Below, piece after piece: positions 1 through 64,000 of a stretch of DNA of 64,000 nucleotides. Numbering within the stretch: the first letter of the stretch is position 1; each line of letters opens with the position of its first letter. Source of the DNA: Candidatus Bathyarchaeia archaeon. Its GTDB lineage: Archaea > Thermoproteota > Bathyarchaeia > Bathyarchaeales > Bathycorpusculaceae. The translations under genes and the position numbers were made by a program. The notes under the pieces were generated by a model. That model was not told the DNA's origin. It searched no databases and worked only from the letters and a program-made list of their open reading frames with translations. The DNA is taken from assembly GCA_038728085.1 (NCBI GenBank), contig JAVYUU010000004.1, positions 20,674 to 84,673 of the forward strand, in the 5' to 3' direction.

Positions 1-1
1 G

Positions 2-1652
<1,651 letters not shown>

Positions 1653-1656
<4 letters not shown>

Positions 1657-2090
1657 CAAGCGGCATAAAATTCACAACAACAGAGATGAAGTATATAGCC
1701 CTCTTCGAAAGCATAAGCGGCGCCAGCGTCAAAGACTGCATAGTCGATGAAGAACAAGGCCGCGTAATTTTCGTGGTTAAGGAAGGCGACCTAGGAGCAG
1801 CCATAGGAAAAGGCGGAAGAAACATAAAACTCCTAGAACGTATGACTGGCAAGAAACACGAGGTAATCGAATACTCAGACGACCCTGTTCAATTCATCAA
1901 AAATGCCCTAAAACCAGCCACAGTACAAGAAGTCAGAATAACAGAGAGGCCGGACGGAAAAACAATCGCCGTGGTGACGGTTCATCCACGAGACAAGGGC
2001 GTCGCCATAGGCAAAAACGGCAGAAACGCCGAGCGCCTCCGCATGCTGGTGAAACGCTACTTCCAAATACAAAACGTCAGCATAGTCTAA
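1653..2090 (+). CDS. nusA: archaeal NusA-like transcription termination factor (two KH domains)
   Basis: The 145-aa ORF has two KH GxxG motifs (AAIGKGGRNIKLLE and VAIGKNGRNAERLR). The ATGA overlap with rpl30e and the operon position are conserved. Confidence 0.9.
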
Positions 2091-2102
2091 ACAGCCAAGG
2101 AT

Positions 2103-2294
2103 ATGGAGGACCCAAACGTGAAGGCAAGGTTAGCCTTAACTATCTGGGTTTTCCTCGCTTCTGCCTTAATTAACGGCATTTATGCTGATGAAAACTCGCT
2201 TCTAAACCAATTTCTGGAAAGTCCACTTTTGTCTCTCACCGCCATTATAATCATCGTTGTTACAGCTTCCCTATACCGCAAAATTAGAAAGTAG
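2103..2294 (+). CDS. hypothetical small membrane protein
   Basis: The 63-aa ORF has two hydrophobic stretches and no recognisable family. The only support is its position and same-strand orientation after nusA. Confidence 0.3.
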   Translation: MEDPNVKARLALTIWVFLASALINGIYADENSLLNQFLESPLLSLTAIIIIVVTASLYRKIRK

Positions 2295-2307
2295 GCGGAA
2301 AATGTCA

Positions 2308-2868
2308 TCATTTCGACAAAAGTAGGTCTATTAACGCCTTTTGGTCTACCTCCGCCCTTGTCCGCCAGTCCAAGTATAGCTGTTGATTCTCATCTTGGGA
2401 TATATAGCCATACCTTATATAGCGGTCAATGTTTAGGCTTGTCTTCCAACCAGGAAGTTTTTCGCGTAGAAGCTCTTCCACCTCTCTACGGGGCGCCTTG
2501 CCTTTCTTCGATATTATGTAGGCTATTGTTATGGCTAGCCCCGCTAGATCGTCTATTCGCCACCCAATCATCTTAGCCTCTTTTGGCGTTAATTCCCCGC
2601 GAAGGGTTATGTAGAATCTCGCCCTGTCCAGCTCTTCAAGCGTCGGCTTCTCAGACTGCGGCTTTTCACCCTCTTCAAAGACTGTTTTAACTTGGAGGTC
2701 TAGGGGTTTCAAGTATTCGTCTAATATGCTCAGCACTTTCGGGTAATCTGCGCCTAGGGCTTTGCGGAGCTCCCACCCCTTCACTCCAGGCTTTGCATGT
2801 CTACGGTAAAAGAGCATGTGAACAGCGCGTTTGATTTTGCTAGCATAGACGGCTTTCCGCTTGCTCAT
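2308..2868 (-). CDS. ScpB/KITE-like tandem winged-helix protein (third gene of SMC-like operon)
   Basis: LAGLAITIAYIISKKGKAPRREVEELL resembles the ScpB second winged-helix motif (LAIIAYKQPITRAEIEEIRG). A first winged-helix-like segment is GVKGWELRKALGADYPKVLSILDEYLKPLDLQV. The start overlaps the upstream stop by 4 nt. Confidence 0.65.
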   Translation of the reverse strand: MSKRKAVYASKIKRAVHMLFYRRHAKPGVKGWELRKALGADYPKVLSILDEYLKPLDLQVKTVFEEGEKPQSEKPTLEELDRARFYITLRGELTPKEAKMIGWRIDDLAGLAITIAYIISKKGKAPRREVEELLREKLPGWKTSLNIDRYIRYGYISQDENQQLYLDWRTRAEVDQKALIDLLLSK

Positions 2869-3695
2869 TGGGCTTTAACGCTCCTTCTCCATTTCTCCCA
2901 CTCCTCACGGGTTATGGCTATCGGCAGCGAAACCATCTGTTTTTTGGCTGTTCGCCTCTGCTGTCTCTCGAAAGGCTTAATGAATATCTCCTCCTCTAAG
3001 GGGTGAACTTCAAGGGTTGCATATCCATAAGTGACGAGGAAACTAGTCAAAAAGGCTCTATAAACGGTCTCCTCGTAGGTTTCCGCCCCAACAAAATCCC
3101 AATACCTAATTTTGCCATTTTCGCCTCTTTCCGCCACAAGCCTCTTCAACTCGCTCCAAAAGTTCTCTAACTCCTCCGTGAAAGCCTTATCCCGCAAGAT
3201 TTTAAGCCTTAAAAGCTCCTCGCGGGAGGCAACGCCGCCAGCCTCTTCAAGCGGCGGAAACTCTTTCCACCTATCCTTTAAGGGTGGAAGGTTTTCCCAG
3301 TAAAGCAGTGCCTCCTTCAGGCTGTAGAGGGAGATTTGTTCAAGTTCAACTATTGGGTGCCAAGCTCCGAGAAAAGCGTCCACTATGGCTTCTTTATCAA
3401 GGTTCTTTATCTTCTCCTCTAAGAGAAATGGATCTGTATAGAGGGATGTGGAGCGATGCTTAACCCATTCGCTCTGAAGCTTTATAACTGAGGCGAGGCG
3501 GTTTATTGCCTCAGCATCCAAACACAGATCTTCAGGCTGCTCCCAGTCTGGGAAAAACTCCCTCACAACCCTAATGATCTCGTCCACATCTACCAGGAAG
3601 GGGTCAAGACCGCGCTCCTCAACAGCTTTACACATCTCAATTATCCTTTGAAGTCTCTCCCGCCCAACTTTGACGCGTTCCTTCTTCGACTGCAT
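2865..3695 (-). CDS. ScpA-like kleisin (second gene of SMC-like operon)
   Basis: The N-terminal GLDPFLVDVDEIIRVV and the C-terminal winged helix ETVYRAFLTSFLVTYGYATLEVHPLEEEIFIKP resemble ScpA N- and C-terminal domains. The start shares 1 nt with the SMC-like stop (TAATG). Confidence 0.65.
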   Translation of the reverse strand: MQSKKERVKVGRERLQRIIEMCKAVEERGLDPFLVDVDEIIRVVREFFPDWEQPEDLCLDAEAINRLASVIKLQSEWVKHRSTSLYTDPFLLEEKIKNLDKEAIVDAFLGAWHPIVELEQISLYSLKEALLYWENLPPLKDRWKEFPPLEEAGGVASREELLRLKILRDKAFTEELENFWSELKRLVAERGENGKIRYWDFVGAETYEETVYRAFLTSFLVTYGYATLEVHPLEEEIFIKPFERQQRRTAKKQMVSLPIAITREEWEKWRRSVKAQ

Positions 3696-5614
3696 TAGGC
3701 AACCTCTTTAACTATGGATTTTCCCTCAACATTCTGGACTGTGATAACGTGAATGGCATCCTCTGCGAAAGTGATTTGGCTTGGAGTTATAATCACATAC
3801 TGGGCATCTGAACTCTTAACCGTTGAAATCAGCATCTGCGCTATCAACTCGCGGTTTTTCGGATCCATGTGGACGTCAAACTCATCAACAGCGCGGAAAG
3901 GTGAGCGCACATGTTGCTGCAAAGCCAACAAGAAACTCATGGTGGCTGTTGTCCTTTCGCCTCCGCTCTGGGTGTAAGCGTTAAGCGGCACCGGTTTACC
4001 GCCCTTAAAGCCTACAAGAATCTCAAGTCCAGCCGCCTCGATGTCATGCTCATTTACAAGCCTAACTTCGCCGACAGCTTGAACCTGCGCCAAAATCCTC
4101 TGATACTCCAGATTTACACGATCTAGAAGGCTCTGGATCACCGTCCGCCAAGCCTGCATTCGCGTCTTAACCTCTTCCAATGCTTTCTCCCGGTTTTCAG
4201 CCACAAGCCGCGCCTTTTCCTTAAGCTCAAGGTAAAGCTGCGAGTATGACTCATACATGCGCTCGACATCCTCCGAGACACTCGCCAAAGCGGCTAAGTG
4301 CCCATCAGTTATGCGGATTTCATTTAGGATTTCGCCGGCGCTTTTTATGACGGCTATCCTTGGACCTGTTTCCTCAGCCCTCTTAATGGCATTGTTAAGC
4401 TGAAACCTTGCATCTTTAAGTGCCGCCTTCAACTCTTCAATGTTCGCCTTTGCGTTTTCCATTCTGTAATTTAGCAGTGCAAGTTTAACCCGTGTATCTA
4501 TGATTTGACTTCTAGCCTTCTCTATTTGCTCTTCAAGAATCTGGGTTTCCAATAATTTCCTGTTCAATTCCTCGTCCAGCTTGGAAACTTTTAGCCTCGA
4601 ATTTTCCATAAGCTCTTTTAGGCTTTCAGTTCTCAAAAGTTTCAAGGGTTTACCGCTGATAGCCTCGTTCTCTATGAGGGCTGCTTCAGCCACAAGCTGT
4701 TCACAAAGCGAGAGTGCAGCTTGGCTTCCGGCCTTCTCCCGTTCTAGGCTTATCACGCTTTCCAGATTTTTCTTCCATTCACTTTTCAACTTTTCAATCT
4801 GGTTTTGCTGAATTTGAAGTTGCTCCTCAGCTGTTTTGGCTTCTGTCTCGATTTGTCTTAACAACGCCAACTCTTTTTCACGTTTGGCTTCCAACTCTTC
4901 TACGATGGCTTCACGGCGGTTCACTTCAGCCCATGCAAGCTCCCGCTCTAGAAAGCGTCTTTTCGCCATCAGCTGCTTCTTTTCTTGGAATCTCTCGTAT
5001 TGCTCCCGCCAGTAGTTGAGCGTTTGCTCCGCCGACTCCAAAAGCTTGTTTATAGACTCTTCTTGGCTCAGTATACAGGTAAGCTTCCTCTGGGCTTCAA
5101 GCACGTTTTCACGGTAAGCCTCAAGCCCAACCGCTGCCTCCACCATGCGGAGCTTTTCCTGAGGCGAAAGAATCGTGAACTGCTCCACCATGTTCTGGTG
5201 CATGATAATCAACATGTTGTCGGGGTCAACGCCAAGCTTAGCCAGAAGCCTCTCTACATCCTGCTTTGAAGCCGCCCGGTTTTCAAGCTCAAACCAATAC
5301 TTGCCATCCCGCCTCAAAACCCGAGTCAGAAAAATCTGGTCCTTGTTAAACTTTGGAACTGGACGTTTACCGCCCCGCCTAGAATTATCCAGTATAAGCG
5401 TCACACGTGCCTGATCCTTACCCCAACGGATCAAGTCGCTAAGCTTTCTAGAGCGCTCCGTGTAGGATTGGCCCAGAGCCACAGAAATAGCCAGTAAAAG
5501 CGAGGACTTTCCAGCGCCATTGGGGCCACAGACAACGTTTACGCCGGGTTTAAAGGGTACTCTAGCATATTCGTAGCTCATGAAATTTTCGAGGATCACC
5601 TCGCTGATGAGCAC
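3695..5614 (-). CDS. SMC-family ABC ATPase, half-size (639 aa), short coiled coil, no recognisable hinge or zinc hook
   Basis: Walker A is GPNGAGKSS, the signature motif is QSGGERT, and the Walker B/D-loop is AVDEFDVHMD. About 330 aa of Glu/Lys/Leu heptad-rich sequence lies between the head halves. Confidence 0.85.
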   Translation of the reverse strand: MLISEVILENFMSYEYARVPFKPGVNVVCGPNGAGKSSLLLAISVALGQSYTERSRKLSDLIRWGKDQARVTLILDNSRRGGKRPVPKFNKDQIFLTRVLRRDGKYWFELENRAASKQDVERLLAKLGVDPDNMLIIMHQNMVEQFTILSPQEKLRMVEAAVGLEAYRENVLEAQRKLTCILSQEESINKLLESAEQTLNYWREQYERFQEKKQLMAKRRFLERELAWAEVNRREAIVEELEAKREKELALLRQIETEAKTAEEQLQIQQNQIEKLKSEWKKNLESVISLEREKAGSQAALSLCEQLVAEAALIENEAISGKPLKLLRTESLKELMENSRLKVSKLDEELNRKLLETQILEEQIEKARSQIIDTRVKLALLNYRMENAKANIEELKAALKDARFQLNNAIKRAEETGPRIAVIKSAGEILNEIRITDGHLAALASVSEDVERMYESYSQLYLELKEKARLVAENREKALEEVKTRMQAWRTVIQSLLDRVNLEYQRILAQVQAVGEVRLVNEHDIEAAGLEILVGFKGGKPVPLNAYTQSGGERTTATMSFLLALQQHVRSPFRAVDEFDVHMDPKNRELIAQMLISTVKSSDAQYVIITPSQITFAEDAIHVITVQNVEGKSIVKEVA

Positions 5615-5770
5615 CAGATTTGCCTCTTCTCTTTCCTACTGCAGTATAGAAAGAGGTTAAAAACTCTTATTAAAGCAATTAGGCGCCTAGAAGCATGAAA
5701 AAGAAAGGGAGAAAGGGAAGAAAACGGCTGAAGTTGCCTAAGATAATGTGTTGGAGAAAAGATTGTGAAT

Positions 5771-6847
5771 TTACCGCAGTTTTATTGGTCCTATGCGTTT
5801 TTCGCTTCGTCTTAAGAACGCGCTTTCCACGCCGGTTACAACGGCCATGACGGAGACGCTTCCATGCATTTCCTTGTCAACTCTTGCACCCCAAATCACC
5901 TTTGCCTTCGGTGGCAGCGAGCGCTTCACGATTTCAGCTGCATGGTTAACCTCGAAAAGAGTTAAGTCTTCGCCGCCGGAAACATGTATGAGCAAACCGC
6001 GGGCCTTAGTCACGTCCTCTATGTCCAGGAGGCGTCCATTTATCGCCTTTTCAACAGCCTGCTCCACTTGGCGGTGCAGGATCAAACATAATAACGTGGA
6101 TCAAGGAAAAGGGGATTGTCGGAGCAAAACTTGTGGCGGTTAACACCGACGCCAACCACCTTAGAATAACGAAGGCTGACAGGAGAATTTTGATAGGTGC
6201 AAACCTCACGAAGGGCTTGGGCTGCGGCGGCTACCCAGAGCTTGGAGCGAGAGCCCTCCTTGAAAGCGCCGACAAGGTAATCCAAGAAATAGCCGACGCC
6301 AACATAATATTCCTAGTTGCCGGGTTGGGCGGCGGGACAGGAACAGGTGCAATAACAGCCCTATCAGAGGAGTTGCGCAGAAGATTTGCAGAGTCGCCGG
6401 TTCCACGCCTTGTCATTGGGGTGGTTACCCTCCCCTTTGAGGTTGAAACCGCTAGGATGGAGATAGCCAAGAAGGGATTGGATCGGCTGAAGAAGTCATG
6501 CGATACAGTCGTTGTGATCGACAACAATAGGCTTGTTAAGATTGCCGGAAACCTGCCGTTTAAGGAGGCCTTAGGTGTTGCAAACACGACTATTGGAAAA
6601 TTCATTAAAGGCATAACAGAGACCATTACCACGGCAAGCCTAATCAACCTAGACTATGCAGACCTAAGAGCCATAATGCAAGGCGCGGGCCTCGCCTCGA
6701 TAGGCGTCGGCGAGGGCACGGGAGAAGGTCGAGGCCTACAGCCATTATCGATGGTTGGGCGAGTCTTGCAAACTGTTCGATTTCTTCCTCTTTTACGTAG
6801 GTGGAGGATGGTACTTCGGAGGGGGTGACTGTTAGCTCGGCTTTCAC
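5771..6847 (-). pseudogene. ftsZ: cell division GTPase FtsZ, disrupted by internal inversion of 6067..6733
   Basis: The N-terminus (MKAELTV...QPSIMAVG) is on the minus strand at 6847..6734. The core (LGGAGSN...GGGTGTG...NLDYADLRAIM...GEGR) is on the plus strand at 6067..6733. The C-terminal domain (VEQAVEKAINGRLLD...GGEDLTLFEV...) is on the minus strand at 6066..5771. The piece lengths 114+667+296 sum to 1077 nt, which is in frame after re-inversion. Confidence 0.9.
6067..6733 (+). other. inverted segment carrying FtsZ codons ~39-260
   Basis: The plus-strand frame reads ...LGGAGSNIITWIKEKGIVGAKLVAVNTDANHL...GVGEGTGEGR. FtsZ homology stops abruptly at both ends. Only a 2-bp complementary microhomology (CT..AG) lies at the breakpoints, so the boundary is ambiguous between 6067-6069 and 6731-6733. 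Confidence 0.85.
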
Positions 6848-6984
6848 AAGGGTTCACCTCTGTCTGTATTAAAGTGCGACGCACAAACTAATAAATATTA
6901 CGTCTTACGAATCACGATATATCCTATTTTCCAGAATACCCCTTATAAGACTCAACACCATCATCAAGCCAACGGTGGCAAAAC

Positions 6985-7311
6985 ATGAACAAACTTGAAT
7001 TAATGAAAAAATTCATGTACACGTTTGTTGGAAACGGCCTTCACTTAATAATAAGGGAACAGGACAATAGCTATCTAATACACACGATAGAGATCATGCA
7101 GAAGACGGATGAAACATGTATCGTGAAGGAGATCCCTGTTGGCGACTACTTCCTCCACATGGTTGCTGTTGACAAAAACGGTGAGGAAGCCTCAATAATA
7201 TGCAATTGGAGCCCCGAGCTCCTGCAAAGCCTTCTAGAAAGCTCTGAAATAGCCAGGGAGGCGGGATGCTCAAGCATCATAGTGTTCAAGGATCCATTGA
7301 CCAACAATTAG
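6985..7311 (+). CDS. hypothetical protein
   Basis: This is a 108-aa ORF divergent from ftsZ with no recognised motif. Confidence 0.45.
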   Translation: MNKLELMKKFMYTFVGNGLHLIIREQDNSYLIHTIEIMQKTDETCIVKEIPVGDYFLHMVAVDKNGEEASIICNWSPELLQSLLESSEIAREAGCSSIIVFKDPLTNN

Positions 7312-7435
7312 ATGATAGTCTTCGGGAAACCAGGCGAACAAGGCGTGAGAAGTCAGACAACCTATGTTGTTTGAATTCGCATCCTCCCATTTTTGGGCGT
7401 AAAGCTTTAGTTTTCAGCATGTTCGTTTATGACTA

Positions 7436-8134
7436 GTGGTGTTTATGGTTGTTGCTGGCAAGGTTTTTAGACTTTCTGAGGATCTTTCACTTGACGAAAT
7501 TGCTTCTAGGCTTGGGGGCTATCGCCTCGAGGAGCCTTATGAGGAAGGCGATCATCGTTTCACGCTTGTAACGGAGGTTGTTGGGCTTTCGCCTAAGGAG
7601 AATATGTTGAGGGGTGTTTTTTCCCACGATCATGTGGTCCATGTTTTTCATAGAGGCGAGGTTGTGCCGCTGCCCCGCACGATCGAAGCCCTATTCAGCT
7701 TTTCTCGTCTGGAAAAAGCCACTCTCCTAACAGTCGTCGAGAAGAAGCGCCTAGCAAACTTCATAGCCAATAAACTCAGCGAAATCCTCTTCGATAGAGT
7801 CGGCGGCATAGTTGAGGCGCGGATACCGCCGGAAACCCTCCGCGAATTCCACTTGAAAAATCCAGAGGACACCAAAATCACTTTTTTCGACAACGTCGAC
7901 ATTCCAAATGTGAACAAGCTTTCACTTTATGGACCAGATCTTGTGAACACTTCGCTTTTTGAAGATTACTGTAAGCACGGCGACCTGTGGTACATTGTGG
8001 CTAGGGCAAGGGAGTATGGCTATGTAGTGGGCATAACAAGAGATGCCTCTGTAACAATATTCAACTTGACAGATAAAGAAAAATACCTCGAGTACGTTGC
8101 CAAAGAGGTTTACCCGCTAATCTTAACATCATAG
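7436..8134 (+). CDS. hypothetical protein
   Basis: The 232-aa ORF has coding-like composition and only a short shadow ORF opposite. No family was recognised. Confidence 0.55.
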   Translation: MVFMVVAGKVFRLSEDLSLDEIASRLGGYRLEEPYEEGDHRFTLVTEVVGLSPKENMLRGVFSHDHVVHVFHRGEVVPLPRTIEALFSFSRLEKATLLTVVEKKRLANFIANKLSEILFDRVGGIVEARIPPETLREFHLKNPEDTKITFFDNVDIPNVNKLSLYGPDLVNTSLFEDYCKHGDLWYIVARAREYGYVVGITRDASVTIFNLTDKEKYLEYVAKEVYPLILTS

Positions 8135-8221
8135 GAGCGGCTTAGCTGACGAATCATCATCAGCAAGGGCAAAGTTTAGGTGTAAGTACCGCATACCTAT
8201 AAGGCAGTATGAGGAATCTGA

Positions 8222-8749
8222 ATGTCTGAAAAGGAGACGTTGGAAAAGGTTAAGGATCGACAGGGACTTTTTGCCAAGATTCAAAACATTTTCGGTTTGG
8301 GCTACGCCACAAGGGAGGATTTGCGGGAAATTGACAAGAAACTCCGCGACCTCTACTACGCGGACTTCAAGAGTCTACGCCACAAGTGGGAGGAAATATA
8401 CCTTTCAGCCCTCAATGCCGGAAAAGCCACAGATGACTTCAAGAAGGTTATTCAGATCATTGACCGGGTCGGCGAGAAAGTTCACCGTGCAGATTATGGC
8501 TATGCAGGTTTAATGGACCGTAAGGGAAGCATTCGCGAAACAGAGCTTACTCGAGTTCTGAATTATGATAGGGCTTTAAATGATGAAATCCAAGGGATTG
8601 TTAAGGCTGTGGATGAACTTTACAATGAGACTCAGGCTGGAAATTGGGCAGATGTCGCCGCTAAAGTGCGGAACATTAAATCCTTAATACTTGGTTTTGA
8701 GTCTAAATGGGATGAACGTGAAAGACAGTTTAGACCCTTGGAGGTTTAG
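8222..8749 (+). CDS. hypothetical alpha-helical protein, coupled to SPFH-like gene
   Basis: The 175-aa ORF is rich in charged, helical-looking sequence. Its stop lies 5 nt before the next start. Confidence 0.55.
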   Translation: MSEKETLEKVKDRQGLFAKIQNIFGLGYATREDLREIDKKLRDLYYADFKSLRHKWEEIYLSALNAGKATDDFKKVIQIIDRVGEKVHRADYGYAGLMDRKGSIRETELTRVLNYDRALNDEIQGIVKAVDELYNETQAGNWADVAAKVRNIKSLILGFESKWDERERQFRPLEV

Positions 8750-8754
8750 GTTGG

Positions 8755-9828
8755 ATGCCAATAATTGAGCGTGTTGCATGGGATAATGCTGGGCCAGAGG
8801 ACATTGCATATCGTTTTCCAAAACTCACGCTTAAGTATGGAAGCCAAGTTATTGTGAAGGAAAATCAGTGGGCAGTCTTCTTCCGAGACGGAAAAGCCTA
8901 CGACGTCCTTGGGCCTGGAAGGCATACCATAACCAGCAGCAATATTCCGCTTTTAACCGGCGCCTTGAAGGCTTTGGGGATCATAGGCGACATCTTTGAC
9001 TGTGAAGTTGTTTTTGTAAGCAACAGTCAGTTCCGGGCGAACTTTGGCGGAAAAGCCTACTCGGCGCCAAGCGGCGACATAAAATATCAGGCGGAGATAG
9101 GCTTTTATGGTTATATGCTTTACAAGGTTGAGGATCCGAAGCTTTTCGTTGTAGAGTTTTTTGGCAACAGGGGTGCAAGCACTTCACGGGACGTGGAAAA
9201 CTACATTAGAGGCTTCATTAACGAGCGAATTATAAGCGAATTTGGACGCCACGACATTTTCGAGATTGTTAAAAATGCGGACGCCACCACTGACAAAGTA
9301 GCCCTAAAAATCAGCGACGAAGCCGCAAGAATAGGCTTAAAAGTGATCGACTGCGTCTTCGAAGGCATAAACATACCTGAGGAGGCTAGACGCTTTGCTT
9401 CGGGACTAGGCACCCAAGCCATGATGATGCAATACATGAAGGAAACCGCAGGCGAACTAAAGGGGGCTGAGGGTGGAGGCGCCGCAGCCGCAGGCTTAGG
9501 CGCAGGTGTGGGCTTAACAATGCCCTTCTTGATGGCACAGCAGCTGCAGCAAGCCCAAGCCCCCCAACAACTAATTGTCTGCCCGAACTGTGGAGCTAAA
9601 AATCCGGCTGGCATGAAATTCTGTGGTCAATGCGGTTCAAGTCTATTGCCGCCGGCGAAGGTTAAATGTCCAAACTGTGGAGCTGAAAATCCGGCTGGCA
9701 TGAAGTTCTGCGGAAACTGCGGCTCGCCACTAACCCAAACTGGCGTAGAAACCACTTGCCCCAAATGCGGTGCAAAGAATCCACCCGGCATGAAGTTCTG
9801 CGGAAACTGTGGAACAAAACTGGGCTAA
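8755..9828 (+). CDS. SPFH/band-7-related protein (YdjI/COG4260-like) with three C-terminal zinc ribbons
   Basis: The N-terminal KYGSQVIVKENQWAVFFRDGKAYDVLGPGRHTITSSNIPLL resembles YdjI-type SPFH proteins. An Ala/Gly/Gln linker follows, then three copies of CPxCGAxNPxGMKFCGxCG. Confidence 0.7.
   Translation: MPIIERVAWDNAGPEDIAYRFPKLTLKYGSQVIVKENQWAVFFRDGKAYDVLGPGRHTITSSNIPLLTGALKALGIIGDIFDCEVVFVSNSQFRANFGGKAYSAPSGDIKYQAEIGFYGYMLYKVEDPKLFVVEFFGNRGASTSRDVENYIRGFINERIISEFGRHDIFEIVKNADATTDKVALKISDEAARIGLKVIDCVFEGINIPEEARRFASGLGTQAMMMQYMKETAGELKGAEGGGAAAAGLGAGVGLTMPFLMAQQLQQAQAPQQLIVCPNCGAKNPAGMKFCGQCGSSLLPPAKVKCPNCGAENPAGMKFCGNCGSPLTQTGVETTCPKCGAKNPPGMKFCGNCGTKLG
9580..9813 (+). repeat. three tandem zinc-ribbon coding repeats (about 57 nt each, spaced 87-90 nt)
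   Basis: The repeats are tgcccgaactgtggagctaaaaatccggctggcatgaaattctgtggtcaatgcggt, tgtccaaactgtggagctgaaaatccggctggcatgaagttctgcggaaactgcggc and tgccccaaatgcggtgcaaagaatccacccggcatgaagttctgcggaaactgtgga. Confidence 0.85.
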
Positions 9829-9831
9829 ACC

Positions 9832-10155
9832 TTAACCTTCCCCTTTTATTATCCCACCTTCCTTGAGGGGAGAGCCGCATCTCCAACAAAACTTCATGTC
9901 CCGAGGCATGGGCAAACAGCATTTTGGACACTTTATAGATGGTGGAGGATACAACGCCTCGCCACAGTGCCAGCAAAACCTGTTCTTAATGCTGTTTTTG
10001 CCTCCACATTTTAGGCAGACAATAACCTCTCTAACCAGTAGCCGGGAAAATCCAAAAGCCTGAAGCATGCACCCCGCCATAGCCAAGCCTAAGGCGAAAC
10101 CCAAACCAGCCGAGAAAGCCTCACCGGTAATCACAGGTCTGTCCAATCTTAACAT
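9832..10155 (-). CDS. membrane-anchored double zinc-ribbon protein
   Basis: An N-terminal hydrophobic segment is followed by CLKCGGKNSIKNRFCWHCG and CPKCCLPMPRDMKFCWRCG. The gene is convergent with the SPFH gene. Confidence 0.6.
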   Translation of the reverse strand: MLRLDRPVITGEAFSAGLGFALGLAMAGCMLQAFGFSRLLVREVIVCLKCGGKNSIKNRFCWHCGEALYPPPSIKCPKCCLPMPRDMKFCWRCGSPLKEGGIIKGEG

Positions 10156-10223
10156 CCACGCTGAAACCTAACCTTGGCAAGGCTTTAAGGTTTCCTTCGC
10201 CCAAAAATATTCAAGCGGGGATT

Positions 10224-10844
10224 GTGACGGGCAGCCTCAAAGGTTTATGGCTTATTGTCTTAAGCGGTTATCCCGGCTCCGGCAAAACCGTACTAGCAAA
10301 AAGGCTTGTCGCCGATTACCCTCACTTGGCTCGAATCGGAGTCGACGAGTTGAGGGAAATGTTCTTTAATGAGGCCTATCCCTGCCGCGATGAATATCTG
10401 GTTTATTCCATGATCGCTGAGATGCGGGATGCCCTTCTGAAAAAGGGCTATAGCGTCGTAATAGACTCAACAGCTCCGGACAATGTGACTCGGGAGTTCC
10501 TCTTAACGTCAAAGGTTTCACCCGTCAATAGCTTGCTTGTGATATTCAATGTTGATAGGGAAATTTTGATTGAGAGAAGCCTCGAACGCTTTGGCACCTC
10601 AAGTCCCATAAATGCCTATGATAGACGCTGGGAAAACCCGAAGGGCTGGATGGCCATTTTCAAGTTCAAAAGCAACACGCCGGAGGAGTTTGAAGCCTAC
10701 TATGCCCGGCTAAGGGAGCTTCTTGAAAGCGAAATCCACCCCTTCAAGCCAGAGTTCCAGCCGAAGCTTCTAACATTAAAGGAGATAAGGGCTGCCCTCA
10801 GGGATTTTCTAAAGAAGCGCCAAAAACAGGACGGTTCGCCTTAA
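10224..10844 (+). CDS. P-loop kinase-like ATPase (AAA_33/zeta-toxin-like fold)
   Basis: A Walker A motif (GYPGSGKTVLAKRL) sits near the N-terminus of the 206-aa ORF. Confidence 0.6.
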   Translation: MTGSLKGLWLIVLSGYPGSGKTVLAKRLVADYPHLARIGVDELREMFFNEAYPCRDEYLVYSMIAEMRDALLKKGYSVVIDSTAPDNVTREFLLTSKVSPVNSLLVIFNVDREILIERSLERFGTSSPINAYDRRWENPKGWMAIFKFKSNTPEEFEAYYARLRELLESEIHPFKPEFQPKLLTLKEIRAALRDFLKKRQKQDGSP

Positions 10845-10877
10845 TGTCTCTAAGTTTTTACGCAGATATTGGTTTAA

Positions 10878-11141
10878 TTGTTATGTGCTGGAGGAAAGGT
10901 GTTGGAAGCCTATATTTTGATTAATGCTGAACCAGGCATGATTTGGGAAGTAGCTGAGGCAGCCTTGAAGATTAGTGGAGTCAAGATGGCGCATGCGGTC
11001 ACGGGGCAGTTTGACGTTGTCGTTTATGCTGAGTTTGCAAGGGTTGAAGAGCTTGGAAGGATGATAGAGCAGCTTCAGCAGATTAAGGGTGTGCGTAGAA
11101 CCCAAACCTTGATCGCCGTTCCACCACCCGTCAGAAAATAA
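10878..11141 (+). CDS. stand-alone Lrp/AsnC-type ligand-binding (RAM) domain protein
   Basis: EAYILINAEPGMIWEVAEAALKISGVKMAHAVTGQFDVVVYAEF...IKGVRRTQTLIAV fits the AsnC C-terminal domain pattern. The real start may be internal. Confidence 0.65.
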   Translation: MLCAGGKVLEAYILINAEPGMIWEVAEAALKISGVKMAHAVTGQFDVVVYAEFARVEELGRMIEQLQQIKGVRRTQTLIAVPPPVRK

Positions 11142-11146
11142 CCCTT

Positions 11147-11758
11147 TTAGATTATTCCAAGCCAGCTTCCCAAGGCTTCGCCGAAAAATGCTAAAAGCAT
11201 AAAAACCACAAGCCTAGGTGTAAAACTTAAAATCAGAAAGGTTCGGATCCGCGTCTTCAAAAGCCCGCATATTAGGGCGAGAAACTCCACGGGCAGCACT
11301 GGGATGAGTCCAAACAAGACGTAAATCGCCCAGCCCCATCTATTCCAGATAGCCGTTGCCGCTTCAAGCTCCTCAGCCCCCATTTTCTTCTCTAGGTAGG
11401 GTCTTCCAAGGCGGCAAGCCAAAAAATAGTTTACAGTCATGCCTATTGTAAATCCTATGGTGGCAATTAATGCAAGCAACGCGGGATTAAGTCCAAAAGA
11501 GGCGGCTGCTACCACGAGGGCTGGGCTTCCAAGGGGCACAACGGTTCCAGCCAAAATTGTTGCAAGGAAAACTCCGGCGAAGCCATACTCCCTAACAAGG
11601 TTTTTCGCATTCAAAAACAGCTGGGTCTCTCCAAGATTGAAAACCTTGAAAACGAGGATTAAGACTATGCCAATTATGAGGAAGGCTAGCCCCAACTTTA
11701 AGGAGGATTTAACCCAAGGTATTTCCAGAATGCTTTGCTTTTGGCTGTTGCCGCTCAA
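11147..11758 (-). CDS. DedA/YqaA-family (VTT domain) membrane protein
   Basis: This is a multi-TM ORF with YGFAGVFLATILAGTVVPLGSPALVVAAAS...NYFLACRLGRPYL. It overlaps the cobO stop by 4 nt. Confidence 0.65.
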   Translation of the reverse strand: MSGNSQKQSILEIPWVKSSLKLGLAFLIIGIVLILVFKVFNLGETQLFLNAKNLVREYGFAGVFLATILAGTVVPLGSPALVVAAASFGLNPALLALIATIGFTIGMTVNYFLACRLGRPYLEKKMGAEELEAATAIWNRWGWAIYVLFGLIPVLPVEFLALICGLLKTRIRTFLILSFTPRLVVFMLLAFFGEALGSWLGII

Positions 11759-12285
11759 TAGTCTATTCCCATTCTGGCCGGGTATCCTTTTCTATATGGG
11801 TGTTTAATCTCCCTCATTTCTGTGACGAGGTCAGCTGCCTCTATTATCTCGCTGGGTGCATAGCGTCCAGTCAAGACAAGTTCCACGTGCTCCGGCTTAT
11901 TCTTGATGAGTTCCAAAACTTTCTCTAGGCTTATTAGTTTGAGGCTTAGAGCCACGTTAATCTCGTCCAATATAACCATGTCATATTCACCGCTCTCCAC
12001 AACCTTCTTGGCCAGATTGAAAGCTTCCTCGGCTAGGGCTACATCCACTTCGTCCGGCGGCTTATGGGTCACGAATTGGCCCCTTCCAAAGGCCTTTAAA
12101 GTGAGGTTTGGAAGCTTATCCACAATGTAGAGTTCGCCGTAGTCGAAGCCTCCCTTGATAAACTGAACTATGTAGACCTTTAGGCCCCTCCCTATGGCTC
12201 TTAGGGCAAGCCCGAAGGCGGCTGAAGTTTTTCCCTTCCCGTTTCCGGTGTAAACCTGCACGAGTCCCTTTTCAAGCTTAGGCAT
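11755..12285 (-). CDS. cobO: cob(I)yrinic acid a,c-diamide / cob(I)alamin adenosyltransferase (CobA/CobO/BtuR type)
   Basis: GLVQVYTGNGKGKTSAAFGLALRAIGRGLKVYIVQFIKG...LDEINVAL...LTGRYAP..ADLVTEMREIKHP matches the CobA/BtuR family. Confidence 0.85.
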   Translation of the reverse strand: MPKLEKGLVQVYTGNGKGKTSAAFGLALRAIGRGLKVYIVQFIKGGFDYGELYIVDKLPNLTLKAFGRGQFVTHKPPDEVDVALAEEAFNLAKKVVESGEYDMVILDEINVALSLKLISLEKVLELIKNKPEHVELVLTGRYAPSEIIEAADLVTEMREIKHPYRKGYPARMGIDY

Positions 12286-12291
12286 AGGCAG

Positions 12292-13239
12292 CTACTCCAA
12301 TTCTTCTTGGTTTAGAAGCTTTTCCGCTGCGGTGGCAGGGTCTAATTCTCTGTCAACGATTTTTTGGAGGATTATTTCGAATCGTTTTTCCCTTTTCAAC
12401 TTTTCAATTATTGAGCTTGTCACCTTGTCCCTTATTGCCTCTATCAGTTCGATTTGGGCTTTCTCCCGGCTTTTCTTCCGCCATAACTCTTTCTGGAGAA
12501 ACTGCTTGTGCTCCTCTATTTTGTCTAGGAGTTGGGGGACACCCTCACCTGTAATGGCAACGGTCTTCACTATAGGCGGGTTCCATGCTTTTTCCCGGTC
12601 GTCCAGCTGGAGCACCGCTTGGAGGTCCATGACCGTTTTGTTGGCGTTTTCTCTGTCCGCCTTGTTCACGACGAATATGTCGGCTATCTCCATTAACCCG
12701 GCTTTAATGGCTTGTATTTCATCGCCGAGGCCCGGTGCGTGCACCACAACCACTGTTTGGGCGACTTTAACGATGTCCACTTCGGATTGTCCCGCCCCAA
12801 CGGTCTCCACTATTATGATGTCTTTTCCAGCTGCATCCAAAATTTTCACGGCGTCCTTTGTGGCTTTAGCTATGCCTCCCGGATTATTGCGGGTTGCCAT
12901 GCTCCGTATAAAAACGCCTTCGTCCGTGCTTAGTTCTTGCATGCGGATCCTGTCGCCAAGAAACGCTCCGCCAGTGAAGGGGCTTGTGGGATCTACGGCT
13001 ATAACCCCTACAGTTTTGCCTCTCCGCCTATACTCGCGAACCATCTTCTCTATTAGAGTGCTTTTCCCGGCACCACCTGGCCCCGTCAAACCTATTACAT
13101 GGGCTTTTCCGGTGTGGGGATATATGGTGGCGATGAGCCTTTGCGCCTCTTGCGGGCTGTTCTCCACCATGGATATGGCTTTAGCTATGCTTCTCTTGTC
13201 TCCGGCAAGCACGCCTTTCGCTATTTCGTCAACCTGCAA
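12292..13239 (-). CDS. meaB: methylmalonyl-CoA mutase-associated G-protein chaperone MeaB/ArgK
   Basis: GLTGPGGAGKSTLIEK (P-loop), VIAVDPTSPFTGGAFLGDRIRM, ETVGAGQSE and VVNKADR are MeaB hallmarks. Confidence 0.9.
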   Translation of the reverse strand: MQVDEIAKGVLAGDKRSIAKAISMVENSPQEAQRLIATIYPHTGKAHVIGLTGPGGAGKSTLIEKMVREYRRRGKTVGVIAVDPTSPFTGGAFLGDRIRMQELSTDEGVFIRSMATRNNPGGIAKATKDAVKILDAAGKDIIIVETVGAGQSEVDIVKVAQTVVVVHAPGLGDEIQAIKAGLMEIADIFVVNKADRENANKTVMDLQAVLQLDDREKAWNPPIVKTVAITGEGVPQLLDKIEEHKQFLQKELWRKKSREKAQIELIEAIRDKVTSSIIEKLKREKRFEIILQKIVDRELDPATAAEKLLNQEELE

Positions 13240-13255
13240 GGCTTATACGCTTCTC

Positions 13256-13693
13256 TTAGCGTCTTTTAGGAGCGTTTTCCAACACGTACTTCACAATCCT
13301 GTCCGTGGGAGTTCCCGGCCCGAAAACCTCTTTTATCCCAATCTTTTTCAGTTCTGGAATGTCCTCCTCTGGAATTATGCCGCCCGCAAACACAAGCACA
13401 TCTGTTAAACCTTTCTCCTTGAGGAGCTCCATGATTCTTGGGAAAAGCGCCATGTGGGCGCCTGAAAGGATGCTTAAGCCTATGACGTCCACATCCTCCT
13501 GCAAGGCTGTTTCAACTATTTGTTCGGGAGTCTGCCTAAGCCCCGTGTAGATTACCTCCATTCCAGCGTCGCGAAGAGCCCTCGCCACTATTTTGGCTCC
13601 CCTATCATGGCTGTCCAGCCCCGGCTTGGCTATCAAAACCCTGATTTTTCTTTGGCTTGTGCCTTCGCTTTGCATGCCTTTCCGCCTCACCAA
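13256..13693 (-). CDS. methylmalonyl-CoA mutase, B12-binding small subunit
   Basis: It carries the DxHxxG cobalamin-binding motif ([13 protein letters not shown]) plus SILSGAH...GGIIP. Confidence 0.9.
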
Positions 13694-13703
13694 CTTTTAG
13701 ATT

Positions 13704-15386
13704 CTAGATTATTATTAGCTCTTTGTATTCTCCGTAAACTTTTCGCAGCACATCCATTATTTCGCCAAGGGTGGCGTAAGCCTTAACCGCCTCGATGATT
13801 GTTGGCATGAGGTTTTCATCCTTAGCTGCTGCATAATGCAGCTTTTCAAGAACTTCCCTAACTTTTCTATTGTCTCTCTCCCTTCGGAGCTTCTGCAGTC
13901 GCTCAATCTGCTTTTTCTCAACGCTTGGGTCAACCCTCAAAAGCTTCACTGGACACTTCTCGCCTTCAACGGTATACTCGTTTACGCCGACCACTATGCG
14001 TTTTTTCTCTTCTATCTCCCTCTGATATCGATAGGCGGCTTCGGCTATTTCCCTCTGGAAGAAACCCTTTTCTATGGCGGCTATGGCTCCGCCCATGTCA
14101 TCCACTTTTTCAATGTATTCCATGACTTTTTCCTCCATCTCGTTTGTCAAAGCCTCCACGTAGTAGGAGCCCGCCAAAGGATCAACGGTATTTGCCACGC
14201 CGCTTTCATAGGCGATTATCTGCTGGGTTCTAAGCGCCACACGCACAGATTCCTCTGTCGGCAAGCATAAAGCCTCATCGAAAGAGTTCGTGTGCAGGGA
14301 TTGAGTTCCACCTAGCACAGCGGCTAAAGCCTGAATGGTTGTGCGGACAATGTTGTTTAGGGGTTGCTGCGCCGTCAAGGTGCAGCCTGAAGTCTGCACG
14401 TGCATACGCATCCACATGGAGCGCGGGTTCTTGGCGTGGAACCGCTCCTTCATTATCCTAGCCCATAAGCGTCTAGCCGCTCTAAATTTGGCTATTTCCT
14501 CGAAGAAGTCGTTGTGGGAGGCGAAAAAGAATGACAGGCGTGGTGCAAAATCGTCCACCTTTAAACCCCGTTTAAGAGTCTCCTCCACATAGGCTATGGC
14601 GTCGCAGAGGGTGAACGCCAACTCTTGGACGGCGGTGGCGCCTGCCTCGCGGATGTGATAGCCGCTTATGCTGATGGGATTCCATTTGGGCAAGTGTCTA
14701 GCACAAAACTCAATTATGTCCACCGAAAGCTTCAGGGATGGCTTAGGCGGGAAGATGCAGAGCTTTTGAGCGAAAAACTCCTTCAAATTGTCATTCTGGG
14801 TTGTGCCGCCAAGCTTTTCCCTAGGGACGCCTTGCTTGTCGCCCACGGCAATATACATGGCTAGCAAAACAATTGCCGGACCATTAATCGTCATGGAAGT
14901 CGTAACCTTATCCAAGGGTATGCCGTCAAAGAGGATTTCCATGTCCTGCAGCGAGGACACGGCTACACCGCAGACACCGACTTCGCCCCGAGCCATGGGA
15001 TGGTCAGAATCATAGCCCATGATTGTTGGGTAGTCGAAAGCCGTACTTAATCCGGTTTCACCCTCACTCAACAAATATTTGAACCGTCTATTGGTATCTT
15101 CAGCGGTGCCGTACCCCGCGAACATGCGCATCGTCCACAGTCTCCCGCGGTACATGGTGGCGTGTAAACCCCGTGTGAACGGGTATTCGCCTGGAAATCC
15201 AAGATCCCGCATGTAGTCCAAGTCCTTAATGTCTTCGGGCGTGTACAATCCCTTAATCGTCATGCCTGAATGATTCTTGAACTCTTTCTGGCGTTCGGGG
15301 CACTGCATGATCCAGTTTGGCAGCGTGGATTTTTCCCAGCGTTCCCTTTCCCTCGCTATTTCCTCAATTTTCTGTTTGTCAAACAT
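13704..15386 (-). CDS. methylmalonyl-CoA mutase, catalytic large subunit
   Basis: The 560-aa ORF contains [36 protein letters not shown] and [36 protein letters not shown]. Confidence 0.9.
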
Positions 15387-15490
15387 TTTGTGTTAACCCT
15401 CGCGTATAATCCGTTTTGACTAAACTATTGGCGTTAAGCCTAAAAAGTTATTTCCCAAAAAGCCATCAGTCCATCAAGAAGGTGCCGTAA

Positions 15491-16669
15491 GTGGATACGG
15501 AAAACTTAGGCTTCTCAACAAAAGCGGTGCGCGGCGGGGAAAAACCAGACGCGCTGGGAGCCGTCTCCGCACCCATCTATGAAACCTCGGTTTTCGCCTT
15601 CATGAGCACTAAGAGGCTTATTGACGTTATAAGTGAAAGGGCAGAGGGCTACATATACACAAGGTTTGACAATCCCACCGTCAGAGCCGTTGAAGAGAAG
15701 ATGGCGGTTCTGGAAGACGCCGAAGACGCGGCAGCCTTCTCCTCGGGCATGGCGGCCATAACAACCACGATTCTGACATTAACTTCAAAAGGCGACCATA
15801 TAATAGCCTCCATGGACCTTTACGGTGGAACCCTAACCTTCTTCCAAGAGGTACTCCCAAGATTCGGTGTTGAAGTAAGCCTTGTGGACGCATCAAACCT
15901 AGGCGAAGTGGAGAAAGCCCTACAGAGCAACACAAGGGTCATTTACGTTGAAACTCCCACAAATCCAACGTTAAAGATAGTTGATTTGCGCGGGCTAGCT
16001 GCCATAGCCAGAAAAAGGAGAATCACCACCGTGGTTGATAGCACTCTTGCCTCGCCCTACAACTTACAACCGCTAAATTTTGGCACAGACATCGTTGTCC
16101 ACAGCGCCACCAAATACCTAGGCGGACACAACGATTTAACCGCCGGAATAGTCTGCGGCTCAAAAGAGTTCATTCAAAAACTGAAGAGAACTAGAAAAAT
16201 ATTGGGCGGAACCCTTGACCCAATCGCTGCATGGCTATTGCTACGCGGCCTAAAAACCCTAGCCGTTAGAATGGAAAAGCACAACCAAAACGGCATGCAA
16301 GTAGCCCAATTCCTAGCGGAGCATCCAAAAATCGCCAAAGTCTATTATCCCGGCTTACCAAGCCACCCCCAACATGAACTCGCCAGAAAGCAAATGCGCG
16401 GCTACGGCGGAGTGGTGAGCTTCGAAATAAAAGGCGACTTTGAAAAAACCATGCGGTTTATTGAAAACCTTAAACTTTGCCTTTTAGCCGCCAGCCTCGG
16501 CGGGACGGAAACCTTGGCTACACAACCAGCCACATCATCCCACTACTTCATAACGCCGGAGCAGCGCCAAAAACTAGGCATAACCGACCAGCTTGTACGC
16601 TTGGCTCTCGGCATAGAAGACGCGGAAGACATAATCGCCGACCTAAAACAAGCCCTCGAAAAAATCTAG
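15491..16669 (+). CDS. Cys/Met-metabolism PLP-dependent enzyme (cystathionine gamma-synthase / methionine gamma-lyase family)
   Basis: YTRFDNPTV and HSATKYLGGHNDL (PLP lysine) fit a 392-aa trans-sulfuration family enzyme. The exact specificity cannot be called. Confidence 0.8.
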   Translation: MDTENLGFSTKAVRGGEKPDALGAVSAPIYETSVFAFMSTKRLIDVISERAEGYIYTRFDNPTVRAVEEKMAVLEDAEDAAAFSSGMAAITTTILTLTSKGDHIIASMDLYGGTLTFFQEVLPRFGVEVSLVDASNLGEVEKALQSNTRVIYVETPTNPTLKIVDLRGLAAIARKRRITTVVDSTLASPYNLQPLNFGTDIVVHSATKYLGGHNDLTAGIVCGSKEFIQKLKRTRKILGGTLDPIAAWLLLRGLKTLAVRMEKHNQNGMQVAQFLAEHPKIAKVYYPGLPSHPQHELARKQMRGYGGVVSFEIKGDFEKTMRFIENLKLCLLAASLGGTETLATQPATSSHYFITPEQRQKLGITDQLVRLALGIEDAEDIIADLKQALEKI

Positions 16670-16952
16670 AGGGGCTACTATTCTACACAGCCTAATTGAC
16701 ATTGAAGCCCAAGCTTGCACTTTTAACTCTTTAATGACTTTTCGTTTCAATACGAGTAATCTATGCGCTTCTGTTGCTGAAAAACAATATAAAAAGGATT
16801 TTTCTACATTTATGTCTCTTTTCGGTTCCAATCTCGCACGGAGATTTGCGTTTTTGGGTTTCACTTCACATAGAATGCTACTAAATTTTGTATATTTCCA
16901 GCTTTGGGCTCGCATTGAATTTTAATTTTTGCTGCACAAATGGTTAAAAGCA

Positions 16953-16968
16953 ACACTACATTTAGTGT
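16953..16968 (+). promoter_or_regulatory. NrdR box 1 (ACACTACATTTAGTGT)
   Basis: This 16-bp palindrome matches the bacterial NrdR-box consensus acaCwAtATaTwGtgt at 14 of 16 positions. It lies 47 nt upstream of the nrdR ATG. Confidence 0.6.
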
Positions 16969-16984
16969 ATGAAAATAGTTTAAA

Positions 16985-17000
16985 ACACTAATGGTAGCAC
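16985..17000 (+). promoter_or_regulatory. NrdR box 2, weaker (ACACTAATGGTAGCAC)
   Basis: The left half-site is perfect and the right half-site is degenerate. The start-to-start distance to box 1 is 32 bp, the typical tandem NrdR-box phasing. An A/T-rich TATA-like stretch lies between the boxes. Confidence 0.4.
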
Positions 17001-17014
17001 GCGATGGAGTCTTT

Positions 17015-17464
17015 ATGAAATGTCCATATTGCGGCTCAGAGAACATCAAAACCCTGGAAACCCGCGATTCGGCAGACAACACCATAAGAAGGCGTAAAGA
17101 ATGCAGCGACTGTGGAAGACGTTTCACCACATACGAGTATATAGAAACCATCGAGTTGATGGTGCGAAAACGCGACGGCAGAATAGAACGCTTCGACCTA
17201 AACAAAATCATAAGGGGCCTGCAGAAGGCATGCGAAAAAAGACCCGTAACCATGGAGCAAATCCGCTCCCTGGCGGAGAAGGTTAGGCAAGAATTAATGC
17301 AACTAGGCAAGGAGGAAGTGTCTTCACAAGAAATCGGCGACCTGGTCATGAAACACTTAAAAAGCCTAGACCGCGTAGCCTATGTGCGCTTCGCCTCAGT
17401 ATACCGCAGATTTGAAGAACCGGAAGACTTCCGTCGCGTGCTCCAAGAGGTGAATAAAACTTGA
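17015..17464 (+). CDS. nrdR: transcriptional repressor NrdR (zinc ribbon + ATP-cone)
   Basis: MKCPYCGSENIKTLETRDSADNTIRRRKECSDCGRRFTTYEYIE is followed by an ATP-cone (VRKRDGRIERFDLNKI). GGAG lies 5 nt upstream of the ATG at 17015. The listed ORF start at 16991 is probably too early. Confidence 0.85.
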   Translation: MKCPYCGSENIKTLETRDSADNTIRRRKECSDCGRRFTTYEYIETIELMVRKRDGRIERFDLNKIIRGLQKACEKRPVTMEQIRSLAEKVRQELMQLGKEEVSSQEIGDLVMKHLKSLDRVAYVRFASVYRRFEEPEDFRRVLQEVNKT

Positions 17465-19584
17465 AATTTGTTAGAAAGCGGGATGGAAGATTAGAACCAT
17501 TTGATCAGGAGCGTATAACAAACGCCATTTGGAAGGCCGCCAAGGCTGTTGGCGGGAAAGACCGTGAACTAGCCAAAAAACTAAGCGATCAAGTGGTCGC
17601 CGAGCTGAAGAAGCGGTTCGGCGAGGACGGAGTCCCTACAGTTGAGGAAATCCAAGATGTTGTAGAAAAAGTTCTTATAGAGAATGGTCATGCACGCACC
17701 GCTAAGGCTTACATTCTCTACCGCAAACAGCATCAGGACATACGGGAGTTGGCAGCCCTCCTAAGCCAAGCAGACCTTGTAGACCAGTATTTGGAGATGG
17801 AGGACTGGCGGGTTAAAGAAAACTCCAACATGAGCTACTCGCTTCAAGGCTTAAACAATTATCTATCATCCACAGTTATCGCCAAGTACTGGATAAGCCG
17901 CATTTACCCACCTAACATAGCAGAAGCCCACTTTTCAGGAGATATGCACATCCACGACTTAGGCGTGCTTGGACCCTACTGCGTGGGCTGGGACATAAAA
18001 GACCTGCTATTAACAGGCTTTGGAGGCGTTCCAGGCAAAATTGAAAGCACACCGGCCAAGCACTTCAGAACAGCCCTAGGCCAAGTAGTAAACTTCTTCT
18101 ACACATTGCAGGGTGAGGCAGCCGGTGCTCAAGCCTTCTCAAACTTTGACACTTACCTTGCGCCTTTCATAAGGTATGACAGCTTAAGCCAAAAAGAGGT
18201 AGAGCAGGCCCTTCAAGAGTTCTTTTTCAATATGAACGTGCCAACCCGTGTTGGCTTCCAAACACCATTCACAAATGTAACCCTAGACTTGAAGGTGCCG
18301 GACTTCATGAAGGATGAACCCGTCATAATTGGCGGGAGAGTCATGGATGCCACTTATGGCGAGATGGAAAAGGAAATGGAGATGTTCAACATTGCCTTTG
18401 CAAAGGTTCTAAGCGAAGGCGACGCTAAAGGAAGAGTTTTCACGTTTCCAATTCCAACATACTGCATAACAAAGGACTTCGACTGGGACTCGCCAGTTTC
18501 CCAGAAAATCTTCGAGGTAGCCGCCAAGTATGGAGCCCCCTATTTCTCAAATTTTGTGAACAGTGACATGAAACCTGAAGACGTCAGAAGCATGTGCTGT
18601 CGCCTAAGAATAGACAACCGGGAACTCCGCAAACGCGGCGGGGGCTTCTTCGGAGCCAACCCATTGACGGGCAGCATAGGCGTCGTAACTATAAACCTTC
18701 CAAGAATCGGCTATCTAGCCAAAGATGAAGACGAATTCTTCGAGCGCCTCGAAAACCTTATGGAACTAGCCAAAGACAGCCTAGAAATAAAACGTAAGGT
18801 CCTAGAACAGTTCACGGAGAAGGGCCTATACCCATACTCGAAGCGGTATCTCCGCGGCGTAAAAGAGGCATTTGGAAAGTACTGGAAAAACCACTTCTCA
18901 ACCATAGGCCTGGTTGGCATGAACGAGGCTGTCCAAAACCTCTTTGGCTATAGCATAGCAACGCCGGAGGGCCTCGAATTTGCAGTGAAAGTGCTGAACT
19001 TTATGCGGAAGAAACTCGCCGACTTTCAGGAGGAAACGGGCAACATTTACAATCTAGAGGCCACGCCTGCCGAGGGTGCAAGCTACCGTCTAGCCCGCAT
19101 AGATAAACGCAAATATCCAGACATAATCGTGGCTAACGAGAAGTACCTGGCTAAGGGCGCTGAACCCTTTTACACGAACTCAACACAGTTGCCCGTGGAC
19201 TGGGACGGCGACCTCTTCGAGGCTTTGGAACACCAGGACAAGCTTCAACCCCTCTACACGGGTGGAACAGTATTCCACATTTATCTCGGAGAACGCTTAT
19301 ACTCGTGGAAGTCGGCAGCGGAGCTCGTCCGCAAGGTAACCTGGAACTTCCGCATACCATACTTCACGTTGACTCCAACATTCAGCGTCTGTCCAACCCA
19401 CGGCTACTTAAGCGGTGAACACAAGCAGTGCCCCAAATGCGGAGCCCGCTGCGAGGTTTATTCGCGGGTTGTGGGTTATCTCCGCCCAGTAGACCAGTGG
19501 AACGATGGGAAACAAGCCGAATTCGCAATACGCAGAACCTTTGAAAAAGCCGTCATCACCCCTCAGGCAGTGGCAGCTCGGTGA
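17461..19584 (+). CDS. nrdD: anaerobic ribonucleoside-triphosphate reductase (class III) with N-terminal ATP-cone
   Basis: It has an ATP-cone (KRDGRLEPFDQERI), a C-terminal Zn site (CPTHG...CPKCG) and a glycyl-radical motif (SRVVGYLRPVDQWNDGKQAEF). The TTG start overlaps the nrdR stop. Confidence 0.9.
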   Translation: MKFVRKRDGRLEPFDQERITNAIWKAAKAVGGKDRELAKKLSDQVVAELKKRFGEDGVPTVEEIQDVVEKVLIENGHARTAKAYILYRKQHQDIRELAALLSQADLVDQYLEMEDWRVKENSNMSYSLQGLNNYLSSTVIAKYWISRIYPPNIAEAHFSGDMHIHDLGVLGPYCVGWDIKDLLLTGFGGVPGKIESTPAKHFRTALGQVVNFFYTLQGEAAGAQAFSNFDTYLAPFIRYDSLSQKEVEQALQEFFFNMNVPTRVGFQTPFTNVTLDLKVPDFMKDEPVIIGGRVMDATYGEMEKEMEMFNIAFAKVLSEGDAKGRVFTFPIPTYCITKDFDWDSPVSQKIFEVAAKYGAPYFSNFVNSDMKPEDVRSMCCRLRIDNRELRKRGGGFFGANPLTGSIGVVTINLPRIGYLAKDEDEFFERLENLMELAKDSLEIKRKVLEQFTEKGLYPYSKRYLRGVKEAFGKYWKNHFSTIGLVGMNEAVQNLFGYSIATPEGLEFAVKVLNFMRKKLADFQEETGNIYNLEATPAEGASYRLARIDKRKYPDIIVANEKYLAKGAEPFYTNSTQLPVDWDGDLFEALEHQDKLQPLYTGGTVFHIYLGERLYSWKSAAELVRKVTWNFRIPYFTLTPTFSVCPTHGYLSGEHKQCPKCGARCEVYSRVVGYLRPVDQWNDGKQAEFAIRRTFEKAVITPQAVAAR

Positions 19585-20270
19585 TTATCCAAATGAAGTT
19601 CAGCGGCTTGCAAAAAACAAGCCTAATAGATTATCCAGATCGAGTGGCAGCGGTTCTCTTTACGCCTGGCTGCAATTTGCGCTGTCCTTACTGCTACAAC
19701 TGGCGCATAGTAGTCAATCCACAGCCGCCCTTCCTCAACGAAGAAGCGGCCCTCCAAATACTGGAGGAACGCAAGAGATACGTGGATGCTGTCGTCATAA
19801 CAGGCGGCGAGCCAACCATCCACAAGGAGCTGCCCCGCTTCCTAAAGAGGCTTAAGGAACGCGGCTTCGCCGTCAAGCTGGACACAAACGGCTTAAATCC
19901 AAGAGTGCTGGAAGAGTGCCTCCCATATGTGGATTACGTGGCTTTAGACTTCAAAACCACGCCGGAAAAATACCATATTCTAGGAGCAAAGGAAACAGAC
20001 GCGCTTCTAAAAACCATTGAACTATTGAAGAGCGGAAAAGTGGAGTATGAATTCAGGACTACCATTGTGCCAAAGATCGTTGAGGAAGCGGACATAACCC
20101 TCATGGGCGAAATAGCAAAAGGAGCCAAAAACTACGCCCTCCAACAGTTCATACCAGGCGACACGCTAAGCGAAGAATACAAAAACATACAACCCTACCC
20201 ACCAGACATACTTGGGAAATATGCAGAGATCTTGAAAAAATACGTATGCACAGTTGTAACACGCTTTTAA
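19581..20270 (+). CDS. nrdG: anaerobic ribonucleotide reductase activating protein (radical SAM)
   Basis: CNLRCPYCYN is the CxxxCxxC radical SAM motif, and GGEPT is present. The start overlaps the nrdD stop. Confidence 0.85.
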   Translation: MIIQMKFSGLQKTSLIDYPDRVAAVLFTPGCNLRCPYCYNWRIVVNPQPPFLNEEAALQILEERKRYVDAVVITGGEPTIHKELPRFLKRLKERGFAVKLDTNGLNPRVLEECLPYVDYVALDFKTTPEKYHILGAKETDALLKTIELLKSGKVEYEFRTTIVPKIVEEADITLMGEIAKGAKNYALQQFIPGDTLSEEYKNIQPYPPDILGKYAEILKKYVCTVVTRF

Positions 20271-20297
20271 TTAGATACTTAACAAAGTGATTAGTCA

Positions 20298-20711
20298 GTG
20301 AAGAAGTGCACCATCACGTTGGCTTTGTTTTCCTTGTGGGCGATAGTAATAGTACATGACGTAGATGCGGGAGTTAATGCTGTTATAATTCCGCCAATGG
20401 AGACATTTTCCCTTAACATAAATCTAAACAATTCAAGCAGTATACATGGAAGTTTCTATGCAGTGAACGGAATTATTAATTTCCTGTTTTCCGCTCCAGA
20501 CGGAAAAGTATTGTTTGAGGCAAACAACACATGTAACGGTACAATAAACTTTGAAGCATCTAAAACTGGAACATACGTTCTCCGTATATTAAATCCTAGT
20601 GAGGAGCATGCTGTAGAGGTTATTTATCCCGTCAAATTATGTAATAACATCACTGTATCCTTGACTTTAAAAATACAGCTAGTCCCACCGTTACCTCTAA
20701 TCCATCATTGA
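20298..20711 (+). CDS. hypothetical secreted protein
   Basis: The 137-aa ORF has an N-terminal signal-like hydrophobic segment (MKKCTITLALFSLWAIVIVHDVDA). It is AT-rich relative to its neighbours. Confidence 0.5.
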   Translation: MKKCTITLALFSLWAIVIVHDVDAGVNAVIIPPMETFSLNINLNNSSSIHGSFYAVNGIINFLFSAPDGKVLFEANNTCNGTINFEASKTGTYVLRILNPSEEHAVEVIYPVKLCNNITVSLTLKIQLVPPLPLIHH

Positions 20712-20876
20712 TGCATATTTTACTTATAATTTGTCCATGGTGCTTGCTGTGATTAAACCTTTAAGCGATGTTTTGAAGAGACTATTGGATACAAAGATAG
20801 TGGTTATGAAAGAGCTTGTTAGTTATAAAAGCCCAGAATTGCCAATACGAAGTGGTCTAATAGAAAAATAAGAGTG

Positions 20877-22253
20877 CTAGTAGGCTGATATACCTACGAA
20901 GCGTAGTTTTTTCAGTTTAACCATTGGCACGGTTGCTGTTTCAAGGGTTAAGAGTTCTTTTCCAATCATTGGGATTTCCTTCAGGGCTGAGAGCATACTG
21001 TCTGTGAAGCGCATGTTGACGATAGGCTTTGTTATTTCGCCATTTTCGATAAGGAATGTTCCGTCTCTTGTTAGCCCGGTTAACACGAGTTTTGTTGGCT
21101 CAACCGGGTTGACATAGTGGAACGTGTTGACGAATATTCCATGTTTCGTGTCGGCGATTGCCTCCTCTAAGGCGGCGTCCCCGGGCTTCATTATCATGTT
21201 GTAGGGCAGGGGCATTTCGCCATAGAAGTCGCCCAGCGGTGGAAGCGCATGCCCCGTGCTTTTCTTTCCCTCCTTGCCAGCGGTGAAGGAGTTGTGGCAT
21301 ACGCTCTTCTCTGAAACCACACCGTTCACTATGAGCCCCAGAGGCTTCTTTGGAACACCCTCACCGTCAACAGGCACTGCATAGAGGGTCTTCGGGTTTC
21401 TGGCGTTATCAACCACGCTGAGTTTGCCATCGAAGACCTGCTGGTTAGCAAAAAACTTGACAAAGGATTGTCCATCTTGATAGGATCTGGCTGAAAAGCC
21501 CACGTAACCCATGTATTCCAGAATTACAGCCACCGCTAAAGGCGATAGAACAACCTCGTATTCACCGGGCTCGATCTTTACAGGGTGGAGGCTTCTCACA
21601 GCCTTGTCCGCAGCATCCTCAGCCAAAGCCGCTGGATTAAGCTCTTTCACTTTCCTAGAGTATTGCTGGGCTGCACCAAAGCCCTCTGACTCTCCGTCCC
21701 TTGCCATAACCGTAGTTTTCATGTAAGCCACAGAAAGCTGAGCCCAGGCTGAAACTCCCAAAGAGTTTACAACAGCATAGCCTAACGCGCCAGTGCACAA
21801 GTATCCAGCGACGGCAGCCACCTTGGATGATTTGGAATGTGCCGTCTCAATTGCCTCACCAACCATTTCAGCCCTAAAGTCTGGAGTGCACTCGGCTGTC
21901 TGCTTGTCAAAGGCTCCCCGCACCGGTTTCCAAGCCTCTGGCTCCGGAAGGCTCTTAAAGTCCTTGTTCGGCGAGGAAGCCCTTGCCACTTTAACGGCAT
22001 GCTCCACAGCCTCCCTTATGCCCTCCTCTTCAAGGGTGTTCGCTTGAATGGTGCTTATCCGCTTGTCCTCCAAGACAACCTTAATTGCAACTCCGCCAAT
22101 TTTCTGGGCGACATTCTGGTGTATCTGGGAGTTTGCAAAACGTGTCAGAGCGTTATCAGCCATAAATGCCACAGCCTGCGCTTGACTAACATTCTGCTTT
22201 AAAGCATAATCAACGGTTTTTTGGGCTATCTCCCTAAGCCTTCCCACATCCAT
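20877..22253 (-). CDS. pmbA: TldD/PmbA-family metalloprotease, PmbA-like subunit
   Basis: This 458-aa TldD/PmbA-fold paralog lacks the HExxxH motif and is adjacent to tldD. Confidence 0.8.
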   Translation of the reverse strand: MDVGRLREIAQKTVDYALKQNVSQAQAVAFMADNALTRFANSQIHQNVAQKIGGVAIKVVLEDKRISTIQANTLEEEGIREAVEHAVKVARASSPNKDFKSLPEPEAWKPVRGAFDKQTAECTPDFRAEMVGEAIETAHSKSSKVAAVAGYLCTGALGYAVVNSLGVSAWAQLSVAYMKTTVMARDGESEGFGAAQQYSRKVKELNPAALAEDAADKAVRSLHPVKIEPGEYEVVLSPLAVAVILEYMGYVGFSARSYQDGQSFVKFFANQQVFDGKLSVVDNARNPKTLYAVPVDGEGVPKKPLGLIVNGVVSEKSVCHNSFTAGKEGKKSTGHALPPLGDFYGEMPLPYNMIMKPGDAALEEAIADTKHGIFVNTFHYVNPVEPTKLVLTGLTRDGTFLIENGEITKPIVNMRFTDSMLSALKEIPMIGKELLTLETATVPMVKLKKLRFVGISAY

Positions 22254-22266
22254 ATCACTTTCCCTC

Positions 22267-23715
22267 CTACCTTATGAGGCCAACACAAACCTTCCGAAAG
22301 CGGGCTGTTCCACAGCCATGCCCCACATACATGACTTGTCCAGGCACACCCTTGCCACAGTTAGGTGTACCCCACATTTTCCAGTCGTCTTTGCTGACGG
22401 CGTCGCATGAACCCCAGAATTGGGGCGTTATACCCATGTATGTCGGATTTTTAACCATCTTCTCAATGCTTCCATTTTTTATAAGCCATCCTATCTCCGT
22501 GCCGAACTGGAAGTTTATTCGTTTGTCATCTATGCTCCATGAACGGTTCGTCATCATTAAAACACCCTCCTTGGTGTCTTCAATTATCTCTTCAGCCTTA
22601 TAGTCGCCTGGAAGCAGGTTAATGTTCGTCATCCTTATCAACGGCAAGGCTAAAGGCGAATCAGCCCGCATGCCTCCGCTGCTCTCCTTTAGTCCAAGCT
22701 GGGCAGCGGTCTCCCTTGAACTCTGATAGCCTACGAAAATGCCCTCCTTGACGAGGTAGACTTTTTTCGCCTTAACGCCTTCATCATCAAAGCCAAAGGT
22801 TCCAAGCCCGAGAGGCACAGTGGCATCCGCAACAATATTCACCTTCTCGGAGCCGTAACGGAATTTCCCAAGCTTTTCAGGCGTTAGAAAGCTTGTCCCA
22901 GCGTAGTCGGCTTCTGTCCCAAGAACTCGATCAAGCTCCGTGGGATGCCCGCAACTTTCATGAATCTGCAAAGCCAACTGATCGCCCCGCAGAATCAAAT
23001 CCATTTCGCCGGAAGGACACTTCTCAGCATCAAAAAGTTTGATAAGTTCCTCTCCAACGTTTTTGGCGTGATCCATTAAAGCCAAAGACTCAAAAAACTC
23101 GTAGCCGCTTGTGGCAAAATCTCCACGGAAAGCAGACGGATAAGACCTAACCTGAACCTCTGAGCCTTTAACGGCTATGGCAGATATTCCCCCACCGCAC
23201 CAGGTTATCTGTTGATGTATCTCAGCGCCTTCACTGCTCATGAAGAGCTTGTTTTCCCGGTAACCCCTATAATGGGCGTATGAAACATTCACCAACGGCG
23301 AAAACTCCTTCAGGAAGCAGCTGGCTTCAACGAGAACTCCAAGCTTCTCTTCCAACGGAACCTTGAAAGGATCCTTCTTAAAGCTGGTGGCATACTTCTC
23401 CCGATAAGCCTTTTCCTCCGCTAAAACAACATCTCTTTTCTTCAGCTTGGCGCTGGCCTTCGCAATTTTCACAGCCAACTCAACGCAGCGTTTAATCTCC
23501 TCCCTTGTTATGTCAACCGAGCCAGCGAAACCCCATGCACCGTCAACGATTACTCTTATGCCAAACCCCTTCATCTGCGAGTAGGATATGGTTTCCGGTT
23601 GACCATTTTTAGCCGTTAAATTCTCGTTTAGGATCTCGCTAATTCTTATGTCGGCGTAGGAAGCCCCCATCCTTGCAGCTTCTTCAAGGGCTAGCTTTCC
23701 AAAATCCACAGGCAT
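22267..23715 (-). CDS. tldD: TldD-family metalloprotease
   Basis: The 482-aa ORF carries the zinc motif IHESCGHPTELDR. Confidence 0.85.
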   Translation of the reverse strand: MPVDFGKLALEEAARMGASYADIRISEILNENLTAKNGQPETISYSQMKGFGIRVIVDGAWGFAGSVDITREEIKRCVELAVKIAKASAKLKKRDVVLAEEKAYREKYATSFKKDPFKVPLEEKLGVLVEASCFLKEFSPLVNVSYAHYRGYRENKLFMSSEGAEIHQQITWCGGGISAIAVKGSEVQVRSYPSAFRGDFATSGYEFFESLALMDHAKNVGEELIKLFDAEKCPSGEMDLILRGDQLALQIHESCGHPTELDRVLGTEADYAGTSFLTPEKLGKFRYGSEKVNIVADATVPLGLGTFGFDDEGVKAKKVYLVKEGIFVGYQSSRETAAQLGLKESSGGMRADSPLALPLIRMTNINLLPGDYKAEEIIEDTKEGVLMMTNRSWSIDDKRINFQFGTEIGWLIKNGSIEKMVKNPTYMGITPQFWGSCDAVSKDDWKMWGTPNCGKGVPGQVMYVGHGCGTARFRKVCVGLIR

Positions 23716-23843
23716 TTCAGTTCACCTTCCCGCTTGAACAGTATGATAATCCGGCTCTGAATTTTAAGCTTTGGCAAGCGTAAAGTTTAAGGCTTGCACC
23801 ATGCTAGAGTTCGAATACCCCAGTTCATACAAGAGGTTTAAAG

Positions 23844-24398
23844 TTGAGCGAGGAAGAGGAAACCCTAGAGGAACGTAAGGCGAAAATCCTGATCAAGCTA
23901 AGAGGCTACAAGCTAATCAAAAAGGAGAAAGAGAAAAACATTGCAAGCTACATCGTCGAAGACCCAAAGGAAGGAGAGAAAAAGCAGATCCTAATCTGGT
24001 GCGTTCCAGACGAAACAGTAGGCATACAAACCATAAACCGCATGGCAAAAGCCATGAAAGAAGCCCAAATAGAACACGGAATCCTCATAGCAAGCGGCCG
24101 CTACACCAACGCCGCCAAACAAACCGCAAAGAAAAAACACATAGAACTTCTACCTAAAACCTTTCCCGTATTCGACATATTCGAGCACGTGCTCGTGCCA
24201 AAACACGAAATCCTAACCCCCGAAGAACGCGAGAAAGTCCTAGCCCAATACCGTGTTAAGCCATACCAGCTACCCCAAATAAAAGCCTCAGACCCAGCAG
24301 CCAAAGCCATAGGCGCAAAACCCGGCGACATAATACGCATAATCCGCAAAAGCCCTACAGCCGGCGAGCACATAGCCTACAGATATGTCGTAGAATAA
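23844..24398 (+). CDS. rpoH: RNA polymerase subunit H (Rpo5) with long N-terminal Rpb5-jaw-like extension
   Basis: The C-terminal [69 protein letters not shown] is canonical RpoH. About 110 extra residues lie upstream in the same ORF. Confidence 0.85.
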
Positions 24399-24470
24399 GA
24401 GCACTAAACTCTAAAACTTTTAAAAGAATCATCGCTTAAGCCTAAACCTAAACTTTCTATCGTCGCTGGA

Positions 24471-24806
24471 TCATGTACTCATGCCTAGAACTTTGTTTAG
24501 GCGTTTCTCCGCGTTTCTATACCTTCTAAGAATGTCCTTTCCAAGTTTTGTGAGTCTTGCCCCTCCCCCACCAGCCCTCCCGCCTCGATGGGTCTCAACT
24601 ATGGGTTTGCCTAGCGCTTTCTCCACCCTCTTTACATAGCTCCATACATAGCGGTATGACATGCCGAGTTTTTTGGCAGCTTTAGAGATGGACTGTTCCT
24701 TTTCTATTTGTTCTAGGATTTGGGCCCCATCCTTGCCTATCAATGGTTTCCCGTCGTATTCAAGCCAAATCTTGCATGAGAGTTTCGTCTTAGGTTTTGT
24801 TGACAT
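24471..24806 (-). CDS. ModE N-terminal-type winged-helix regulator (no TOBE/Mop domain)
   Basis: GAQILEQIEKEQSISKAAKKLGMSYRYVWSYVKRVEKALGKPIVETHRGGRAGGGGARLTKLG matches the ModE/LysR-type N-domain. The start is taken at the internal ATG 24806 (MSTKPKTK...). Confidence 0.7.
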   Translation of the reverse strand: MSTKPKTKLSCKIWLEYDGKPLIGKDGAQILEQIEKEQSISKAAKKLGMSYRYVWSYVKRVEKALGKPIVETHRGGRAGGGGARLTKLGKDILRRYRNAEKRLNKVLGMST

Positions 24807-24998
24807 TCTGTTACTTTTTTGCGCGTTATTTTTATAAGAGTATTCGATATGAATAGCAAAGCACAACGAGGAGGCTAGATTATAAAGATAAATAGGTCTT
24901 TAGCAACAGGCAAGGTTCCAGTTGCTTTTCTCTTTGGTTTTATTCTCGGAGTTGCTGCTGGGCTGATAGGTGTTGGTGGAGGGGAGTTTAGGATACCC

Positions 24999-25682
24999 GT
25001 GCTGCTTCATGTTGTTGGCCTTCCCATTGTGGCGGCTATAGCTGTTAATTTGCTTGTGGGCTTGTTAACGGTGGTTGTTTCTTTTATGAGGCGCTTTCAA
25101 TTAGGCTTGCTAAATGGGCACAGTGTAAACATCGCATTAACCATGTCGGCAACATCAATTATCGGCGCTTATTTGGGTGCGCTTTTGACTGATAGGATTC
25201 CGGAAAAACCGTTAAAGCGGCTTTTAGCAGTTTTCCTTGTGGTTGTTGGCTTAAAAATCGGACTTGAACCATTTATCGAAACTCCATTAACACTGGCCTT
25301 CACGTTGGGTTTTGTGGAAGAAGCCCTACTCGCTGCGTTAATTGGTTTGGCGATAGGGGTGATATCCGGAGCCCTTGGAGTTGCAGGCGGCGAATTCCGC
25401 ATTCCAGCATTAATCTACGTTTTTGGCCTTGACATCGTGGCGGCTGGAACGGCAAGCCTTCTCGTTTCTATTCCAACGGTTGCCTCGGGTTTTCTGAAAC
25501 ATCATAATATGGGGCACATGAACCGGGAGGCTGCTCTTATCGCGGCTGTTATGGGGGCTGGTTCAGTTATCGGCGCTCTCATTGGGGCTTCTTATGCTGG
25601 CTTTGTGGAGAAAGACGTCCTTAAAGTGTTACTTGGCGTGACTCTTGTTTTGGCAACTGTGCGAATGGTCACTGAGCCTTAG
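24999..25682 (+). CDS. TauE/SafE (TSUP) family anion exporter; conserved N-terminus extends upstream of the first canonical start
   Basis: This is a multi-TM protein with two GxGGGxxxxP-type repeats (GVAGGEFRIPALIYV internally). A further GLIGVGGGEFRIPVLL is encoded in frame upstream of GTG 24999, in a frame open from 24879. Confidence 0.75.
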   Translation: MLLHVVGLPIVAAIAVNLLVGLLTVVVSFMRRFQLGLLNGHSVNIALTMSATSIIGAYLGALLTDRIPEKPLKRLLAVFLVVVGLKIGLEPFIETPLTLAFTLGFVEEALLAALIGLAIGVISGALGVAGGEFRIPALIYVFGLDIVAAGTASLLVSIPTVASGFLKHHNMGHMNREAALIAAVMGAGSVIGALIGASYAGFVEKDVLKVLLGVTLVLATVRMVTEP

Positions 25683-25911
25683 TTTTTGCCTCATTTTTTA
25701 GTTCGTGGAGGATAACTAGGGCTTCGCCTAATGGGATGCCAAGTTTGGATGCTAGTTCTTGGGGTGTTATGTCAGGCTTTTCATGGAGTATTACATCTCT
25801 TGTGTAGGCTTTATGGTGGGGATACATTACCATGGCGTGAACTGTTTCCACCAGAATCGGCCAGAGCTTCTCTTTTACATATTCTTCGAGGCTCATGGCT
25901 ATCAGAAACAA
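25669..25911 (-). CDS. hypothetical small protein, possible HTH
   Basis: The 80-aa ORF has an HTH-like segment (ITPQELASKLGIPLGEALVILHEL). Confidence 0.4.
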   Translation of the reverse strand: MFLIAMSLEEYVKEKLWPILVETVHAMVMYPHHKAYTRDVILHEKPDITPQELASKLGIPLGEALVILHELKNEAKTKAQ

Positions 25912-25930
25912 TTAGGAAAGCTCGGGTTTT

Positions 25931-26464
25931 TCAGCATTCTGCATAGGCGCCAAACTCTTCGAAGCTAACTATTTCCTTCAGCTTTTTCCGCCGCCTCAGT
26001 AAGTGGAGAATTTTGCCCTGAACATCAATTTTCTTCCGTGGGTAGCCCAAGGCCAATAGTGCGATAACGCGGTAATTTTCCGGAATTTTTAATATTTCCC
26101 GCACTTGATCCTCGTCAAAGCTTCCAACCCAGCATGTGCCAAGCCCTTCACTTGTGGCCGTTAAAACCATGTTCTGCATGGCTATGGCTACATCCACCAT
26201 AAACCATTTTGGAGAAGCCTTTTGGTCGCCGCAGCCAACAATAACGACTGGTGCCTCTTGCAGGAATTTTGCGAAAGGAGCTCTTGCAAGTTTCCCCCGT
26301 TTTTCAGCGTTTGTCACAACAATGAAGTGCCATGGTTGAATGTTGCCTGCGGAAGGCGCAAGCCTAGCTGCCTCCAAAACTTTTGCAAGTTTCTCCCGGG
26401 GCACCGGTGTCTGTTCATAGGCGCGGACTGAACGCCTTATCTGGATAACTTCAAACACGTCCAT
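25931..26464 (-). CDS. nitroreductase family protein
   Basis: IQIRRSVRAYEQTPVPREKLAKVLEAARLAPSAGNIQPWHFIVV is the classic nitroreductase N-terminus. Confidence 0.85.
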   Translation of the reverse strand: MDVFEVIQIRRSVRAYEQTPVPREKLAKVLEAARLAPSAGNIQPWHFIVVTNAEKRGKLARAPFAKFLQEAPVVIVGCGDQKASPKWFMVDVAIAMQNMVLTATSEGLGTCWVGSFDEDQVREILKIPENYRVIALLALGYPRKKIDVQGKILHLLRRRKKLKEIVSFEEFGAYAEC

Positions 26465-26549
26465 TTTCTAATCACCAGCGAGGCTTATAGAAAGATGGTT
26501 GTGGTAAAGTTTATCTTTAACGAAACATTAGGCTACATTTTCAAGGTGC

Positions 26550-27242
26550 ATGAAGGTCTTGATGATTAAGGCTGTAGTCTTCGACTTGGATGGAACCCTA
26601 GTAAGGTTTAACATAGACTTTAGGGCTGTGAGGGCGGAGGTTAGAAGCCTTCTGATAAGTCAAGGAGTGCCCGCTTCGGTTTTATCTCTGAACGAAAGCA
26701 TATTTGAGATGCTGAAGAAGACTGAGATTTTCATGAGAAATAGCGGCAAATCTGAAAAGGTTGTGGAGAGTGTTCAAAGGCAAGTGTTTGCGATAGTTGA
26801 GAGATACGAGTTGGAAGCCGCGAAAACCACAACATTATTGCCCGGCGTAACTGAAGTTCTGAAAACATTGAAGGAGATGGGGCTAAAACTTGGCGTGTGC
26901 ACGGTTAACAGCGAAAGATCGGTAAATTACATCATCCATAAGTTTAAAATGAATGGATTCCTTGACGCTGTAACTCCAAGAGAGCATGTTAAAAACGTTA
27001 AGCCGGACATAGATCACCTTGAAAGAACTTTGAAGACCATGGGGGTTTCCCCGAAAGAGGTTCTGGTTGTGGGGGACAGCCCGGCGGACATGAAGTGTGC
27101 GAAAGGGCTTGGCGCCGTCGCCGTGGGATTATTGACGGGAATATCCACGGCGAGGGAGCTTGCAGACGCTGGCGCAAACTATCTAATAACCTCGATCATG
27201 GACCTGCCGATGCTCGTTAAACAAATTAACAAGGATAATTAA
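26550..27242 (+). CDS. HAD-superfamily hydrolase (phosphoglycolate phosphatase-like)
   Basis: Motif I is VVFDLDGTLV, and a motif IV-like VVGDSPADMKCAKGLG is present. Confidence 0.8.
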   Translation: MKVLMIKAVVFDLDGTLVRFNIDFRAVRAEVRSLLISQGVPASVLSLNESIFEMLKKTEIFMRNSGKSEKVVESVQRQVFAIVERYELEAAKTTTLLPGVTEVLKTLKEMGLKLGVCTVNSERSVNYIIHKFKMNGFLDAVTPREHVKNVKPDIDHLERTLKTMGVSPKEVLVVGDSPADMKCAKGLGAVAVGLLTGISTARELADAGANYLITSIMDLPMLVKQINKDN

Positions 27243-27265
27243 TTAATGGCGCGTGTTCTTGTATC

Positions 27266-27667
27266 TTAGGTTGGCTTAAAATAGTATCTTGGCCATTGGG
27301 GCCATCCTTGGGTTTGCGGTGTTTCCTCAAATTCCACCTTTAAAGGCATTCCGATCCTTATTTTGTCAAGCGGCACTCCCTTTATGATCCCCGGGAGCTT
27401 AACACCATTTTCCAGTTGGATTATCCCAACCGCGTAGGGCGCCATGTTCTGGAATTGGGGTGGCGCCACATGGATCACTGTATAGGTTAGGAGCTCCCCC
27501 TTTTGAGGCATTTCAGCCCATTCGAATTCTGTCGACAGGCATTTGTCGCACAGGGGGCGTGGCGGCATATGGATTTTTCCGCATTTACGGCATTTTCCGC
27601 CCATCAGTTTTTTCTGGCCTATGTTTTTGTAGAACTGTTCAATTGTGAAGGCTGTTTGTCCGTTCAT
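27266..27667 (-). CDS. DUF35 (Zn-ribbon + OB-fold) thiolase-associated protein
   Basis: It has the zinc ribbon CRKCGKIHMPPRPLCDKC plus an OB-fold tail. The start is set at ATG 27667, with GGAGGGG 7 nt upstream and 4 nt after the thiolase stop. The listed 27721 start overlaps the thiolase gene. Confidence 0.8.
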   Translation of the reverse strand: MNGQTAFTIEQFYKNIGQKKLMGGKCRKCGKIHMPPRPLCDKCLSTEFEWAEMPQKGELLTYTVIHVAPPQFQNMAPYAVGIIQLENGVKLPGIIKGVPLDKIRIGMPLKVEFEETPQTQGWPQWPRYYFKPT

Positions 27668-27671
27668 GTTT

Positions 27672-28850
27672 TTATCCCCTCCTGTATATGTGGACTGTGG
27701 CTGTTGCACCTGAACCGCCAACGTTGTGGGTTAAGCCTACCTCAGCGTCGTCCACTTGTCGCTTGTCCGCCTGCCCGGTTAGTTGTAGGTATATCTCGTA
27801 GGCTTGGGCTGTTCCCGTGGCGCCTACTGGGTGGCCCTTTGCCTTTAGGCCTCCGCTCGTGTTTACGGGTATTCTTCCATTAAGGGTTGTTTCGCCGTTT
27901 TCCGCTAGGCGTCCGCCCTCGCCTGGTTTGCAGAAGCATAGATCCTCGTAGGCTATTATTTCGGCTATGGTGAAGCAGTCGTGCACTTCCGCCACGTCTA
28001 TGTCTTCTGGCTTCACTCCAGCCATTTCATAGGCCTCTTTTGCGGCGAGTTTGGCTGCTCTGAGCGATGTGAAGTCGTCCCTTTCATACAAGCCTATGGT
28101 GTCGCTTGCTTGGCCTGTGCCGATTATGTGGACTGGTGTGTCCGTGTACCTTTTCGCGATTTCAGGCTTTGTGAGTATGAGGCAGCTTGCTCCATCGCTT
28201 ATGGGCGAGCAATCGTAGAGTTTTAGGGGCCAAGCGATAACCCGTGACGTCAATACCTGTTCAATAGTTATTTCCTTTTGCATGTGGGCTTTCGGGTTTA
28301 GGCTTCCATTATAATGGTTTTTCACGGCCACGTGGGCTAGCTGCACCTCTGTGGTGCCATACTTGTGCATGTGAGCTGTGGCCATTAGGGCAAACAGCCC
28401 TGGAAAGGTTAATCCATGCCACTGTTCGAAGGGGAAGTCTGAAGCCATGGCTAAAAAATCCGTGACTTCGGGAGTACTTCGATGGGTCATTTTCTCAACA
28501 CCACCAACCATGACAACGTCGCACATGCCTGAAGCTATCGCATATATTGCGGTTCTAAGAGCTGCCCCTGAAGAACTGCAAGCCGCTTCCATCCTCACCG
28601 CTGGAATATGCAGTAGCCCAGCCCAGTCCGCTACTGCGGCGCCTGTGTGCCCTTGATGCTCATAGGATTCACCCATGTGTCCAATGAAAAGGGCTTTTAT
28701 GTCCTTTTTTGGGTCTAGGCGTGGGCAGCGCTCGTAGGCTTCCCTAGCGGCTTGGGCGAAGATTTCTCGGGCGTATAAACCTTCAAGTTTTCCGAATTTT
28801 GAGAGTCCTGCAGAAACTATTGAAGCGAGGGGTTTTCCCTTCAAATTCAA
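27672..28850 (-). CDS. SCP-x/archaeal-type thiolase (acetyl-CoA C-acyltransferase), catalytic residues present
   Basis: The nucleophile context is VRMEAACSSSGAAL. GHPVGATGTAQ and THNVGGSG are also present. Confidence 0.85.
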   Translation of the reverse strand: MNLKGKPLASIVSAGLSKFGKLEGLYAREIFAQAAREAYERCPRLDPKKDIKALFIGHMGESYEHQGHTGAAVADWAGLLHIPAVRMEAACSSSGAALRTAIYAIASGMCDVVMVGGVEKMTHRSTPEVTDFLAMASDFPFEQWHGLTFPGLFALMATAHMHKYGTTEVQLAHVAVKNHYNGSLNPKAHMQKEITIEQVLTSRVIAWPLKLYDCSPISDGASCLILTKPEIAKRYTDTPVHIIGTGQASDTIGLYERDDFTSLRAAKLAAKEAYEMAGVKPEDIDVAEVHDCFTIAEIIAYEDLCFCKPGEGGRLAENGETTLNGRIPVNTSGGLKAKGHPVGATGTAQAYEIYLQLTGQADKRQVDDAEVGLTHNVGGSGATATVHIYRRG

Positions 28851-28906
28851 CTTCTCCCAAGCTCATGGAGAAAAAACCATAGTTAAAAACAAGTATTTTT
28901 GAGTTT

Positions 28907-28966
28907 CCTATGGCTTAATTGTTTTCTCACGAAAGTTTTATGTGAACTTTAGCTTAAACCTATAGG
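28907..28966. promoter_or_regulatory. imperfect inverted repeat in divergent thiolase promoter region (CCTATGGCTTAA ... TTAAACCTATAGG)
   Basis: The two arms (28907-28918 and 28954-28966) match 11 of 13 positions as reverse complements. They lie between the divergent genes starting at 28850 (-) and 28998 (+). Confidence 0.25.
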
Positions 28967-28997
28967 CTCTAAAAACTGGAGAAGGAAGGGAAAGGTT

Positions 28998-30155
28998 ATG
29001 AGTAGGGTTGCCATTGTTGGTGTTGGATGTGTTGGCTTTAGACCAATGACGCTTGAGCTATCCTTTAAGGAGTTGATGTTTGAGGCGGCTGTTAAAGCCT
29101 ATGAGGATGCCGGCGGATTAAACCCGCGGAAGGACGTAGATGTTTTCGTGACGTGCGCCGAGGATTATTTGGAGGGCTTCAGCATATTTGACGAGTTTGT
29201 CCCAGACCAGCTTGGCGCAGCCATGCGCCCATTGTTCACGGTTTCAGGCGATGGAATGCTTGGACTGGCAACAGCCTACATGCTGATAAAGACTGGGCAA
29301 TTTGACACTGTTGTTGTAGAGGCACACAGCAAGGCCTCGGACATTTTAACATACATGGATATTGTGCAGTTTGGGTTAGACCCAATTTTCAATAGACCTT
29401 TGGGTGGTCATCCTTACTATGTTGCGGGTTTGGAGATGAACCGCTATCTACATGATACGGGCACAACGGAGGAGCAATGCGCGCAGGTTGTTGTCAAAAA
29501 TAGGAGGAACGCCATACTTAACCCTCATGCGGCTTATGGGGCGGAGGTATCAATTGACCAGGTTATGGGCTCTGAGAGGCTTTTCCATCCATTGAAAAGG
29601 TTGGAGATCAGCATTCCAGCTGACGGCTGCATAGTCATGGTTTTAGCCTCTGAAGGGGTTGCTGAAAAGCTTACGGACAAGCCCATCTGGGTTAGGGGCA
29701 TTGGCTGGTGCACGGAAACTCCAAGCCTTGAAACCCGCGACTGGACGAGAGCCGTTTACACGCGGCTAGCAGCCGAAATGGCCTACAAGGAGGCGAAGAT
29801 CACTAATCCATGGCGGGACATAGACTTCGCCGAAGTCCACGACTTGTTCGCCTACAAGGAGCTCCAGCACATGGAAGCCCTCAAACTATGCGACTATGGC
29901 GAGGCTGGAAAACTAACCGAGGAAGGCCTAACAGCCTTGAACGGAGAGCTTCCCATAAACCCGTCTGGCGGGCTTCTTGGAATGGGCTATGGGTTAGAGG
30001 CTTCTGGACTGCAAAAAGTTTTGGAAGTTGTTCTGCAATTGCGAGGCGAGGCTGGCGCAAGGCAAATTGACAACGTTGAGGTGGGCCTAGCCCATACATG
30101 GCGGGGGATTCCAACGGCAACAGGCGCCGTAGCCATATTAAGCAGTGTCAAATAG
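28998..30155 (+). CDS. thiolase-fold protein lacking the nucleophilic Cys (Cys->Ser by hand alignment)
   Basis: The overall SCP-x thiolase layout is present (MSRVAIVGVG..., VVEAHSKAS, FAEVHDLFAYKEL, NPSGGLLGMGYGLEASG). However, VSGDG replaces AACSS, and Tyr replaces the His of the GHP motif. Confidence 0.8.
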   Translation: MSRVAIVGVGCVGFRPMTLELSFKELMFEAAVKAYEDAGGLNPRKDVDVFVTCAEDYLEGFSIFDEFVPDQLGAAMRPLFTVSGDGMLGLATAYMLIKTGQFDTVVVEAHSKASDILTYMDIVQFGLDPIFNRPLGGHPYYVAGLEMNRYLHDTGTTEEQCAQVVVKNRRNAILNPHAAYGAEVSIDQVMGSERLFHPLKRLEISIPADGCIVMVLASEGVAEKLTDKPIWVRGIGWCTETPSLETRDWTRAVYTRLAAEMAYKEAKITNPWRDIDFAEVHDLFAYKELQHMEALKLCDYGEAGKLTEEGLTALNGELPINPSGGLLGMGYGLEASGLQKVLEVVLQLRGEAGARQIDNVEVGLAHTWRGIPTATGAVAILSSVK

Positions 30156-30162
30156 GAGGTGG

Positions 30163-31335
30163 ATGGACATGTTTGGGAAAAAGCGTGTAGCCATAGTTGG
30201 TGCCGGTGTAACTCTTTTCAGGCGGAATCTGAAGGAAACAGGGAAGGAATTGGCTTATCACGCGGCGAAGATGGCTCTTGAACAGGCTGGAATGGAGCTT
30301 CGCGACATCCAAAGCGTAGTGATGGGATCTGCGCCAGACGCTTTTGACGGAGTTCACATGAAGGGTGAGTATTTGGCTGACGGCGCCGGAGCATACCACA
30401 AGCCATACATGAGGGTTTTCGTGGGCGGCGGCACAGGCGTGTTTGCGCCCATAGCCGGCTGGTGGCATGTCGCCTCTGGACAATTTGACACTTGTCTGGT
30501 GGTGTGTGAAGAGAAAATGTCGTCTTGTTATCCGCACCCGCAATATGCTTTCACAACGATATTTGACCCCATTCTCGAGCGGCCCATCGGCATGAACCTC
30601 ATTTGGATTTTCGCCTTGGAAATGAACCGTTACATGCACAAGCACAACATTAAGAAGGAGGATATAGCCCTTGTCTCGGTTAAAAACAAGCGGAATGCCC
30701 TTGACAACCCCATTGCCCAGTTGGGCGCCAACATAACCGTGGAGGACGTTTTAAACTCGGAGATTATGGCTTGGCCTGTTCAACGCTTGGATGTAAGCCC
30801 CACAAGTGATGGGGCAGCCGCCGTTGTGCTTGTTTCCGAAGACGTTGCTAAAGAGGTCACGGACAACCCCATTTGGATTGACGGTGTAGGCTGGTGCATA
30901 GACTCCACCCACTGGACGAACCGAGACCTATACTATCCGGATTATGTGGAGTATGCAGCTCGCATGGCTTATAAAATGGCTGGAATCAAGAATCCGCCGA
31001 AGGAAATTGACGTGGCTGAACCCTATGACCCCTTCGACTATAAGGAGCTTCACCACATGGAAGGCTTGCTATTATGCAAGAAGGGCGAAGCGCCAAAGCT
31101 CACCAAGGAAGGAGTAACCCAAAGGGACGGCGACTTGCCTATTTGTCCATCCGGCGGGCTTTTGGGATGCGGAAACCCCATTGCAGCGGCTGGTTTAATG
31201 AAGGTTTGCGAGATCTTCTGGCAGCTACGGGGTGAAGCTGGCAAGCGACAGGTGCCCGGAGACCCACGCACTGGCTTGGCGCAGGCTTGGGGCGACCTCA
31301 TGCAGTATGGCTCGGTAATAGTGTTAAGGCGTTAA
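30163..31335 (+). CDS. thiolase-fold protein lacking the nucleophilic Cys (Cys->Gly by hand alignment)
   Basis: VGGGTG occupies the nucleophile position, and GCGNPIAAAG replaces GHPxGATG. GGAGG lies upstream. The start could be 30163 or 30169; the listed 30145 overlaps the previous gene. Confidence 0.8.
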   Translation: MDMFGKKRVAIVGAGVTLFRRNLKETGKELAYHAAKMALEQAGMELRDIQSVVMGSAPDAFDGVHMKGEYLADGAGAYHKPYMRVFVGGGTGVFAPIAGWWHVASGQFDTCLVVCEEKMSSCYPHPQYAFTTIFDPILERPIGMNLIWIFALEMNRYMHKHNIKKEDIALVSVKNKRNALDNPIAQLGANITVEDVLNSEIMAWPVQRLDVSPTSDGAAAVVLVSEDVAKEVTDNPIWIDGVGWCIDSTHWTNRDLYYPDYVEYAARMAYKMAGIKNPPKEIDVAEPYDPFDYKELHHMEGLLLCKKGEAPKLTKEGVTQRDGDLPICPSGGLLGCGNPIAAAGLMKVCEIFWQLRGEAGKRQVPGDPRTGLAQAWGDLMQYGSVIVLRR

Positions 31336-31352
31336 ATGGAGGTGATTAAGGA

Positions 31353-31868
31353 ATGAGCGTTAAAATTAAGCATTTTCCGGGAGAAGAGATTGAAACCAAA
31401 GACTTTCGTGAAGGCAAAGTTCTGTTTGAAAGTTTCCGTTCAAAGGCGAGGTATGCGTGGAGCGCTGGCATAGCCGTAAGCCGCTTCCTAGAAGAGCTGA
31501 AGAATGGGCGAATCCTCGCCTCCACATGCAGCAAGTGTGGGCGCATAATGGTTCCGCCGCGGATCTACTGCGAGAAATGCTTCAAGCCGACGGACGGCTG
31601 GACCTATGTGAAGGATACGGGCATCATCAACACATTCTCAGTTTCGTTTATAGCAGCCGATGCCTCTAGGCTGAAAGAGCCGGTAGTGGTGGCTGTCATA
31701 GAGTTGGACGACGCCTCACCGGGCATGGGTATAGTCCACTGGCTAGGCGAATATGGCGATTGGCGTGAAATCAAAATCGGCATGCGTGTCCAAGCTGTCT
31801 GGAAGCCTCCGGAAGAACGCACGGGCGCCATCACCGACATAAAGTACTTTAAGCCCTTGAAGGAGTGA
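31353..31868 (+). CDS. DUF35 (Zn-ribbon + OB-fold) protein
   Basis: It has the zinc ribbon CSKCGRIMVPPRIYCEKC plus an OB-fold C-terminus ending in DIKYFKP. Confidence 0.8.
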   Translation: MSVKIKHFPGEEIETKDFREGKVLFESFRSKARYAWSAGIAVSRFLEELKNGRILASTCSKCGRIMVPPRIYCEKCFKPTDGWTYVKDTGIINTFSVSFIAADASRLKEPVVVAVIELDDASPGMGIVHWLGEYGDWREIKIGMRVQAVWKPPEERTGAITDIKYFKPLKE

Positions 31869-31874
31869 AAAGCC

Positions 31875-32345
31875 ATGAGCCTTGAAAAGATAACCAATCC
31901 GTTAAACGCACGCCACTGGCTAGGCCACATGGAAACCGACTACCGTTACACGTTAGGCGTGGCTGGCGAACGCTTCTTGAAGGAAATTAAGGAGAACGCC
32001 CGCATAATGGGTGCTAAATGTCCCAAATGCGGCGTAGTCTTTGTCCCGCCAAGGCTTTACTGCGAAAAGTGTTTTGCCAAACTTGAAGAGTGGGTGGATG
32101 TCGGCACACGCGGCGAAGTCTACACGTACACGATTGCCACTATAGACGTGGATGGCAAAAAGCTGGAGAAACCGCAGATGTACGCGCTCATAAAGTTTGA
32201 GGGCGCCCACGGCGGATTAATCCACCGCCTAGGCGAAACAGACAAGGTCTACATCGGCATGAAGGTGGAAGCGGTCTTCAAACCGCCAGCCGAGCGGAAA
32301 GCCTCCATAAACGACATAGCCTACTTCAAACCAGTAGAACATTAA
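31875..32345 (+). CDS. DUF35 (Zn-ribbon + OB-fold) protein
   Basis: It has the zinc ribbon CPKCGVVFVPPRLYCEKC plus an OB-fold C-terminus ending in DIAYFKP. Confidence 0.8.
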   Translation: MSLEKITNPLNARHWLGHMETDYRYTLGVAGERFLKEIKENARIMGAKCPKCGVVFVPPRLYCEKCFAKLEEWVDVGTRGEVYTYTIATIDVDGKKLEKPQMYALIKFEGAHGGLIHRLGETDKVYIGMKVEAVFKPPAERKASINDIAYFKPVEH

Positions 32346-32547
32346 ACCCCAGCCTCTCATATTTTTTAAAGTCAAATTTGTTGCCGTCGACGAATTACAA
32401 AATTGATAGCCCCCTCTAGAATTTTGTGCTAACCTTAGATTATTTGAGGTTATGTTTTCAGCTGTTAAGCTTTCTTTAATGTCAGTGACGTATGTGAGGA
32501 AAGTTTATCTTTTTTCCTTCCCAGTAAACTGAGAGGTTTCAGGGCGA

Positions 32548-33408
32548 TTGAACCTATTAACGTGGTTTGATCCTTGGCGTTCACCGCTTTGCACTTGCCC
32601 GCCAAAGTTGACCTTTAATCCTTACACTGGATGCGACCACCGCTGCGTTTACTGTTACGCCACCAGCTATATTCGGCGCTTTTACGAGTGCCGCCCTAAA
32701 AAAGACTTAGTTTTAAGGCTGAAGCGGGAGGCTGCTAAACTGAAGGGCGAGCTTGTTTCCATTTCGAATTCCTCAGACCCTTATCCAACAATCGAGGCTG
32801 AAACTGGTTTGACTAGGCAGTGCCTCCAAGTTTTGGCGGAATGCAACTGTCGAATCCAAATAATAACAAAGTCAAATATCGTTCTAAGGGATATAGACCT
32901 CCTAAAGCGGGTTCCATCCATGGTGGCTTTAACCATAACCACGGATGATGCGGAAACAGCCAGAATCCTTGAGCCTTATGCACCGCTGCCCGCTGAACGC
33001 CTAAAAACAGCTGAAAGGCTTTTGGCTGAGGGCATACCGGTGGCAGTGCGCATAGACCCCATAATTCCCTACGTGAACGAGAATCCGGAGTCGCTGGTTA
33101 AAGCCTTAGCCGAATTAGGTGTTCCCCATATTACGGCTTCCACCTATAAGGTTAGGATGGACAATTGGCAGAGACTAAGCTTAGCCATGCCAAAAATCGC
33201 CGAAAAACTAAAACCACTATACTTTGAGAAGGGCGAAAAAATGGCGCGGTACATTTACCTGCCAAAAGAGCTGAGGCTTAGGCTCTTGGAGAACCTGGCA
33301 AAGCTGGCCAAAAAATATGGTTTGAAGTTTGCGATATGCCGTGAGGGCTTAAGGGGATTAAATACGGCTATCTGCGACGGCTCATGGCTTATTAAAGAGG
33401 GACGTTAA
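32548..33408 (+). CDS. radical SAM protein, SplB/COG1533-like
   Basis: NPYTGCDHRCVYCYA is a CxxxCxxC motif. The 286-aa protein is a paralog of 34715..35458. Confidence 0.75.
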   Translation: MNLLTWFDPWRSPLCTCPPKLTFNPYTGCDHRCVYCYATSYIRRFYECRPKKDLVLRLKREAAKLKGELVSISNSSDPYPTIEAETGLTRQCLQVLAECNCRIQIITKSNIVLRDIDLLKRVPSMVALTITTDDAETARILEPYAPLPAERLKTAERLLAEGIPVAVRIDPIIPYVNENPESLVKALAELGVPHITASTYKVRMDNWQRLSLAMPKIAEKLKPLYFEKGEKMARYIYLPKELRLRLLENLAKLAKKYGLKFAICREGLRGLNTAICDGSWLIKEGR

Positions 33409-33411
33409 ATG

Positions 33412-33822
33412 CTACCAAAACCCGCCCTTCGAAACTATTTTAACCTCCGCCTCCAGAGAGCCTAAACCCGCCGTTGCAAAGGCGAAGTTATACCGTCCGC
33501 TTGCCAGCCTTATCCAGTCGCTAGTGTAGGTTGTTTGGCCGCCCTGCGAGGCTGTGTGGCTCCAAACAGCATCTTCGCCATCCAAAATCCTAGCCGTCCA
33601 CAAGGCGTTGCCGCTACTGACATGCACTTCCACCCGCACATATTCATGGAGAAACGGAACCTCAAACTCGACACGCTTAACATCAGCGCCTATAGTGAAG
33701 GAAACAGTGAAGGCAATTAGAACCCTCGGGTAGGTGAGCGCCAAATAGGCGACAAAAACCCCAATAATCATGAGTATAGCCGCCATAACCGCAACCTTTC
33801 TTGATGATATTGTCAAAGTCAA
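33412..33822 (-). CDS. hypothetical membrane-anchored protein
   Basis: It has an N-terminal TM segment (VAVMAAILMIIGVFVAYLAL) followed by a beta-rich domain. Confidence 0.5.
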   Translation of the reverse strand: MTLTISSRKVAVMAAILMIIGVFVAYLALTYPRVLIAFTVSFTIGADVKRVEFEVPFLHEYVRVEVHVSSGNALWTARILDGEDAVWSHTASQGGQTTYTSDWIRLASGRYNFAFATAGLGSLEAEVKIVSKGGFW

Positions 33823-33908
33823 ACCTCCATTTCAAACTCGGCTTCGGAACAATGTCTGATTCCCGGGAGATCATTATCTAGATTGTGAAGACAAAATCAA
33901 AATTAACG

Positions 33909-34118
33909 CTAAACAGACGCCAAACCAGCCAAAGCAACAACCATGAGAATTGCCCCCGCAAAAATCAAGATGACAGCTAAACCCATAACGAAAATCGCCC
34001 ATGGATTAATCGCAAAAAGCACATTTGAGCCATGCGACATGAGCAGTATGCCAATAACTACAAGAACAAACGCTAAAAGGAGAGTCCTCAAAGAGAGCCT
34101 TTCCCTAATGCTCACCAA
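33909..34118 (-). CDS. hypothetical small membrane protein
   Basis: The 69-aa ORF has two hydrophobic helices. Confidence 0.4.
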   Translation of the reverse strand: MVSIRERLSLRTLLLAFVLVVIGILLMSHGSNVLFAINPWAIFVMGLAVILIFAGAILMVVALAGLASV

Positions 34119-34225
34119 ACCACCTTAAACAGCCAAACACTAGCTCGCCTTGCACTGTTAAAACTTTCGAACCGCTGATGGCAAGTGTTAAATTCTGTGG
34201 CGGCTAAAGAATGGACGGTGAGTAA

Positions 34226-34674
34226 ATGTCAAAACCAAAGGATAAAGATGAGGAGATACTACAGGTTTTAAAGGAAATTAAAGCCCTATTAGAGCCCAAG
34301 CCGCCACCTCCACCGCCGCCACCGCCAAAAGGCCTTTGGAATGAATTCATAGATTTCATTTAAAATATAAGGTGTTAGGACTTGCCGTGGCCTTCATTAT
34401 GGGCATGTATGTCGGCCAAGTTGTGCAATCCCTCGTCAAGGATATACTGATGCCACTGATAGGGCTTGCGATTCCCGGACTTGGAAACTTATCCACTTAT
34501 AAAATTGCTGTTCCACCGACAGCTTTGGACGCTGAAGGCAAGCCGCTGGATCCAAAGTGGACGGGGCAACTCTTCGGCGTCGGAAATTTCCTTGTATCAA
34601 TAATAACCTTCATAATAGTGGCCTTCGTAATCTTCTTAATAGTGAAAATCACTAAAAAATGGGGAATTGAGTAA
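34226..34674 (+). pseudogene. mscL: large-conductance mechanosensitive channel MscL, interrupted by a frameshift at 34359-34365; N-terminal poly-Pro extension
   Basis: An unlisted 45-codon ORF (34226..34363) ends ...PPPPPPPPPKGLWNEFIDFI*. The listed ORF (34372..) continues VLGLAVAFIMGMYVGQVVQSLVKDILMPLIGL. Together these match the MscL N-terminus (EFxxFxxxGNVxDLAVGxxxGxxFxxxVxSLVxDIxMPxxG). Adding one T to the T3 run restores the frame. Confidence 0.8.
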
Positions 34675-34714
34675 GGCTTTTCGCAGATCCCCCTTCTATT
34701 TCTTGTGAAAAGGC

Positions 34715-35458
34715 ATGATTGTTAGGGAAATTTACGCCAAAAGCATCCTATCCAAGTCGAAGGTTTTAGATTATGTTGTTAATCCCTACGTTGGATGCGA
34801 GCACGGCTGCACTTACTGCTATGCCCGCTATGTCAAGCGTTTCACCGGGCACACTGAGCCATGGGGCGAGTTTGTGGACGTAAAAGTTAACGCGCCAACG
34901 CTGCTTCAATGGGAAACCCGCCGCAAAAAGGTTGGAAGGGTTTGGATTAGCGGACTCTGCGATCCCTATCAGCCTCTGGAAAGGCAATACAACCTAACAA
35001 GGAGGTGCCTCGAAGTATTGTTGAAGAGGAATTGGCCAATCACAATACAGACGAAGTCAACCCTTGTGCTGCGTGACATAGACCTTTTAAGGGGACATGA
35101 CAACGTTGAGGTTGTCCTAACCATTACAACGGCAGATGAGGGTATCAAGCGGATTTTCGAACCAAAAGCTCCCTCCATAAAGGAGCGATTGGACACCTTG
35201 GAGAGGTTGCATTTGGCCGGTGTGAAAACATGTGTTATGATTGCGCCTATGCTTCCGGGGGTTGAGGGCCTAATTGAGAAGATTGTCGGAAAGGTGGATC
35301 ATGTGCTGGTTGATAGAATGAACTATCACTATGCGGACTGGGTTTACAGGCGGCATGGTCTCGAATACGCAATGACCGACAAGTACTTTCAGCGAAAGAA
35401 AGTGGAAATAGCCCGACTTCTCGAGCGGGAGGGGATACCCTACGAATTCGAATTTTAA
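34715..35458 (+). CDS. radical SAM protein, SplB/COG1533-like
   Basis: NPYVGCEHGCTYCYA is present in this 247-aa protein. LVLRDIDLL is shared with its paralog. Confidence 0.75.
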   Translation: MIVREIYAKSILSKSKVLDYVVNPYVGCEHGCTYCYARYVKRFTGHTEPWGEFVDVKVNAPTLLQWETRRKKVGRVWISGLCDPYQPLERQYNLTRRCLEVLLKRNWPITIQTKSTLVLRDIDLLRGHDNVEVVLTITTADEGIKRIFEPKAPSIKERLDTLERLHLAGVKTCVMIAPMLPGVEGLIEKIVGKVDHVLVDRMNYHYADWVYRRHGLEYAMTDKYFQRKKVEIARLLEREGIPYEFEF

Positions 35459-35482
35459 GCGGAGAGTAAAGGTTATTTCGGC

Positions 35483-36067
35483 GTGAATTCTGGCTTGTTG
35501 TGTATGAACCCCCACTATGTTAGGCTTAGACTCGGAGAGAAAACCCGTTTTAAATGCTTAAGATGCGGGCGGTGCTGCGGCAGCGGACCGAATGTTGGAC
35601 TTACGGCCTTCGACATACAGCGAATGGCCCAATTCCTAAATGTGGACTGGCATGAGCTTAAGGGAAAATATGTTGTGGCAGTTATAGCCGACATGGTAGC
35701 GGTTCCAACCCTCCGTGGCAGAGTGGACGGCACATGCATTTTCCTCGAATACAAAGATGGACAACCCTCATGTAGCATTTATCCAGCCCGTCCCATGAGG
35801 TGTAGGCTTTACCCCTTCATGCCCTACAGTCCAAGCAACAGCGAAACAATTTATTTGGACACTTGCTGTCCCGGGTTGAACGCTGAAACGGAAACAGAGC
35901 CTCCGTGGGAAACCCTCAAAGAATACTACTTCGAGGTTAAACTCCACTATGCAAGGCTCTACACCCTCATATTCCAAGAGGGATGCGAACCCCTAGAGGC
36001 GCTGGAGAAAACCATTGAGGACTGTACAAAGGAGAAGGCTTCCCTCCTCTCCATGAAAGCATTTTAA
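35483..36067 (+). CDS. YkgJ/UPF0153-type Cys-cluster (CxxCxxCC) protein
   Basis: FKCLRCGRCCGSG and later Cys residues (CSIYPARPMRCRLYP) are present. The start may be the internal Met (MNPHY...). Confidence 0.65.
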   Translation: MNSGLLCMNPHYVRLRLGEKTRFKCLRCGRCCGSGPNVGLTAFDIQRMAQFLNVDWHELKGKYVVAVIADMVAVPTLRGRVDGTCIFLEYKDGQPSCSIYPARPMRCRLYPFMPYSPSNSETIYLDTCCPGLNAETETEPPWETLKEYYFEVKLHYARLYTLIFQEGCEPLEALEKTIEDCTKEKASLLSMKAF

Positions 36068-36096
36068 ACCCCACGGCTTATCAGTCTTGGGGAACC

Positions 36097-36555
36097 ATGT
36101 TGTTATTAGTGAATGACGTTATGGTGACAGACGTCGTCACCGTTGAGTCCCACGTCGACGTTAAAAGAGCTGTAAGAGTTATGAACGACTTTGAGATTGG
36201 CTGCTTAATCGTGGTTGAAGCAGGCCGCGTGATCGGCATCCTAACCGAAAGAGATGTGCTTAAGCGGGTTGTGGACGAGGGGAGGAAACCCGAAGAAACC
36301 ACCGTAGGAGAAGTCATGTCTAAACCGCCAATAACCATAAGCCCGGATGCAGACCTCGAAACCGCCATAGCATTGATGTTCAAACATAAAATCAAGAAGC
36401 TTCCGGTGGTGGAGAACGGCAAACTCGTCGGGCTTGTCACGTTCACGGATCTTGTACGCGCCCAACCAGCCCTAATACAAACCATAAGGAGGCTTATGGA
36501 AACCCATGAGATACCCAAAAGCCTAAGCAAAGTCATAAAATACTACATTGTATAA
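36097..36555 (+). CDS. CBS domain pair protein
   Basis: It has two CBS repeats (VMVTDVVTV...IGCLIVVEAGRVIGILTERDVL and VMSKPPITI...IKKLPVVENGKLVGLVTFTDLV). Confidence 0.85.
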   Translation: MLLLVNDVMVTDVVTVESHVDVKRAVRVMNDFEIGCLIVVEAGRVIGILTERDVLKRVVDEGRKPEETTVGEVMSKPPITISPDADLETAIALMFKHKIKKLPVVENGKLVGLVTFTDLVRAQPALIQTIRRLMETHEIPKSLSKVIKYYIV

Positions 36556-36571
36556 CGTTGTATAACCGCAG

Positions 36572-36925
36572 TCATTGTTCAAAAATTTTTATTATGAACG
36601 CCTTTATTTCATCCATCGACGTGGCAACATCAACCATCAGCCTTCCAAGATCTGTAAGCCTATAAACCCTTTTCTTCCCTCTCCTCGCAACAAGCTTGAT
36701 TAGACCCTCCCTTTCCATAGAATACAACCTAGAATAAACCGTTCCCGGGCTCAAAAGCAGACCATGCTGCTTCTGAACAAAAGTTAAAACGTCGTAGCCG
36801 CTGAAAGATTTATCCCTAAAATGAGCCATTACAATGACATCTAAAAAACTTGTTACTATCCGCTCAATGAACTCTCTTTTCATTTTAGAAACGCCTGAAT
36901 TCCCAGCAGCACCAACCGACGCCAT
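36572..36925 (-). CDS. PadR-family transcriptional regulator
   Basis: FSGYDVLTFVQKQHGLLLSPGTVYSRLYSMEREGLIKLVARRGKKRVYRLTDLG fits the PadR winged helix. Confidence 0.8.
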   Translation of the reverse strand: MASVGAAGNSGVSKMKREFIERIVTSFLDVIVMAHFRDKSFSGYDVLTFVQKQHGLLLSPGTVYSRLYSMEREGLIKLVARRGKKRVYRLTDLGRLMVDVATSMDEIKAFIIKIFEQ

Positions 36926-36988
36926 AGTTGCTGACTAGTTGAGGACGCATATTATCTTTACCTAAAAGTTGGAATAGTCAATTTGAAA

Positions 36989-37064
36989 TGGTAGCCCGGG
37001 GGAGATTCGAACTCCCGTCAGGGGCTCCAGAGGCCCCCATGCTTGACCGCTACACCACCGGGCT
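36989..37064 (-). tRNA. tRNA-Gln (anticodon CTG), CCA encoded
   Basis: The reverse complement AGCCCGGTGGTGTAGCGGTCAAGCATGGGGGCCTCTGGAGCCCCTGACGGGAGTTCGAATCTCCCCCGGGCTACCA folds as a cloverleaf. The acceptor stem is AGCCCGG/CCGGGCT, the anticodon stem is GGGGC/GCCCC with loop CTCTGGA, and the T arm is GGGAG-TTCGAAT-CTCCC. Confidence 0.9.
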
Positions 37065-37104
37065 TCATGGCTACTGTGCATTAATCCAGCTCAAGATAAT
37101 AACT

Positions 37105-37656
37105 TTAACGTTTGTATTTCAACACAAATATGCCCGTTGTGGCTTGACATCCGGAGCAGATGAAGAATAGGGTCTCAAATCCCACCTTTGTGGCTATAAC
37201 CGTGGACAGTAGGGCAGCAGCCGCCTCTGTGATATCATATATGGATTCAAACATTCCAAGAATGGTGCCCCTCTTCTTTTTCTCGCCTAAATCCGCCACC
37301 AAGGCCAGTATGGATGGACGTTGCAGGGCGTAGGATATGCCAAACATGAATTCGATTATATATAGGCCTGTTATGTTTGGCACGTAAACATAGCCCAACG
37401 AGCAGAGAGCACCCATCATGACTCCGGCGCAGAAAACGCGTTCCATGCCATAAGTGTCCGCCAACTTCCCGGCAACAACCTTGAAGAGGGCTGCTACGCC
37501 GCAGAAGAGCGCGTATAAGAGGCCTACATCCATTACGGATGCGGAAAATCGGTTAATGACGAATATGGGGTATATGGGGCCTAGCAAGCCTACTCCTAAA
37601 GAGTATAGAGTACTCAAAGCTAGAGCTAGCATGAGCGTGCGGGATGACTTCAGCAT
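37105..37656 (-). CDS. half-size (about 6-TM) MFS-like membrane protein
   Basis: The 183-aa ORF is multi-TM and resembles one half of an MFS transporter (KVVAGKLADTYGMERV). It may be a truncated remnant. Confidence 0.5.
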   Translation of the reverse strand: MLKSSRTLMLALALSTLYSLGVGLLGPIYPIFVINRFSASVMDVGLLYALFCGVAALFKVVAGKLADTYGMERVFCAGVMMGALCSLGYVYVPNITGLYIIEFMFGISYALQRPSILALVADLGEKKKRGTILGMFESIYDITEAAAALLSTVIATKVGFETLFFICSGCQATTGIFVLKYKR

Positions 37657-37828
37657 GCATCCTTCCTCCTGCTGAAGTCACCGCGAAACCATAGACCACT
37701 TTATCCATACACATTTCCGAGTCGGCTTGCCTCCGGGCTTGGTGAAGAATCCCGATTAAGACATAAAAATAAACTTTTTGGTGAGGGTTAAGCCTCCGCC
37801 ACGCTGCAGTCCAAGCCCAATTGGCAGT

Positions 37829-38293
37829 TTACTTTGTCACTAAAACGGGGCATGGGGCGTTTCGGATAACGCCGTCGCTAACGCTTCCCAGAATTATCTC
37901 CTTGATTCGGCTTAGGCCCCTTGCACCCATAACAATGAGGTTGAATTCGCCCTCCTTGGCGGCTTTAACTATTTCCTGAACTGTATGGCCCTCCCTCAGT
38001 ATGGTTTCAGCTTCAACGCCTTGCGCCCTAGCCCTTTCCACCCCCTCAGCTAGGATTCTCTCCCCCGCCGCCTTCACAGCTTCAGCAACCTTGGAATATT
38101 CTGCGGGAGCCATCATTGGAACGCCTGGAGCTAAAGTTGCTGGTTCAGGCACAACCACAGGCCTCACGCTGACCGAGTAGACGTGGATTAGGGTTATTTT
38201 TCCCTCAAACCTTTTGGCTATTTGTATGGCGATGTCCAAGGCCCTCATGGAATGCTCAGAGCCGTCCAGGGGGACAAGAATCTTCTTAAACAA
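37829..38293 (-). CDS. universal stress protein (UspA family)
   Basis: MFKKILVPLDGSEHSMRALDIAIQIA...IVMGARGLSRIKEIILGSVSDGVIRNAPCPVLV matches the UspA family. Confidence 0.9.
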   Translation of the reverse strand: MFKKILVPLDGSEHSMRALDIAIQIAKRFEGKITLIHVYSVSVRPVVVPEPATLAPGVPMMAPAEYSKVAEAVKAAGERILAEGVERARAQGVEAETILREGHTVQEIVKAAKEGEFNLIVMGARGLSRIKEIILGSVSDGVIRNAPCPVLVTK

Positions 38294-38378
38294 AGGGAAG
38301 AGTCCTCCAAAAATTTAGTCATCCCCTAACCTTAATATGCTTTTGGAAAAAAGCAGCCGAGAGGGCGATGTGACGGTG

Positions 38379-38606
38379 TTATAGTAGCCAGAAATCTGTG
38401 GATTTTATTCTACCCTTAGCGTCAATGACTACTTCGAAGCGTTCAGCCCATGGGTGGCCTTCAAGATCTATGGGGCATGTTCCCCTCACAATCCAGCACC
38501 CATCCCGTTGCTCAATGGCGGAAATATCAATTTTTTCAGTCTTCTTCCTCTTTTTCAGAAATTCTAAGGCTATTTTTTGGGCATCTGCTTCCACTAGAAC
38601 TTTCAT
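38379..38606 (-). CDS. hypothetical small protein
   Basis: This is a 75-aa ORF starting at ATG 38606, with GAGAGG 7 nt upstream. No family was recognised. Confidence 0.4.
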   Translation of the reverse strand: MKVLVEADAQKIALEFLKKRKKTEKIDISAIEQRDGCWIVRGTCPIDLEGHPWAERFEVVIDAKGRIKSTDFWLL

Positions 38607-38813
38607 GATCCAGCCTCTCGAGTTCCAGTTATTTTCACAATAGGTTGGCATTAAAAGTTATGAACCTAAAATCCTTAGCGCAGCTAAAGTCATGTCATAC
38701 AGGTGTTTTGCGGGAAACCCTTATAAGTGGCTTTTAGCCATACATGGTGACGTGCAGAACTGCTTCTTCTAGGCGGTTTTTGCACAATAAATAGGTAAAG
38801 GAGTGAGTGCGAA

Positions 38814-38954
38814 ATGTCAAGTAGGGAAATGCATAAGGCAGTTTGCTCTGACTGTGGTCAGGAATGTGACGTTCCATTTGTTCCAGACCCCAGCAGGCCA
38901 GTTTACTGCCGAGAATGCTGGATGAAGAGAAGAAACCAGAGGAGAAGGTATTAG
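38814..38954 (+). CDS. 46-aa CxxC-x17-CxxC zinc-ribbon microprotein (below the ORF-track cutoff)
   Basis: The translation is MSSREMHKAVCSDCGQECDVPFVPDPSRPVYCRECWMKRRNQRRRY. AAGGAGTGA lies 8 nt upstream of the ATG, and the C-terminal tail is basic. Confidence 0.6.
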   Translation: MSSREMHKAVCSDCGQECDVPFVPDPSRPVYCRECWMKRRNQRRRY

Positions 38955-39065
38955 GTTTACATGCGTTTTTCTAAGCCCGCTTTTTCCATATTTTCTTTTA
39001 AGACCTAAATTTTGGGTGATGTTAACTTTTAATAGGCTGGTGTGTATTTTCATGGTGTGATTGTT

Positions 39066-39548
39066 ATGGGCGAGGATAAGGTCTTGATAGCTTATGCCAC
39101 TAAGGGTGGGACTTCCGCTGAAGTTGCCATGCGAATTGCGGATGTTTTGCGGCGGAAGTATGGATTCGATGTTGACGTTGTTAACCTGAAAGAGAAGCCT
39201 TCACCAGACCTTTCGCTGTACAAGCATGTTGTCGTTGGAAGCGGTGTTAGAGCCCAGCGGGTCTACAAGGAAGCGGTGAACTTTCTAAAGAACAACGATT
39301 TTGAAGGGAAGAATGTCGCCATCTTCATTCTATCCTTGGAGGCTGGAAGCCCGAAAACCTATCCTAAGGCCGTGGCAAAGTACATAGAAGCGCTTTTGGG
39401 GAAGTGTCCCCGCGTAAAGCCTGTTGCAGCGGAAGCCTTTGGCGGGAGAATAAAGTTTTTAGGTTTCACGGTGGCTGACGCAGTCAATTTTGGCAAGGTT
39501 GAGGCTTGGGCGGAGAGCCTTGGAGAAAAGTTCCGCGGTAAAACTTAA
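39066..39548 (+). CDS. flavodoxin-domain protein
   Basis: KVLIAYATKGGTSAEVAMRIADVL is a flavodoxin-like FMN-binding N-terminus. The start is taken at the internal Met 39066. Confidence 0.7.
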   Translation: MGEDKVLIAYATKGGTSAEVAMRIADVLRRKYGFDVDVVNLKEKPSPDLSLYKHVVVGSGVRAQRVYKEAVNFLKNNDFEGKNVAIFILSLEAGSPKTYPKAVAKYIEALLGKCPRVKPVAAEAFGGRIKFLGFTVADAVNFGKVEAWAESLGEKFRGKT

Positions 39549-40099
39549 GCCTTTAAACTGTTGATTTTGAACTCCCACATGCACCACAAGTCTTTTGGAT
39601 GGGGATCCGGCGGGCAGACTAGGCAGTTTACCTCCACCTTTGGGTTTAAAGTGTTTACAAAGGTTTTCAGATAGCCAAACCTAACCGTTTTGCATGGGAA
39701 CTCAGCGAGCCCCTTCCTAAGCCTAGCCTCTTGGGTTCGGCATCGGTTTATGCTCAAAATAGCCTTCCCAGCGGACACCTCCACAGTTTTGAAGGGCTGA
39801 TCTAATGCCCAGCTTGTCAGCTGCAGAAGCTCCATTATGGCGGGGATGTCGGGGTTTTCGCCGATTCCAAACATCTTCTGGAGGCTTTTCGCCTCTAAGA
39901 CTGCCATGCTCTCCCAGACATTGGCGTCAATTTGGGCGGCTGCCTTCGTCCCGAACATTTTCTCTATTTCGAGGAAGTATAAGCCGTCGACACGCCACAG
40001 ATTCCTAATTTGGAGGAAAAGGTAGTCCAAAAGTTTTTCCGTGGGCATTTTAGCCAGTTTCTTGCGGTCTTCGTGGCTTCCGGGTGGATATTCTCCCAA
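39545..40099 (-). CDS. hypothetical cytosolic protein
   Basis: The 184-aa ORF has coding-like composition. No confident family assignment was made. Confidence 0.5.
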   Translation of the reverse strand: MGEYPPGSHEDRKKLAKMPTEKLLDYLFLQIRNLWRVDGLYFLEIEKMFGTKAAAQIDANVWESMAVLEAKSLQKMFGIGENPDIPAIMELLQLTSWALDQPFKTVEVSAGKAILSINRCRTQEARLRKGLAEFPCKTVRFGYLKTFVNTLNPKVEVNCLVCPPDPHPKDLWCMWEFKINSLKA

Positions 40100-40185
40100 A
40101 CCTCTTCACCATTCAAGAGTTTTGGCGATAGTTTAGGCGTGATAACCTTTTAAACTTAATTGAAGTAAAAGGCAAGGCGTGAGGC

Positions 40186-40986
40186 GTGTTGGAGCAATTG
40201 GTTAAGACCATATTATTGGGTGTGGTTCAGGGCTTAACCGAGTGGCTTCCCATATCAAGCACCGGCCACCTTAAGGTCTGCGAGCGCCTCCTCGGATTAA
40301 GTGTTCCCCTTCTTTTTGATGTAGCTCTACATGTTGGCACTTTGCTTGTCGTCTTGGCCTTTTTTAGAAGGGATGTTAAAGCCGTCTTAGGGGCGGTTGC
40401 AAGCTTGAACTTTAAAACGGGGCATGGAAGGCTTATTCCATTAATAATTGTTGGGACAGTGCCAACGGCGGTTATTGGATGGCTTTTATCAGAGCTTTGT
40501 GGATATGTCTTCCAAAACCTTTCAATCATTGCCTTGGCGTTCATTATATGTGGCTTTATCCTTTATTTGGCGAGAACTGAAGGGGGCGGGTCTGGCACTA
40601 TTCGTTTTAGGGAGGCTCTCTTAATAGGTGTTGCCCAAGGCTTCGCTGTTGTTCCGGGGCTTTCCAGAAGCGGATTAACTATTTCCATCGCCCTTTTGCT
40701 TGGGATTAAGCGGGAGGAGGCTTTCAGATTTTCCTTTCTTCTATCTGTCCCAGCGGTTGTCAGCGCCTCGGCTTTAACCCTACATAGGGAGTTTAATGTT
40801 CTCATAGCTTCTAGCCTCGGCTTTGTGGACGTTGCCGCTGGGACGATGGTAGCCTTGGTTGTTGGCTACTCAGCCCTAAAATTGTTGTGGAGGGTTTTGG
40901 CTAAAGGAAAATTTTACCTATTTGCCTTTTACTGCTGGGTCTTCGGCGCCCTTCTGCTTTCAGCCATGTTCTTAGGCTTTTTCTAG
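40186..40986 (+). CDS. uppP: undecaprenyl-diphosphate phosphatase (BacA/UppP)
   Basis: GLTEWLPISSTGHL and VPGLSRSGLTISIALLLG are the BacA signature regions. Confidence 0.9.
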   Translation: MLEQLVKTILLGVVQGLTEWLPISSTGHLKVCERLLGLSVPLLFDVALHVGTLLVVLAFFRRDVKAVLGAVASLNFKTGHGRLIPLIIVGTVPTAVIGWLLSELCGYVFQNLSIIALAFIICGFILYLARTEGGGSGTIRFREALLIGVAQGFAVVPGLSRSGLTISIALLLGIKREEAFRFSFLLSVPAVVSASALTLHREFNVLIASSLGFVDVAAGTMVALVVGYSALKLLWRVLAKGKFYLFAFYCWVFGALLLSAMFLGFF

Positions 40987-42423
40987 CCATTTAGGCTTTC
41001 CCTGGAGAAACTCCGTTAAGAATTTGGCAAATTCGCTGTTTCTAGAGTAGACTTCAACTATTTCCGCGTTTTTGTATATTTTGAAGCTCCTGCTCAACGC
41101 TTGGGCTATTTCCTTGGCTACGCCGGCGCTTCTCCCTCCATCTCTGAGTTTTTCGCTTAGAAGCGTGGTGGCATCTGTTTGTTTTCGCTTGATAAGCACA
41201 ACCCATCTATCGTCTTCAATGTACGGTCCAGAAACGGTTTCGGGGTTGGCGGAATGTTTAGCCAAAAACTTTTGGCAGTCCTCAATTTTCTCCAATGGTG
41301 GTCCAAGATGCCTCTTAACCGGCGGGAGGATGTGGCTTTCAAGCTCGAATATGAAGGCGTTTAGGTTTTCCTCGTCGCTCCAAACCGTGTGCCGAAGCAC
41401 TACGAAATCGTTTGTCTCCAAAAGTTTTGCTAGTGAACGCTGAGACCTATACAGTTGCCCCCATAAGACGTCTGGAACTGCCTCTACTCTGCCGAAGATA
41501 ATGAAAACCAATGTGGAACCGCGTTTTTGAAGGGCCTCTTTCAGCTCCCCAACGGTTAACGGCTTTGTTTCGGGTGGATAAAAGAATTTTAGGCTTGGGT
41601 TTTCAAGGAACGCGCGGGCTGCCGCCACGAAGGTGTAGAGTTTTTGGCGCTGCACGGCTGATGCAACGTTTCGTCCCATATCCACCGGGTCAACCACCAC
41701 TAAAGGCTCGTTGAAGAGAAGTGGCAATTCGTCCTTCCTACCCTCGTAGTGGTTTTCTGTGTCCACCACCATCCGCTGCCTGAGGTTGGCGAATGTCCTC
41801 AAAACTTCTAGGAAAGAGCCATAGTGGATGATGAGGAGCTCGCATAGGTATCCGCTGAACCCGCCAACCTTGATCTCAGCACCATAGACGCCTATGCCCT
41901 TCATGAACTTTTTTAGGAGACGTACTTCCCCGCGCATTTGAGGGGTTAGACGTGCCTTCACATAGTCCGTGTGATAAGGTGTGCGGTCTGTGGCGCTTAA
42001 CCATTCTCCACGTTTAGCCTCATAGCATGGCACGATGTTAACGCGGACACCATCCACAAGGGCTTCAAGGTAGGGATGCTCGGCAAACCTCTCTACCTGC
42101 CTAGCGCCCTCCGTGGCTTTCCTAGCAACTTTTAGGGCAACCTCGCCAAGTGCAGTGCGCGGCACCGTGGGGGGTAAGCGCATGAAGATGTCTATGTCTG
42201 GTTCCCCGCTGAGCCACGTGTCCTTAGCCACGGAGCCCTCTAGGCGCACTGCCGCCTTCACGCCGAAATACTCCGCTGCTTCTGCAACCTTCCTTTCTAA
42301 CGTTTTCGCCAACCCCTCTATTTTCTTGCGTTCATCCGGTTTGGGCGTAATTCTCTCTAAAACGGTTTTGCAGACGGCTTCCAGCTTGCCCTGTGTTGGC
42401 ATAAGGTTCAGCCTTGAGGGCAA
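40972..42423 (-). CDS. cca: archaeal class I CCA-adding tRNA nucleotidyltransferase
   Basis: RLEGSVAKDTWLSGEPDIDIFM is the nucleotidyltransferase motif. RTPYHTDYV is present, and the length is about 480 aa. Confidence 0.85.
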   Translation of the reverse strand: MPSRLNLMPTQGKLEAVCKTVLERITPKPDERKKIEGLAKTLERKVAEAAEYFGVKAAVRLEGSVAKDTWLSGEPDIDIFMRLPPTVPRTALGEVALKVARKATEGARQVERFAEHPYLEALVDGVRVNIVPCYEAKRGEWLSATDRTPYHTDYVKARLTPQMRGEVRLLKKFMKGIGVYGAEIKVGGFSGYLCELLIIHYGSFLEVLRTFANLRQRMVVDTENHYEGRKDELPLLFNEPLVVVDPVDMGRNVASAVQRQKLYTFVAAARAFLENPSLKFFYPPETKPLTVGELKEALQKRGSTLVFIIFGRVEAVPDVLWGQLYRSQRSLAKLLETNDFVVLRHTVWSDEENLNAFIFELESHILPPVKRHLGPPLEKIEDCQKFLAKHSANPETVSGPYIEDDRWVVLIKRKQTDATTLLSEKLRDGGRSAGVAKEIAQALSRSFKIYKNAEIVEVYSRNSEFAKFLTEFLQGKPKWLEKA

Positions 42424-42977
42424 TATTCCCGAAGCGTCGTATATATGGGTCCCTTAGGCGTTAAGTCGCTTCTCTTAAGCCTCAAACAGTTAGCCTTCAC
42501 GGTTCCAAACTCGAGGTTCATGTTCTCCATCAGACACTTGGCAAGCTGCGCCTTGTTGCGTCCAGACCTTACACGGGCAATCGTCAAGTGAGGGCTGAAC
42601 CCCTTTGGGTCTGGAGCAAACCCCAAGCTTCGAAGGAAAGGCTCCAGCTGCTCGAAGATTCCTCGAAGCTGGAGGGCTCCATCCCTAATCCCAGCCCAGA
42701 TAACCCTCGGGTTCCGCTGGTTTGGAAAGGCGCCCAAACCCTGAATCTTCACAATAAAAGGTGTAAACTGAACTTTACACATCCCCTCGTAAATTCTATT
42801 CACCATTGGGGGTGTGATGTTGCCCAGAAAACGCAAGGTTATATGAATGTTCTGAGGTTCAACAAACTTCAAATCCGCGCCAGTTCCAGCCAAAATCCTC
42901 TGTACTTTCGTAATGTTTTCTAGAACACTAGAATCCTCAATGTCGAAGGCTATAAAACTCCTTATGGTTTCAGGCAT
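42408..42977 (-). CDS. thpR: RNA 2',3'-cyclic phosphodiesterase (2H family, ThpR/LigT)
   Basis: Two HxT/S motifs are present (NIHITLRFLG and SPHLTIARV). The gene overlaps cca by 16 nt. Confidence 0.85.
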   Translation of the reverse strand: MPETIRSFIAFDIEDSSVLENITKVQRILAGTGADLKFVEPQNIHITLRFLGNITPPMVNRIYEGMCKVQFTPFIVKIQGLGAFPNQRNPRVIWAGIRDGALQLRGIFEQLEPFLRSLGFAPDPKGFSPHLTIARVRSGRNKAQLAKCLMENMNLEFGTVKANCLRLKRSDLTPKGPIYTTLREYCPQG

Positions 42978-43042
42978 CCGACATTCCCTTGCATATCCCT
43001 TTAGCCCAAAACAGCCATAAATGCTTAACCATTTTACCTGAT

Positions 43043-44275
43043 TTACCTGAAAACCTTGAAGGCTAAATATGCCGCCAAGAATGTTAGGCTGCTCGCCAAA
43101 AACACGTATTGGAAACTAAGCTTCTCAGCCAAGAATGGACCAATCAAAGAGCCGCAGGCCCTCCCAAAGCCCTCCAGCGCATTGTAAGCTCCGACTTTCT
43201 CTCTTGGAAGAAGCTCCATTGACAATGCACTTGTGTAGACGGCAAATAAAGCATAGAGAAAACCCAACAGAAATAACACAATAGCCACAGTGAATGTTCT
43301 TAGGAGGAGAGTGTGAATAGAGGCTAACAGCCCAAGGGAAAGCAGACCTCGAAAGAGGGCAACCCGACACAGCATCATTTTCTCCGTATCAATGTTCGGA
43401 TAGCCCCGCATGGTAATGAAATACCCAATGATGCCTCCAATAGAGTTCACTGCGAAAAGGGCGAAAACCAAGTTCCCAGAGTATCCAAGCCCCTTAGACA
43501 GGAATATAGCCATAGGCGTGAACAGAACGTTTGTAGCCAACGAGAAAAGCGCAAAGCCAACACAAAAGGCTTTGACGTTGTCAGCCTTAAGCTCCATCCA
43601 AGCCTCACTGGAAAGCCTCAAAAGAGCCGTTGCACCCCTCAATGTAAGGTCCACTGAGCGCTCAATAGTCACCAGCCCCCTTTCAATTATTAAGATTGGA
43701 TCCCACACGAAAATAAGCGACAGTGCAAAGGCGAGGAAGTGTAGGCCGCTGCAGACCAGCAGAGTTAAAACTGCACTGGCATGGAACATTGCCATGAAAA
43801 AGCCTAGAAGCAGCCCCACAAGCAGTCCGAATTCTGTAAACCCCCTATACCATGCAAAGGCTCTCTCCCATTCCTCGCGGGTGTAAAGCTCAGCTATCAA
43901 AACGTTTCTGGGCGGATCATGAGCCACATGGAAAAACCACAACAAGATGTACAAGAACGTTAAGATTTTGACGTCCACAGTAAACGTGAAAAAATATAGA
44001 ATAACGGCCATGGACAGGAAGGAGAGGAGAATATACCGCCTATAGCGTCCCTCCTTTTCGCAGGCGTATCCCCAGAGGAACGATGATGGAATGGTGACGA
44101 GAATGGCTAGTGCGGACATAAAGCCCACATCGATGAGCGATCCACTGATGGAAACAATGTAGAGTGGAAGGAAAACTGACAGCAAACCGAAGGCCATCTC
44201 GTGAAGGACGAAGCCGAGCCACCACATAAGTGAAGCAACCCAAAATAATGGGATAAAAAGTTTGCCGCCAAACAT
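43043..44275 (-). CDS. MFS transporter
   Basis: This is a 410-aa ORF with about 12 TM segments and the typical MFS layout. Confidence 0.7.
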   Translation of the reverse strand: MFGGKLFIPLFWVASLMWWLGFVLHEMAFGLLSVFLPLYIVSISGSLIDVGFMSALAILVTIPSSFLWGYACEKEGRYRRYILLSFLSMAVILYFFTFTVDVKILTFLYILLWFFHVAHDPPRNVLIAELYTREEWERAFAWYRGFTEFGLLVGLLLGFFMAMFHASAVLTLLVCSGLHFLAFALSLIFVWDPILIIERGLVTIERSVDLTLRGATALLRLSSEAWMELKADNVKAFCVGFALFSLATNVLFTPMAIFLSKGLGYSGNLVFALFAVNSIGGIIGYFITMRGYPNIDTEKMMLCRVALFRGLLSLGLLASIHTLLLRTFTVAIVLFLLGFLYALFAVYTSALSMELLPREKVGAYNALEGFGRACGSLIGPFLAEKLSFQYVFLASSLTFLAAYLAFKVFR

Positions 44276-44377
44276 TATGTGGGATGAATGGAAAACCGCT
44301 AAGTGCCCAACGTGTTTCGTAAACGCTTTTAACCATCAAAAGGCATTGCTATTAGAAACCGTGAAGAAGGGCTTTAA

Positions 44378-44944
44378 GTGGAAAGCGAGAAGCTTGTCGT
44401 CGGTTTGGTTGGAATGCCTGGGGCTGGAAAATCCGTTGTGGTTAATGTGGCGAAAGCATATGGCTATGGCGTCGTCGTCATGGGCGACGAAGTGCGAGAA
44501 GAAGCCAAAAGGCGAGGTTTAGAGCCAACTCCGGAGAATCTTGGCCGCATCATGTTGGAACTGAGGCGTTTAGAAGGTGAAACAGTCATAGCGAAGCGGT
44601 GCATTCCCAAAATAGCCGCAATGGCTGAGGATAAAGTTGTCGTGGATGGCATAAGAAGCCTAGCTGAAGTTGAAGAGTTTAGGCGAAACTTCCCCAAATT
44701 CGTGCTTGTAGCCGTACATGCATCCCCCGAAACACGATTTAAGCGGCTTTTCCACAGGCGGAGAAGCGACGACCCTAAAAGTTGGGAAGTTTTCCACGAA
44801 AGAGACGTGCGGGAACTCAGTGTGGGACTCGGAAACGCCATAGCCCTAGCCGAGTACATGATAGTCAACGAGGAAAGCCTAAACACCGTTAAAAAGCAGG
44901 CCGCTGAAATCTTGAGGAGGATAGAAGCCAAATGGATGAAGTAG
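44378..44944 (+). CDS. UPF0200-type P-loop nucleotide kinase
   Basis: VGLVGMPGAGKSVVVNVAKAYGYGVVVMGDEVREEAKRRGL fits the archaeal UPF0200 family (dephospho-CoA kinase-like). Confidence 0.75.
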   Translation: MESEKLVVGLVGMPGAGKSVVVNVAKAYGYGVVVMGDEVREEAKRRGLEPTPENLGRIMLELRRLEGETVIAKRCIPKIAAMAEDKVVVDGIRSLAEVEEFRRNFPKFVLVAVHASPETRFKRLFHRRRSDDPKSWEVFHERDVRELSVGLGNAIALAEYMIVNEESLNTVKKQAAEILRRIEAKWMK

Positions 44945-45336
44945 AAGTTTATGTTGAAGTGGAAATAAACCCGACAGAATCAGAGGAAAAAGTGAAGAGG
45001 GCCGTTGAAAACGTGTTCGGCAGCATACCCACCCAAATAAAGCCACTGGCAAAGGGTAGCCTATTAACCGCAGAGGCGAAAGGCCTTGAGGCCCTAACAA
45101 AGCTCTACAATCTACTGCGGAGAGAGCGCATCCGCGACGCCGCCCGCAGTGTTCTCTTCGAGGGTTTGAGCGGAAACACAATAACCTTTTACTTAAACAA
45201 GCAAGTCGCTTACGCCGGACACTTGTCCTTTTCAAAGGCCGTGGCAGAATCACCCCTAGGCCCAATAAAAGTGCAGATTAAGTGCGATGATCCAAGGCAG
45301 TTGATTGACTGGCTTGCACCAAAAACAGTCCAGTAG
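44932..45336 (+). CDS. UPF0201/COG1931 archaeal protein (putative RNA-binding)
   Basis: VEVYVEVEINPTESEEKVKRAVENVFG is characteristic of the family. The pairing with UPF0200 is conserved. Confidence 0.7.
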   Translation: MDEVEVYVEVEINPTESEEKVKRAVENVFGSIPTQIKPLAKGSLLTAEAKGLEALTKLYNLLRRERIRDAARSVLFEGLSGNTITFYLNKQVAYAGHLSFSKAVAESPLGPIKVQIKCDDPRQLIDWLAPKTVQ

Positions 45337-45339
45337 AGG

Positions 45340-46708
45340 TTGGATGCTATGGGTTTGGATGAAGTTTACCGCTACATTGATGAGCACGCAGACTCGTTCA
45401 TAGAAGACCTTGTTAGACTTGTTAGGCAGCCAAGCGTCTCAGCAAAGGGCGAGAGCATGGAAGACTGCGCAAAACTCGTTGAGGAAATGATGCTTAAAGT
45501 CGGGCTTAATGCAAGGATTTTGAGGGGTGAAAGGGGAAACCCCGTTGTATATGGCGAAGTCAAATCTGAAAAAAACCACTAAAACGCTTCTATTCTACAA
45601 CCATTATGATGTACAGCCTCCGGAGCCTCTGGAAGAATGGAAGTACGATCCCTTCAGCGGCAAAGTCGCCGACGGAAAAGTGTACGGCCGAGGCGCCGTG
45701 GACAATAAGGGAAACCTTGTTTCAAGACTTAAGGCTATCCAAGCTTACATGGAAACGGCTGGCAGTGTCCCAGTAAACATTAAGTTTGTTGTAGAAGGCG
45801 AAGAGGAAATTGGAAGCCCAAACTTGGAGCCAATAATCAAAAAGCACAGACGGCTTTTTTCGGCAGACGCTGCCCTATGGGAGTTCGGCGGCACCGATAG
45901 GCATGGAAGACCCCATCTATATTTGGGTTTGAAGGGAGTTCTATCCGTGGAGCTGCGGGCTAAGTGCGCCCTTAAAGATGTACATTCCGCCAATGCACCC
46001 CTAATCCCAAATGCAGCTTGGAGGCTTGTTTGGGCTTTAAGCACGCTGAAAGACAAGAATGAAAAGATCCTGATTGAGGGTTTTTACGACGGGGTTCAGC
46101 CCCCCTCCGATGAGGAAATCGGATGCTTAAAGAATATTCCCTTCGAGGAAAAAGAACTCAAAGAAGAGCTTGGCCTAAAACAGTTTTTGAGGGGCTTATC
46201 TGGCTTTGAAGCCTTGAAGGCTCTGCTTTTCCAGCCCACATGCACCATAAATGGCTTGTTGTCCGGCTATACCGGCAAGGGCTCCAAGACAGTTCTGCCC
46301 CGAGAGGCTATGGTTAAACTGGATTTTAGGCTTGTCCCAAACCAGAAACCCAACGAAATACTTAGGAAGTTGAAACGCCACCTAGAAGTCCAAGGCTTCA
46401 GCGACATTGAAATAGTCCAGTACGGCTCCACGGAACCCGTTAAAACACCGGTCAGCGACCCTTTTGTGGGTTTAGTGGCAAAAACAGCTGAAAAGGTTTA
46501 TGGAAATAAAGCCGTTATATACCCGCTTAGCGCAGGCTCTGGACCCATGCACTTGTTCCGAAATCTTTTAGGTTTTCCAGTGGTTTCAGCCGGATGCGGC
46601 CATCCAGAATCCAACACCCACGCGCCAAACGAAAACCTCAGGATTGAAAGCTTCATTAAAGGAGTCAAGTTCATCGCCGCCTTAATAGATGACTTTGCCA
46701 AATGGTGA
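45340..46708 (+). pseudogene. M20-family metallopeptidase (ArgE/DapE/CPG2-like) interrupted by a +1 frameshift in an A7 run (45569-45575)
   Basis: ORF1 ends ...GNPVVYGEVKSEKNH*. ORF2, in the next frame, carries TLLFYNHYDVQPPEP...GRGAVDNKGN. Deleting one A gives a continuous 455-aa protein (..VKSEKTTKTLLFYNHYDV..). Confidence 0.85.
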
Positions 46709-47717
46709 TGCCAGTTTGTCATCCAAGGCGACGATAACCGACAGGGGTGCCATAATCCTCGGCAAAAGCGTGGCATGTGACGCCTTCGAGGAATCCAGAC
46801 CCATCAGAATCGTAACCCACGCCCATGCGGACCACATGATTGGCTTGCAGCAAAGCCTCCGCACATGCGAAAAAGTCCTCATGACGAAAGCCACGAAGGA
46901 TCTAATTGACGTTATGCGGAGTCCCCTTTTCCTCATGGGCGGATACGTGGAAACACTGGATTATGGTAAGGTCATGAATTACGGAGAGGAAAGCATAACC
47001 CTTTTCCCCGCGGATCATATTCTAGGCGCGGCCCAAGTGCTTGTTGAAGACGCTGAAGGCACAAGGATAGTCTATACGGGAGACTTTAGGCTTGAAGGAA
47101 CACCAGTGCTGGAGGCAGATATCCTCGTAATAGAAGCCACATACGGTAGCCCCTCATGCAGACGCCCCTTTAACCGGGACGTTAAGGAAATGCTTGTTTC
47201 CATCGTGGAGGAAGGCCTAAAACACGGCGCCGTTTATGTTTTCGGCTATCATGGCAAACTACAAGAGGTCATGCAGATCCTTTATGAGGCTGGCTTAAAG
47301 GCACCGTTCATAGCACCAGAAAGGGTCTTCCAAGTTTCAAAAATATGCGAAAGGCATGGCATGCGCATTGGGCGCGTTTACAGGCTTGAGGAGAAGGAGT
47401 TTAGGGGCATGCTTGAAAGAAATCAGCCCTGCGTGGCTTTCTATCACATGGGCTCGCGGGGCAGAGTTGGGCGGGGATGCTTCTGCATCTACGTTAGCGG
47501 CTGGGAGTTTGACATGCCATGTCGGGAAATCGCCGAGAAAGAGTATGTTATAGCCCTCAGCGACCATTCGGATTTTGACGGTTTAATGGAATATGTGAGG
47601 CGTTCAAAACCCAAATTTGTTATAACTGATAATTTCCGTGTCGGTTATGCTGAGACTTTGGCTAGGTGTATACAGCGTCGTTTCAATGTTTCGGCTGTGG
47701 CTTTGCCTAGGCGTTGA
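46689..47717 (+). CDS. metallo-beta-lactamase-fold, beta-CASP-like hydrolase (putative nuclease)
   Basis: IVTHAHADHMIGL (HxHxDH), EATYGSP and ALSDHSDFDGL are present. The start is uncertain, because the listed start overlaps the previous gene by 20 nt. Confidence 0.7.
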   Translation: MTLPNGDASLSSKATITDRGAIILGKSVACDAFEESRPIRIVTHAHADHMIGLQQSLRTCEKVLMTKATKDLIDVMRSPLFLMGGYVETLDYGKVMNYGEESITLFPADHILGAAQVLVEDAEGTRIVYTGDFRLEGTPVLEADILVIEATYGSPSCRRPFNRDVKEMLVSIVEEGLKHGAVYVFGYHGKLQEVMQILYEAGLKAPFIAPERVFQVSKICERHGMRIGRVYRLEEKEFRGMLERNQPCVAFYHMGSRGRVGRGCFCIYVSGWEFDMPCREIAEKEYVIALSDHSDFDGLMEYVRRSKPKFVITDNFRVGYAETLARCIQRRFNVSAVALPRR

Positions 47718-47776
47718 GCGTTTGTATTAAGTATTACTACACAAGATTTATCTTCTATTCTGCAATTTATACTATT

Positions 47777-47801
47777 GAGTTCGGATATAGATTCCGAACT
47801 C
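47777..47801 (+). terminator. perfect 9-bp stem hairpin (GAGTTCGGA-tatagat-TCCGAACTC) downstream of the MBL gene
   Basis: The hairpin is seen directly in the sequence, 60 nt after the stop at 47717. No oligo-T tract follows it, so a terminator role is uncertain. Confidence 0.25.
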
Positions 47802-47849
47802 GTATGACTTAAATAAGAAGAAACCAGACCACTCGGATGCGGAAAAGGC

Positions 47850-48557
47850 ATGCCCTCCCCACTGCAGCCAGAGTTCTTCGTATTGGTAGGCATAGACCTA
47901 TTCCTAGCCATGAGCCTCCTCACATGCCTATTAGACCGCCACTTCCCATGGCAGCTTCCCTACGTCTATCAGCTTGCCGCCCTAGCCGGTTTTGGACATC
48001 TCCTTGTAAGCCGAGAATTCATGATGGCCTTCGGCGAGTACATGCGTTTCTGGTACAGCCTCCTATATTTGGCGATAGCCCTAGCCAACATCATAGCCCT
48101 AAACATCTACCTAGGCATGGTTAAGAGGCTCATGAACTACGCCAGAATCTTCATGGCAACCGTCACAATCCCATCGCTAACCCTCGCAGTTTTCTTCCTA
48201 TCCAACTATGCAGAAGTAGCCGCCCACCCCCTGGTCATGATTCCTCAAATGGGCTGGGAAGCCACCTTCGTGGGCATAGTGGCCTTCGACACCCTCGTAG
48301 TGGGGCTGGGCACATATGTATTCTTCAAACCACGATGGTGGTACATAGCCCTAGGCGCAGGCACCATAATAGCCGCAGCAGCAGCCTACGCCATATACAA
48401 ACCCACGTGGGGAGAGGCAGCCTTCATCGCATCCGCCACAGCCCTAGCAATAGCCTGCGCCGTAGTCCTAGCCCTAAGCCTCTACATCCTCGTAAAAATC
48501 TGGATAGAAACCCTAAAAGAAAGGAAAAAACGAAAAGGAGGTGAAAACACAAAATGA
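47850..48557 (+). CDS. hypothetical polytopic membrane protein
   Basis: The 235-aa ORF has about 7 hydrophobic helices and a Lys/Arg/Glu tail. Its stop overlaps the next start (ATGA). Confidence 0.6.
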   Translation: MPSPLQPEFFVLVGIDLFLAMSLLTCLLDRHFPWQLPYVYQLAALAGFGHLLVSREFMMAFGEYMRFWYSLLYLAIALANIIALNIYLGMVKRLMNYARIFMATVTIPSLTLAVFFLSNYAEVAAHPLVMIPQMGWEATFVGIVAFDTLVVGLGTYVFFKPRWWYIALGAGTIIAAAAAYAIYKPTWGEAAFIASATALAIACAVVLALSLYILVKIWIETLKERKKRKGGENTK

Positions 48558-49069
48558 AAACAAACTACAAGAAAATACTAAAATTTGTAACGTTGCTAGC
48601 ATCAACATTGCTCATTGGAACAGCGAGCGCCGCAGTGTATAGGTACATGTACATAGAGGGTACTATTACGGTCGGTAAGCCTTTACTTGTATGGATAAAA
48701 GGTGAGGACGTAACATCCCAGATTGTTGGCAGTACAGCAATCTTGGATGTAAATGTAGAAAAAGACCGTCCACAAAACTTTACAAATGCTTTGTATCTAA
48801 AAAACAATGCTACATACTCGGTAAACGTCAACTACAAAATAACTATTTTAACGTCTCTCTCGAGCTCTGATTTTGAAGTGGCTAAGATACACATATACAC
48901 AAATGCGTCTGGAATTTGGGAATACCTAAATACTCTTGACCTAACAAATTCTGCGGACTACTATCAAGGCGTATTGGAGCAAGGCAAATACCTACGTCTT
49001 TCAATCGAAGTAAAGGCAACTGCAGAAGTGGCAAAGTCATTCAAAGTTCAAGTAGAATACTGGACATAA
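48554..49069 (+). CDS. hypothetical secreted protein (TasA/DUF1102-like signal peptide impression)
   Basis: It has an N-terminal signal peptide (MKTNYKKILKFVTLLASTLLIGTASAAVY) followed by a beta-rich, Asn/Thr-rich domain. The gene is markedly AT-rich. Confidence 0.55.
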   Translation: MKTNYKKILKFVTLLASTLLIGTASAAVYRYMYIEGTITVGKPLLVWIKGEDVTSQIVGSTAILDVNVEKDRPQNFTNALYLKNNATYSVNVNYKITILTSLSSSDFEVAKIHIYTNASGIWEYLNTLDLTNSADYYQGVLEQGKYLRLSIEVKATAEVAKSFKVQVEYWT

Positions 49070-49223
49070 TTACTCATCTCTCTTTTTCTAACACTTTTGC
49101 TTCTTTATTGTTAACAAGGTTGGATGGAACATTTTGTAATCGTAAACTCGTTCTCTGCCAAAGTTTAAATTTGAGGGGTAATATGTATCATTCGGTTTGG
49201 CACATCTGGATGGTGAATAACGA

Positions 49224-50501
49224 ATGGGCAAGTCGTCTTTGTTTTCGGGTTTTTATCGGCTTAGTCCAAAGGAGCGTTTGGCGTTTGTTAAGGAGTTTGC
49301 TGGTTTGACTGATGAGGAGTGTGCTTTGCTGCAGAATACTGGTGGTTTGCCGCTGGAACTGGCTGATCGCATGATAGAGAATGTAGTAGGTGCTTTTCCA
49401 GTGCCGCTTGGAATTGCCGTGAACTTCCTCATTAATGGGCGGGACTATTTGATTCCTATGGCGATTGAGGAGCCTTCTGTGGTGGCTGCGGCTAGTTATG
49501 CGGCTAAAATGGTGCGGGAGGGCGGGGGCTTCCACACAAGCAGCACTCCACCAATAATGATTGGACAGGTGCAGGTGGTTCGCGTTAAAGACCCTTACGC
49601 TGCTAGGCTTCGCGTTTTAGAGGCTAAGGACGAGATTTTGAAGAAGGCGAATGAGCAGGACCCGGTGTTGGTTTCGGTTGGCGGCGGAGCCAAAGACCTA
49701 GACGCCAAAGTCATTCACACTGTGCATGGGCCGATGGTTATTGTGGAGTTGCATGTGGACGTCCGGGACGCTATGGGCGCTAACGCTGTGAACACCATGT
49801 GCGAGGCTGTTGCCCCGCTGGTTGAGCGGATCACCGGAGGCCGCGTTTATCTGCGAATAATCTCGAATCTAGCGGTTAAACGTCTAGCCAGAGCATGGTG
49901 TGTCGTGCCCAAGGAGGCTGTTGGCGGCGAGGAGGTTGTGGACGGCATCGTGAACGCTTGGGCTTTCGCCGCTGCTGATCCATTTAGGGCTGCCACGCAT
50001 AATAAGGGGATTATGAATGGCATAATTGCCGTTGTAATCGCCACATGCAATGATCATCGCGCCGTGGAGGCTGGCGCCCACGCGTATGCTGCCCGAAGCG
50101 GCCACTACACAACACTTTCCACATGGGAGAAAAACGAGAACGGCGACTTGGTTGGATCCATTGAGCTGCCTATGGCTGTTGGCATAATAGGTGGGGCGGT
50201 GCGAACCCATCCCGTAGCCAAAATCTGCCTAAAAATCTTGGGCGTGAAGACGGCCAACGAATTCGCCGAAGTCTTGGCGGCGGTGGGCCTAGCCCAAAAC
50301 CTAGCCGCCTTAAGAGCCCTAGCCCAGGAGGGTATCCAGCGAGGTCACATGGAGCTTCACGCCCGAAACATCGCCATCATGGCGGGTGCCACAGGCGAGC
50401 TGATAGACCTAGTTGCCCAGAAAATGGTTGAGGAACGCAAAATCCGCATGGACAGAGCCAAAGAACTCATCGAACAGTATAAGGCAACGGGAAAAATCTA
50501 A
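49224..50501 (+). CDS. hmgA: hydroxymethylglutaryl-CoA reductase, class II
   Basis: MIENVVGAFPVPLGIAVNFLINGRDYLIPMAIEEPSVVAAASYAAKM, VDVRDAMGANAVNTM, ATHNKGIMNG and GIQRGHMELHARNIA are class II (Pseudomonas mevalonii-type) signatures. Confidence 0.9.
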   Translation: MGKSSLFSGFYRLSPKERLAFVKEFAGLTDEECALLQNTGGLPLELADRMIENVVGAFPVPLGIAVNFLINGRDYLIPMAIEEPSVVAAASYAAKMVREGGGFHTSSTPPIMIGQVQVVRVKDPYAARLRVLEAKDEILKKANEQDPVLVSVGGGAKDLDAKVIHTVHGPMVIVELHVDVRDAMGANAVNTMCEAVAPLVERITGGRVYLRIISNLAVKRLARAWCVVPKEAVGGEEVVDGIVNAWAFAAADPFRAATHNKGIMNGIIAVVIATCNDHRAVEAGAHAYAARSGHYTTLSTWEKNENGDLVGSIELPMAVGIIGGAVRTHPVAKICLKILGVKTANEFAEVLAAVGLAQNLAALRALAQEGIQRGHMELHARNIAIMAGATGELIDLVAQKMVEERKIRMDRAKELIEQYKATGKI

Positions 50502-50536
50502 AAGACGCGCTCGCCGCATTAAGAAGCGGCGGTACA

Positions 50537-51421
50537 ATGAAGATTCTCCCCGGACCAGCCTCCAAAGAGCTCGGCGAAAAAATAGCCAGCCTCCTAGGCC
50601 TGGAGCCAACCTCCGTCTTTTTTAAGGCTTTTCCAGACGGTGAATCCTACGTGAGGATTGAAGGCTCTGTTGATGGTGAAACCGCAGTTATTGTGCAGAC
50701 CACAAGCCCTCCGCAAGATCAGCGGCTTATCCAGTTAGCTTTGATGGCGGATGCCGCTAAAAGGAACAACGCTAAAACCGTTGTGGCCGTTGTGCCCTAT
50801 TTGGCTTATGCCCGCCAAGACAAGATTTTCCTCAAGGGCGAACCAATAAGCATAGAGGCCATTGCAAGAATGCTGAAGGCTGCAGGTGTCGACAGCTTAA
50901 TTACCGTAAACATCCACGAGAAGAACGTGCTGGCAAGGTTCCCCTTTCCAGCTAAAAACCTTTCAGCTATACCACTTCTAGCGGAGCACCTCAAACAGAG
51001 AGGTTTCAAGGATTCATTTGCACTCGCTCCGGATAAGGGCGCCGTGGGCATAGTTCAAGAAGCCTCCATGGTTCTGGGCTGTGATTGCGGCTATTTGGAA
51101 AAGCAAAGGGACCGCTATACTGGGCTGGTAAGCGTGGAAAAAAGGGAATTCAACGTTAAGGGCAAAGCGGTCATAATTTTCGATGACATCATTAGCACCG
51201 GCGGAACCATCGTGGCAGCTGCAAACCTCCTTTACGAGCTTGGAGCCACGGAAGTTTACGCTGCGTGTGTGCATCCACTGCTGGTGGGGGAAGCTGAAAA
51301 ACGCTTGCGGGAAGCCGGCGTTAAAGAGGTTATTGGAACAGACAGCGTTCCCAGCCCCGTTAGCAAGGTTTCACTAGCACCGCTCATAGCTCAAGCCCTA
51401 AGGGAGCTTCAAAGTGGCTAG
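50537..51421 (+). CDS. prs: ribose-phosphate pyrophosphokinase
   Basis: YLAYARQDK and the PRPP-binding loop VIIFDDIISTGGT are present. Confidence 0.9.
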   Translation: MKILPGPASKELGEKIASLLGLEPTSVFFKAFPDGESYVRIEGSVDGETAVIVQTTSPPQDQRLIQLALMADAAKRNNAKTVVAVVPYLAYARQDKIFLKGEPISIEAIARMLKAAGVDSLITVNIHEKNVLARFPFPAKNLSAIPLLAEHLKQRGFKDSFALAPDKGAVGIVQEASMVLGCDCGYLEKQRDRYTGLVSVEKREFNVKGKAVIIFDDIISTGGTIVAAANLLYELGATEVYAACVHPLLVGEAEKRLREAGVKEVIGTDSVPSPVSKVSLAPLIAQALRELQSG

Positions 51422-52451
51422 GCTCTTCTTCCTCTTGTCAGGCGAGCATGAAACCCTGCCCGCCGCTGAGCTAAAAGCTATCTTGGAGGCTGAAGGCTAT
51501 GCCTATGCAGTTCTGGAGAAGCTTGATCAGGTTTTGAGGGTTGAAGCCGACGCGAAGTGTGTGGAAGCCGTTAAGAGGCGGGCAGCCCTAACAAGGCTTT
51601 GCGCATTAGAGCTCTTCACATGCGAGGCTGACTCCAGCGAGGCTGTTAAGGCCCTCCGTGCAGTAAACGTCAGCGCCTTTCTGGAGAAGGGCGAAAGCTT
51701 CGCAGTACGCATAAAACACGTGAAAAACCATGCTAAGCATGTAGATGGATTGATTTTGGAGCGGAAACTCGGCGAAATAATCCTAGGCATGGCTGAAAAA
51801 GCCAAAGTAAACCTTCAAGCACCGCAGAAAACTTTTACGGGAATACTAACAGACAACAAGCTTGTTTTCGGCTTGAGGCTGACAGAGATCCCGCCAAAAC
51901 CCTTCATGGAGAGACGCCCAAAAAATAGGCCCTTCTTCCACCCCTCAGCCATGCATCCGAAACTGGCAAGATGCATGGTGAACCTAGCTAGGCCGAAGGC
52001 TGGCGAGCTGGTTTTTGACCCTTTTTGCGGAACAGGGAGCATGCTGATCGAGGCGGCGCTGATAGGCTGCCGTGTCCTAGGCACCGACATTCAGAGGCGA
52101 ATGGTGAAAGGATGCAAATCTAACCTCGCCTATTACGGCATAAAACCCGAAGGGCTTATTGTGGCGGACGCCAAAAACCCGCCAATGGCCAAAGTGGACT
52201 GTGTTGTGGCGGATCCGCCCTACGGGAAAAGCGCCACAACCCTCAAGCGGGCAACAAAACAGATAGTTGAAGAATGCCTAAGCGCTGTCCGAGACATGCT
52301 CAGCGAAGGCGGGCACGTGTGTATGGCGGCGCCAAAAACAGTGAGCATAAGCCAAATAGGCAAAGCGTTAGGCTACAAGCACGTGGAATCTCACATAGTC
52401 TACATACATAGAAGCCTAACCCGCGAAATCGCAGTATTCGAGAAAATTTAA
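51414..52451 (+). CDS. trm11: tRNA (guanine(10)-N2)-methyltransferase, THUMP + class I MTase (Trm11/Trm-G10)
   Basis: An N-terminal THUMP-like region (FFLLSGEHETLPAAELKAILE) is followed by FDPFCGTGSMLIEA and DPPYG motifs. Confidence 0.8.
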   Translation: MARLFFLLSGEHETLPAAELKAILEAEGYAYAVLEKLDQVLRVEADAKCVEAVKRRAALTRLCALELFTCEADSSEAVKALRAVNVSAFLEKGESFAVRIKHVKNHAKHVDGLILERKLGEIILGMAEKAKVNLQAPQKTFTGILTDNKLVFGLRLTEIPPKPFMERRPKNRPFFHPSAMHPKLARCMVNLARPKAGELVFDPFCGTGSMLIEAALIGCRVLGTDIQRRMVKGCKSNLAYYGIKPEGLIVADAKNPPMAKVDCVVADPPYGKSATTLKRATKQIVEECLSAVRDMLSEGGHVCMAAPKTVSISQIGKALGYKHVESHIVYIHRSLTREIAVFEKI

Positions 52452-52511
52452 CGTTTAGAAGGGTTATTGCCTTACCTTGGCTTAATAATATTCTTAACAG
52501 CTTTGACTCAA

Positions 52512-52780
52512 ATGGTTAAGGCACGACGAAAGAGGCTTTTAACCAGTGGGCTTTACTCGGTTGTCAGACACCCCAATACCTCGGAATTATTGTTATGACT
52601 TTAGGGTCAACCATAATGTCCATACAATGGTCAGAACTGACATCTAGCGTTGTTTTAATGTGGCTCGCTGAAGTTTTCGGCTACGTTTTGTTGGCAAGCT
52701 ACGAAGAGCGCTACCTATTAAGCGAGCTTGAAAAGACTATCAACAATACAAACAAAAAGTTCCATTTATTTTCCCAGTAA
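52512..52780 (+). pseudogene. remnant of an isoprenylcysteine carboxyl methyltransferase (ICMT/PEMT)-family gene, N-terminally truncated and frameshifted in a C4 run (52571-52574)
   Basis: RRKRLLTSGLYSVVRHP in one frame continues as QYLGIIVMTLGS...SYEERYLLSE in the frame of the listed 52595 ORF. This matches the LxTxGxYxxxRHPxYxG...EE motif. The usual N-terminal TM half is absent, because the trm11 stop lies immediately upstream in the same frame. Confidence 0.65.
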
Positions 52781-52837
52781 GAGTAAGCAAAATGCCCGAA
52801 CCAGTTCTCACATTAATAATAGTACTTAACAATATCT

Positions 52838-53215
52838 TTAATGCTTACACTCATATAAACTCGCATACAAGGCTATTATGGATATTGTTGGTACGATTAG
52901 GCCGATGGCAGCAGTAAATTGTATCGTTAATCCCCATAAGTCGAAAGCGATGGTTGCAAAACTAGCCAGCATTGCACTCCAAAAACCCCACTTCTGTCCC
53001 GCCAATAAGCCAAGGGCAGCGATGAGCCCCAAAACACCCAGAAGCAGAAACATGGCAAAGAGTATGGCCGAGGTCATTGGCGAGATAGGTATGTCCAAAA
53101 ACTGGCCCATCCCCTCTGGTGTTCCGACTGCTGCAAAGCAAAGTCTGCCTACAGACTGAACAATCCATAAAAAGCTGACAAAAACCACTATCTTGTCCCT
53201 TGCCATGGAAGTCAC
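52838..53215 (-). CDS. hypothetical membrane protein
   Basis: The 125-aa ORF has 4 hydrophobic helices and overlaps the upstream flavodoxin stop by 4 nt. Confidence 0.5.
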   Translation of the reverse strand: MTSMARDKIVVFVSFLWIVQSVGRLCFAAVGTPEGMGQFLDIPISPMTSAILFAMFLLLGVLGLIAALGLLAGQKWGFWSAMLASFATIAFDLWGLTIQFTAAIGLIVPTISIIALYASLYECKH

Positions 53216-53688
53216 CCTTTTTCATGTTCTCTCTTAAGCTGAATGGCTATGTTCTTACCGAATTCTTTACATTTCGGCAGTTCATCTTCTAGGATGGGGC
53301 CCTTAATTCCCTTAACTTTTATTGATAAGCCAGCAACTACGCGTTTAAAGTCCGGAGCCTTTTCGCTTATGTGCTTTTCCATTTTCTTAACCGCCTTCTT
53401 GAAGTCCCCACCCATAAAAGTGTCAAAAACAGCATACCTCCTTCCCTCCAATCTTAATCCCCCAAGCCTGTCGATGAAGCCTCTAATGCCTCTTGTAGGT
53501 CCGCCGACGTGATTTGGAGAACCAATCAATATCGCGTCAAATAGGGAAATTTCATTTAAGTCTACATCCTTCACCTCTCTTAGAGAAACATCAATTCCAT
53601 CGTTTTCCTTTATTCCCTCGGTGATGGATTCTGCCACGCGTTTGGTGTTGCCATAACGCGATTCAAAAACTATAAGCACTTTCGCCAT
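53212..53688 (-). CDS. flavodoxin-like protein
   Basis: MAKVLIVFESRYGNTKRVAESI and ILIGSPNHVGGP are flavodoxin-fold FMN-binding motifs. Confidence 0.8.
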   Translation of the reverse strand: MAKVLIVFESRYGNTKRVAESITEGIKENDGIDVSLREVKDVDLNEISLFDAILIGSPNHVGGPTRGIRGFIDRLGGLRLEGRRYAVFDTFMGGDFKKAVKKMEKHISEKAPDFKRVVAGLSIKVKGIKGPILEDELPKCKEFGKNIAIQLKREHEKG

Positions 53689-53829
53689 GAATAACCAAAT
53701 CCACTAATATGTTCTCCACCAGCCTTTTAAGGCTTGTGGACCAACATGGAGTTTTACCATACTGTGATCTCGGAAAGCATAAAGGCTAACAAGGATATGC
53801 TGTATACTCTAAACGGTGCAGTGCGCCTC

Positions 53830-54753
53830 ATGGACTTAAAAGTTATCTTTTTAGGCACGGCTGGAAGCGTTCCAACACCAAAAAGGAGTTTGCCAGCTAT
53901 CCTAGTGAAGCGTAAGGGCGAGCAGTTGCTTTTTGATTGCGGTGAGGGCGTGCAGAGGCAGATGGTGATGGCCAATGCTAGCTTCCACAAGCCTACGAGG
54001 GTTTTCGTTACACACATGCATGGCGACCACGTTTTAGGCCTGCCGGGGCTAATGCAGACCATGGCTTTGCATGATCGGGACAAGCCGCTCATCGTTTATG
54101 GGCCTCCTGGAATAGGGAGGTTTATCGAGTGTATTCGGGAAACAGTGCAGTTTGCCCTAACCTTTCCCATAGAAGTCCACGAAGTCAGCGAGGCCGGCGT
54201 GGTGTGCGAAACCCTAGAATACACGGTTCAAGCAGTTTGGGCGAATCATGTAACGCCAAGCCTAGCCTACGCTCTAGTGGAGAAGCCTCGCCCCGGAAAA
54301 TTTTATCCGGAGAAGGCTAAAGCCTTAGGGGTTCCGGAAGGCCCCTTGTGGGGACAGTTGCAGCGGGGAAAAGCCGTCCAACTTCCAGATGGCAGAATCA
54401 TAAAGCCCGAAGATGTTTTAGGTATACCGAGACCTGGAAGGAAGATTGTTTATACTGGCGACACTAGGCCCTTTGAAGGTTTAGTTGAGTTTGCAGCCAA
54501 TGCAGACCTGCTTATTCATGACGCCACCTTGGGCGACGAGCTGGCTGATAGAGCCGCTGAGGATGGGCATTCAACGCCGAGTCAGGCAGCTGAAACAGCC
54601 AAGAAAGCAGGCGCCAAAAAGCTTGTTTTAACCCATATTAGTGCAAGGTATGAGGATGCTTCCACGCTTTTGGAGCAAGCCCGCAGAATTTTCGAGAACA
54701 CCATTGTGGCTGAAGATTTATTAGCTGTTGATGTTCCATTCTCAAGCGAGTAA
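53830..54753 (+). CDS. rnz: ribonuclease Z (tRNA 3' endonuclease)
   Basis: MDLKVIFLGTAGSVPTPKRSLPAILV, THMHGDHVLGLPGLMQTM and the HST...THIS tail are present. The start is set at the internal Met 53830. Confidence 0.85.
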   Translation: MDLKVIFLGTAGSVPTPKRSLPAILVKRKGEQLLFDCGEGVQRQMVMANASFHKPTRVFVTHMHGDHVLGLPGLMQTMALHDRDKPLIVYGPPGIGRFIECIRETVQFALTFPIEVHEVSEAGVVCETLEYTVQAVWANHVTPSLAYALVEKPRPGKFYPEKAKALGVPEGPLWGQLQRGKAVQLPDGRIIKPEDVLGIPRPGRKIVYTGDTRPFEGLVEFAANADLLIHDATLGDELADRAAEDGHSTPSQAAETAKKAGAKKLVLTHISARYEDASTLLEQARRIFENTIVAEDLLAVDVPFSSE

Positions 54754-55524
54754 AGCCTTAAGCCTTTCAACGCTTTCTTGAACATGCTCCACGGACTCGA
54801 CAACCACTGTTTTGTTGTAGCCGATTTGCCTCAAAACTTCAGCGAATTTTTCCCAGTCCACTGTTCCACGGCCGACGCCTAAATGCTCATCCTCCCTTCC
54901 GTTGTTGTCGTGGGCATGAATGTGCACAATCTTGTCGGGAAAGGTTTTTAGGAAAAGCTCAATCTGCCCGTTGAGGTTGGCGTGTCCCACGTCGAAGGCT
55001 AGACCGATATCCTCGCTAACCTCCGCATAGAACCTTTTGAAGTGCTCCACGCTCTTCATTAGGAAGGGATAGGGCTCCGGAACGTTTTCGATGACTATCC
55101 TCACACCGTGTTCTTCGGCGATTCTGTAAAGGGCCTTTGCGGTTTCACGGTTCTGAATCCAATCTACCCCGGGATAGAACATGCTTATGCCCGTTTTCAG
55201 CCCCGGATGGAAAACCCAGACATCCGCCTCTAGTAGGCTTGAAAGCCTCATGGACTTTTCCAGCCGCTTAATCATGGCATTCAACATGCATTTAGAGGGC
55301 GAGGCAATGTTTATGTCTGCGAAGGGCGCATGGATCGAAAAATGTAGATTATAGCTTTCTCCAATCTCCTTAAGTTTTAAGGCTCTCCTCCTGTTTAGGG
55401 TATGTAAGCCGTCATCCACAATTTCCACGTGGTTGATGGTCATGTTTTTTAGGGCTTTAACTGCCTTTTCGAAGGGCTCGCTCAGACAGTGGAGCATTGA
55501 AACTCCGACTTCTATCTTGGCCAA
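54742..55524 (-). CDS. sugar phosphate isomerase/epimerase (xylose isomerase-like TIM barrel)
   Basis: The 260-aa ORF carries the FHPG, IENV, DVGHANL and HAHDN metal-ligand pattern of the AP-endonuclease-2/TIM barrel family. Confidence 0.75.
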   Translation of the reverse strand: MAKIEVGVSMLHCLSEPFEKAVKALKNMTINHVEIVDDGLHTLNRRRALKLKEIGESYNLHFSIHAPFADINIASPSKCMLNAMIKRLEKSMRLSSLLEADVWVFHPGLKTGISMFYPGVDWIQNRETAKALYRIAEEHGVRIVIENVPEPYPFLMKSVEHFKRFYAEVSEDIGLAFDVGHANLNGQIELFLKTFPDKIVHIHAHDNNGREDEHLGVGRGTVDWEKFAEVLRQIGYNKTVVVESVEHVQESVERLKALLA

Positions 55525-55686
55525 ACAGTTTTCACCGTAATTCGGTAATGGCTTATTTTCTCCTTTTATAGCTTGGGGCGTTATCCCAAAATTCGATTCT
55601 GGTGTTAAGATTTTTGGTGAGCAAAGCTTTTATGGTAGTCATTTTAAGTAGCTACCCAGGGTGGCTATTCGTGCACCCGCCAAGCG

Positions 55687-56531
55687 ATGACCCCACGGGG
55701 AGGGTGCAGCGAGACGTCCAAACAAACTTTTAGACCTCTCAATATTGGGAGGATCTTGGCTTTTAACGAAAACCAAAAGATTTACGGCCTCGCCATAGAA
55801 TCAAAAATTGAACAGGGAAATCTTAGAAAGTTGGCTGAGTTGGCGGATAGCCTTGGCATAATAATCCGATACATCCAGTTTTCCATGGAGGAAACTCACA
55901 AGCCAGCGATAAACGCCATAGCCTTCCTAGACTTTACAAGGGCAAAGGCCACACCGGAGGAAGCTCTAGAAATTCTCACAAACAGCTACGATTTCGTCAA
56001 AAACGCGGAAATAATAAAACCTCAGGGAAAGGGCGTCCTGTTCGACGACTTCTTCTTCCCTCTAGTTGCAGCGGGTGAAAGAGCCGTTGTCTTCAGAAAA
56101 TCTGTTTATAAAGCCCTTATCAACGGTGTAAGGGAAAAGTTTGGAACAGCCGGCGAGGTCATGCTATACTATCAGGGCTTCAGCATAGGCGCTGAAATCT
56201 TCAATCATTACCTGGAAGTGGCAAAGTCCGGCAGGGTTGAAGACTTGGTTGCTGTGGCTAAAGCCATAAACATGACACTAGGCTGGGGTATAATAGACAA
56301 TATATAAGAATAGACCGGAAAAAGGGGCGTGCAAAACTGCGAATCTACCAAAACTTCGAATGCGAGTTAAGTCATGGAAAAGATAAACCTCAAAGCCAGT
56401 TTTACAGAGGCGCCATTGCCGGGGTCTTTGCGCGTTTCTTTGGAAGGGACGTTGAAGTTGAAGAGACGAAATGTATTGCCATGGGCGACCTCTACTGCGA
56501 GTTCGAGGTAAAAGCTAGGGACTCTTCCTAA
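55687..56531 (+). pseudogene. V4R-domain (hydrocarbon/small-molecule binding) protein interrupted by a 2-nt frameshift in a TA repeat (56300-56306)
   Basis: ORF1 ends ...INMTLGWGIIDNI*. The shifted frame continues RIDRKKGRAKLRIYQNFECELSHGKDKPQSQFYRGAIAGVFARFFGRDVEVEETKCIAMGDLYCEFEV, the V4R C-terminal Cys pattern, up to the stop at 56529-56531. Removing one TA restores a 280-aa ORF. The real start may be TTG 55756, which lies after a GGGAGG. Confidence 0.75.
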
Positions 56532-56588
56532 AACTTTTGTATCCACTGCATGTTTTTATGTTGGAAGTGTTGGGGCGCGTAGGCGCCT

Positions 56589-56783
56589 ATGGCCGGTGAA
56601 GGCAAAGGCAAAGTTGTTGATAGAGGTAAGAAATACCATAAAATTTTCATCTATATACCCAAAGAAGTTTCATCGGATACGAGTTTCCCCTTTAAGGTTG
56701 GAGAGGACGTAACCGTGAGAATTGACGGCGAGAGGCTTGTGATAGAGAAACGTCAGCAACAAGTAAGGGCCAACCAGCCTTGA
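56589..56783 (+). CDS. AbrB/SpoVT-like small DNA-binding protein (tentative)
   Basis: The 64-aa ORF contains IFIYIPKEVSSDTSFPFKVGEDVTVRIDGERLVIEK, which resembles a swapped-hairpin barrel. Confidence 0.45.
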   Translation: MAGEGKGKVVDRGKKYHKIFIYIPKEVSSDTSFPFKVGEDVTVRIDGERLVIEKRQQQVRANQP

Positions 56784-56831
56784 AACTGAACATTTATACC
56801 TCCAGCCGCGACTATTTAAACTGGGACGGTT

Positions 56832-58085
56832 ATGGCGGATGAAAAGGACATAGTAGAATTTCTCAAAACGCGGAAGGCGGGGGCTTCCCTAAGCGAGATC
56901 GCTGAGGGGCTGGGAATCCCAAAGTATGGACCAAACTCCGCCTATGCGCTTCTACAAACCCTCAAAAACAAGGGGATCGTTGAACGCCGCGGCGAGCTCT
57001 GGGCGCTCACTGAGGAGGCAAGGCCCAAAATTGTCGAAAAGCCCCCTGCTGAAGCTCCAGCGGCAAAGCCTGTTGAGGAGGCTAAACCGAAAACCGAGGC
57101 GGCTTTGGCTCCGGAAATCGAAACCCTGGTTAGGGCCATGGCTCAAACACTGGCTGAGGCCATGAAAACTGCCAGGATGCCGGCGGACGAGTGGGAGCTT
57201 GCCATAAAACCCATGACTGCGGAAATCCGAGAGGGAAAGGAGAAGCTGGAGGCTTTTGTGCTCCGCCCAGACGCGGCCATTGAAGCCAAAAAGCCTCTGC
57301 TTGGCTTTCCAACAGGCACGTTTCTCGACAACCTGTTCCTAACGCCTGAAGGCAAGCCTTTGGGCGGCATCCCCATTTGTGGACAGTTCGCCATAACAGG
57401 TTTGCCGGGTGCCGGGAAATCCATTCTTGTCGAGGAAATAGCTGTTAGAGTGGCGGCCTCCGGTAGAAAGGTGCTTTATGCCACGGCTGAGGACACTTGG
57501 AAGAGCGCTACACCTCGCTTTGACTTACAGTCTAGGCTTAAGCAGAAAGCCGACATTCTGGGCTTGGACTGGGAGAAGATCCGCCAAAACCTTTTCGTTT
57601 TGGATACTGTGGCGTTTCCGGAGCTCCGTGATTGGAACACTTTTGCGGAAACCTACCGCTACGTGGCGGAGAAGGAGAAAATTGAACTAGCCATAATTGA
57701 CTCCGTGACGGTACTTGAGTCCTACCGGGGCGCCCTAAAATACCGTGTCATGGAGCTAGCCCGATACAACCAAGTGCACGGCATAACCGCCCTATACGTG
57801 AACCAGCGCAGCTCCGAAGTCTGGGACAGCTATGACATGGCTGGCGGCATAGGCCTAGCCCACAATCTGGACGGAACAATAATTGTGGATTATGGGCGCG
57901 TCTACTGGCAAGACCAGCAGGTGGATTTAGGCGTTGAAAGAGGAGAATTCGTCCGCATAGTCCGCGTTTTAGACTGCAGAATGTGCAACTTTGAACGTCG
58001 AAGAATAAGAGTTGACATAACAAAAGATGGTTTCTTAAGAATCGTCGAACCCTTGCCAAAACAGTCCCAAATCGAAGCGAAATAA
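56832..58085 (+). CDS. KaiC/RadA-like RecA-superfamily ATPase with N-terminal winged helix and Ala/Pro/Glu/Lys linker
   Basis: It has a wHTH (ASLSEIAEGLGIPKYGPNSAYALLQTLKNKGIVERRG), Walker A (GLPGAGKS) and Walker B (ELAIIDSV). Confidence 0.8.
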   Translation: MADEKDIVEFLKTRKAGASLSEIAEGLGIPKYGPNSAYALLQTLKNKGIVERRGELWALTEEARPKIVEKPPAEAPAAKPVEEAKPKTEAALAPEIETLVRAMAQTLAEAMKTARMPADEWELAIKPMTAEIREGKEKLEAFVLRPDAAIEAKKPLLGFPTGTFLDNLFLTPEGKPLGGIPICGQFAITGLPGAGKSILVEEIAVRVAASGRKVLYATAEDTWKSATPRFDLQSRLKQKADILGLDWEKIRQNLFVLDTVAFPELRDWNTFAETYRYVAEKEKIELAIIDSVTVLESYRGALKYRVMELARYNQVHGITALYVNQRSSEVWDSYDMAGGIGLAHNLDGTIIVDYGRVYWQDQQVDLGVERGEFVRIVRVLDCRMCNFERRRIRVDITKDGFLRIVEPLPKQSQIEAK

Positions 58086-58092
58086 CCTATAG

Positions 58093-59901
58093 TTGGCGAA
58101 AGCCATGTCAATTGTTAAGCCGCCAACTCTGAAGGAGCTGATTGAGGCTTATGGTTCTCCCAAAGAAGCCATCTTAAGGCTTATTGAGGCAGGCTTTACA
58201 CCTGAACAGATCGAGTGGCGGACAGGCATACCCTATCATTTGATACGCCTATACATGGAGGGCATACAGCCTAAAAAAGACGTGCCCTTCGCAAAGGTTG
58301 TTGAGGTCTATGAGCGGCTGGCTGTTCTCCGCGGGAAAAAGGGCAAAGAAACCGAGCTGGCAAAGTTTTTCCAAAATCCAGCTTTGCCCCTCGAGGTTAA
58401 GGCGCGCTTCGCCCTTGGAACATTAACGGAGGAAAGCCTAAAGGTTGGACCCGGCCTAATCGAGAGGAGCATAAGCCTAGCCACTGGGGCTTCTATAAGC
58501 GAAGTTAAAAGGCTGATGATAGACTATGGCGAGCATGGTGAGGTTGCCTACCTTCTGAAAAAGCCCTCAGAGGCTGTTCTATCCGTCAACGAAGTCTACG
58601 AGGCGATTCGGCTTCTTCCAAAACTGGGGAGCATTAGGGAACGCGAGCTTTACGTTTCCAGCCTCCTGCGGGTCAGCACGCCATTAGAGGCAAAATATAT
58701 CGTCCGGCTTCTTTTAGGCGACTTAAAGCTTGGCTACTACGCAAGCACGGTCATGAGGGCGGCGGCGAAAGCTTACCAAGTTCCAGTGGAGCTTATCCAA
58801 AACGCATGCGCCATAATGGGCCTAGCCGAGGGCATAAGCCTAGCCTCTGAAGGATTGCTTAAACTTGCAGAGGTGAAGATGCGTCCAGGCCAGTTCATCA
58901 AGCCCCAGCTGGCCCACCTTTACGAGCCGGATAAGGTTGTTTATCCTGTTAGGGCTGAGTATAAGATTGATGGAAGCCGCCTCCAAGTGCACAAGTGGGG
59001 CACCCAGATATGGCTTTTCTCAAGACGTGGTGTGGAGAAATCGCAGACGCTTCCTGAAATCGTGGAGATAGCCAAAACATTCAAGGCTCAAAGCTGCATT
59101 GTGGACGGTGAAGTTTTCGCCGTAGACCCTAACGGCAACCCCTTGCCCTTCCAAGTGATGCTTGAGCGAACGGTTCCCAGGGAACTCGCGCCAGAGGAGC
59201 TTGCCGAGAGAATGGCCAAGGTTCGCGTCACCTATAGGGCCTTCGACATCCTATTCCTAAACGGGAAAGAGCTTATCGACTTGCCGCTTTCCGAAAGGCG
59301 CAAATACCTATTGGAAGTGGTTCCACAGGAGTATTTGGCTGAGGGCGTTGAATGTCAAAACGAAGTTGAGTTGATGCGCTTCTACGACGAAGCCTTGAAG
59401 AGGGGCTATGAGGGTATCGTGGTGAAAAACTTGAATTCACCCTACGAGATTGGGCAACGCACCTACACTTGGCTGAAGCTAAAGCCGGAACGCGACACCA
59501 TAGACTGCACAATCGTGAAAGCCTTATATGGAAAGGGCAAGCGCGCAGGGCTATACTCTTCCTTTCTGCTGGCGGTGCGTGACCCTAAAGAGCGCAAACT
59601 CTACACTATTGGGAAGGTCTCCAACCTGCCGGAGCAAGCCATGGACGCTCTCACAACAATCATCGAGAAAACGAAGACTAGCAGAGACGATGAGGGCGTT
59701 TTCGTAAAACCAACCGTAGTTGTAGAGGTAACATACCAAGAGATTCAGGAGACCGATGAGTACACAAGCGGCTTTGCCCTGCGAGTCCCAAAGATAGTGC
59801 GGTTCAGAACGGATAAAACTGTTGAGGAAATAGACACCATCGAAAAACTTAGGAAGCTTTACGAGTTGCAGTATGAACGCTTTCCAATGCAGTCCATTTA
59901 A
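58093..59901 (+). CDS. lig: ATP-dependent DNA ligase (Lig1-type)
   Basis: Motif I is EYKIDGSRLQVHK, and EGIVVK, SFLLAV and FPRF-type (ALRVPKIVRFRTDK) motifs are present. About 55 aa of N-terminal extra sequence precede the usual start. The alternative Met is at about 58255. Confidence 0.9.
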   Translation: MAKAMSIVKPPTLKELIEAYGSPKEAILRLIEAGFTPEQIEWRTGIPYHLIRLYMEGIQPKKDVPFAKVVEVYERLAVLRGKKGKETELAKFFQNPALPLEVKARFALGTLTEESLKVGPGLIERSISLATGASISEVKRLMIDYGEHGEVAYLLKKPSEAVLSVNEVYEAIRLLPKLGSIRERELYVSSLLRVSTPLEAKYIVRLLLGDLKLGYYASTVMRAAAKAYQVPVELIQNACAIMGLAEGISLASEGLLKLAEVKMRPGQFIKPQLAHLYEPDKVVYPVRAEYKIDGSRLQVHKWGTQIWLFSRRGVEKSQTLPEIVEIAKTFKAQSCIVDGEVFAVDPNGNPLPFQVMLERTVPRELAPEELAERMAKVRVTYRAFDILFLNGKELIDLPLSERRKYLLEVVPQEYLAEGVECQNEVELMRFYDEALKRGYEGIVVKNLNSPYEIGQRTYTWLKLKPERDTIDCTIVKALYGKGKRAGLYSSFLLAVRDPKERKLYTIGKVSNLPEQAMDALTTIIEKTKTSRDDEGVFVKPTVVVEVTYQEIQETDEYTSGFALRVPKIVRFRTDKTVEEIDTIEKLRKLYELQYERFPMQSI

Positions 59902-59911
59902 CGAAACAATT

Positions 59912-60655
59912 TTAGGTTTCTCTCCATTTCGCCTTAAACGCCACAAGCAGAATGGTAAAGACGAGCATTGCTAAGAGCGCAATCCATCGGATTAAAATCA
60001 TTTCCTGCGGGTAAACTGCAAGACCCGAGTAAGCCCTTATCAACCCAGCAGCGTTTGATGTGGGGAAAATTATTGCTATCCAGCTAAACCCTCCCAGCAA
60101 CTCTTCTGGATAGTAGACTGGCGGAATGAAAACCAAGCCTATCCCAAGGATGCTGGAAAGGTTATTAAGCGTGTATATGCTTGCCCTCCGCAGGTATGTG
60201 GATATAACGAAGCCTATACCGCTCAAAACCGCCCAGCATAAAATTAGAATCACTATTATCCAGCCTAAGGCATGCGGTGGCAAATAGCCAAGCCACAATG
60301 CCAGCGCCATGAAAAAGGCGACGCCAGGAGAGGCGAACAATAATGGGGCTAACGCGGCTCCAACCATGTATGATATTGGGTGAACAGGCATGGCAACAAT
60401 CATCTCTCTAATCTTCACGTACCTATCGAAGGTTAAGTCCTGAATGGCGGAGGCTATGCCTATAAACCCCACAGTCGATATCATGGCGCCCACAAGGCCG
60501 TAGCTGATTTGGCCGCCGAAGACCAGCATTAAGAAGAGGGGTATGGCGCTTATCAAGCCCATAACCATCAAAATCAACGGTTGCCTCTTTAAGTCCGGAA
60601 CAGCCTTTAACTCGGCGATTATTAGGGCGTCTCTAACCAATTTTCTAACGTTCAT
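59912..60655 (-). CDS. ABC-2 type transporter permease
   Basis: The 247-aa, 6-TM ORF overlaps the upstream ATPase gene by 11 nt. Confidence 0.75.
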   Translation of the reverse strand: MNVRKLVRDALIIAELKAVPDLKRQPLILMVMGLISAIPLFLMLVFGGQISYGLVGAMISTVGFIGIASAIQDLTFDRYVKIREMIVAMPVHPISYMVGAALAPLLFASPGVAFFMALALWLGYLPPHALGWIIVILILCWAVLSGIGFVISTYLRRASIYTLNNLSSILGIGLVFIPPVYYPEELLGGFSWIAIIFPTSNAAGLIRAYSGLAVYPQEMILIRWIALLAMLVFTILLVAFKAKWRET

Positions 60656-61565
60656 TCAGCTCCATTCCTCCAACAAGCTTTACAAACACATCCTCAAGCG
60701 TGATGGGCGCAGCTTCCGCCTTCAACCCGCTTTTCAGAGCCTTTCCGACAAGCTCTATGGCTTCATCACCATCGTCAACGTAGATCACCCGTTTGCTTCC
60801 AAAACTTGCCGAAGAATGGTTGTTGGCGATTTTCTCCAAAAGCTTTGGGCTGCCTTCAACCACAACCCTAAACTTTTCCTCAGCCAAATTCTTGATTTCC
60901 TCAACTTTTCCCTGGGCGATTAACTGTCCCCTATTGATTATGGCGAGTCTATCTGAAACCATTTCAGCCTCTTCCATAATGTGGGTTGTCAAAAGAATTG
61001 TCTTGCCCTGCTCTATCATCCCCCTCAAAGCAGCCCAGACTTTCCTACGGGCAACAGCGTCCAAACCGCTTGTAGGCTCATCCAGCATCAGCACCTCAAC
61101 ATCTGACGCCAGAGCCGCCGCGATGACAGCCCTTTTCCTTTCTCCTCCAGAAAGCGTAGCACATGTGCGATTTCGCAACTCCCACAACTCAACAGCCTTC
61201 AAGGCCCTTTCAGAAACTTCTTTAGCCCTCTGCCTTGTTATGCCGCGGAGCAACGAAAAATAGTAACAGTACTCCCAAGGCGTAAAATTGCCATAGGTGG
61301 CGACGTCCTGCGGAACAACAGCAATGTGCTCCCGCACCTTCTCAGCTTCATCCAGAACATCAAACCCCAAAACGTAGGCTTCACCGTTCGTGGGCAGCAA
61401 CTGCGTGGAAATGATCCGCAGGAAAGTGGTTTTCCCAGCACCATTTGGACCCAGTAAAGTGAAGAGTTCACCCTTTTTGACGGAGAGGTTTATGCCCCTT
61501 AACGCTTCAACGGCTTCCCTTCCACGATAAACCTTGACAAGGTTCTCCGTCCTCACGGCTTCCAA
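60645..61565 (-). CDS. ABC transporter ATP-binding protein (DrrA/ABC-2 exporter type)
   Basis: Walker A is GPNGAGKTT, the signature motif is LSGGERKR, and Walker B is VLMLDEPTSGLD. Confidence 0.9.
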   Translation of the reverse strand: MEAVRTENLVKVYRGREAVEALRGINLSVKKGELFTLLGPNGAGKTTFLRIISTQLLPTNGEAYVLGFDVLDEAEKVREHIAVVPQDVATYGNFTPWEYCYYFSLLRGITRQRAKEVSERALKAVELWELRNRTCATLSGGERKRAVIAAALASDVEVLMLDEPTSGLDAVARRKVWAALRGMIEQGKTILLTTHIMEEAEMVSDRLAIINRGQLIAQGKVEEIKNLAEEKFRVVVEGSPKLLEKIANNHSSASFGSKRVIYVDDGDEAIELVGKALKSGLKAEAAPITLEDVFVKLVGGMELNER

Positions 61566-61655
61566 GACTTCAAGCCCTCACTTTTCAAGGATTAAGCGTG
61601 GAGCAGCTTGTTAAGGATTGTGGACAAAAGTGGTCAGAAAACCGGCCACAAATTG

Positions 61656-62189
61656 CTAGAATATTCTCCGCAACGGCATTGGCTGCTGTATTGAGCCTAT
61701 GTTTGCAGTGGTTTTACACTGCTCCCTACGGACTCCTAGGGCTATCTCTATGAACTCCCTAACCGTTTGGTTTGCAAACTCCCATGTAGGTGCTCCGTAG
61801 CGGAGGCCTGTACACGTTGAATCTGCATAAACGTAGAGGATTTTACCCAAATACGGGTAGGCTGCTTCTCTTGTATATCCATATTTCGGAGATGTTAAGA
61901 TTTTGAAGGGCCAAAGCTTGCATGCAGTGGGTTTCATGTGCTGCAGCCCACACAGATGCATGTTTGAAAGTCTATAGAGGAAAATGCATGAACCGTCGCT
62001 TTTCCGTTTCAAGTAAAGCTTGTTTAAGCCTGAAACCGTTGTTTCCACTCCATAGTTCTTAACTATGTTCAGCCACTCCTGAAAATTTAGAACTACACTG
62101 TAGGCTTTACAGCACAAACCACATGTGTTGCATTTCCAATCTGCAATGTAACGCCATGGAACGAACAGCATACTCAACGACACCAGCAA
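61656..62189 (-). CDS. YkgJ/UPF0153-type Cys-cluster protein
   Basis: WKCNTCGLCCKAY (CxxCxxCC) and later Cys residues are present. It is a paralog of 35483..36067. Confidence 0.6.
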   Translation of the reverse strand: MLVSLSMLFVPWRYIADWKCNTCGLCCKAYSVVLNFQEWLNIVKNYGVETTVSGLNKLYLKRKSDGSCIFLYRLSNMHLCGLQHMKPTACKLWPFKILTSPKYGYTREAAYPYLGKILYVYADSTCTGLRYGAPTWEFANQTVREFIEIALGVRREQCKTTANIGSIQQPMPLRRIF

Positions 62190-62328
62190 CTTATCAAAAT
62201 TCTGGATGAAACGAACACTCGTTAAAGGTTTACGTAGATATCTCTACCTTTTTAACGGCTGAAATCTCTCAAAAATTCGACAGGATTAAATATTCCGAAA
62301 TACTTCTAGTTAAATTGCTGGTGACAAA

Positions 62329-62681
62329 GTGCTGATTGAAATTTTTGTTCGCTCAGCCTCTCCGTCTATCGACATAGGCTTTTACAGAGAGATGTCGCAG
62401 CATACATATTGCATGCCTGAACTGGTTAATTGGGCTAACCGTGATTTAGAGTCTAAATTAAAGGGGCGAATATTACGGCAAGAAGACCACATGGTTATCG
62501 AGCAGGCCCTCCGAGTAATCAAAGAGACAGATAATCTGCTGGTTTATGATGTTTCACGCTTAACCGACAGATTAAAGGCTTTGAAAAAGGGGTAAAGAAG
62601 ACACCAACAATAATAATTGATGGTAAAAAGTACGAGGGTTTGTCGGAAATCCTCAAGGCTTTGGAAATAGCCTCCACATAA
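62329..62681 (+). pseudogene. thioredoxin/glutaredoxin-fold-like small protein interrupted by a frameshift at an A5G4 run (62584-62592)
   Basis: ORF1 ends ...DRLKALKKG*. The shifted frame reads (K)GVKKTPTIIIDGKKYEGLSEILKALEIAST*, which is typical of a thioredoxin-fold C-terminus (PTxxxxG). Adding one A or G restores the frame. No CxxC was seen. Confidence 0.5.
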
Positions 62682-62749
62682 CAAATCAAACTACCCGATA
62701 AAGACGTCTGGACGATTTCCCATTTTCTGTTTATCGCGTATCGTTAGGG

Positions 62750-63172
62750 CTATTTTGTTCCCCCAGCGTTGCAGAATGCCCTAAGTTTCTCAAGGATTTC
62801 TTGTGGGATTTGAACAGCCTTCAACGTGTGTCTGTTTACGGCTACGGCTACTAGGTAGCCCTCTGCGATGAGCTCGTTTGTTTTCTTGTTGTAGATTTTG
62901 AAGCCATATTTCACCGATTTTTCTTTCAAGTCTTCCACGGTGAGTTCTATTTCAAGGAGGTCGTTGAATTTCGCCGGTTTCTTGTATTGGCAGTGGGCTT
63001 CAACTCTTGGCAGTATAACCTCCTTTGTTGCAAATAATTCCAGTAATCCGAGGTGTTCGTAGAAGTCTTCTTCGGCTTTGCTGAAGAACCTGAAAAAGTT
63101 TGAAAAGTAGACCATTTGGGCGGCGTCGGTGTCAGCCCATGAAACCCTATACAGGGTTTTAAAGGATGGCAA
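62750..63172 (-). CDS. acyl-CoA thioesterase, 4HBT/YbgC hotdog family
   Basis: YRVSWADTDAAQMVYFSNFFRFFSKAEEDFYEHLG is the typical 4HBT N-terminal motif. Confidence 0.8.
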   Translation of the reverse strand: MPSFKTLYRVSWADTDAAQMVYFSNFFRFFSKAEEDFYEHLGLLELFATKEVILPRVEAHCQYKKPAKFNDLLEIELTVEDLKEKSVKYGFKIYNKKTNELIAEGYLVAVAVNRHTLKAVQIPQEILEKLRAFCNAGGTK

Positions 63173-63201
63173 AAGGCTTCACGGCTTAAAATCTCTTTCC
63201 G

Positions 63202-63639
63202 TCAAATCTTCCTGTATAGGTATAGAGTGTGGGATGGATAGCCAAGTTTTGGATTTTCGCAGAAATTCTCAACTTTAACAGGTTTCCATCCAACAATTTC
63301 ATAGTCGTGGGAGACCACTCGGGCGCCAGGCTTAAGTTCCGCTTCAAGTTTGGGCTTAATTTTTTCATTGGCGCTTGTGGTTAGATACAAAAACACAACA
63401 TCAGCCGGGGACAAGTCAACGTTGAACATGTCGCCGTTAACTATAGTCACTCTGTCTTGGAGCCCTTCCTCATAGACGCTGGCCAGGGCTCTTTTCGCCA
63501 GGTCTTCGCGGAGTTCAACGCCGACGGCTCTTGCGCCGAACTCCTTCGCCGCCATTATTACTGTTCTGCCGTCTCCGGCGCCTAGGTCGAAGAAGACTTC
63601 TCCGGGTTTTAGCTGGGCTAGAATAAGCATTTGGCGCAC
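63202..63639 (-). CDS. class I SAM-dependent methyltransferase
   Basis: Motif I is VFFDLGAGDGRTVIMAA, and GVE is present. The conserved-looking ...APYVPSPIPVV continues in frame upstream of GTG 63639 as far as the stop at 63703-63705, with no canonical start. Confidence 0.75.
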   Translation of the reverse strand: MRQMLILAQLKPGEVFFDLGAGDGRTVIMAAKEFGARAVGVELREDLAKRALASVYEEGLQDRVTIVNGDMFNVDLSPADVVFLYLTTSANEKIKPKLEAELKPGARVVSHDYEIVGWKPVKVENFCENPKLGYPSHTLYLYRKI

Positions 63640-63738
63640 AACTGGAATGGGGCTTGGAACATAGGGAGCTATGAACAGGTTAGGGCGCCTCCCTTCTAGG
63701 ATTTAGCAGTGCTTCTCCAAATTTTAAGATTTTCTGGT

Positions 63739-63996
63739 CTACGCCACATATGTTGCCTTCTTGGGTGTTGGACGCCTGGACTCTCCACACTTCATGGCGC
63801 TCTGGGCGCACAACTCAAGATATTTCGCCTCATCCCCTGCACCCACGGCTTCAGCTGCTTTACGGCAGAGTTCACTGGGCTCCTCGCATCCCTCCTCCTT
63901 ACATAAGCCTGCAATATAGAGGCAGATGTCATGCACGTCTTTAGGCTCAAGGACAGCTCTGTTCGTGCGGATTATGAGGCAAAGTTCCCTAGCCAA
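63739..63996 (-). CDS. hypothetical Cys-rich protein (possibly continues beyond window end)
   Basis: The 85-aa ORF has 8 Cys residues, and the frame stays open to the window edge. Confidence 0.3.
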   Translation of the reverse strand: MARELCLIIRTNRAVLEPKDVHDICLYIAGLCKEEGCEEPSELCRKAAEAVGAGDEAKYLELCAQSAMKCGESRRPTPKKATYVA

Positions 63997-64000
63997 AACA

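What the first reader, a model, noticed from the sequence alone, without database searches (positions are those of the whole stretch)
2308..5614. Half-size hinge-less SMC ATPase in one translationally coupled operon with ScpA-like kleisin and ScpB/KITE-like protein
Three co-directional genes are joined by stop/start overlaps (TAATG at 3695, 4-nt overlap at 2865-2868).

Gene 1 (639 aa) has a bona fide SMC-type head: Walker A GPNGAGKSS, signature QSGGERT and Walker B AVDEFDVHMD. Only about 330 aa of heptad-rich sequence separates the head halves. I find no ~150-aa hinge domain and no Rad50-type CxxC hook. To my eye several head motifs look closer to Smc5/Smc6 heads than to canonical prokaryotic Smc: ENFMSY, DPDNMLIIMHQNMVEQF and SPFRAVDEFDVHMDPKNR. 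This is from memory and unverified.

Gene 2 ends in a kleisin-type winged helix (ETVYRAFLTSFLVTYGYATLEVHPLEEEIFIKP). Gene 3 has a ScpB-like WH motif (LAGLAITIAYIISKKGKAPRREVEELL).

Canonical Smc is about 1150-1200 aa, and smc is usually not co-operonic with scpAB. RecN-sized SMCs are not known to use kleisin/KITE partners. The operon lies immediately downstream of ftsZ on the same strand. That position favours chromosome segregation, although an Smc5/6- or Wadjet-like role against extrachromosomal DNA cannot be excluded.
Basis: partly seen in the sequence, partly recalled or inferred. Interest (0 to 1): 0.75.

Follow-up and report, generated by a model that had tools for sequence, protein, structure and literature searches.

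The report
Short hinge-less archaeal Smc5/6-type operon
This Bathyarchaeia operon encodes the archaeal relative of the eukaryotic Smc5/6 chromosome-maintenance complex (ATPase, Nse4-like kleisin, Nse3/MAGE-like kite), a complex already catalogued by comparative genomics, but here in a half-length form whose arms end in a plain loop instead of a hinge, a feature the papers I could search do not discuss.

Summary
Three minus-strand genes overlap stop-to-start: 5614-3695, 3695-2865 and 2868-2308. Gene 1 (639 aa) is a true SMC ATPase. Its AlphaFold model (pLDDT 88) has about 150-residue antiparallel arms closed by an 11-residue loop, with no hinge and no CxxC hook. The short length is conserved in over 100 close relatives and about 60 divergent clusters across TACK archaea, so it is not an assembly error.

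The labels need correcting. The ATPase groups with eukaryotic Smc5/Smc6 rather than canonical Smc: these are its top solved-structure hits, its next-best hits among 1.84 billion proteins, and it shares their head motifs. Gene 2 matches the Nse4 C-terminal winged helix, not ScpA. Gene 3 is a tandem winged-helix kite closest to Nse3/MAGE and Nse1, not ScpB.

This "SMC5/6-related" operon type was already described in TACK and Asgard archaea (Yoshinaga and Inagaki 2021; van Hooff et al. preprint). Neither paper mentions short arms or a missing hinge.

The ftsZ argument fails. The neighbouring ftsZ is split by an in-frame 669-bp inversion, and an 88%-identical relative has no ftsZ there.

Verdict: a new variant of a known kind, of moderate interest.

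The parts
3695..5614 (-). Short-armed, hinge-less SMC5/6-related SMC ATPase, 639 aa, GTG start
   Evidence: ORF. Pfam SMC_N E=1.7e-38 spanning aa 3-628, with no SMC_hinge hit. Top solved-structure hits are Smc5 and Smc6. AlphaFold2 model pLDDT 88.3. Foldseek matches SMC heads with coiled coil and joint.
5501..5527 (-). Walker A motif GPNGAGKSS (aa 30-38)
   Evidence: Read directly from the sequence. G30, P31, N32, G33, G35 and K36 are invariant in 50 family members.
4079..5122 (-). Antiparallel coiled-coil arm (aa 165-512), about 150 residues per strand, with joint-like breaks at aa 417-425 and 443-449
   Evidence: DSSP on the AlphaFold2 model shows helices 165-317, 329-416, 426-442 and 450-510. 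This region varies in length and cannot be aligned across the family.
4631..4663 (-). Arm apex: an 11-residue loop (aa 318-328) where a hinge or zinc hook would sit
   Evidence: This is the only segment with pLDDT below 50 (aa 319-327). No CxxC is present and no SMC_hinge hit was found.
3950..3970 (-). ABC signature motif QSGGERT (aa 549-555)
   Evidence: Read from the sequence. S550, G551, G552 and E553 are invariant in the family.
3863..3892 (-). Walker B / D-loop AVDEFDVHMD (aa 575-584), of Smc6 type
   Evidence: Read from the sequence. The motif table shows DEFDVHMD in the family, DEFDVFMD in Smc6, DEINQGMD in Smc5 and DEVEAALD in canonical Smc.
2865..3695 (-). Nse4-like kleisin, 276 aa. 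Its start overlaps the SMC stop codon (TAATG).
   Evidence: ORF. Nse4_C matches aa 200-273 at E=1.9e-4, which is 22.1 bits against a cut-off of 26. Five of 9 diverse orthologues hit Nse4_C and none hits ScpA or Rad21 families. The profile hits yeast Nse4 at 1.9e-4 and human NSE4/EID3 at 3.7e-3.
2877..3098 (-). Kleisin C-terminal winged-helix domain (aa 200-273), the predicted SMC-cap binder
   Evidence: Extent of the Nse4_C match. It aligns to yeast Nse4 residues 277-342. Cap binding is inferred from what is established for kleisins.
2308..2868 (-). Nse1/Nse3 (MAGE)-type kite protein, 186 aa, two winged-helix domains. Its ATG overlaps the kleisin stop codon (ATGA).
   Evidence: ORF. The AlphaFold2 model (pLDDT 72.8) shows two winged-helix domains. 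Foldseek top hits are MAGE-G1/Nse3 at 1.1e-4, Nse1 at 1.3e-4 and MAGE-A4 at 1.3e-4, with no ScpB in the top 50. The profile hits human NSE3 at 0.0097.
5615..5770 (-). Upstream non-coding region, presumed operon promoter (A/T-rich TTTAATAA box about 55 nt before the GTG)
   Evidence: Reading only. This is an inference and was not tested.

Best explanation
The three genes encode the archaeal SMC5/6-related complex. It consists of an SMC ATPase from the Smc5/Smc6 branch, an Nse4-type kleisin and an Nse1/Nse3 (MAGE)-type kite, made from one translationally coupled transcript.

Inferred mechanism, based on established SMC-kleisin architecture:
- Two copies of the ATPase engage their heads around two ATP molecules.
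- One kleisin bridges them asymmetrically. Its N-terminal helices bind the neck of one SMC and its C-terminal winged helix binds the cap of the other.
- A kite dimer sits on the middle of the kleisin.
- Together they clamp DNA on top of the engaged heads, as in the DNA-bound Smc5/6 core.

In this TACK-wide subfamily the arm is only about 150 residues per strand (about 22 nm, against about 49 nm in canonical Smc). The arm ends in a variable loop, so there is no hinge dimerisation and no hinge DNA-binding site. The two SMCs would be held together by the heads and the kleisin. A so far unrecognised arm-arm or apex contact is also possible.

Shown here: the gene anatomy, the Smc5/6 affinity, the types of the partners, the absence of a hinge and the conservation of the operon. 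Inferred: the stoichiometry, DNA clamping and the cellular role. The likely role is chromosome maintenance or repair alongside a canonical Smc-ScpAB complex.
For: Smc5/6 affinity of the ATPase:
- The single sequence against solved structures gives yeast Smc5 at 8.8e-34, human Smc5 at 5.6e-30 and human Smc6 at 3.3e-27.
- A 50-sequence family profile puts Smc6 and Smc5 in all top-10 places (271-244 bits). The best canonical Smc scores 226 bits and Rad50 scores 66 bits.
- In a search of 1.84 billion representative proteins, the first hits outside the archaeal family are about 1000-1130-aa proteins. Of the ten I looked up, six are named Smc5 or Smc6 by their sources, two others come from eukaryotes without a family name, and two carry no name or source organism.
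- The family shares these motifs with Smc5/6 and not with canonical Smc: NFMSY, GKSS, DN..Q, DEFDVHMDPxNR and QYxxITP.
- A rough neighbour-joining tree of the heads groups the family with Smc5/6 against canonical Smc, with 69% bootstrap.

Kleisin: Nse4_C hits in 5 of 9 diverse orthologues, and Nse4 chains are the top real solved-structure hits.

Kite: a tandem winged-helix model with Nse3/MAGE and Nse1 as top Foldseek hits. NSE3 is also the top profile hit.

Operon conservation: the SMC-kleisin-kite order with overlapping genes is found in loci L002, L003, L004 and L084-L088. These come from Bathyarchaeia, Thermofilales, a 'Thaumarchaeota' MAG, an Asgard genome and several metagenome or MAG contigs with no taxon name.

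No hinge.

Literature: SMC5/6-related archaeal SMC in TACK archaea including Bathyarchaeota (PMC8665677). Operons of SMC5/6-related SMC, Nse4-related kleisin and Nse1/3-related kite, with Bathyarchaeia rows in Table S3 (10.1101/2024.01.07.573240).
Against: - The kleisin match is below Pfam's gathering score (22 bits against 26). Its N-terminal domain has only a weak ScpA-N match (E=0.074).
- The kite evidence rests on a moderate-confidence model (pLDDT 72.8), low TM-scores (0.33-0.43) and profile E-values near 0.01.
- My tree is a rough neighbour-joining tree with no Rad50 outgroup and only 69% support.
- No physical interaction, stoichiometry or DNA binding was tested, and no multimer model could be run.
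- How a hinge-less SMC dimerises is unknown, because the apex is not conserved in sequence.
- I did not show that this genome also carries a canonical smc. None lies in the 64-kb window.
Confidence: 0.8

Rival explanations
1. It is a shortened version of the canonical prokaryotic Smc-ScpA-ScpB condensin, as the first reader labelled the partners, and it acts in bulk chromosome segregation.
For: - The best NCBIfam model is SMC_prok_A (4e-52).
- The Foldseek top hit is a Pyrococcus Smc head with joint.
- The kleisin N-terminus weakly resembles the ScpA N-domain (E=0.074).
- In one relative (L086) the operon sits directly upstream of a CdvA/Snf7/Vps4 cell-division cluster.
Against: - SMC_prok_A scores 177 bits against a cut-off of 729.
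- Smc5 and Smc6 outrank every canonical Smc.
- The next-best hits in the 1.84-billion-protein library include eukaryotic Smc5/6 and, among the ten I looked up, no prokaryotic Smc.
- No ScpA or ScpB Pfam hit appears in any of 9 orthologues of either partner.
- Most Bathyarchaeia carry a separate ScpB-like kite in addition to the Nse1/3-related one.
- The ftsZ adjacency is not conserved, and that ftsZ is split by an inversion.
Confidence: 0.07
2. It is an SMC-based defence system against plasmids or viruses, of Wadjet/Lamassu type. Alternatively, it is an Smc5/6-like restriction factor for extrachromosomal DNA.
For: - PADLOC models of SMC-like defence ATPases match gene 1: mad3 at 1.3e-33, LmuB at 2.2e-22 and JetC at 1.1e-9.
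- The Wadjet JetABC structure 8as8, chain C, is among the top Foldseek hits for the kite.
- From general knowledge, Lamassu LmuB is also a short-armed SMC-like ATPase, and eukaryotic Smc5/6 restricts viral DNA.
Against: - The PADLOC scores (115, 78 and 35 bits) reflect the shared ATPase head and are lower than the SMC_prok_A score of 177 bits.
- The kleisin and kite hit no PADLOC model.
- No nuclease or effector gene (JetD or LmuA type) flanks the operon in any of the 10 loci examined.
- In the window, L001 and L002 the operon sits in the same conserved core-genome position next to the NusA/L30e/RNA polymerase cluster.
- The short form occurs in at least five named TACK lineages (Bathyarchaeia, Nitrososphaeria, Korarchaeota, Culexmicrobium and Thermofilales), and the three-gene order is kept in every short-form and hinge-bearing locus examined, unlike the patchy distribution typical of defence islands.
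Confidence: 0.08
3. It belongs to one of the known short archaeal or bacterial SMC-like families: ASRP/ClsN/Sph, arcadin-4, Rad50 or RecN.
For: The size (639 aa) is similar to ASRP and RecN. There are weak NCBIfam hits to ASRP (3.8e-18), Rad50 (2.7e-22), Rkd4 (1.4e-13) and RecN (1.9e-9).
Against: - All these hits are far below the curated cut-offs: ASRP 65 against 300, Rad50 79 against 700, Rkd4 50 against 860 and RecN 37 against 408.
- There is no zinc hook, whereas most ASRPs and Rad50 have one.
- There is no Mre11 neighbour.
- None of these families is described with kleisin and kite partners. The papers I searched on ASRP/ClsN do not mention kleisin. For the other families this rests on general knowledge.
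- The published phylogeny separates ASRP from the SMC clade that contains the SMC5/6-related archaeal SMCs.
Confidence: 0.02
4. The short length is an artefact, either an assembly deletion or a pseudogene.
For: None beyond the unusual length. The neighbouring ftsZ does show a structural rearrangement in this lineage.
Against: - More than 100 near relatives of 639-651 aa come from NCBI, JGI, ENA and Logan assemblies.
- About 60 divergent clusters of 548-685 aa exist.
- The coiled-coil model is continuous and high in confidence.
- All ATPase motifs are intact.
Confidence: 0.01

Closest known systems
Archaeal SMC5/6-related complex (the 'SMC5/6-related aSMC' of Yoshinaga and Inagaki 2021; the operon of SMC5/6-related SMC, Nse4-related kleisin and Nse1/3-related kite of van Hooff et al., bioRxiv 10.1101/2024.01.07.573240)
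   Same: - Same lineage range (TACK and Asgard archaea, with Bathyarchaeia listed explicitly).
- Same three-gene order.
- Same affinities: SMC to Smc5/6, kleisin to Nse4, kite to Nse1/Nse3.
- A single SMC gene, which implies a homodimer.

The window operon is a member of this group.
   Different: Those papers do not describe arm length or the hinge. A text search finds 'hinge' only in their introductions, figure legends or reference lists, and the coiled coils were removed before tree building.

Here the SMC is half-length and has a loop apex. Relatives in the same family keep a hinge (P0300 at 982 aa; Freyarchaeum P0332 at 835 aa with a Pfam SMC_hinge hit) or carry a central CxxC motif (P0254, P0262 and P0270).
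Eukaryotic Smc5/6-Nse1-Nse3-Nse4 core
   Same: - It is the closest head sequence among solved structures, with shared head motifs.
- The kleisin C-terminal winged helix is Nse4-like.
- The kite fold is closest to Nse3/MAGE and Nse1.
- DNA clamping by the heads, kleisin and kites is the likely shared mechanism.
   Different: - One SMC gene rather than an Smc5/Smc6 heterodimer.
- One kite gene rather than Nse1 plus Nse3, and the 186-aa kite is too short to hold an Nse1-type RING after its two winged-helix domains.
- No Nse2, Nse5 or Nse6 in the operon.
- Arms less than half as long, and no hinge.
Canonical prokaryotic Smc-ScpA-ScpB
   Same: An SMC head with joint, a kleisin plus a kite dimer, and an operon organisation that is common in archaea.
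   Different: Canonical Smc is about 1150-1200 aa with a hinge (PF06470). Gene 1 scores 177 bits against the 729-bit cut-off of TIGR02169. No ScpA or ScpB family hits were found. The head motifs differ (GFKSF, GKSN, DEVEAALD and QFIVITH in canonical Smc).
'Hinge-less' SMC variants of marine Actinobacteria (PMC12153180)
   Same: [quoted passage not shown] They were reported in 2025 as a new kind of SMC biology.
   Different: They form a bacterial clade inside canonical Smc, with no reported kleisin or kite partners and no Smc5/6 affinity. They represent an independent hinge loss.
ASRP / ClsN / Sph, and Rad50
   Same: Short or medium SMC-superfamily ATPases of archaea that lack a hinge.
   Different: They dimerise through a zinc hook, whereas the window protein has none. 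None is described with kleisin or kite partners. The NCBIfam scores are far below the cut-offs.

Membership tests
Archaeal SMC5/6-related complex | The SMC subunit groups with eukaryotic Smc5/Smc6 rather than with canonical Smc or Smc1-4 | tested here: met
   The top 10 solved-structure hits of the family profile are all Smc6 or Smc5 (271-244 bits, against 226 for the best canonical Smc). The next-best hits in 1.84 billion proteins include eukaryotic Smc5/6. Motifs are shared with Smc5/6. A rough neighbour-joining tree supports the split at 69%. No rigorous rooted maximum-likelihood tree was run.
Archaeal SMC5/6-related complex | An adjacent Nse4-related kleisin | tested here: met
   Nse4_C at E=1.9e-4 for the window protein, which is below the gathering score. 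Five of 9 orthologues hit Nse4_C and none hits ScpA or Rad21 families. The profile hits yeast Nse4 at 1.9e-4 and human NSE4/EID3 at 3.7e-3, ahead of ScpA. The match is significant but modest.
Archaeal SMC5/6-related complex | An adjacent Nse1/Nse3-related kite with tandem winged helices | tested here: met
   The AlphaFold2 model has two winged-helix domains. Foldseek top hits are Nse3/MAGE-G1, Nse1 and MAGE-A4 at about 1e-4. Profile top hits are NSE3 and MAGE-G1 at 0.01-0.02. The model confidence is moderate.
Archaeal SMC5/6-related complex | Found in TACK or Asgard archaea as a three-gene cluster | tested here: met
   The source organism is Bathyarchaeia. The cluster is conserved in 8 further loci, including an Asgard genome. 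It matches the Bathyarchaeia rows of Table S3.
SMC proteins in the strict sense | An ABC-type head split by a long antiparallel coiled coil | tested here: met
   Pfam SMC_N spans aa 3-628. Supported by the AlphaFold2 model and by Foldseek matches to SMC heads.
SMC proteins in the strict sense | A globular hinge dimerisation domain at the arm apex | tested here: not met
   No PF06470 hit. The apex is an 11-residue loop in a model of pLDDT 88. The region varies in length and sequence across the family.
Canonical Smc-ScpAB | Passes the NCBIfam SMC equivalog models, and its partners belong to the ScpA and ScpB families | tested here: not met
   TIGR02169 scores 177 bits against 729, and TIGR02168 scores 145 against 567. 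No ScpA or ScpB Pfam hits were found in 9 plus 9 orthologues.
Eukaryotic Smc5/6 holocomplex | An Smc5-Smc6 heterodimer, Nse1 (with RING) plus Nse3, and Nse2 on the arm | tested here: not met
   The operon has a single SMC gene and a single 186-aa kite, which is too short to hold a RING after its two winged-helix domains. It has no further genes. The rest of the genome was not searched for Nse2.
ASRP / ClsN / Sph | Passes NCBIfam NF045487 and has a zinc-hook motif at the apex | tested here: not met
   65 bits against a cut-off of 300. No CxxC is present.
Rad50 / SbcC | A CxxC zinc hook, an Mre11/SbcD partner and a pass on the family model cut-off | tested here: not met
   The best Rad50 model scores 79 bits against 700. 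No CxxC is present. The neighbours are a kleisin and a kite, not Mre11.
RecN | Passes TIGR00634 | tested here: not met
   37 bits against a cut-off of 408.
Wadjet / Lamassu defence systems | JetA/B/C/D or LmuA/B/C gene sets, including a nuclease or effector | tested here: not met
   Only generic ATPase-level PADLOC hits for gene 1, and no hits for genes 2 and 3. No effector gene flanks the operon in any of the 10 loci.
SMC-kleisin complexes in general | The kleisin N-domain binds the SMC neck, the C-terminal winged helix binds the cap, and the kite dimer binds the kleisin | not testable with these tools
   No multimer prediction or experiment was available. The only support is the conserved operon and the domain homology.

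The most novel reading that the evidence does not exclude
Across TACK archaea, the Smc5/6-type complex normally works without a hinge and with arms of about 15-25 nm. That would make it a natural 'minimal' SMC-kleisin-kite machine in which head-proximal DNA clamping is sufficient.

Within this one family the arm apex has been remodelled repeatedly. The deeper-branching members, including an Asgard one, keep a hinge. Most TACK members have lost it. One Bathyarchaeia subclade has re-lengthened the arms and gained a Rad50-like CxxCG(S)xL hook, and in the one locus examined that gene stands alone without kleisin and kite neighbours.

The literature I could search reports neither point.
Probability: 0.45. 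Interest if true: 0.7.

Novelty: new variant of a known kind. Interest (0 to 1): 0.5.

Why it matters
Current SMC models (loop extrusion, DNA segment capture, topological entrapment) give the hinge and the long arms essential roles.

A widespread, conserved SMC-kleisin-kite complex that naturally lacks a hinge and has arms less than half the usual length would be a compact system for asking what the head, kleisin and kite module can do alone. It would also suit structural work. Because it belongs to the branch that gave rise to eukaryotic Smc5/6, it bears on what the ancestral Smc5/6 machine looked like and did.

If the hinge-less state is already known to specialists, the finding is simply one more member of a catalogued archaeal complex.

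Tried and rejected
- **Genome scan.** The GTDB genome scan with the family alignment was swamped by the generic Walker A pattern. It returned mostly canonical bacterial Smc, and only L003 and L004 were useful. As a result I could not test whether a canonical smc or the CxxC paralogue co-occurs in the same genome.
- **Kite searches.** Two protein searches for the kite listed only relatives at 74% identity or more. Diverse kites and kleisins had to be taken from fetched loci instead.
- **Kite structure.** The kite model therefore rests on a shallow alignment and is only moderately confident.
- **Tree.** A first bootstrap tree script timed out. It was replaced by a faster neighbour-joining run with Kimura distances, which is rough and has no Rad50 outgroup.
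- **Solved structures, single sequences.** Searches with the kleisin and kite gave nothing useful.
- **Spurious hit.** The top hit of the kleisin profile, a designed CTPR repeat protein, is a low-scoring repeat artefact and was discarded.
- **Inversion borders.** I looked for inverted repeats at the borders of the ftsZ inversion and found none.
- **Supplements.** Those of Yoshinaga and Inagaki 2021 are not held. I could not check whether their 80 SMC5/6-related sequences include the short forms.
- **Rejected explanations.** ASRP, arcadin-4, Rad50, RecN, Wadjet, Lamassu and an assembly artefact were rejected for the reasons given under the rival explanations.

Full report
**Observation**

The window carries three co-directional minus-strand genes. 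Gene 1 is 5614..3695 (GTG start, 639 aa), gene 2 is 3695..2865 (276 aa) and gene 3 is 2868..2308 (186 aa). They are joined by a 1-nt TAATG overlap and a 4-nt ATGA overlap.

Gene 1 has Walker A GPNGAGKSS, signature QSGGERT and Walker B AVDEFDVHMD. Pfam SMC_N spans residues 3-628 (E=1.7e-38) and there is no SMC_hinge hit. The protein contains no CxxC.

An AlphaFold2 model built on 50 family members is confident (pLDDT 88.3). It shows:
- an N-terminal head lobe at residues 1-164;
- one long helix at 165-317;
- an 11-residue low-confidence loop at 318-328;
- returning helices at 329-416, 426-442 and 450-510, whose breaks resemble the SMC joint;
- a C-terminal head lobe at 513-638.

The arm is therefore about 150 residues per strand, which I estimate at about 22 nm. 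Canonical Smc has an arm of about 49 nm (abstract of PMC5526789). The apex is a plain loop.

**Not an artefact**

The source organism is a Bathyarchaeia archaeon. More than 100 proteins at 84-100% identity, from NCBI, JGI, ENA and Logan assemblies, are 639-651 aa long.

An exhaustive phmmer search of 1.84 billion representative proteins found about 60 clusters at 33-67% identity with lengths of 548-685 aa. Names given by the sources place short forms in Bathyarchaeia, Nitrososphaeria, Candidatus Culexmicrobium, Korarchaeota/Methanodesulfokora, Thermofilales and a 'Thaumarchaeota' MAG.

Across this family the apex region varies in length and cannot be aligned. The distance from Walker A to the signature motif ranges from 429 to 563 residues.

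**What the ATPase is**

Against solved structures, the single sequence hits yeast Smc5 (8.8e-34), human Smc5 and human Smc6, interleaved with Pyrococcus Smc.

A family profile separates them clearly. All ten best chains are Smc6 or Smc5 (271-244 bits). Next come Pyrococcus Smc (226), Smc2 (215), Smc3 (192), Smc1, Smc4 and Rad50 (66).

In the 1.84-billion-protein search, the first hits outside the archaeal family are about 1000-1130-aa proteins at 25-28% identity. Of the ten I looked up, six are named Smc5 or Smc6 by their sources, from an amoebozoan, a tick, a beetle, a fungus and a stick insect. Two more come from eukaryotes without a family name, and two have no name or source organism.

A motif table made here shows NFMSY, GKSS, the DN..Q Q-loop context, DEFDVHMDPxNR and QYxxITP. 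The family shares these with Smc5/6. Canonical Smc instead has GFKSF, GKSN, DEVEAALD and QFIVITH.

A rough neighbour-joining tree of the head domains splits the family plus Smc5/6 from canonical Smc with 69% bootstrap.

No curated family accepts the protein. Scores against cut-offs are: SMC_prok_A 177 against 729, ASRP 65 against 300, Rad50 79 against 700, arcadin-4 50 against 860 and RecN 37 against 408.

**The partners**

Gene 2 matches Pfam Nse4_C at residues 200-273 (E=1.9e-4, just below the gathering score). Among nine diverse orthologues taken from fetched loci, five hit Nse4_C and none hits a ScpA or Rad21 family. A profile of the nine hits yeast Nse4 (1.9e-4) and human NSE4/EID3 (3.7e-3) through the C-terminal winged helix. 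ScpA appears only at E=0.07-0.5.

Gene 3 has no Pfam hit. Its model (pLDDT 72.8) is two winged-helix domains in tandem. The best Foldseek matches are MAGE-G1/Nse3, Nse1, MAGE-A4 and a chain of the Wadjet JetABC structure. MukE is weaker and ScpB is absent from the top 50. The profile's three best solved-structure hits are all NSE3/MAGE.

**Conservation of the operon**

The SMC-kleisin-kite order, usually with overlapping genes, recurs in every short-form and hinge-bearing locus I fetched:
- an 88%-identical Bathyarchaeia relative (L002);
- Thermofilales (L003) and a 'Thaumarchaeota' MAG (L004);
- two further short forms (L086 and L087);
- long relatives of the same family: P0300/P0427 (982 aa), P0326 (928 aa) and the Asgard Candidatus Freyarchaeum P0332 (835 aa, with a Pfam SMC_hinge hit).

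**Comparison with what is known**

Yoshinaga and Inagaki (2021) defined 'SMC5/6-related aSMC' homologues, mostly in TACK archaea and including Bathyarchaeota.

van Hooff et al. (bioRxiv 10.1101/2024.01.07.573240) showed that TACK and Asgard archaea carry two SMC complexes, each encoded as an operon. One comprises an SMC5/6-related SMC, an Nse4-related kleisin and an Nse1/3-related kite. Their Table S3 lists most Bathyarchaeia genomes with an Nse1/3-related kite, in nine of them alongside a neighbouring Nse4-related kleisin. Most also have a separate ScpB-like kite.

What those papers do not mention, in text or supplement searches, is arm length or the hinge. The coiled coils were removed before tree building. 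'Hinge-less' SMCs have been reported as a novelty only for a marine actinobacterial clade with no reported partners (PMC12153180). I found no experimental work on the archaeal complex.

**Likely mechanism**

Shown here: an intact SMC head of Smc5/6 type, a short arm with no hinge or hook, an Nse4-like kleisin, an Nse3/Nse1-like kite and tight co-expression.

Inferred from established SMC-kleisin architecture and from the DNA-bound Smc5/6 core:
- Two SMCs engage their heads on ATP.
- One kleisin bridges the neck of one SMC and the cap of the other.
- A kite dimer binds the kleisin.
- DNA is clamped on the engaged heads.

Without a hinge, the dimer must be held by the heads and the kleisin. Other possibilities are unrecognised arm contacts or an intermolecular antiparallel coiled coil. 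This could not be tested here.

The cellular role is most likely chromosome maintenance or repair alongside canonical Smc-ScpAB. The neighbourhood hints are anecdotal. An Lhr helicase lies next to the operon in L003 and L084. A CdvA/Snf7/Vps4 cluster lies next to it in L086.

A defence role is not excluded but has little support. Only generic PADLOC ATPase hits were found, the partners have no hits, and there is no effector gene. The operon also sits in the same core-genome position beside the NusA/L30e/RNA polymerase cluster in three genomes.

**The ftsZ context**

The GTPase core of the adjacent ftsZ (about 6069-6737) lies on the plus strand. Its first ~38 codons and its C-terminal domain lie on the minus strand.

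Inverting that 669-bp segment in silico restores a 358-aa FtsZ with Tubulin (7.8e-37) and FtsZ_C (2.3e-27) domains. A JGI contig that is 99.7% identical shows the same split. The 88%-identical relative has no ftsZ at this position.

**Evolutionary context**

This part is rough. In the neighbour-joining tree the hinge-bearing long forms branch deepest and the short forms are derived. Three roughly 1020-1047-aa Bathyarchaeia proteins with a central CxxCG(S)xL motif form a 96%-supported clade nested among the short forms. In the one locus examined, that long form stands alone without kleisin and kite genes (L083). This suggests hinge loss followed by gain of a hook, but it needs a proper phylogeny.

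**Verdict**

This is a new variant (short-armed and hinge-less) of a known kind (the archaeal SMC5/6-related SMC-kleisin-kite complex). Interest is moderate at 0.5. It would be higher if the hinge-less state proves to be unreported and functional.

Noticed in passing
window 5771-6847 (inverted segment about 6069-6737): The ftsZ next to the operon is interrupted by a precise in-frame 669-bp inversion of its GTPase core. The N-terminal ~38 codons and the FtsZ_C domain read on the minus strand, while the Tubulin domain reads on the plus strand. Un-inverting the segment restores a 358-aa FtsZ with Tubulin (7.8e-37) and FtsZ_C (2.3e-27) domains. No inverted repeats lie at the borders. The same arrangement is present in a 99.7%-identical JGI contig (L001).
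   Followed up: partly
window 5771-7311, compared with L002 8632-10000: The ftsZ and the adjacent 108-aa ORF (6985-7311, no family hit) are absent from the corresponding position in an 88%-identical relative. That relative has only a 41-aa ORF between the upstream gene and the SMC gene. The segment therefore looks like a lineage-specific insertion of a now-disrupted ftsZ copy.
   Followed up: partly
P0254, P0262 and P0270 (Bathyarchaeia; locus L083 5001-8087): Paralogues in the same family at 40-42% identity are 1016-1047 aa long. They carry a central CDKCGS(L/I)L or CERCGSTL motif at about residue 522-545, resembling the Rad50/SbcC zinc hook. They form a 96%-supported clade nested among the short forms in a rough tree. 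In the one locus examined, the gene stands alone without kleisin or kite genes.
   Followed up: partly
L086 4930-7329: In a 46%-identical Bathyarchaeia-type relative, the SMC-kleisin-kite operon is followed on the same strand by genes for Snf7 (weak hit), CdvA, a protein with no family hit and an AAA ATPase. I read these as an ESCRT-type Cdv cell-division cluster ending in a Vps4-like ATPase.
   Followed up: no
L003 3951-6788 and L084 7340-8703: A large Lhr-type DEAD-box helicase gene lies next to the operon in two distant relatives: Thermofilales (where I identified it from the ORF translation alone) and the 982-aa hinge-bearing form (where Pfam hits support it). This may hint at a DNA-repair link.
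   Followed up: no
L088 6784-7938: The kleisin of the 928-aa relative (GCA_037917675.1) is 384 aa long. It has an extra N-terminal MarR-type winged helix-turn-helix domain (MarR_2 at 2.5e-7), a possible built-in DNA-binding module.
   Followed up: no
window 8755-9828: A 357-aa Band_7/SPFH-domain protein ends in three repeated CPxCGAxNPxGMKFCGxCG zinc-ribbon units. It is conserved in L001 and L002.
   Followed up: no
L022 and L057 (bacterial loci): Two bacterial SMC-like ORFs, of 776 aa (Actinomycetota MAG) and 825 aa (an unclassified bacterium), group with canonical Smc in the head tree and are much shorter than the usual ~1180 aa. They may be related to the published hinge-less actinobacterial SMCs.
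   Followed up: no

Follow-up and report, generated by a model that had tools for sequence, protein, structure and literature searches.

A clean internal inversion divides ftsZ1 between two strands in a Bathyarchaeia lineage and has probably inactivated the gene

In the 64-kb stretch of DNA analysed here, from a hot-spring Bathyarchaeia archaeon (64,000 nucleotides, hereafter the window), the ftsZ gene lies in three pieces on two strands, its 667-bp middle part being inverted. Very probably, this arrangement results from a recent inactivating inversion by illegitimate recombination and is one case of an ongoing loss of ftsZ1 in the group. A first-pass annotation of the window had described the three pieces with coordinates and strands that match the sequence and the ORF table to the base, and had named three possible explanations: an assembly or engineering artefact, a very recent inactivating inversion, or one state of an invertible switch. 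The evidence supports the second of these, yet the inversion has already spread through a clade of multiple haplotypes and is not an event of one sample.

Piece A (6734..6847, minus strand) comprises ftsZ codons 1–38, which on reading the sequence cover the N-terminal tail, a variable part, and the beginning of strand S1, ending in QPSIMAVG. The N-terminus had correctly been placed at 6847; the start codon there is GTG (6847–6845), a small correction. Piece B is the inverted segment itself (6067..6733), encoded on the plus strand and opposite to pieces A and C, and contains codons 39–260 plus one nucleotide. Piece C (5771..6066, minus strand) contains codons 261–358 and the stop; it encodes the larger part of the FtsZ_C domain as well as the C-terminal tail, which ends in RIGPIKLR. 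These extents are based on sequence, ORF table, alignment and tblastn for all three pieces, complemented with Pfam for B and C, a PDB search for B and public annotations for C. Joining the reverse complement of 6734–6847, 6067–6733 as it stands and the reverse complement of 5771–6066 restores, as had been claimed, a single ORF of 1077 nt that translates into 358 amino acids with a stop.

In the present arrangement the native start reads from piece A into the antisense of piece B, giving a 67-aa ORF (6644–6847). Public gene calls render piece B as "Tubulin" ORFs of 231, 237 or 246 aa, fused to a 31-aa out-of-frame tail, and piece C as ORFs of 98 or 104 aa. The putative ftsZ upstream region (6848..6873, minus strand) is conserved and is still directed into piece A; its Shine-Dalgarno-like GAGGTGA (6854–6860) and TATA-like TTTAATA (6867–6873) are both kept in alignments with sister lineages. 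Two public contigs that begin at 6883 (L017 and L018) were considered as a sign of a further breakpoint and judged to reflect graph branching in this conserved upstream region.

The restored protein has the features of an FtsZ. The first-pass annotation had suggested a comparison of the re-inverted product with FtsZ profiles, and both Pfam domains are found on the 358 residues in the order typical of FtsZ: the Tubulin/FtsZ GTPase domain (PF00091) at residues 33–198 (E 1.9e-38, 133 bits, cut-off 33), followed by FtsZ_C (PF12327) at residues 246–341 (E 2.6e-29, 101.8 bits, cut-off 27). The PDB search returns one collinear stretch, residues 20–343, to "FtsZ homolog 1" of M. jannaschii (1W58/1FSZ, E 8.6e-81), and neither the orthologues nor M. 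jannaschii FtsZ1 require any gap when aligned to the restored ORF. The G1 motif GGAGSN, the tubulin signature GGGTGTG and the T7 loop NLDYAD all lie within the translation of piece B and line up with their M. jannaschii FtsZ1 counterparts, so that translation and alignment bear out the earlier statement that all FtsZ motifs are collinear and in frame. The neighbouring transcription and translation genes (RpoA'', L30e, NusA-KH) provide a synteny that fits ftsZ1 (PMC8178401). Judged by its closest structure match and by this synteny, the restored gene is of the FtsZ1 type. The uninterrupted genomic ORF that a functional FtsZ requires is missing, the coding sequence being divided over two strands.

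The reading frame by itself does not pin the breakpoints, as many shifted breakpoint pairs would stay open too. Both junctions are fixed exactly by DNA alignment with 11 orthologues and two partial sequences, with no gap, gain or loss. In agreement with this, tblastn with independent orthologues (P0134, P0122 and P0050) gives three abutting HSPs on the window: an N-terminal one on the minus strand that ends at 6731 (E 4e-10 to 3e-5), a middle one on the plus strand at 6067–6733 (E 1e-107 to 1e-129) and a C-terminal one on the minus strand at 6070–5774 (E about 1e-52 to 1e-55). The alignment locates the reported microhomology of only 2 bp as CT at 6067–6068 of the left breakpoint (6066/6067; region 6066..6069) and AG at 6732–6733 of the right breakpoint (6733/6734; region 6730..6734). 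At position 6069, every inverted contig has T, and the intact-allele trace and most orthologues have C (CTCG); the CGAG at the right breakpoint is the reverse complement of this ancestral CTCG at the left end. The inferred ancestor is therefore likely to have shared 4 bp (CTCG/CGAG) where the identity is now 2 bp (CT/AG). A repeat search (seed 6) pairs no inverted repeat across 6066/67 and 6733/34, and Pfam detects no recombinase, integrase or transposase among the about 70 ORFs of the window, both as the first-pass annotation had noted. With tblastn on the window and Pfam on the same ORFs, no second FtsZ, Snf7 or Vps4 is found within the 64 kb. Involvement of a restriction site, considered in view of an AGGCCT palindrome that spans a junction in both states, is unsupported, as the breakpoint ambiguity excludes the palindrome centre.

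Base-identical junctions are shared by no fewer than 13 further assemblies, from NCBI (MAGs), ENA (MEGAHIT), Logan and JGI, the junction evidence throughout being assemblies. The C'/B/A' junctions are present in ENA ERZ27245617, in Logan SRR7539601, SRR27730044, SRR27730045 and SRR5468568, in NCBI GCA_038887875.1 and GCA_038820365.1, and in JGI 3300008000 and 3300025090; GCA_038865345.1 holds the left junction, GCA_038859005.1 and GCA_038842065.1 the right junction, and Logan SRR7539481 the right junction only. By exact look-up, the 231-aa and 104-aa broken products are present in NCBI, ENA and Logan, and the restored 358-aa protein is not found in public protein collections; JGI, too, has deposits of broken ORF products. 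Counting the restored protein, 11 candidate intact alleles of the lineage (the others being combinations of K19T, M>T and R>H, an M35 start and a V start) are all absent, ten guessed ones from 15 billion proteins, which is a weak test given that an exact full-length match is needed. An identical 175-aa neighbour is found on 19 contigs, 13 of them with inverted-type products; 3 of the 10 places displayed stop short of ftsZ.

Haplotype groups of this clade, 0.01–0.65% apart over 10 kb, are all inverted. A 1-nt insertion after 6831 in piece A segregates among them (7 of the 14 inverted sequences that cover the site, i.e. 13 public contigs and the window), shifting the frame after codon 5 and placing a TAA before the remaining frame. 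This codon-6 frameshift does not prove decay: conservation of the N-terminal tail, where it lies, is poor, and if the segment were re-inverted, an in-frame ATG at codon 35 might in principle restore translation. Apart from it, the three pieces are open in every haplotype. We considered and rejected this openness as a sign of selection: stops arise from only 3.5% of random substitutions, and with divergence in the clade below 0.7%, open pieces are what a young pseudogene would be expected to show. The ftsZ variants within the clade comprise 2 synonymous and 2 non-synonymous changes (M>T and R>H, both segregating in piece C) and 1 indel, compared to 9 synonymous and 5 non-synonymous changes in the neighbouring SMC-like gene; the non-synonymous to synonymous counts of 2:2 versus 5:9 do not differ, and variants are too few for a dN/dS-style comparison.

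How could such an allele have arisen? A single reciprocal illegitimate recombination, or a double template switch, may have flipped codons 39–260 by exchange between inverted copies of a 2–4-bp microhomology that lay 660 bp apart within the coding sequence and read CTCG...CGAG in the ancestor, no base being lost or gained. From the native promoter and start, only the 67-aa peptide would then be made, consisting of 38 FtsZ residues followed by junk; the GTPase core lies antisense, its G1 motif not being preceded by any start codon, and the C-terminal domain is severed from any obvious translation signal. Together, these three consequences suggest that the allele is a null and a young pseudogene, and the sequence predicts that it is not expressed. 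The inversion would have taken place after the lineage separated from an intact sister strain, from which it differs by about 2%, but before it diversified into the present haplotypes, and the inverted allele would since have persisted over many samples. A young pseudogene is further indicated by the combination of short microhomology, a clade diverged by at most 0.65%, intact orthologues elsewhere and a segregating frameshift. Similar to other microhomology-inversion pseudogenes, the allele shares 2–4 bp at its breakpoints, has no mobile element or recombinase nearby in the window, is confined to one shallow clade and is starting to accumulate further damage in the form of the frameshift. In contrast to typical members of that class, the event stands out by its cleanness, not a single base having been gained or lost. 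The gene it disrupts is usually regarded as essential for division, and the inverted allele has a high frequency in the wild, over many samples.

The collinear arrangement is found in all 12 Bathyarchaeia species representatives recovered, answering the suggestion in the first-pass annotation to compare the orthologous locus in relatives; 11 of these are open and one (L026) has small lesions of its own. Among the Bathyarchaeia loci from JGI, 28 of 33 are collinear where covered. The other five comprise two exceptions (L064 and L066), one contig from the lineage of the window that covers piece C (L067) and two loci cut by contig ends (L065 and L069). A split like that of the window occurs in none of the other Bathyarchaeia compared. 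The two exceptions, 98% identical to the intact L036, carry a 2-nt insertion, a TnpB-derived insertion that matches PF07282 (29.1 bits, cut-off 26.3) and further indels. L070 and L026 share a 1-nt deletion at codon 57, with the intact L071 alongside, and L026 additionally has a 1-nt insertion, giving 2 stops. These are independent null alleles of ftsZ1 in two sister lineages. The L064/L066 alleles resemble insertional inactivation by IS200/IS605-type TnpB elements, whereas the window allele is free of mobile-element sequence.

Could the window instead represent the OFF state of a reversible intragenic inverton, in which a recombinase encoded elsewhere flips the 667-bp segment and so turns FtsZ1 on and off? 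Such invertons, including an archaeal one that introduces a stop, have been described (Chanin et al., bioRxiv 10.1101/2023.03.11.532203). Like the phase switches of Hin/Gin, fimS and Bacteroides, the ftsZ flip truncates a product, lying wholly inside the coding sequence, and the base-perfect, fully restorable inversion with its three open pieces would suit a switch. In at least two samples, moreover, both junction types seem to be present together, and they are found in the same environment: the hybrid contig L009 carries an intact A/B junction (L009:1-216), and contig L067 ends exactly on the shared "AG", a graph branch at the B/C breakpoint, each in a sample that also holds the inverted form. 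A switch would yield this pattern as well. However, the 216 nt of the intact L009 junction include 4 private SNPs and therefore probably belong to another strain with a different SNP background, in contrast to invertons, in which both orientations occur on one clonal background. Invertons further rely on an inverted-repeat pair and a site-specific recombinase; the ftsZ breakpoints share 2 bp and no repeat pair, and the 64 kb hold no recombinase. Moreover, every haplotype of the inverted clade, from 13 or more other assemblies, is in the OFF state, with no ON haplotype among them; about half carry the segregating frameshift in piece A; and sister lineages have lost the same gene through unrelated, irreversible mutations. 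The lack of repeats and of a revertant haplotype, the segregating frameshift and the foreign background of the intact trace all disfavour the switch that had been proposed as a third option; an invertible switch is probably not what we see, and in the form of a recombinase-driven inverton we consider it very unlikely. Equally, we would put little weight on a reversible switch that is independent of repeats and turns FtsZ1 on and off in an archaeon equipped with both FtsZ and ESCRT machineries, with OFF strongly favoured and L009 and L067 as rare ON states; this is a long shot.

A further possibility is that the rearranged locus is still functional, its fragments being expressed separately as a split FtsZ or one of them having taken on a new role. 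The N- and C-terminal domains of FtsZ can fold independently, gene callers predict FtsZ_C ORFs of 98–104 aa and Tubulin ORFs of 231–246 aa, and, owing to the AG microhomology, a GTG codon is retained at the start of piece C. However, no Shine-Dalgarno-like sequence precedes this GTG. The first ATG, GTG or TTG on the plus strand is at 6133, downstream of GGAGSN, so that any product of piece B would lack the phosphate-binding loop. In addition, the B and C ORFs stand head to head with no intergenic room for promoters, the non-synonymous M>T and R>H changes segregate in piece C, and no other Bathyarchaeia show a comparable split. Residual function of the fragments is, on this evidence, scarcely credible.

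An artefact, i.e. a collinear genome inverted by an assembler or by sequence manipulation, has a negligible chance of being correct and is refuted as the first option of the earlier annotation: metagenome assemblers can misjoin at repeats and contig L009 is demonstrably chimeric at the ftsZ locus, but the breakpoints offer no repeat to mislead an assembler, the base-identical junctions come from many runs and four sources with different pipelines (MEGAHIT-style k141 contigs in ENA, Logan, JGI and NCBI MAG scaffolds), the inverted contigs bear their own SNP haplotypes, and the deposits of the broken ORF products are independent of the window. As these products and junctions already existed in public data, an engineered or planted inversion is rejected.

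Textbooks present FtsZ as the essential division protein, and Bathyarchaeia are among the few archaea reported with both FtsZ/SepF and ESCRT-III. Why, then, would an inactivating inversion of ftsZ1 be tolerated? Possibly ftsZ1 is dispensable in this group, or its loss is favoured, as suggested by the null alleles of the sister lineages and by phylum-wide ESCRT-III with patchy FtsZ; ESCRT-III may provide the backup in the genome of the window as well. In a published survey, ESCRT-III was present in 5 of 5 Bathyarchaeota and FtsZ with SepF in 2 of 5 (Pende et al. 2021, Supplementary Data 1, PMC8178401), implying repeated loss of FtsZ. The present case is similar in phylum and gene family, but differs in that the published pattern is one of presence or absence between distant genomes, whereas here null alleles lie beside intact ones within species in three sister lineages. 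Two papers on hot-spring Bathyarchaeia (PMC8407382 and PMC11094006) do not mention division genes, and a literature search for an archaeal ftsZ pseudogene gave nothing relevant.

Wild populations of three sister lineages thus appear to carry ftsZ1 null alleles of different origin, by inversion, by a transposon-derived insertion with frameshifts and by a 1-nt deletion, next to intact alleles. If this reading holds, these organisms can do without ftsZ1, and FtsZ loss, which has recurred across the phylum, could be studied while it is under way. Parallel positive selection for ftsZ1 loss in several hot-spring Bathyarchaeia lineages, as a TACK transition from FtsZ to ESCRT in progress, would fit the data better than a switch. 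The finding also singles out specific samples and MAGs in which SepF decay, ESCRT-III and spring conditions can be asked about. Finally, it bears on annotation practice, as public labels treat the ftsZ fragments as genes or hypotheticals instead of a pseudogene: the records name them "cell division protein FtsZ" or "hypothetical protein".

The ftsZ1 gene of this Candidatus Bathyarchaeia archaeon lies in three pieces, and a natural inactivating inversion is, in our judgement, the highly probable cause. As read from the sequence of 5500-7100 and the ORF table, piece A runs on the minus strand from a GTG start at 6847 to 6734 (MKAELTV...QPSIMAVG), piece B occupies 6067-6733 on the plus strand (LGGAGSNII...GVGEGTGEGR), and piece C resumes on the minus strand from 6066 to 5771 (VEQAVEKA...GPIKLR, then a stop). 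Joining the reverse complement of 6734-6847, 6067-6733 as it stands and the reverse complement of 5771-6066 gives a 1077-nt ORF of 358 aa, as the first-pass annotation had reported when it proposed an internal inversion. In the restored protein the Tubulin/FtsZ GTPase domain spans 33-198 and FtsZ_C comes after it at 246-341; the protein aligns with M. jannaschii "FtsZ homolog 1" as a single collinear stretch (20-343, E 8.6e-81); tblastn with three independent orthologue queries returns three abutting HSPs, of which the central one is on the other strand. The breakpoints, 6066/6067 and 6733/6734, are not fixed by frame alone, as many shifted junction pairs are likewise open. In a DNA alignment with 11 orthologues and two partial sequences, neither junction shows any gap, so nothing was gained or lost at the breakpoints.

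The closest homologues are FtsZ proteins of Candidatus Bathyarchaeia MAGs (91-94% protein identity). In the nearest other species ftsZ1 is 80-85% identical in DNA and 91-94% in protein, a gap that indicates strong purifying selection for nearly the whole history of the gene and makes the inversion recent on that scale. The locus is collinear in all 12 Bathyarchaeia species representatives of a GTDB-based collection, with an uninterrupted ORF in 11 (the exception is L026), and in 28 of 33 Bathyarchaeia loci from JGI metagenomes where covered; the other five are two disrupted genes (L064, L066), a contig of the window lineage holding piece C (L067) and two cuts at contig ends (L065, L069). The inversion is limited to one shallow clade, and the recent inactivating event that the first-pass annotation listed among its options is the one best supported.

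Most orthologues and the allele of contig L009 carry CTCG at the A/B junction and CGAG at B/C, which makes an inverted microhomology of 4 bp probable in the ancestor. In the ancestor of the clade, a reciprocal illegitimate exchange or a double template switch at the CTCG and CGAG motifs, which lie 660 bp from each other, would have flipped codons 39-260; the null allele would then have spread, split into several haplotypes across many samples, and be starting to gather further lesions. Pseudogene formation by micro-inversion is a kind of event already known. Unusual here is that the inversion is base-perfect, strikes ftsZ and is common in wild populations.

Could the 667-bp segment instead flip reversibly, with the window caught in the OFF state? 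The first-pass annotation allowed for such a switch, and we regard it as improbable. The breakpoints share 2 bp of identity (CT/AG), a repeat search of the window finds no inverted-repeat pair at them, and none of the ~70 scanned ORFs of the 64-kb window is a recombinase, integrase or transposase; the 2-bp microhomology and the lack of inverted repeats and of a recombinase gene had been noted initially. Every haplotype of the inverted clade is OFF, and the sole ON-type junction (L009) sits on a different SNP background. Moreover, an extra base after 6831 (CTAACAG>CTAAACAG) is present in 7 of the 14 inverted sequences that span this position (the window and 13 public contigs), shifting the frame after codon 5 and placing a TAA immediately ahead of the remainder of piece A, and two non-synonymous changes (M>T and R>H) segregate in piece C. 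The 6831 frameshift falls in the N-terminal tail, which varies, and translation could start at the ATG of codon 35. That the pieces are still open says nothing either way, since only 3.5% of substitutions give stops, and there are too few variants to test for selection (the SMC-like neighbour gene has 5 non-synonymous and 9 synonymous variants). The 6831 indel and an A/G SNP at 5868 occur in all four combinations among inverted contigs (L001, L003, the window, L012). Recombination within the clade could explain this, as could an indel that arose more than once or short contigs whose consensus mixes strains. A palindrome, AGGCCT, crosses a junction in both states (intact GTAGGC/CTTGG; inverted CGAG/GCCTAC, window 6732-6737), with no demonstrable tie to the inversion mechanism.

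Useful expression of the broken pieces is more doubtful still, and unlikely from the sequence itself: the plus strand offers no canonical start ahead of the G1 motif, and ORFs B and C meet head to head.

The same inverted order, C-B-A with both junctions identical to the base, is found in ENA ERZ27245617, in Logan SRR7539601, SRR27730044, SRR27730045, SRR5468568 and partly SRR7539481, in NCBI GCA_038887875.1, GCA_038820365.1, GCA_038865345.1, GCA_038859005.1 and GCA_038842065.1, and in JGI 3300008000 and 3300025090; GCA_038865345.1 covers the left junction only, and GCA_038859005.1, GCA_038842065.1 and SRR7539481 the right only. The haplotypes of these contigs are 0.01-0.65% apart across 10 kb. 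Exact look-ups in a 15-billion-protein collection retrieve the 231-aa product of the B ORF (Logan, ENA), the 104-aa product of the C ORF (four NCBI accessions) and start-site variants of 237, 246 and 98 aa (adjacent accession numbers, same MAGs), and no exact match to the restored 358-aa protein. An artefact of assembly or engineering, another initial option, is for practical purposes excluded by base-identical junctions from different assemblers, each with its own SNP haplotypes, by breakpoints that hold no repeat able to mislead an assembler, and by broken-ORF products already in NCBI, ENA and Logan protein records.

Does the intact allele persist alongside the inverted one? Contig JAWBSZ010000001.1 (L009/L015) opens with 99 nt of forward-orientation piece A, which meets B through the intact junction ...ATGGCTGTAGGC/CTCGGCGG..., while the far end of B runs through the inverted junction into A. 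Two graph paths are fused in this chimeric contig, and reads with an intact A/B junction thus existed in that sample. Four SNPs private to its 216-nt intact-junction segment (K19T, 6069 T>C, 6096, 6183) place that segment in a strain ~2% diverged, not in the inverted clone. JGI contig Ga0105163_1007923 (L067), 99.7% identical to the window across 3.2 kb, starts at AG/TGGAGCAG, the last bases common to the intact (..TCGAG/TGGAG) and inverted (..CCAAG/TGGAG) contexts, an indirect sign that the de Bruijn graph branched at this breakpoint. From these contigs, the intact-allele strain would share at least one or two samples with the inverted lineage. Exact look-ups in the protein collection found no full-length intact allele of the window lineage; among 19 contigs with an identical 175-aa neighbour, 13 give inverted-type products, and 3 of the 10 places listed end before ftsZ. 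Two Logan contigs from different runs (L017, L018) both start at 6883, in the conserved ftsZ upstream region, probably through graph branching at k-mers that co-occurring sister lineages also contain, and not because of a further breakpoint.

Null alleles have also arisen in sister lineages. Loci from two JGI metagenomes, L064 (Ga0080004_1120322, 3001-4239) and L066 (Ga0123519_10021187, 3001-4051), share 98% identity with L036, which is intact, and the ftsZ1 of L064 and L066 carries a 2-nt insertion with a frameshift near codon 120 and, after "...KAWGLLI", an inserted element with translation CPKCGLIYNRDLNACINIAHALKRG, which matches PF07282 (Cas12f1-like TNB, TnpB zinc-ribbon region; 29.1 bits, cut-off 26.3). 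The left end of the element in L066 is a hairpin, CCCAGAGCTTTAGCTCTGGG; L064 keeps ~160 nt of the TnpB-derived element and has two further small indels. In the P0003 lineage, with near-identical alleles, L071:2501-3574 is intact, L070:2361-3433 lacks 1 nt (GGGG>GGG) at codon 57, and L026:243-1316 (JZ-1_201705_bins_87, a GTDB species representative) shares that deletion and adds a 1-nt insertion 25 nt downstream, with two in-frame stops. What is left of the gene is labelled "cell division protein FtsZ" in public annotation (remnants of 310 and 289 aa). Three sister lineages (those of L036, P0003 and the window) thus each hold null and intact ftsZ1 alleles through unrelated mutational mechanisms, which argues that loss is tolerated or favoured and speaks against a special inversion mechanism.

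This parallel, ongoing inactivation in three hot-spring lineages is the more interesting result, and a literature search found no published report of it. The isolate names ZZQ, JZ and DRTY on related NCBI MAGs match a Tengchong geothermal-spring survey (PMC11094006). Among five Bathyarchaeota genomes in Supplementary Data 1 of Pende et al. 2021 (PMC8178401), all have ESCRT-III homologues whereas two have FtsZ, one copy each and with SepF, indicating that FtsZ was repeatedly lost in the phylum and ESCRT-III kept. By analogy, retention of ESCRT-III may be why ftsZ1 loss is tolerated in the inverted lineage. Against this setting of patchy FtsZ and ESCRT-III universal in sampled genomes, the null and intact alleles offer a concrete way into the question of which system drives division in archaea that have both.

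The neighbourhood of the gene fits the ftsZ1 synteny of Pende et al. One flank carries genes for SMC-like (639 aa) and Nse4_C-like (276 aa) proteins, a 186-aa ORF, NusA-KH, L30e and RpoA''; the opposite flank has three small uncharacterised ORFs and a protein with SPFH and zinc-ribbon domains. No FtsZ paralogue was found within the 64-kb window, and no Snf7 or Vps4 among its ~70 scanned ORFs. The SMC-like ATPase, the putative kleisin (a weak Nse4_C match) and the 186-aa ORF form an apparent operon (2308-5614) adjoining ftsZ, which could be a chromosome-organisation module beside a division gene. At 7310, in the ORF at 6985-7311, an A creates a stop and leaves 108 aa in the window; L002, L006, L013 and L017 share this state, and eight other clade contigs (L001, L007, L010, L012, L014, L016, L018, L019) have G (Trp) and a 129-aa ORF, a second small polymorphic truncation adjoining ftsZ. 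The SPFH/Band7 protein (8755-9828, especially 9669-9786) ends in a zinc-ribbon repeat array. This repeat region is sharply different in L012/L015, where the protein has 327 aa versus 357 aa, and this looks like repeat-copy variation. Further along, at 23844-24398, a 184-aa protein joins an N-terminal Mrr_cat/inactive restriction-endonuclease-like domain to RNA_pol_Rpb5_C (RpoH); archaeal RpoH is usually the C-terminal domain alone.

Follow-up and report, generated by a model that had tools for sequence, protein, structure and literature searches.

Rpb5 (RPABC1) is a subunit common to Pol I, Pol II and Pol III of eukaryotes. As seen in the yeast and human chains (1dzf and 28jc_E), it consists of an N-terminal module with a PD-(D/E)xK fold, whose nuclease site is dead, followed by the Rpb5_C globe, and the globe of Rpb5 and RpoH binds two elements of the largest subunit. 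The canonical archaeal counterpart, RpoH (Rpo5), has only 75-85 amino acids (4qiw_H, 8cro_H, 2pmz_H), and its gene stands commonly, though not universally, at the head of an rpoH-rpoB-rpoA operon. For yeast Rpb5, an 'invariant DRGY motif' has been described, R26E is lethal, and the other conserved block of the N-module is its last 12 residues (PMC1802627). The N-module has been regarded as present only in eukaryotes, archaeal RpoH being without an N-terminal extension (PMC1802627), and a second paper says the same (PMC3906176). Likewise, a survey of PD-(D/E)xK proteins in 2012 assigned Rpb5_N to 'Eukaryota' only (PMC3424549), and a 2026 paper on small subunits of archaeal RNA polymerase concerns Rpo6 and Rpo8 only. 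Other systems are comparable in part. Rpb5 homologues of nucleocytoplasmic large DNA viruses, such as D205R of ASFV (8q3b_E), also have two domains. Mrr_cat and NA-iREase1 domains (structural relatives: MspJI, AspBHI and AF1548) have the PD-(D/E)xK fold without fusion to an RNA polymerase subunit. In Sulfolobales, the lineage-specific additional subunit Rpo13 lies beside Rpo5 and contacts downstream double-stranded DNA (summarised in PMC13257274 and PMC7289017).

We describe here an archaeal RpoH that resembles Rpb5 in having two domains. It is encoded in a stretch of 64,000 nucleotides from an uncultured Candidatus Bathyarchaeia archaeon, the whole of which is called the window. We read the gene as encoding a two-domain Rpo5 (RpoH) subunit with a probably nuclease-dead, Mrr-type N-domain homologous to the core of the Rpb5 N-module, and give this reading a probability of roughly 0.75. 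The features concerned are as follows.

23844..24398, plus strand: long rpoH/rpo5 gene, 184 codons and a stop, with a TTG start (ORF listing, Pfam, NCBIfam)
23844..24167, plus strand: N-terminal domain, residues 1-108 (AlphaFold2, Foldseek, PDB profile made from the N-domain only, hhalign, dN/dS)
24168..24398, plus strand: C-terminal RpoH/Rpb5_C domain, residues 109-184, and the stop codon (PF01191, NF007129)
23832..23837, plus strand: Shine-Dalgarno-like AGAGGT, 6 nt 5′ of the TTG start (read from the sequence)
29..1324, plus strand: 3′ part of an unsplit rpoA, encoding Rpo1 (Pfam Rpb1_5)
1321-1656: L30e (Pfam L7Ae)
1653-2090: nusA (Pfam KH/NusA)

The original prediction had placed a canonical RpoH domain behind about 110 residues in a single open reading frame of 184 codons, and the gene is as it described. 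The frame is uninterrupted, with about 108 residues ahead of RNA_pol_Rpb5_C (PF01191), which Pfam assigns to residues 110-182 over 73 of its 73 model positions (E = 7e-33). The long protein reaches 115.7 bits against the NCBIfam RpoH equivalog NF007129, for which the cut-off is 83. Judged by its sequence, the C-domain is by itself a full RpoH equivalog, 62-65 % identical to solved archaeal Rpo5 chains; the canonical proteins listed above, which are without the 108-residue N-domain, are 56-65 % identical to its C-terminal 75 residues. The same 75 residues superpose on solved archaeal Rpo5 with a TM score of 0.8.

Is the extension really a part of the protein? The two-domain architecture is found in at least 120 clusters of proteins that are 181-198 aa long and 70-94 % identical, and all of these share an acidic start and a LEERKAK helix. 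The best 80 of at least 554 relatives come from 80 different Bathyarchaeia MAGs among the GTDB species-representative genomes, and every one is full-length. Compared with 35 Bathyarchaeia orthologues at a dS of about 1, the N-part has a median dN/dS of 0.083 and the C-part one of 0.052, and a TTG codon is aligned with the start of the window gene in 49 of 53 orthologous loci. Because the extension is conserved across clusters and species, has a low dN/dS and is preceded by a Shine-Dalgarno-like motif and a retained TTG, it is a real, constrained protein domain and not the product of a mis-called start. That it is functional follows from the dN/dS of the N-part together with the full-length form in 80 of the 80 best species. 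Its motifs include LRGY (residues 19-22), a VG turn (59-60), a T-x-x-A helix (88-91) and IELLPKTFP (100-108). With a pI of 9.3 and a net charge of +5, to which α1 and α3 contribute +3 each, the N-domain of Bathyarchaeia is basic, which is compatible with a contact to nucleic acid. In some orthologues the NCBI protein begins at an internal Met, leaving 145-146 aa (P0316 and P0318) or 91 aa (P0239).

Modelled alone by AlphaFold2, the N-domain attains a pLDDT of 92 and a pTM of 0.86. Its helices (H) and strands (E) follow in the order H7-18, E22-29, E32-39, E46-53, H60-72, E77-82, H88-96 and E99-102, and this predicted α-β-β-β-α-β-α-β topology is that of the PD-(D/E)xK core. A Foldseek search with the model places Rpb5 chains first (E = 6e-5, TMq 0.57-0.59, RMSD 1.7-2.8 Å over 77-80 columns), the identity being about 15-22 %. 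MspJI, AspBHI and AF1548 (1y88) are interleaved in the list with a poorer fit (RMSD 4.3-5 Å). The viral D205R is matched by both the full-length and the N-domain models; compared with eukaryotic Rpb5, its match to the N-domain is much weaker (E = 2.6e-2, RMSD 4.6 Å). In the full-length model the orientation of the two domains is uncertain (pTM 0.57), and superposition on Rpb5 gives a TM score of about 0.4 and a global RMSD of about 17 Å; as the hinge orientation is not predicted, this superposition is uninformative, and structures were therefore compared domain by domain.

The sequence of the fold was examined in a joint alignment of 23 archaeal N-domains, six eukaryotic N-modules and 16 Mrr sequences. 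Active Mrr domains retain the series G-x-D ... E-K ... Q-C-K, whereas the catalytic lysine is missing from all 23 archaeal and all six eukaryotic sequences. The site of the Q-x-K lysine reads I-W-C-V-P in the window protein, V-F-F-P-E in human and V-E-F-C-D in yeast. Specifically, the window protein has W-C-V at the Q-C-K site and A-S-Y at the G-x-D site, and the G-x-D aspartate is also gone in the Bathyarchaeial family. Going by these residues, the N-domain has a PD-(D/E)xK fold of the Mrr type that has been inactivated and is predicted to be nuclease-dead, as is that of eukaryotic Rpb5. The Arg of the RGY that closes α1, which is equivalent to R26 of yeast Rpb5, is present in 23 of 23 archaeal N-domains and in each of 27 sequences of the long and eukaryote-type forms but in only 6 of the 16 Mrr sequences; the Asp before RGY is not conserved. 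The block formed in Rpb5 by the last 12 residues of the N-module has as its archaeal counterpart the nearly invariant IELLPKTFP. Archaeal, eukaryotic and Mrr sequences alike show a VG(I/V) turn, a G-I-(L/I)-V strand and a T-x-x-A helix. The two domains are also joined alike, to within one residue: between the last strand of the N-domain and H-x-LVP-x-H, the window protein has 15 residues and human Rpb5 has 16. There are differences as well. The eukaryotic N-module is about 30 residues longer, and its helical insertion of about 25-30 residues, placed between α1 and the β-sheet, is absent from the archaeal domain, which has a β1-β2 hairpin instead (hhalign; gap in the MAFFT alignment). In addition, the N-modules of human and yeast Rpb5 are acidic, with a pI of about 5, in contrast to the basic archaeal domain.

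Three tests of homology (PDB profile, Foldseek and hhalign) were built on the N-domain alone, without any residue of the C-domain. When a profile of the N-domain only (alignment A1) was searched against 177,635 PDB sequences, the top seven matches were all Rpb5 (E = 2.9e-5 to 2.7e-3), through Rpb5 residues of about 57-117, and no restriction enzyme appeared in this search at E <= 10. For hhalign, a diverse alignment of archaeal N-domains, six eukaryotic N-modules, those of human and yeast having been checked with the PDB, and Mrr domains gave the following results.

Archaeal N-domain against eukaryotic Rpb5_N: probability 96.7 %, E = 3.6e-10, score 59, 96 columns including α1
Archaeal N-domain against Mrr domains: probability 99.4 %, E = 4.4e-21, score 114 (inflated, as the Mrr set was picked by its similarity to the archaeal profile), 96 columns
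Eukaryotic Rpb5_N against Mrr domains: probability 92.6 %, E = 4.5e-7, score 43, 41 columns

In a phmmer search of PDB sequences, residues 45-183 of the query were collinear with residues 63-205 of Arabidopsis NRPB5A. When 1.84 billion representatives were searched exhaustively with the profile of the N-domain, only 102 matches were obtained, which fall into four groups: divergent long RpoH, eukaryote-type Rpb5 (P0186, P0209, P0215 and P0221, at E = 8e-5 to 9e-4), active Mrr nucleases, and a family in which the N-domain is joined to an unrelated Cys-rich C-terminus. Taken together, these results confirm that the N-domain is a homologue of the core of the eukaryotic Rpb5 N-module.

In Pfam the window protein appears at first sight to be something else. 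RNA_pol_Rpb5_N (PF03871) does not match it even at E <= 10, and some other archaeal long forms match only weakly, below the gathering score (P0175, 2.7e-3; P0187, 5.3e-3). The N-domain instead exceeds the gathering scores of Mrr_cat (PF04471; 38.8 bits against 21, E = 1e-9) and of NA-iREase1 (PF22722; E = 3e-10). The latter, its best Pfam match, we take to be the 'inactive restriction endonuclease' family. It would be hasty to conclude from the missing PF03871 match that the protein is merely an Mrr fusion, and this conclusion was rejected. The 89 positions of PF03871 represent α1 and the helical insertion of eukaryotes and stop near the VG motif; the miss is explained by this coverage, since the conserved part of the fold, its second half, falls outside the model. 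Moreover, genuine eukaryotic Rpb5 proteins (P0209 and P0221) also match NA-iREase1 and Mrr_cat, through residues 59-130. On sequence grounds, the missing PF03871 match and a profile nearer to Mrr than to Rpb5_N make the archaeal N-domain look like an intermediate between the two. Since it is without the helical insertion and is closer to Mrr in hhalign, it is a plausible precursor-like form of the Rpb5 N-module and not a typical member.

The original prediction of a full-length Rpb5-like subunit with an N-domain resembling the Rpb5 jaw is therefore supported, with two qualifications. Profile and predicted fold bear it out: similarity to Rpb5_N is significant both in the PDB and in hhalign, and in the modelled structure Rpb5 fits best. 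The segment of yeast Rpb5 cited there agrees letter by letter with 1dzf_A (residues 78-135), and its alignment by eye with the window protein (VPDETVG with CDEPSVG) is reproduced by HMMER and MAFFT in the same register. An unrelated Mrr-like nuclease domain, named as the outcome that would speak against it, is not what was found. The qualifications are that RNA_pol_Rpb5_N does not match the N-domain, and that the absent helical insertion and the greater nearness to Mrr depart from a typical jaw module.

How widely is the long form distributed? Asgard archaea are the closest archaeal relatives of eukaryotes. A search with a divergent N-domain alignment (A5) found two-domain proteins of 188-196 aa in Asgard MAGs, whose taxonomy is taken from NCBI names: Candidatus Heimdallarchaeota archaeon (P0297), Candidatus Kariarchaeaceae archaeon (P0245; Kariarchaeaceae fall within the Asgard kingdom Promethearchaeati) and 'Asgard group archaeon' (P0272 and P0287). 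Thus, the long RpoH is class-wide in Bathyarchaeia, on the evidence of the best 80 species genomes, and is present in Asgard lineages. The forms differ in their scores against HMMs of the eukaryotic N-module and of Mrr, as follows.

Bathyarchaeia: median 24 bits against the eukaryotic N-module, 70 against Mrr
Kari-type (188 aa): median 25 bits against the eukaryotic N-module, 48 against Mrr
Heimdall-type (195 aa): median 19 bits against the eukaryotic N-module, 25 against Mrr
P0187 (single sequence): 40 bits against the eukaryotic N-module, 29 against Mrr

The gene stands alone. As had been noted originally, it is about 22 kb away from rpoA. It lies downstream of the canonical RNA polymerase operon, inside which the window begins and where rpoA ends at 1324, and it stands between TldD/PmbA peptidase genes and an HTH regulator, with TauE as a further neighbour. 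In near-identical contigs (L001-L006, 99.7-99.98 % identical to the window; L006 is JAWAJR010000005.1 of GCA_038887875.1), the operon consists of a YdjM-family gene, rpoB (1123 aa), unsplit rpoA (1273 aa), L30e and nusA, so that a YdjM-family gene occupies the head, where rpoH commonly stands. With tblastn, no RpoH-like sequence was detected in these contigs at the operon head or within 10 kb upstream of L30e, which answers the question raised at the outset of whether a short rpoH precedes rpoB. Nor was a second rpoH detected in the window or in L001-L006, about 74 kb in all, by tblastn with the C-domain and with Thermococcus- and Sulfolobus-type fragments. The 64-kb window has a single Rpb5_C gene, as has each of the best 80 Bathyarchaeia species loci, and in none of these 80 loci is rpoB or rpoA within 6 kb of the long rpoH. 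The long rpoH is a stand-alone gene in Asgard genomes too, and it lies away from rpoB-rpoA in every lineage examined; one divergent long form (P0154) adjoins TFB, Gar1, SRP19 and S8e.

These data have to be weighed against other readings of the gene. An artefact of annotation or assembly, such as a true start near HVLVPKH preceded by a chance open frame, or an erroneous gene fusion, might be suspected from the rare TTG start codon and from the orthologues called at an internal Met. But the N-part has a dN/dS of 0.083 at a dS of about 1.3, TTG is retained and has a Shine-Dalgarno-like motif upstream, the predicted fold is confident, and hundreds of independent contigs show the architecture; the artefact was rejected on dN/dS, and its probability is negligible. 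An N-domain with live nuclease activity of the Mrr kind, serving perhaps defence or DNA processing while tethered to the polymerase, would be in keeping with the Mrr_cat score and with the complete PD-(D/E)xK core of the model. This reading was rejected on the catalytic residues, as neither the window protein nor any of the 23 aligned archaeal sequences retains the Q-x-K lysine, the Bathyarchaeial family has lost the G-x-D aspartate, and the best Pfam match is itself to the inactive family; it is very improbable. Somewhat less remote, though still distinctly unlikely, is that the long protein is a non-core paralogue, a regulator or decoy with an Rpb5_C globe, and that a short RpoH is encoded elsewhere. 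The constant separation of the gene from rpoB-rpoA would fit such a paralogue, and in the 2026 paper the accession of a Bathyarchaeota Rpo5 is two numbers from that of Rpo1, which hints at an operon rpoH in some members. The C-domain, however, scores at the equivalog level and is conserved like that of a bona fide Rpo5, with the low dN/dS given above; there is no second copy in the window, within 10 kb upstream of L30e or among the best 80 loci, the operon is headed by the YdjM-family gene and not by rpoH, and the best 80 species matches are all of the long form.

A more serious alternative concerns origin. An Mrr-type domain may have been joined to RpoH separately, in archaea (repeatedly or by transfer) and in the eukaryotic stem, in which case the resemblance of the two N-domains would only be that of the Mrr superfamily. 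This would agree with the nearness of the archaeal domain to Mrr, both in hhalign and, for Bathyarchaeia, in HMM scores, with Pfam assignments to Mrr_cat and NA-iREase1 and not to PF03871, with the occurrence of the same domain on the Cys-rich family, which suggests a mobile module, and with a patchy distribution over Bathyarchaeia, some Asgard lineages and others. Against it, the archaeal and eukaryotic proteins agree in the order of their domains, in a junction that differs by no more than one residue, in the loss of the lysine that active Mrr domains retain, and in the invariant RGY Arg, which in Mrr is not invariant; the N-only PDB profile retrieves Rpb5 and no restriction enzyme; and eukaryotic Rpb5_N aligns over 96 columns with the archaeal domain but over 41 with Mrr. 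Furthermore, the gap between the two HMM scores narrows in Heimdall-type and related forms and is reversed in P0187, and presence in Heimdallarchaeota fits vertical descent. We consider separate fusion unlikely, less so than the readings of the preceding paragraph.

The preferred reading of a two-domain Rpo5 subunit suggests how the protein may work. The C-globe would bind to Rpo1 in the way it does in every polymerase of archaea and eukaryotes, and we infer that the long RpoH is incorporated into the RNA polymerase. As junction and fold are conserved, the N-domain would most likely take the position equivalent to that in Rpb5 and extend the lower jaw. There, the basic helices α1 and α3 make a contact with downstream DNA plausible, and a surface for factor docking would be equally possible. 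In a role at the downstream DNA, Rpo13 would be a functional analogue only, being a separate and unrelated small helical subunit. The opposite charge of the eukaryotic and archaeal N-domains raises the point that the function of the surface may differ between them.

A single evolutionary origin with eukaryotic Rpb5 is likewise what we infer. As for its course, there seems to be an even chance that both the fusion of the Mrr-type domain with RpoH and its inactivation took place within Archaea, that the fusion persists in Bathyarchaeia and in Heimdall-, Kari- and other Asgard lineages, and that eukaryotes inherited it via an Asgard-related ancestor, with the insertion and acidification of the surface following later. 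The patchy distribution among lineages leaves room for horizontal transfer or convergence. No description of a two-domain archaeal Rpo5 was found in the full-text literature, subscription journals being outside its scope, or in the supplements of Eme et al. (2023); the long archaeal RpoH is thus apparently undescribed, and a prior mention is possible. It also poses an annotation problem, as several database entries are cut to the C-domain because of the TTG start or because an internal Met was chosen.

If the long RpoH is a polymerase subunit and shares its origin with Rpb5, a trait of transcription held to be eukaryote-like would move into Archaea, to Asgard and TACK lineages, and the jaw module would derive from a domesticated and inactivated restriction nuclease of the Mrr type. 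The archaeal enzyme would then offer a simpler system in which to ask whether the module serves contact with downstream DNA or docking of factors. Should the proposed course of fusion within Archaea and inheritance by eukaryotes also be true, the archaeal long RpoH would be a living intermediate, bearing on how a subunit shared by polymerases I, II and III gained a factor-docking domain, and Rpb5_N would join the eukaryotic signature features that have archaeal roots.

Some long rpoH genes of Asgard archaea and Bathyarchaeia begin at internal methionines in the NCBI gene calls, as in the proteins P0316, P0318 and P0239. In these calls the inactivated Mrr-type, Rpb5_N-like N-domain is shortened or lost, leaving 145-146 amino acids in P0316 and P0318 and 91 in P0239. 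The TTG start of long rpoH is conserved in 49 of 53 Bathyarchaeia loci, and it is probably this conserved TTG start that causes a systematic mis-annotation, because of which the two-domain architecture has been hidden in databases.

Two genes lie near long rpoH in the window:

24471-24866, minus strand: HTH_1-type regulator, 131 aa
25669-25911, minus strand: unannotated ORF, 80 aa

Among the 80 Bathyarchaeia loci that matched best (of at least 554 relatives), the regulator lies within 6 kb of long rpoH in 53 and the 80-aa ORF in 57, a conserved neighbourhood. In one divergent lineage (P0154; loci L087-L089), the gene for TFB (TFIIB) and long rpoH are arranged tail-to-tail, adjoined by the genes for Gar1, SRP19 and S8e. 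TFIIB is a reported binding partner of the eukaryotic Rpb5 N-module, so the proximity of the two genes could be either significant or fortuitous.

The N-domain is also found in other contexts. In a separate family (P0156, P0170, P0184, P0189, P0190 and P0201), this inactivated Mrr/Rpb5_N-like N-domain is joined to a Cys-rich C-terminal module, which has the motif NLCxxKCGxIPK...C...ISDNADFH and no match in Pfam; P0156 has an additional TFIIB-type zinc ribbon (weak match) at its N-terminus. In the RpoH-like P0188 (481 aa), two or three tandem N-domains precede the Rpb5_C globe, and the protein also has a tail rich in lysine. P0186 and P0215 (loci L090-L092) are compact Rpb5-like proteins of 191 aa without the long eukaryotic insertion, matching Pfam Rpb5_N weakly. 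The contigs that carry their genes are short and densely packed, and genes on them overlap at their ends. Candidate sources for these proteins are a giant virus, an archaeon and an unusual eukaryote.

Several other genes of the window, with Pfam calls for the FtsZ-related pair taken from the near-identical contig L001, are as follows:

2308-5614, minus strand: three-gene cluster
5771-6085, minus strand: small gene with an FtsZ_C domain only, 98-104 aa
6133-6828, plus strand: gene with a tubulin/FtsZ GTPase domain only, 231 aa
29-1324, plus strand: 3' part of rpoA (Rpo1), the whole gene being at 6183-10004 in L001

The two FtsZ-related genes are adjoining and divergent, an unusual arrangement in which the parts of FtsZ are split. 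The cluster, possibly encoding an SMC-like complex, comprises an SMC_N/AAA ATPase of 639 aa, a 276-aa protein that matches Nse4_C (kleisin-like) weakly at E = 1.9e-4, and a third protein, of 186 aa, without a domain match.

The A'/A'' split of Rpo1 is common in archaea, whereas the eukaryotic counterpart is unsplit. In this Bathyarchaeon, rpoA is one unsplit gene of 1273 aa covering Rpb1 domains 1-5. Long forms of Rpo6 have been reported for Bathyarchaeota (PMC13257274). Unsplit Rpo1, long Rpo5 and long Rpo6 together suggest a cluster of eukaryote-like RNA polymerase traits.
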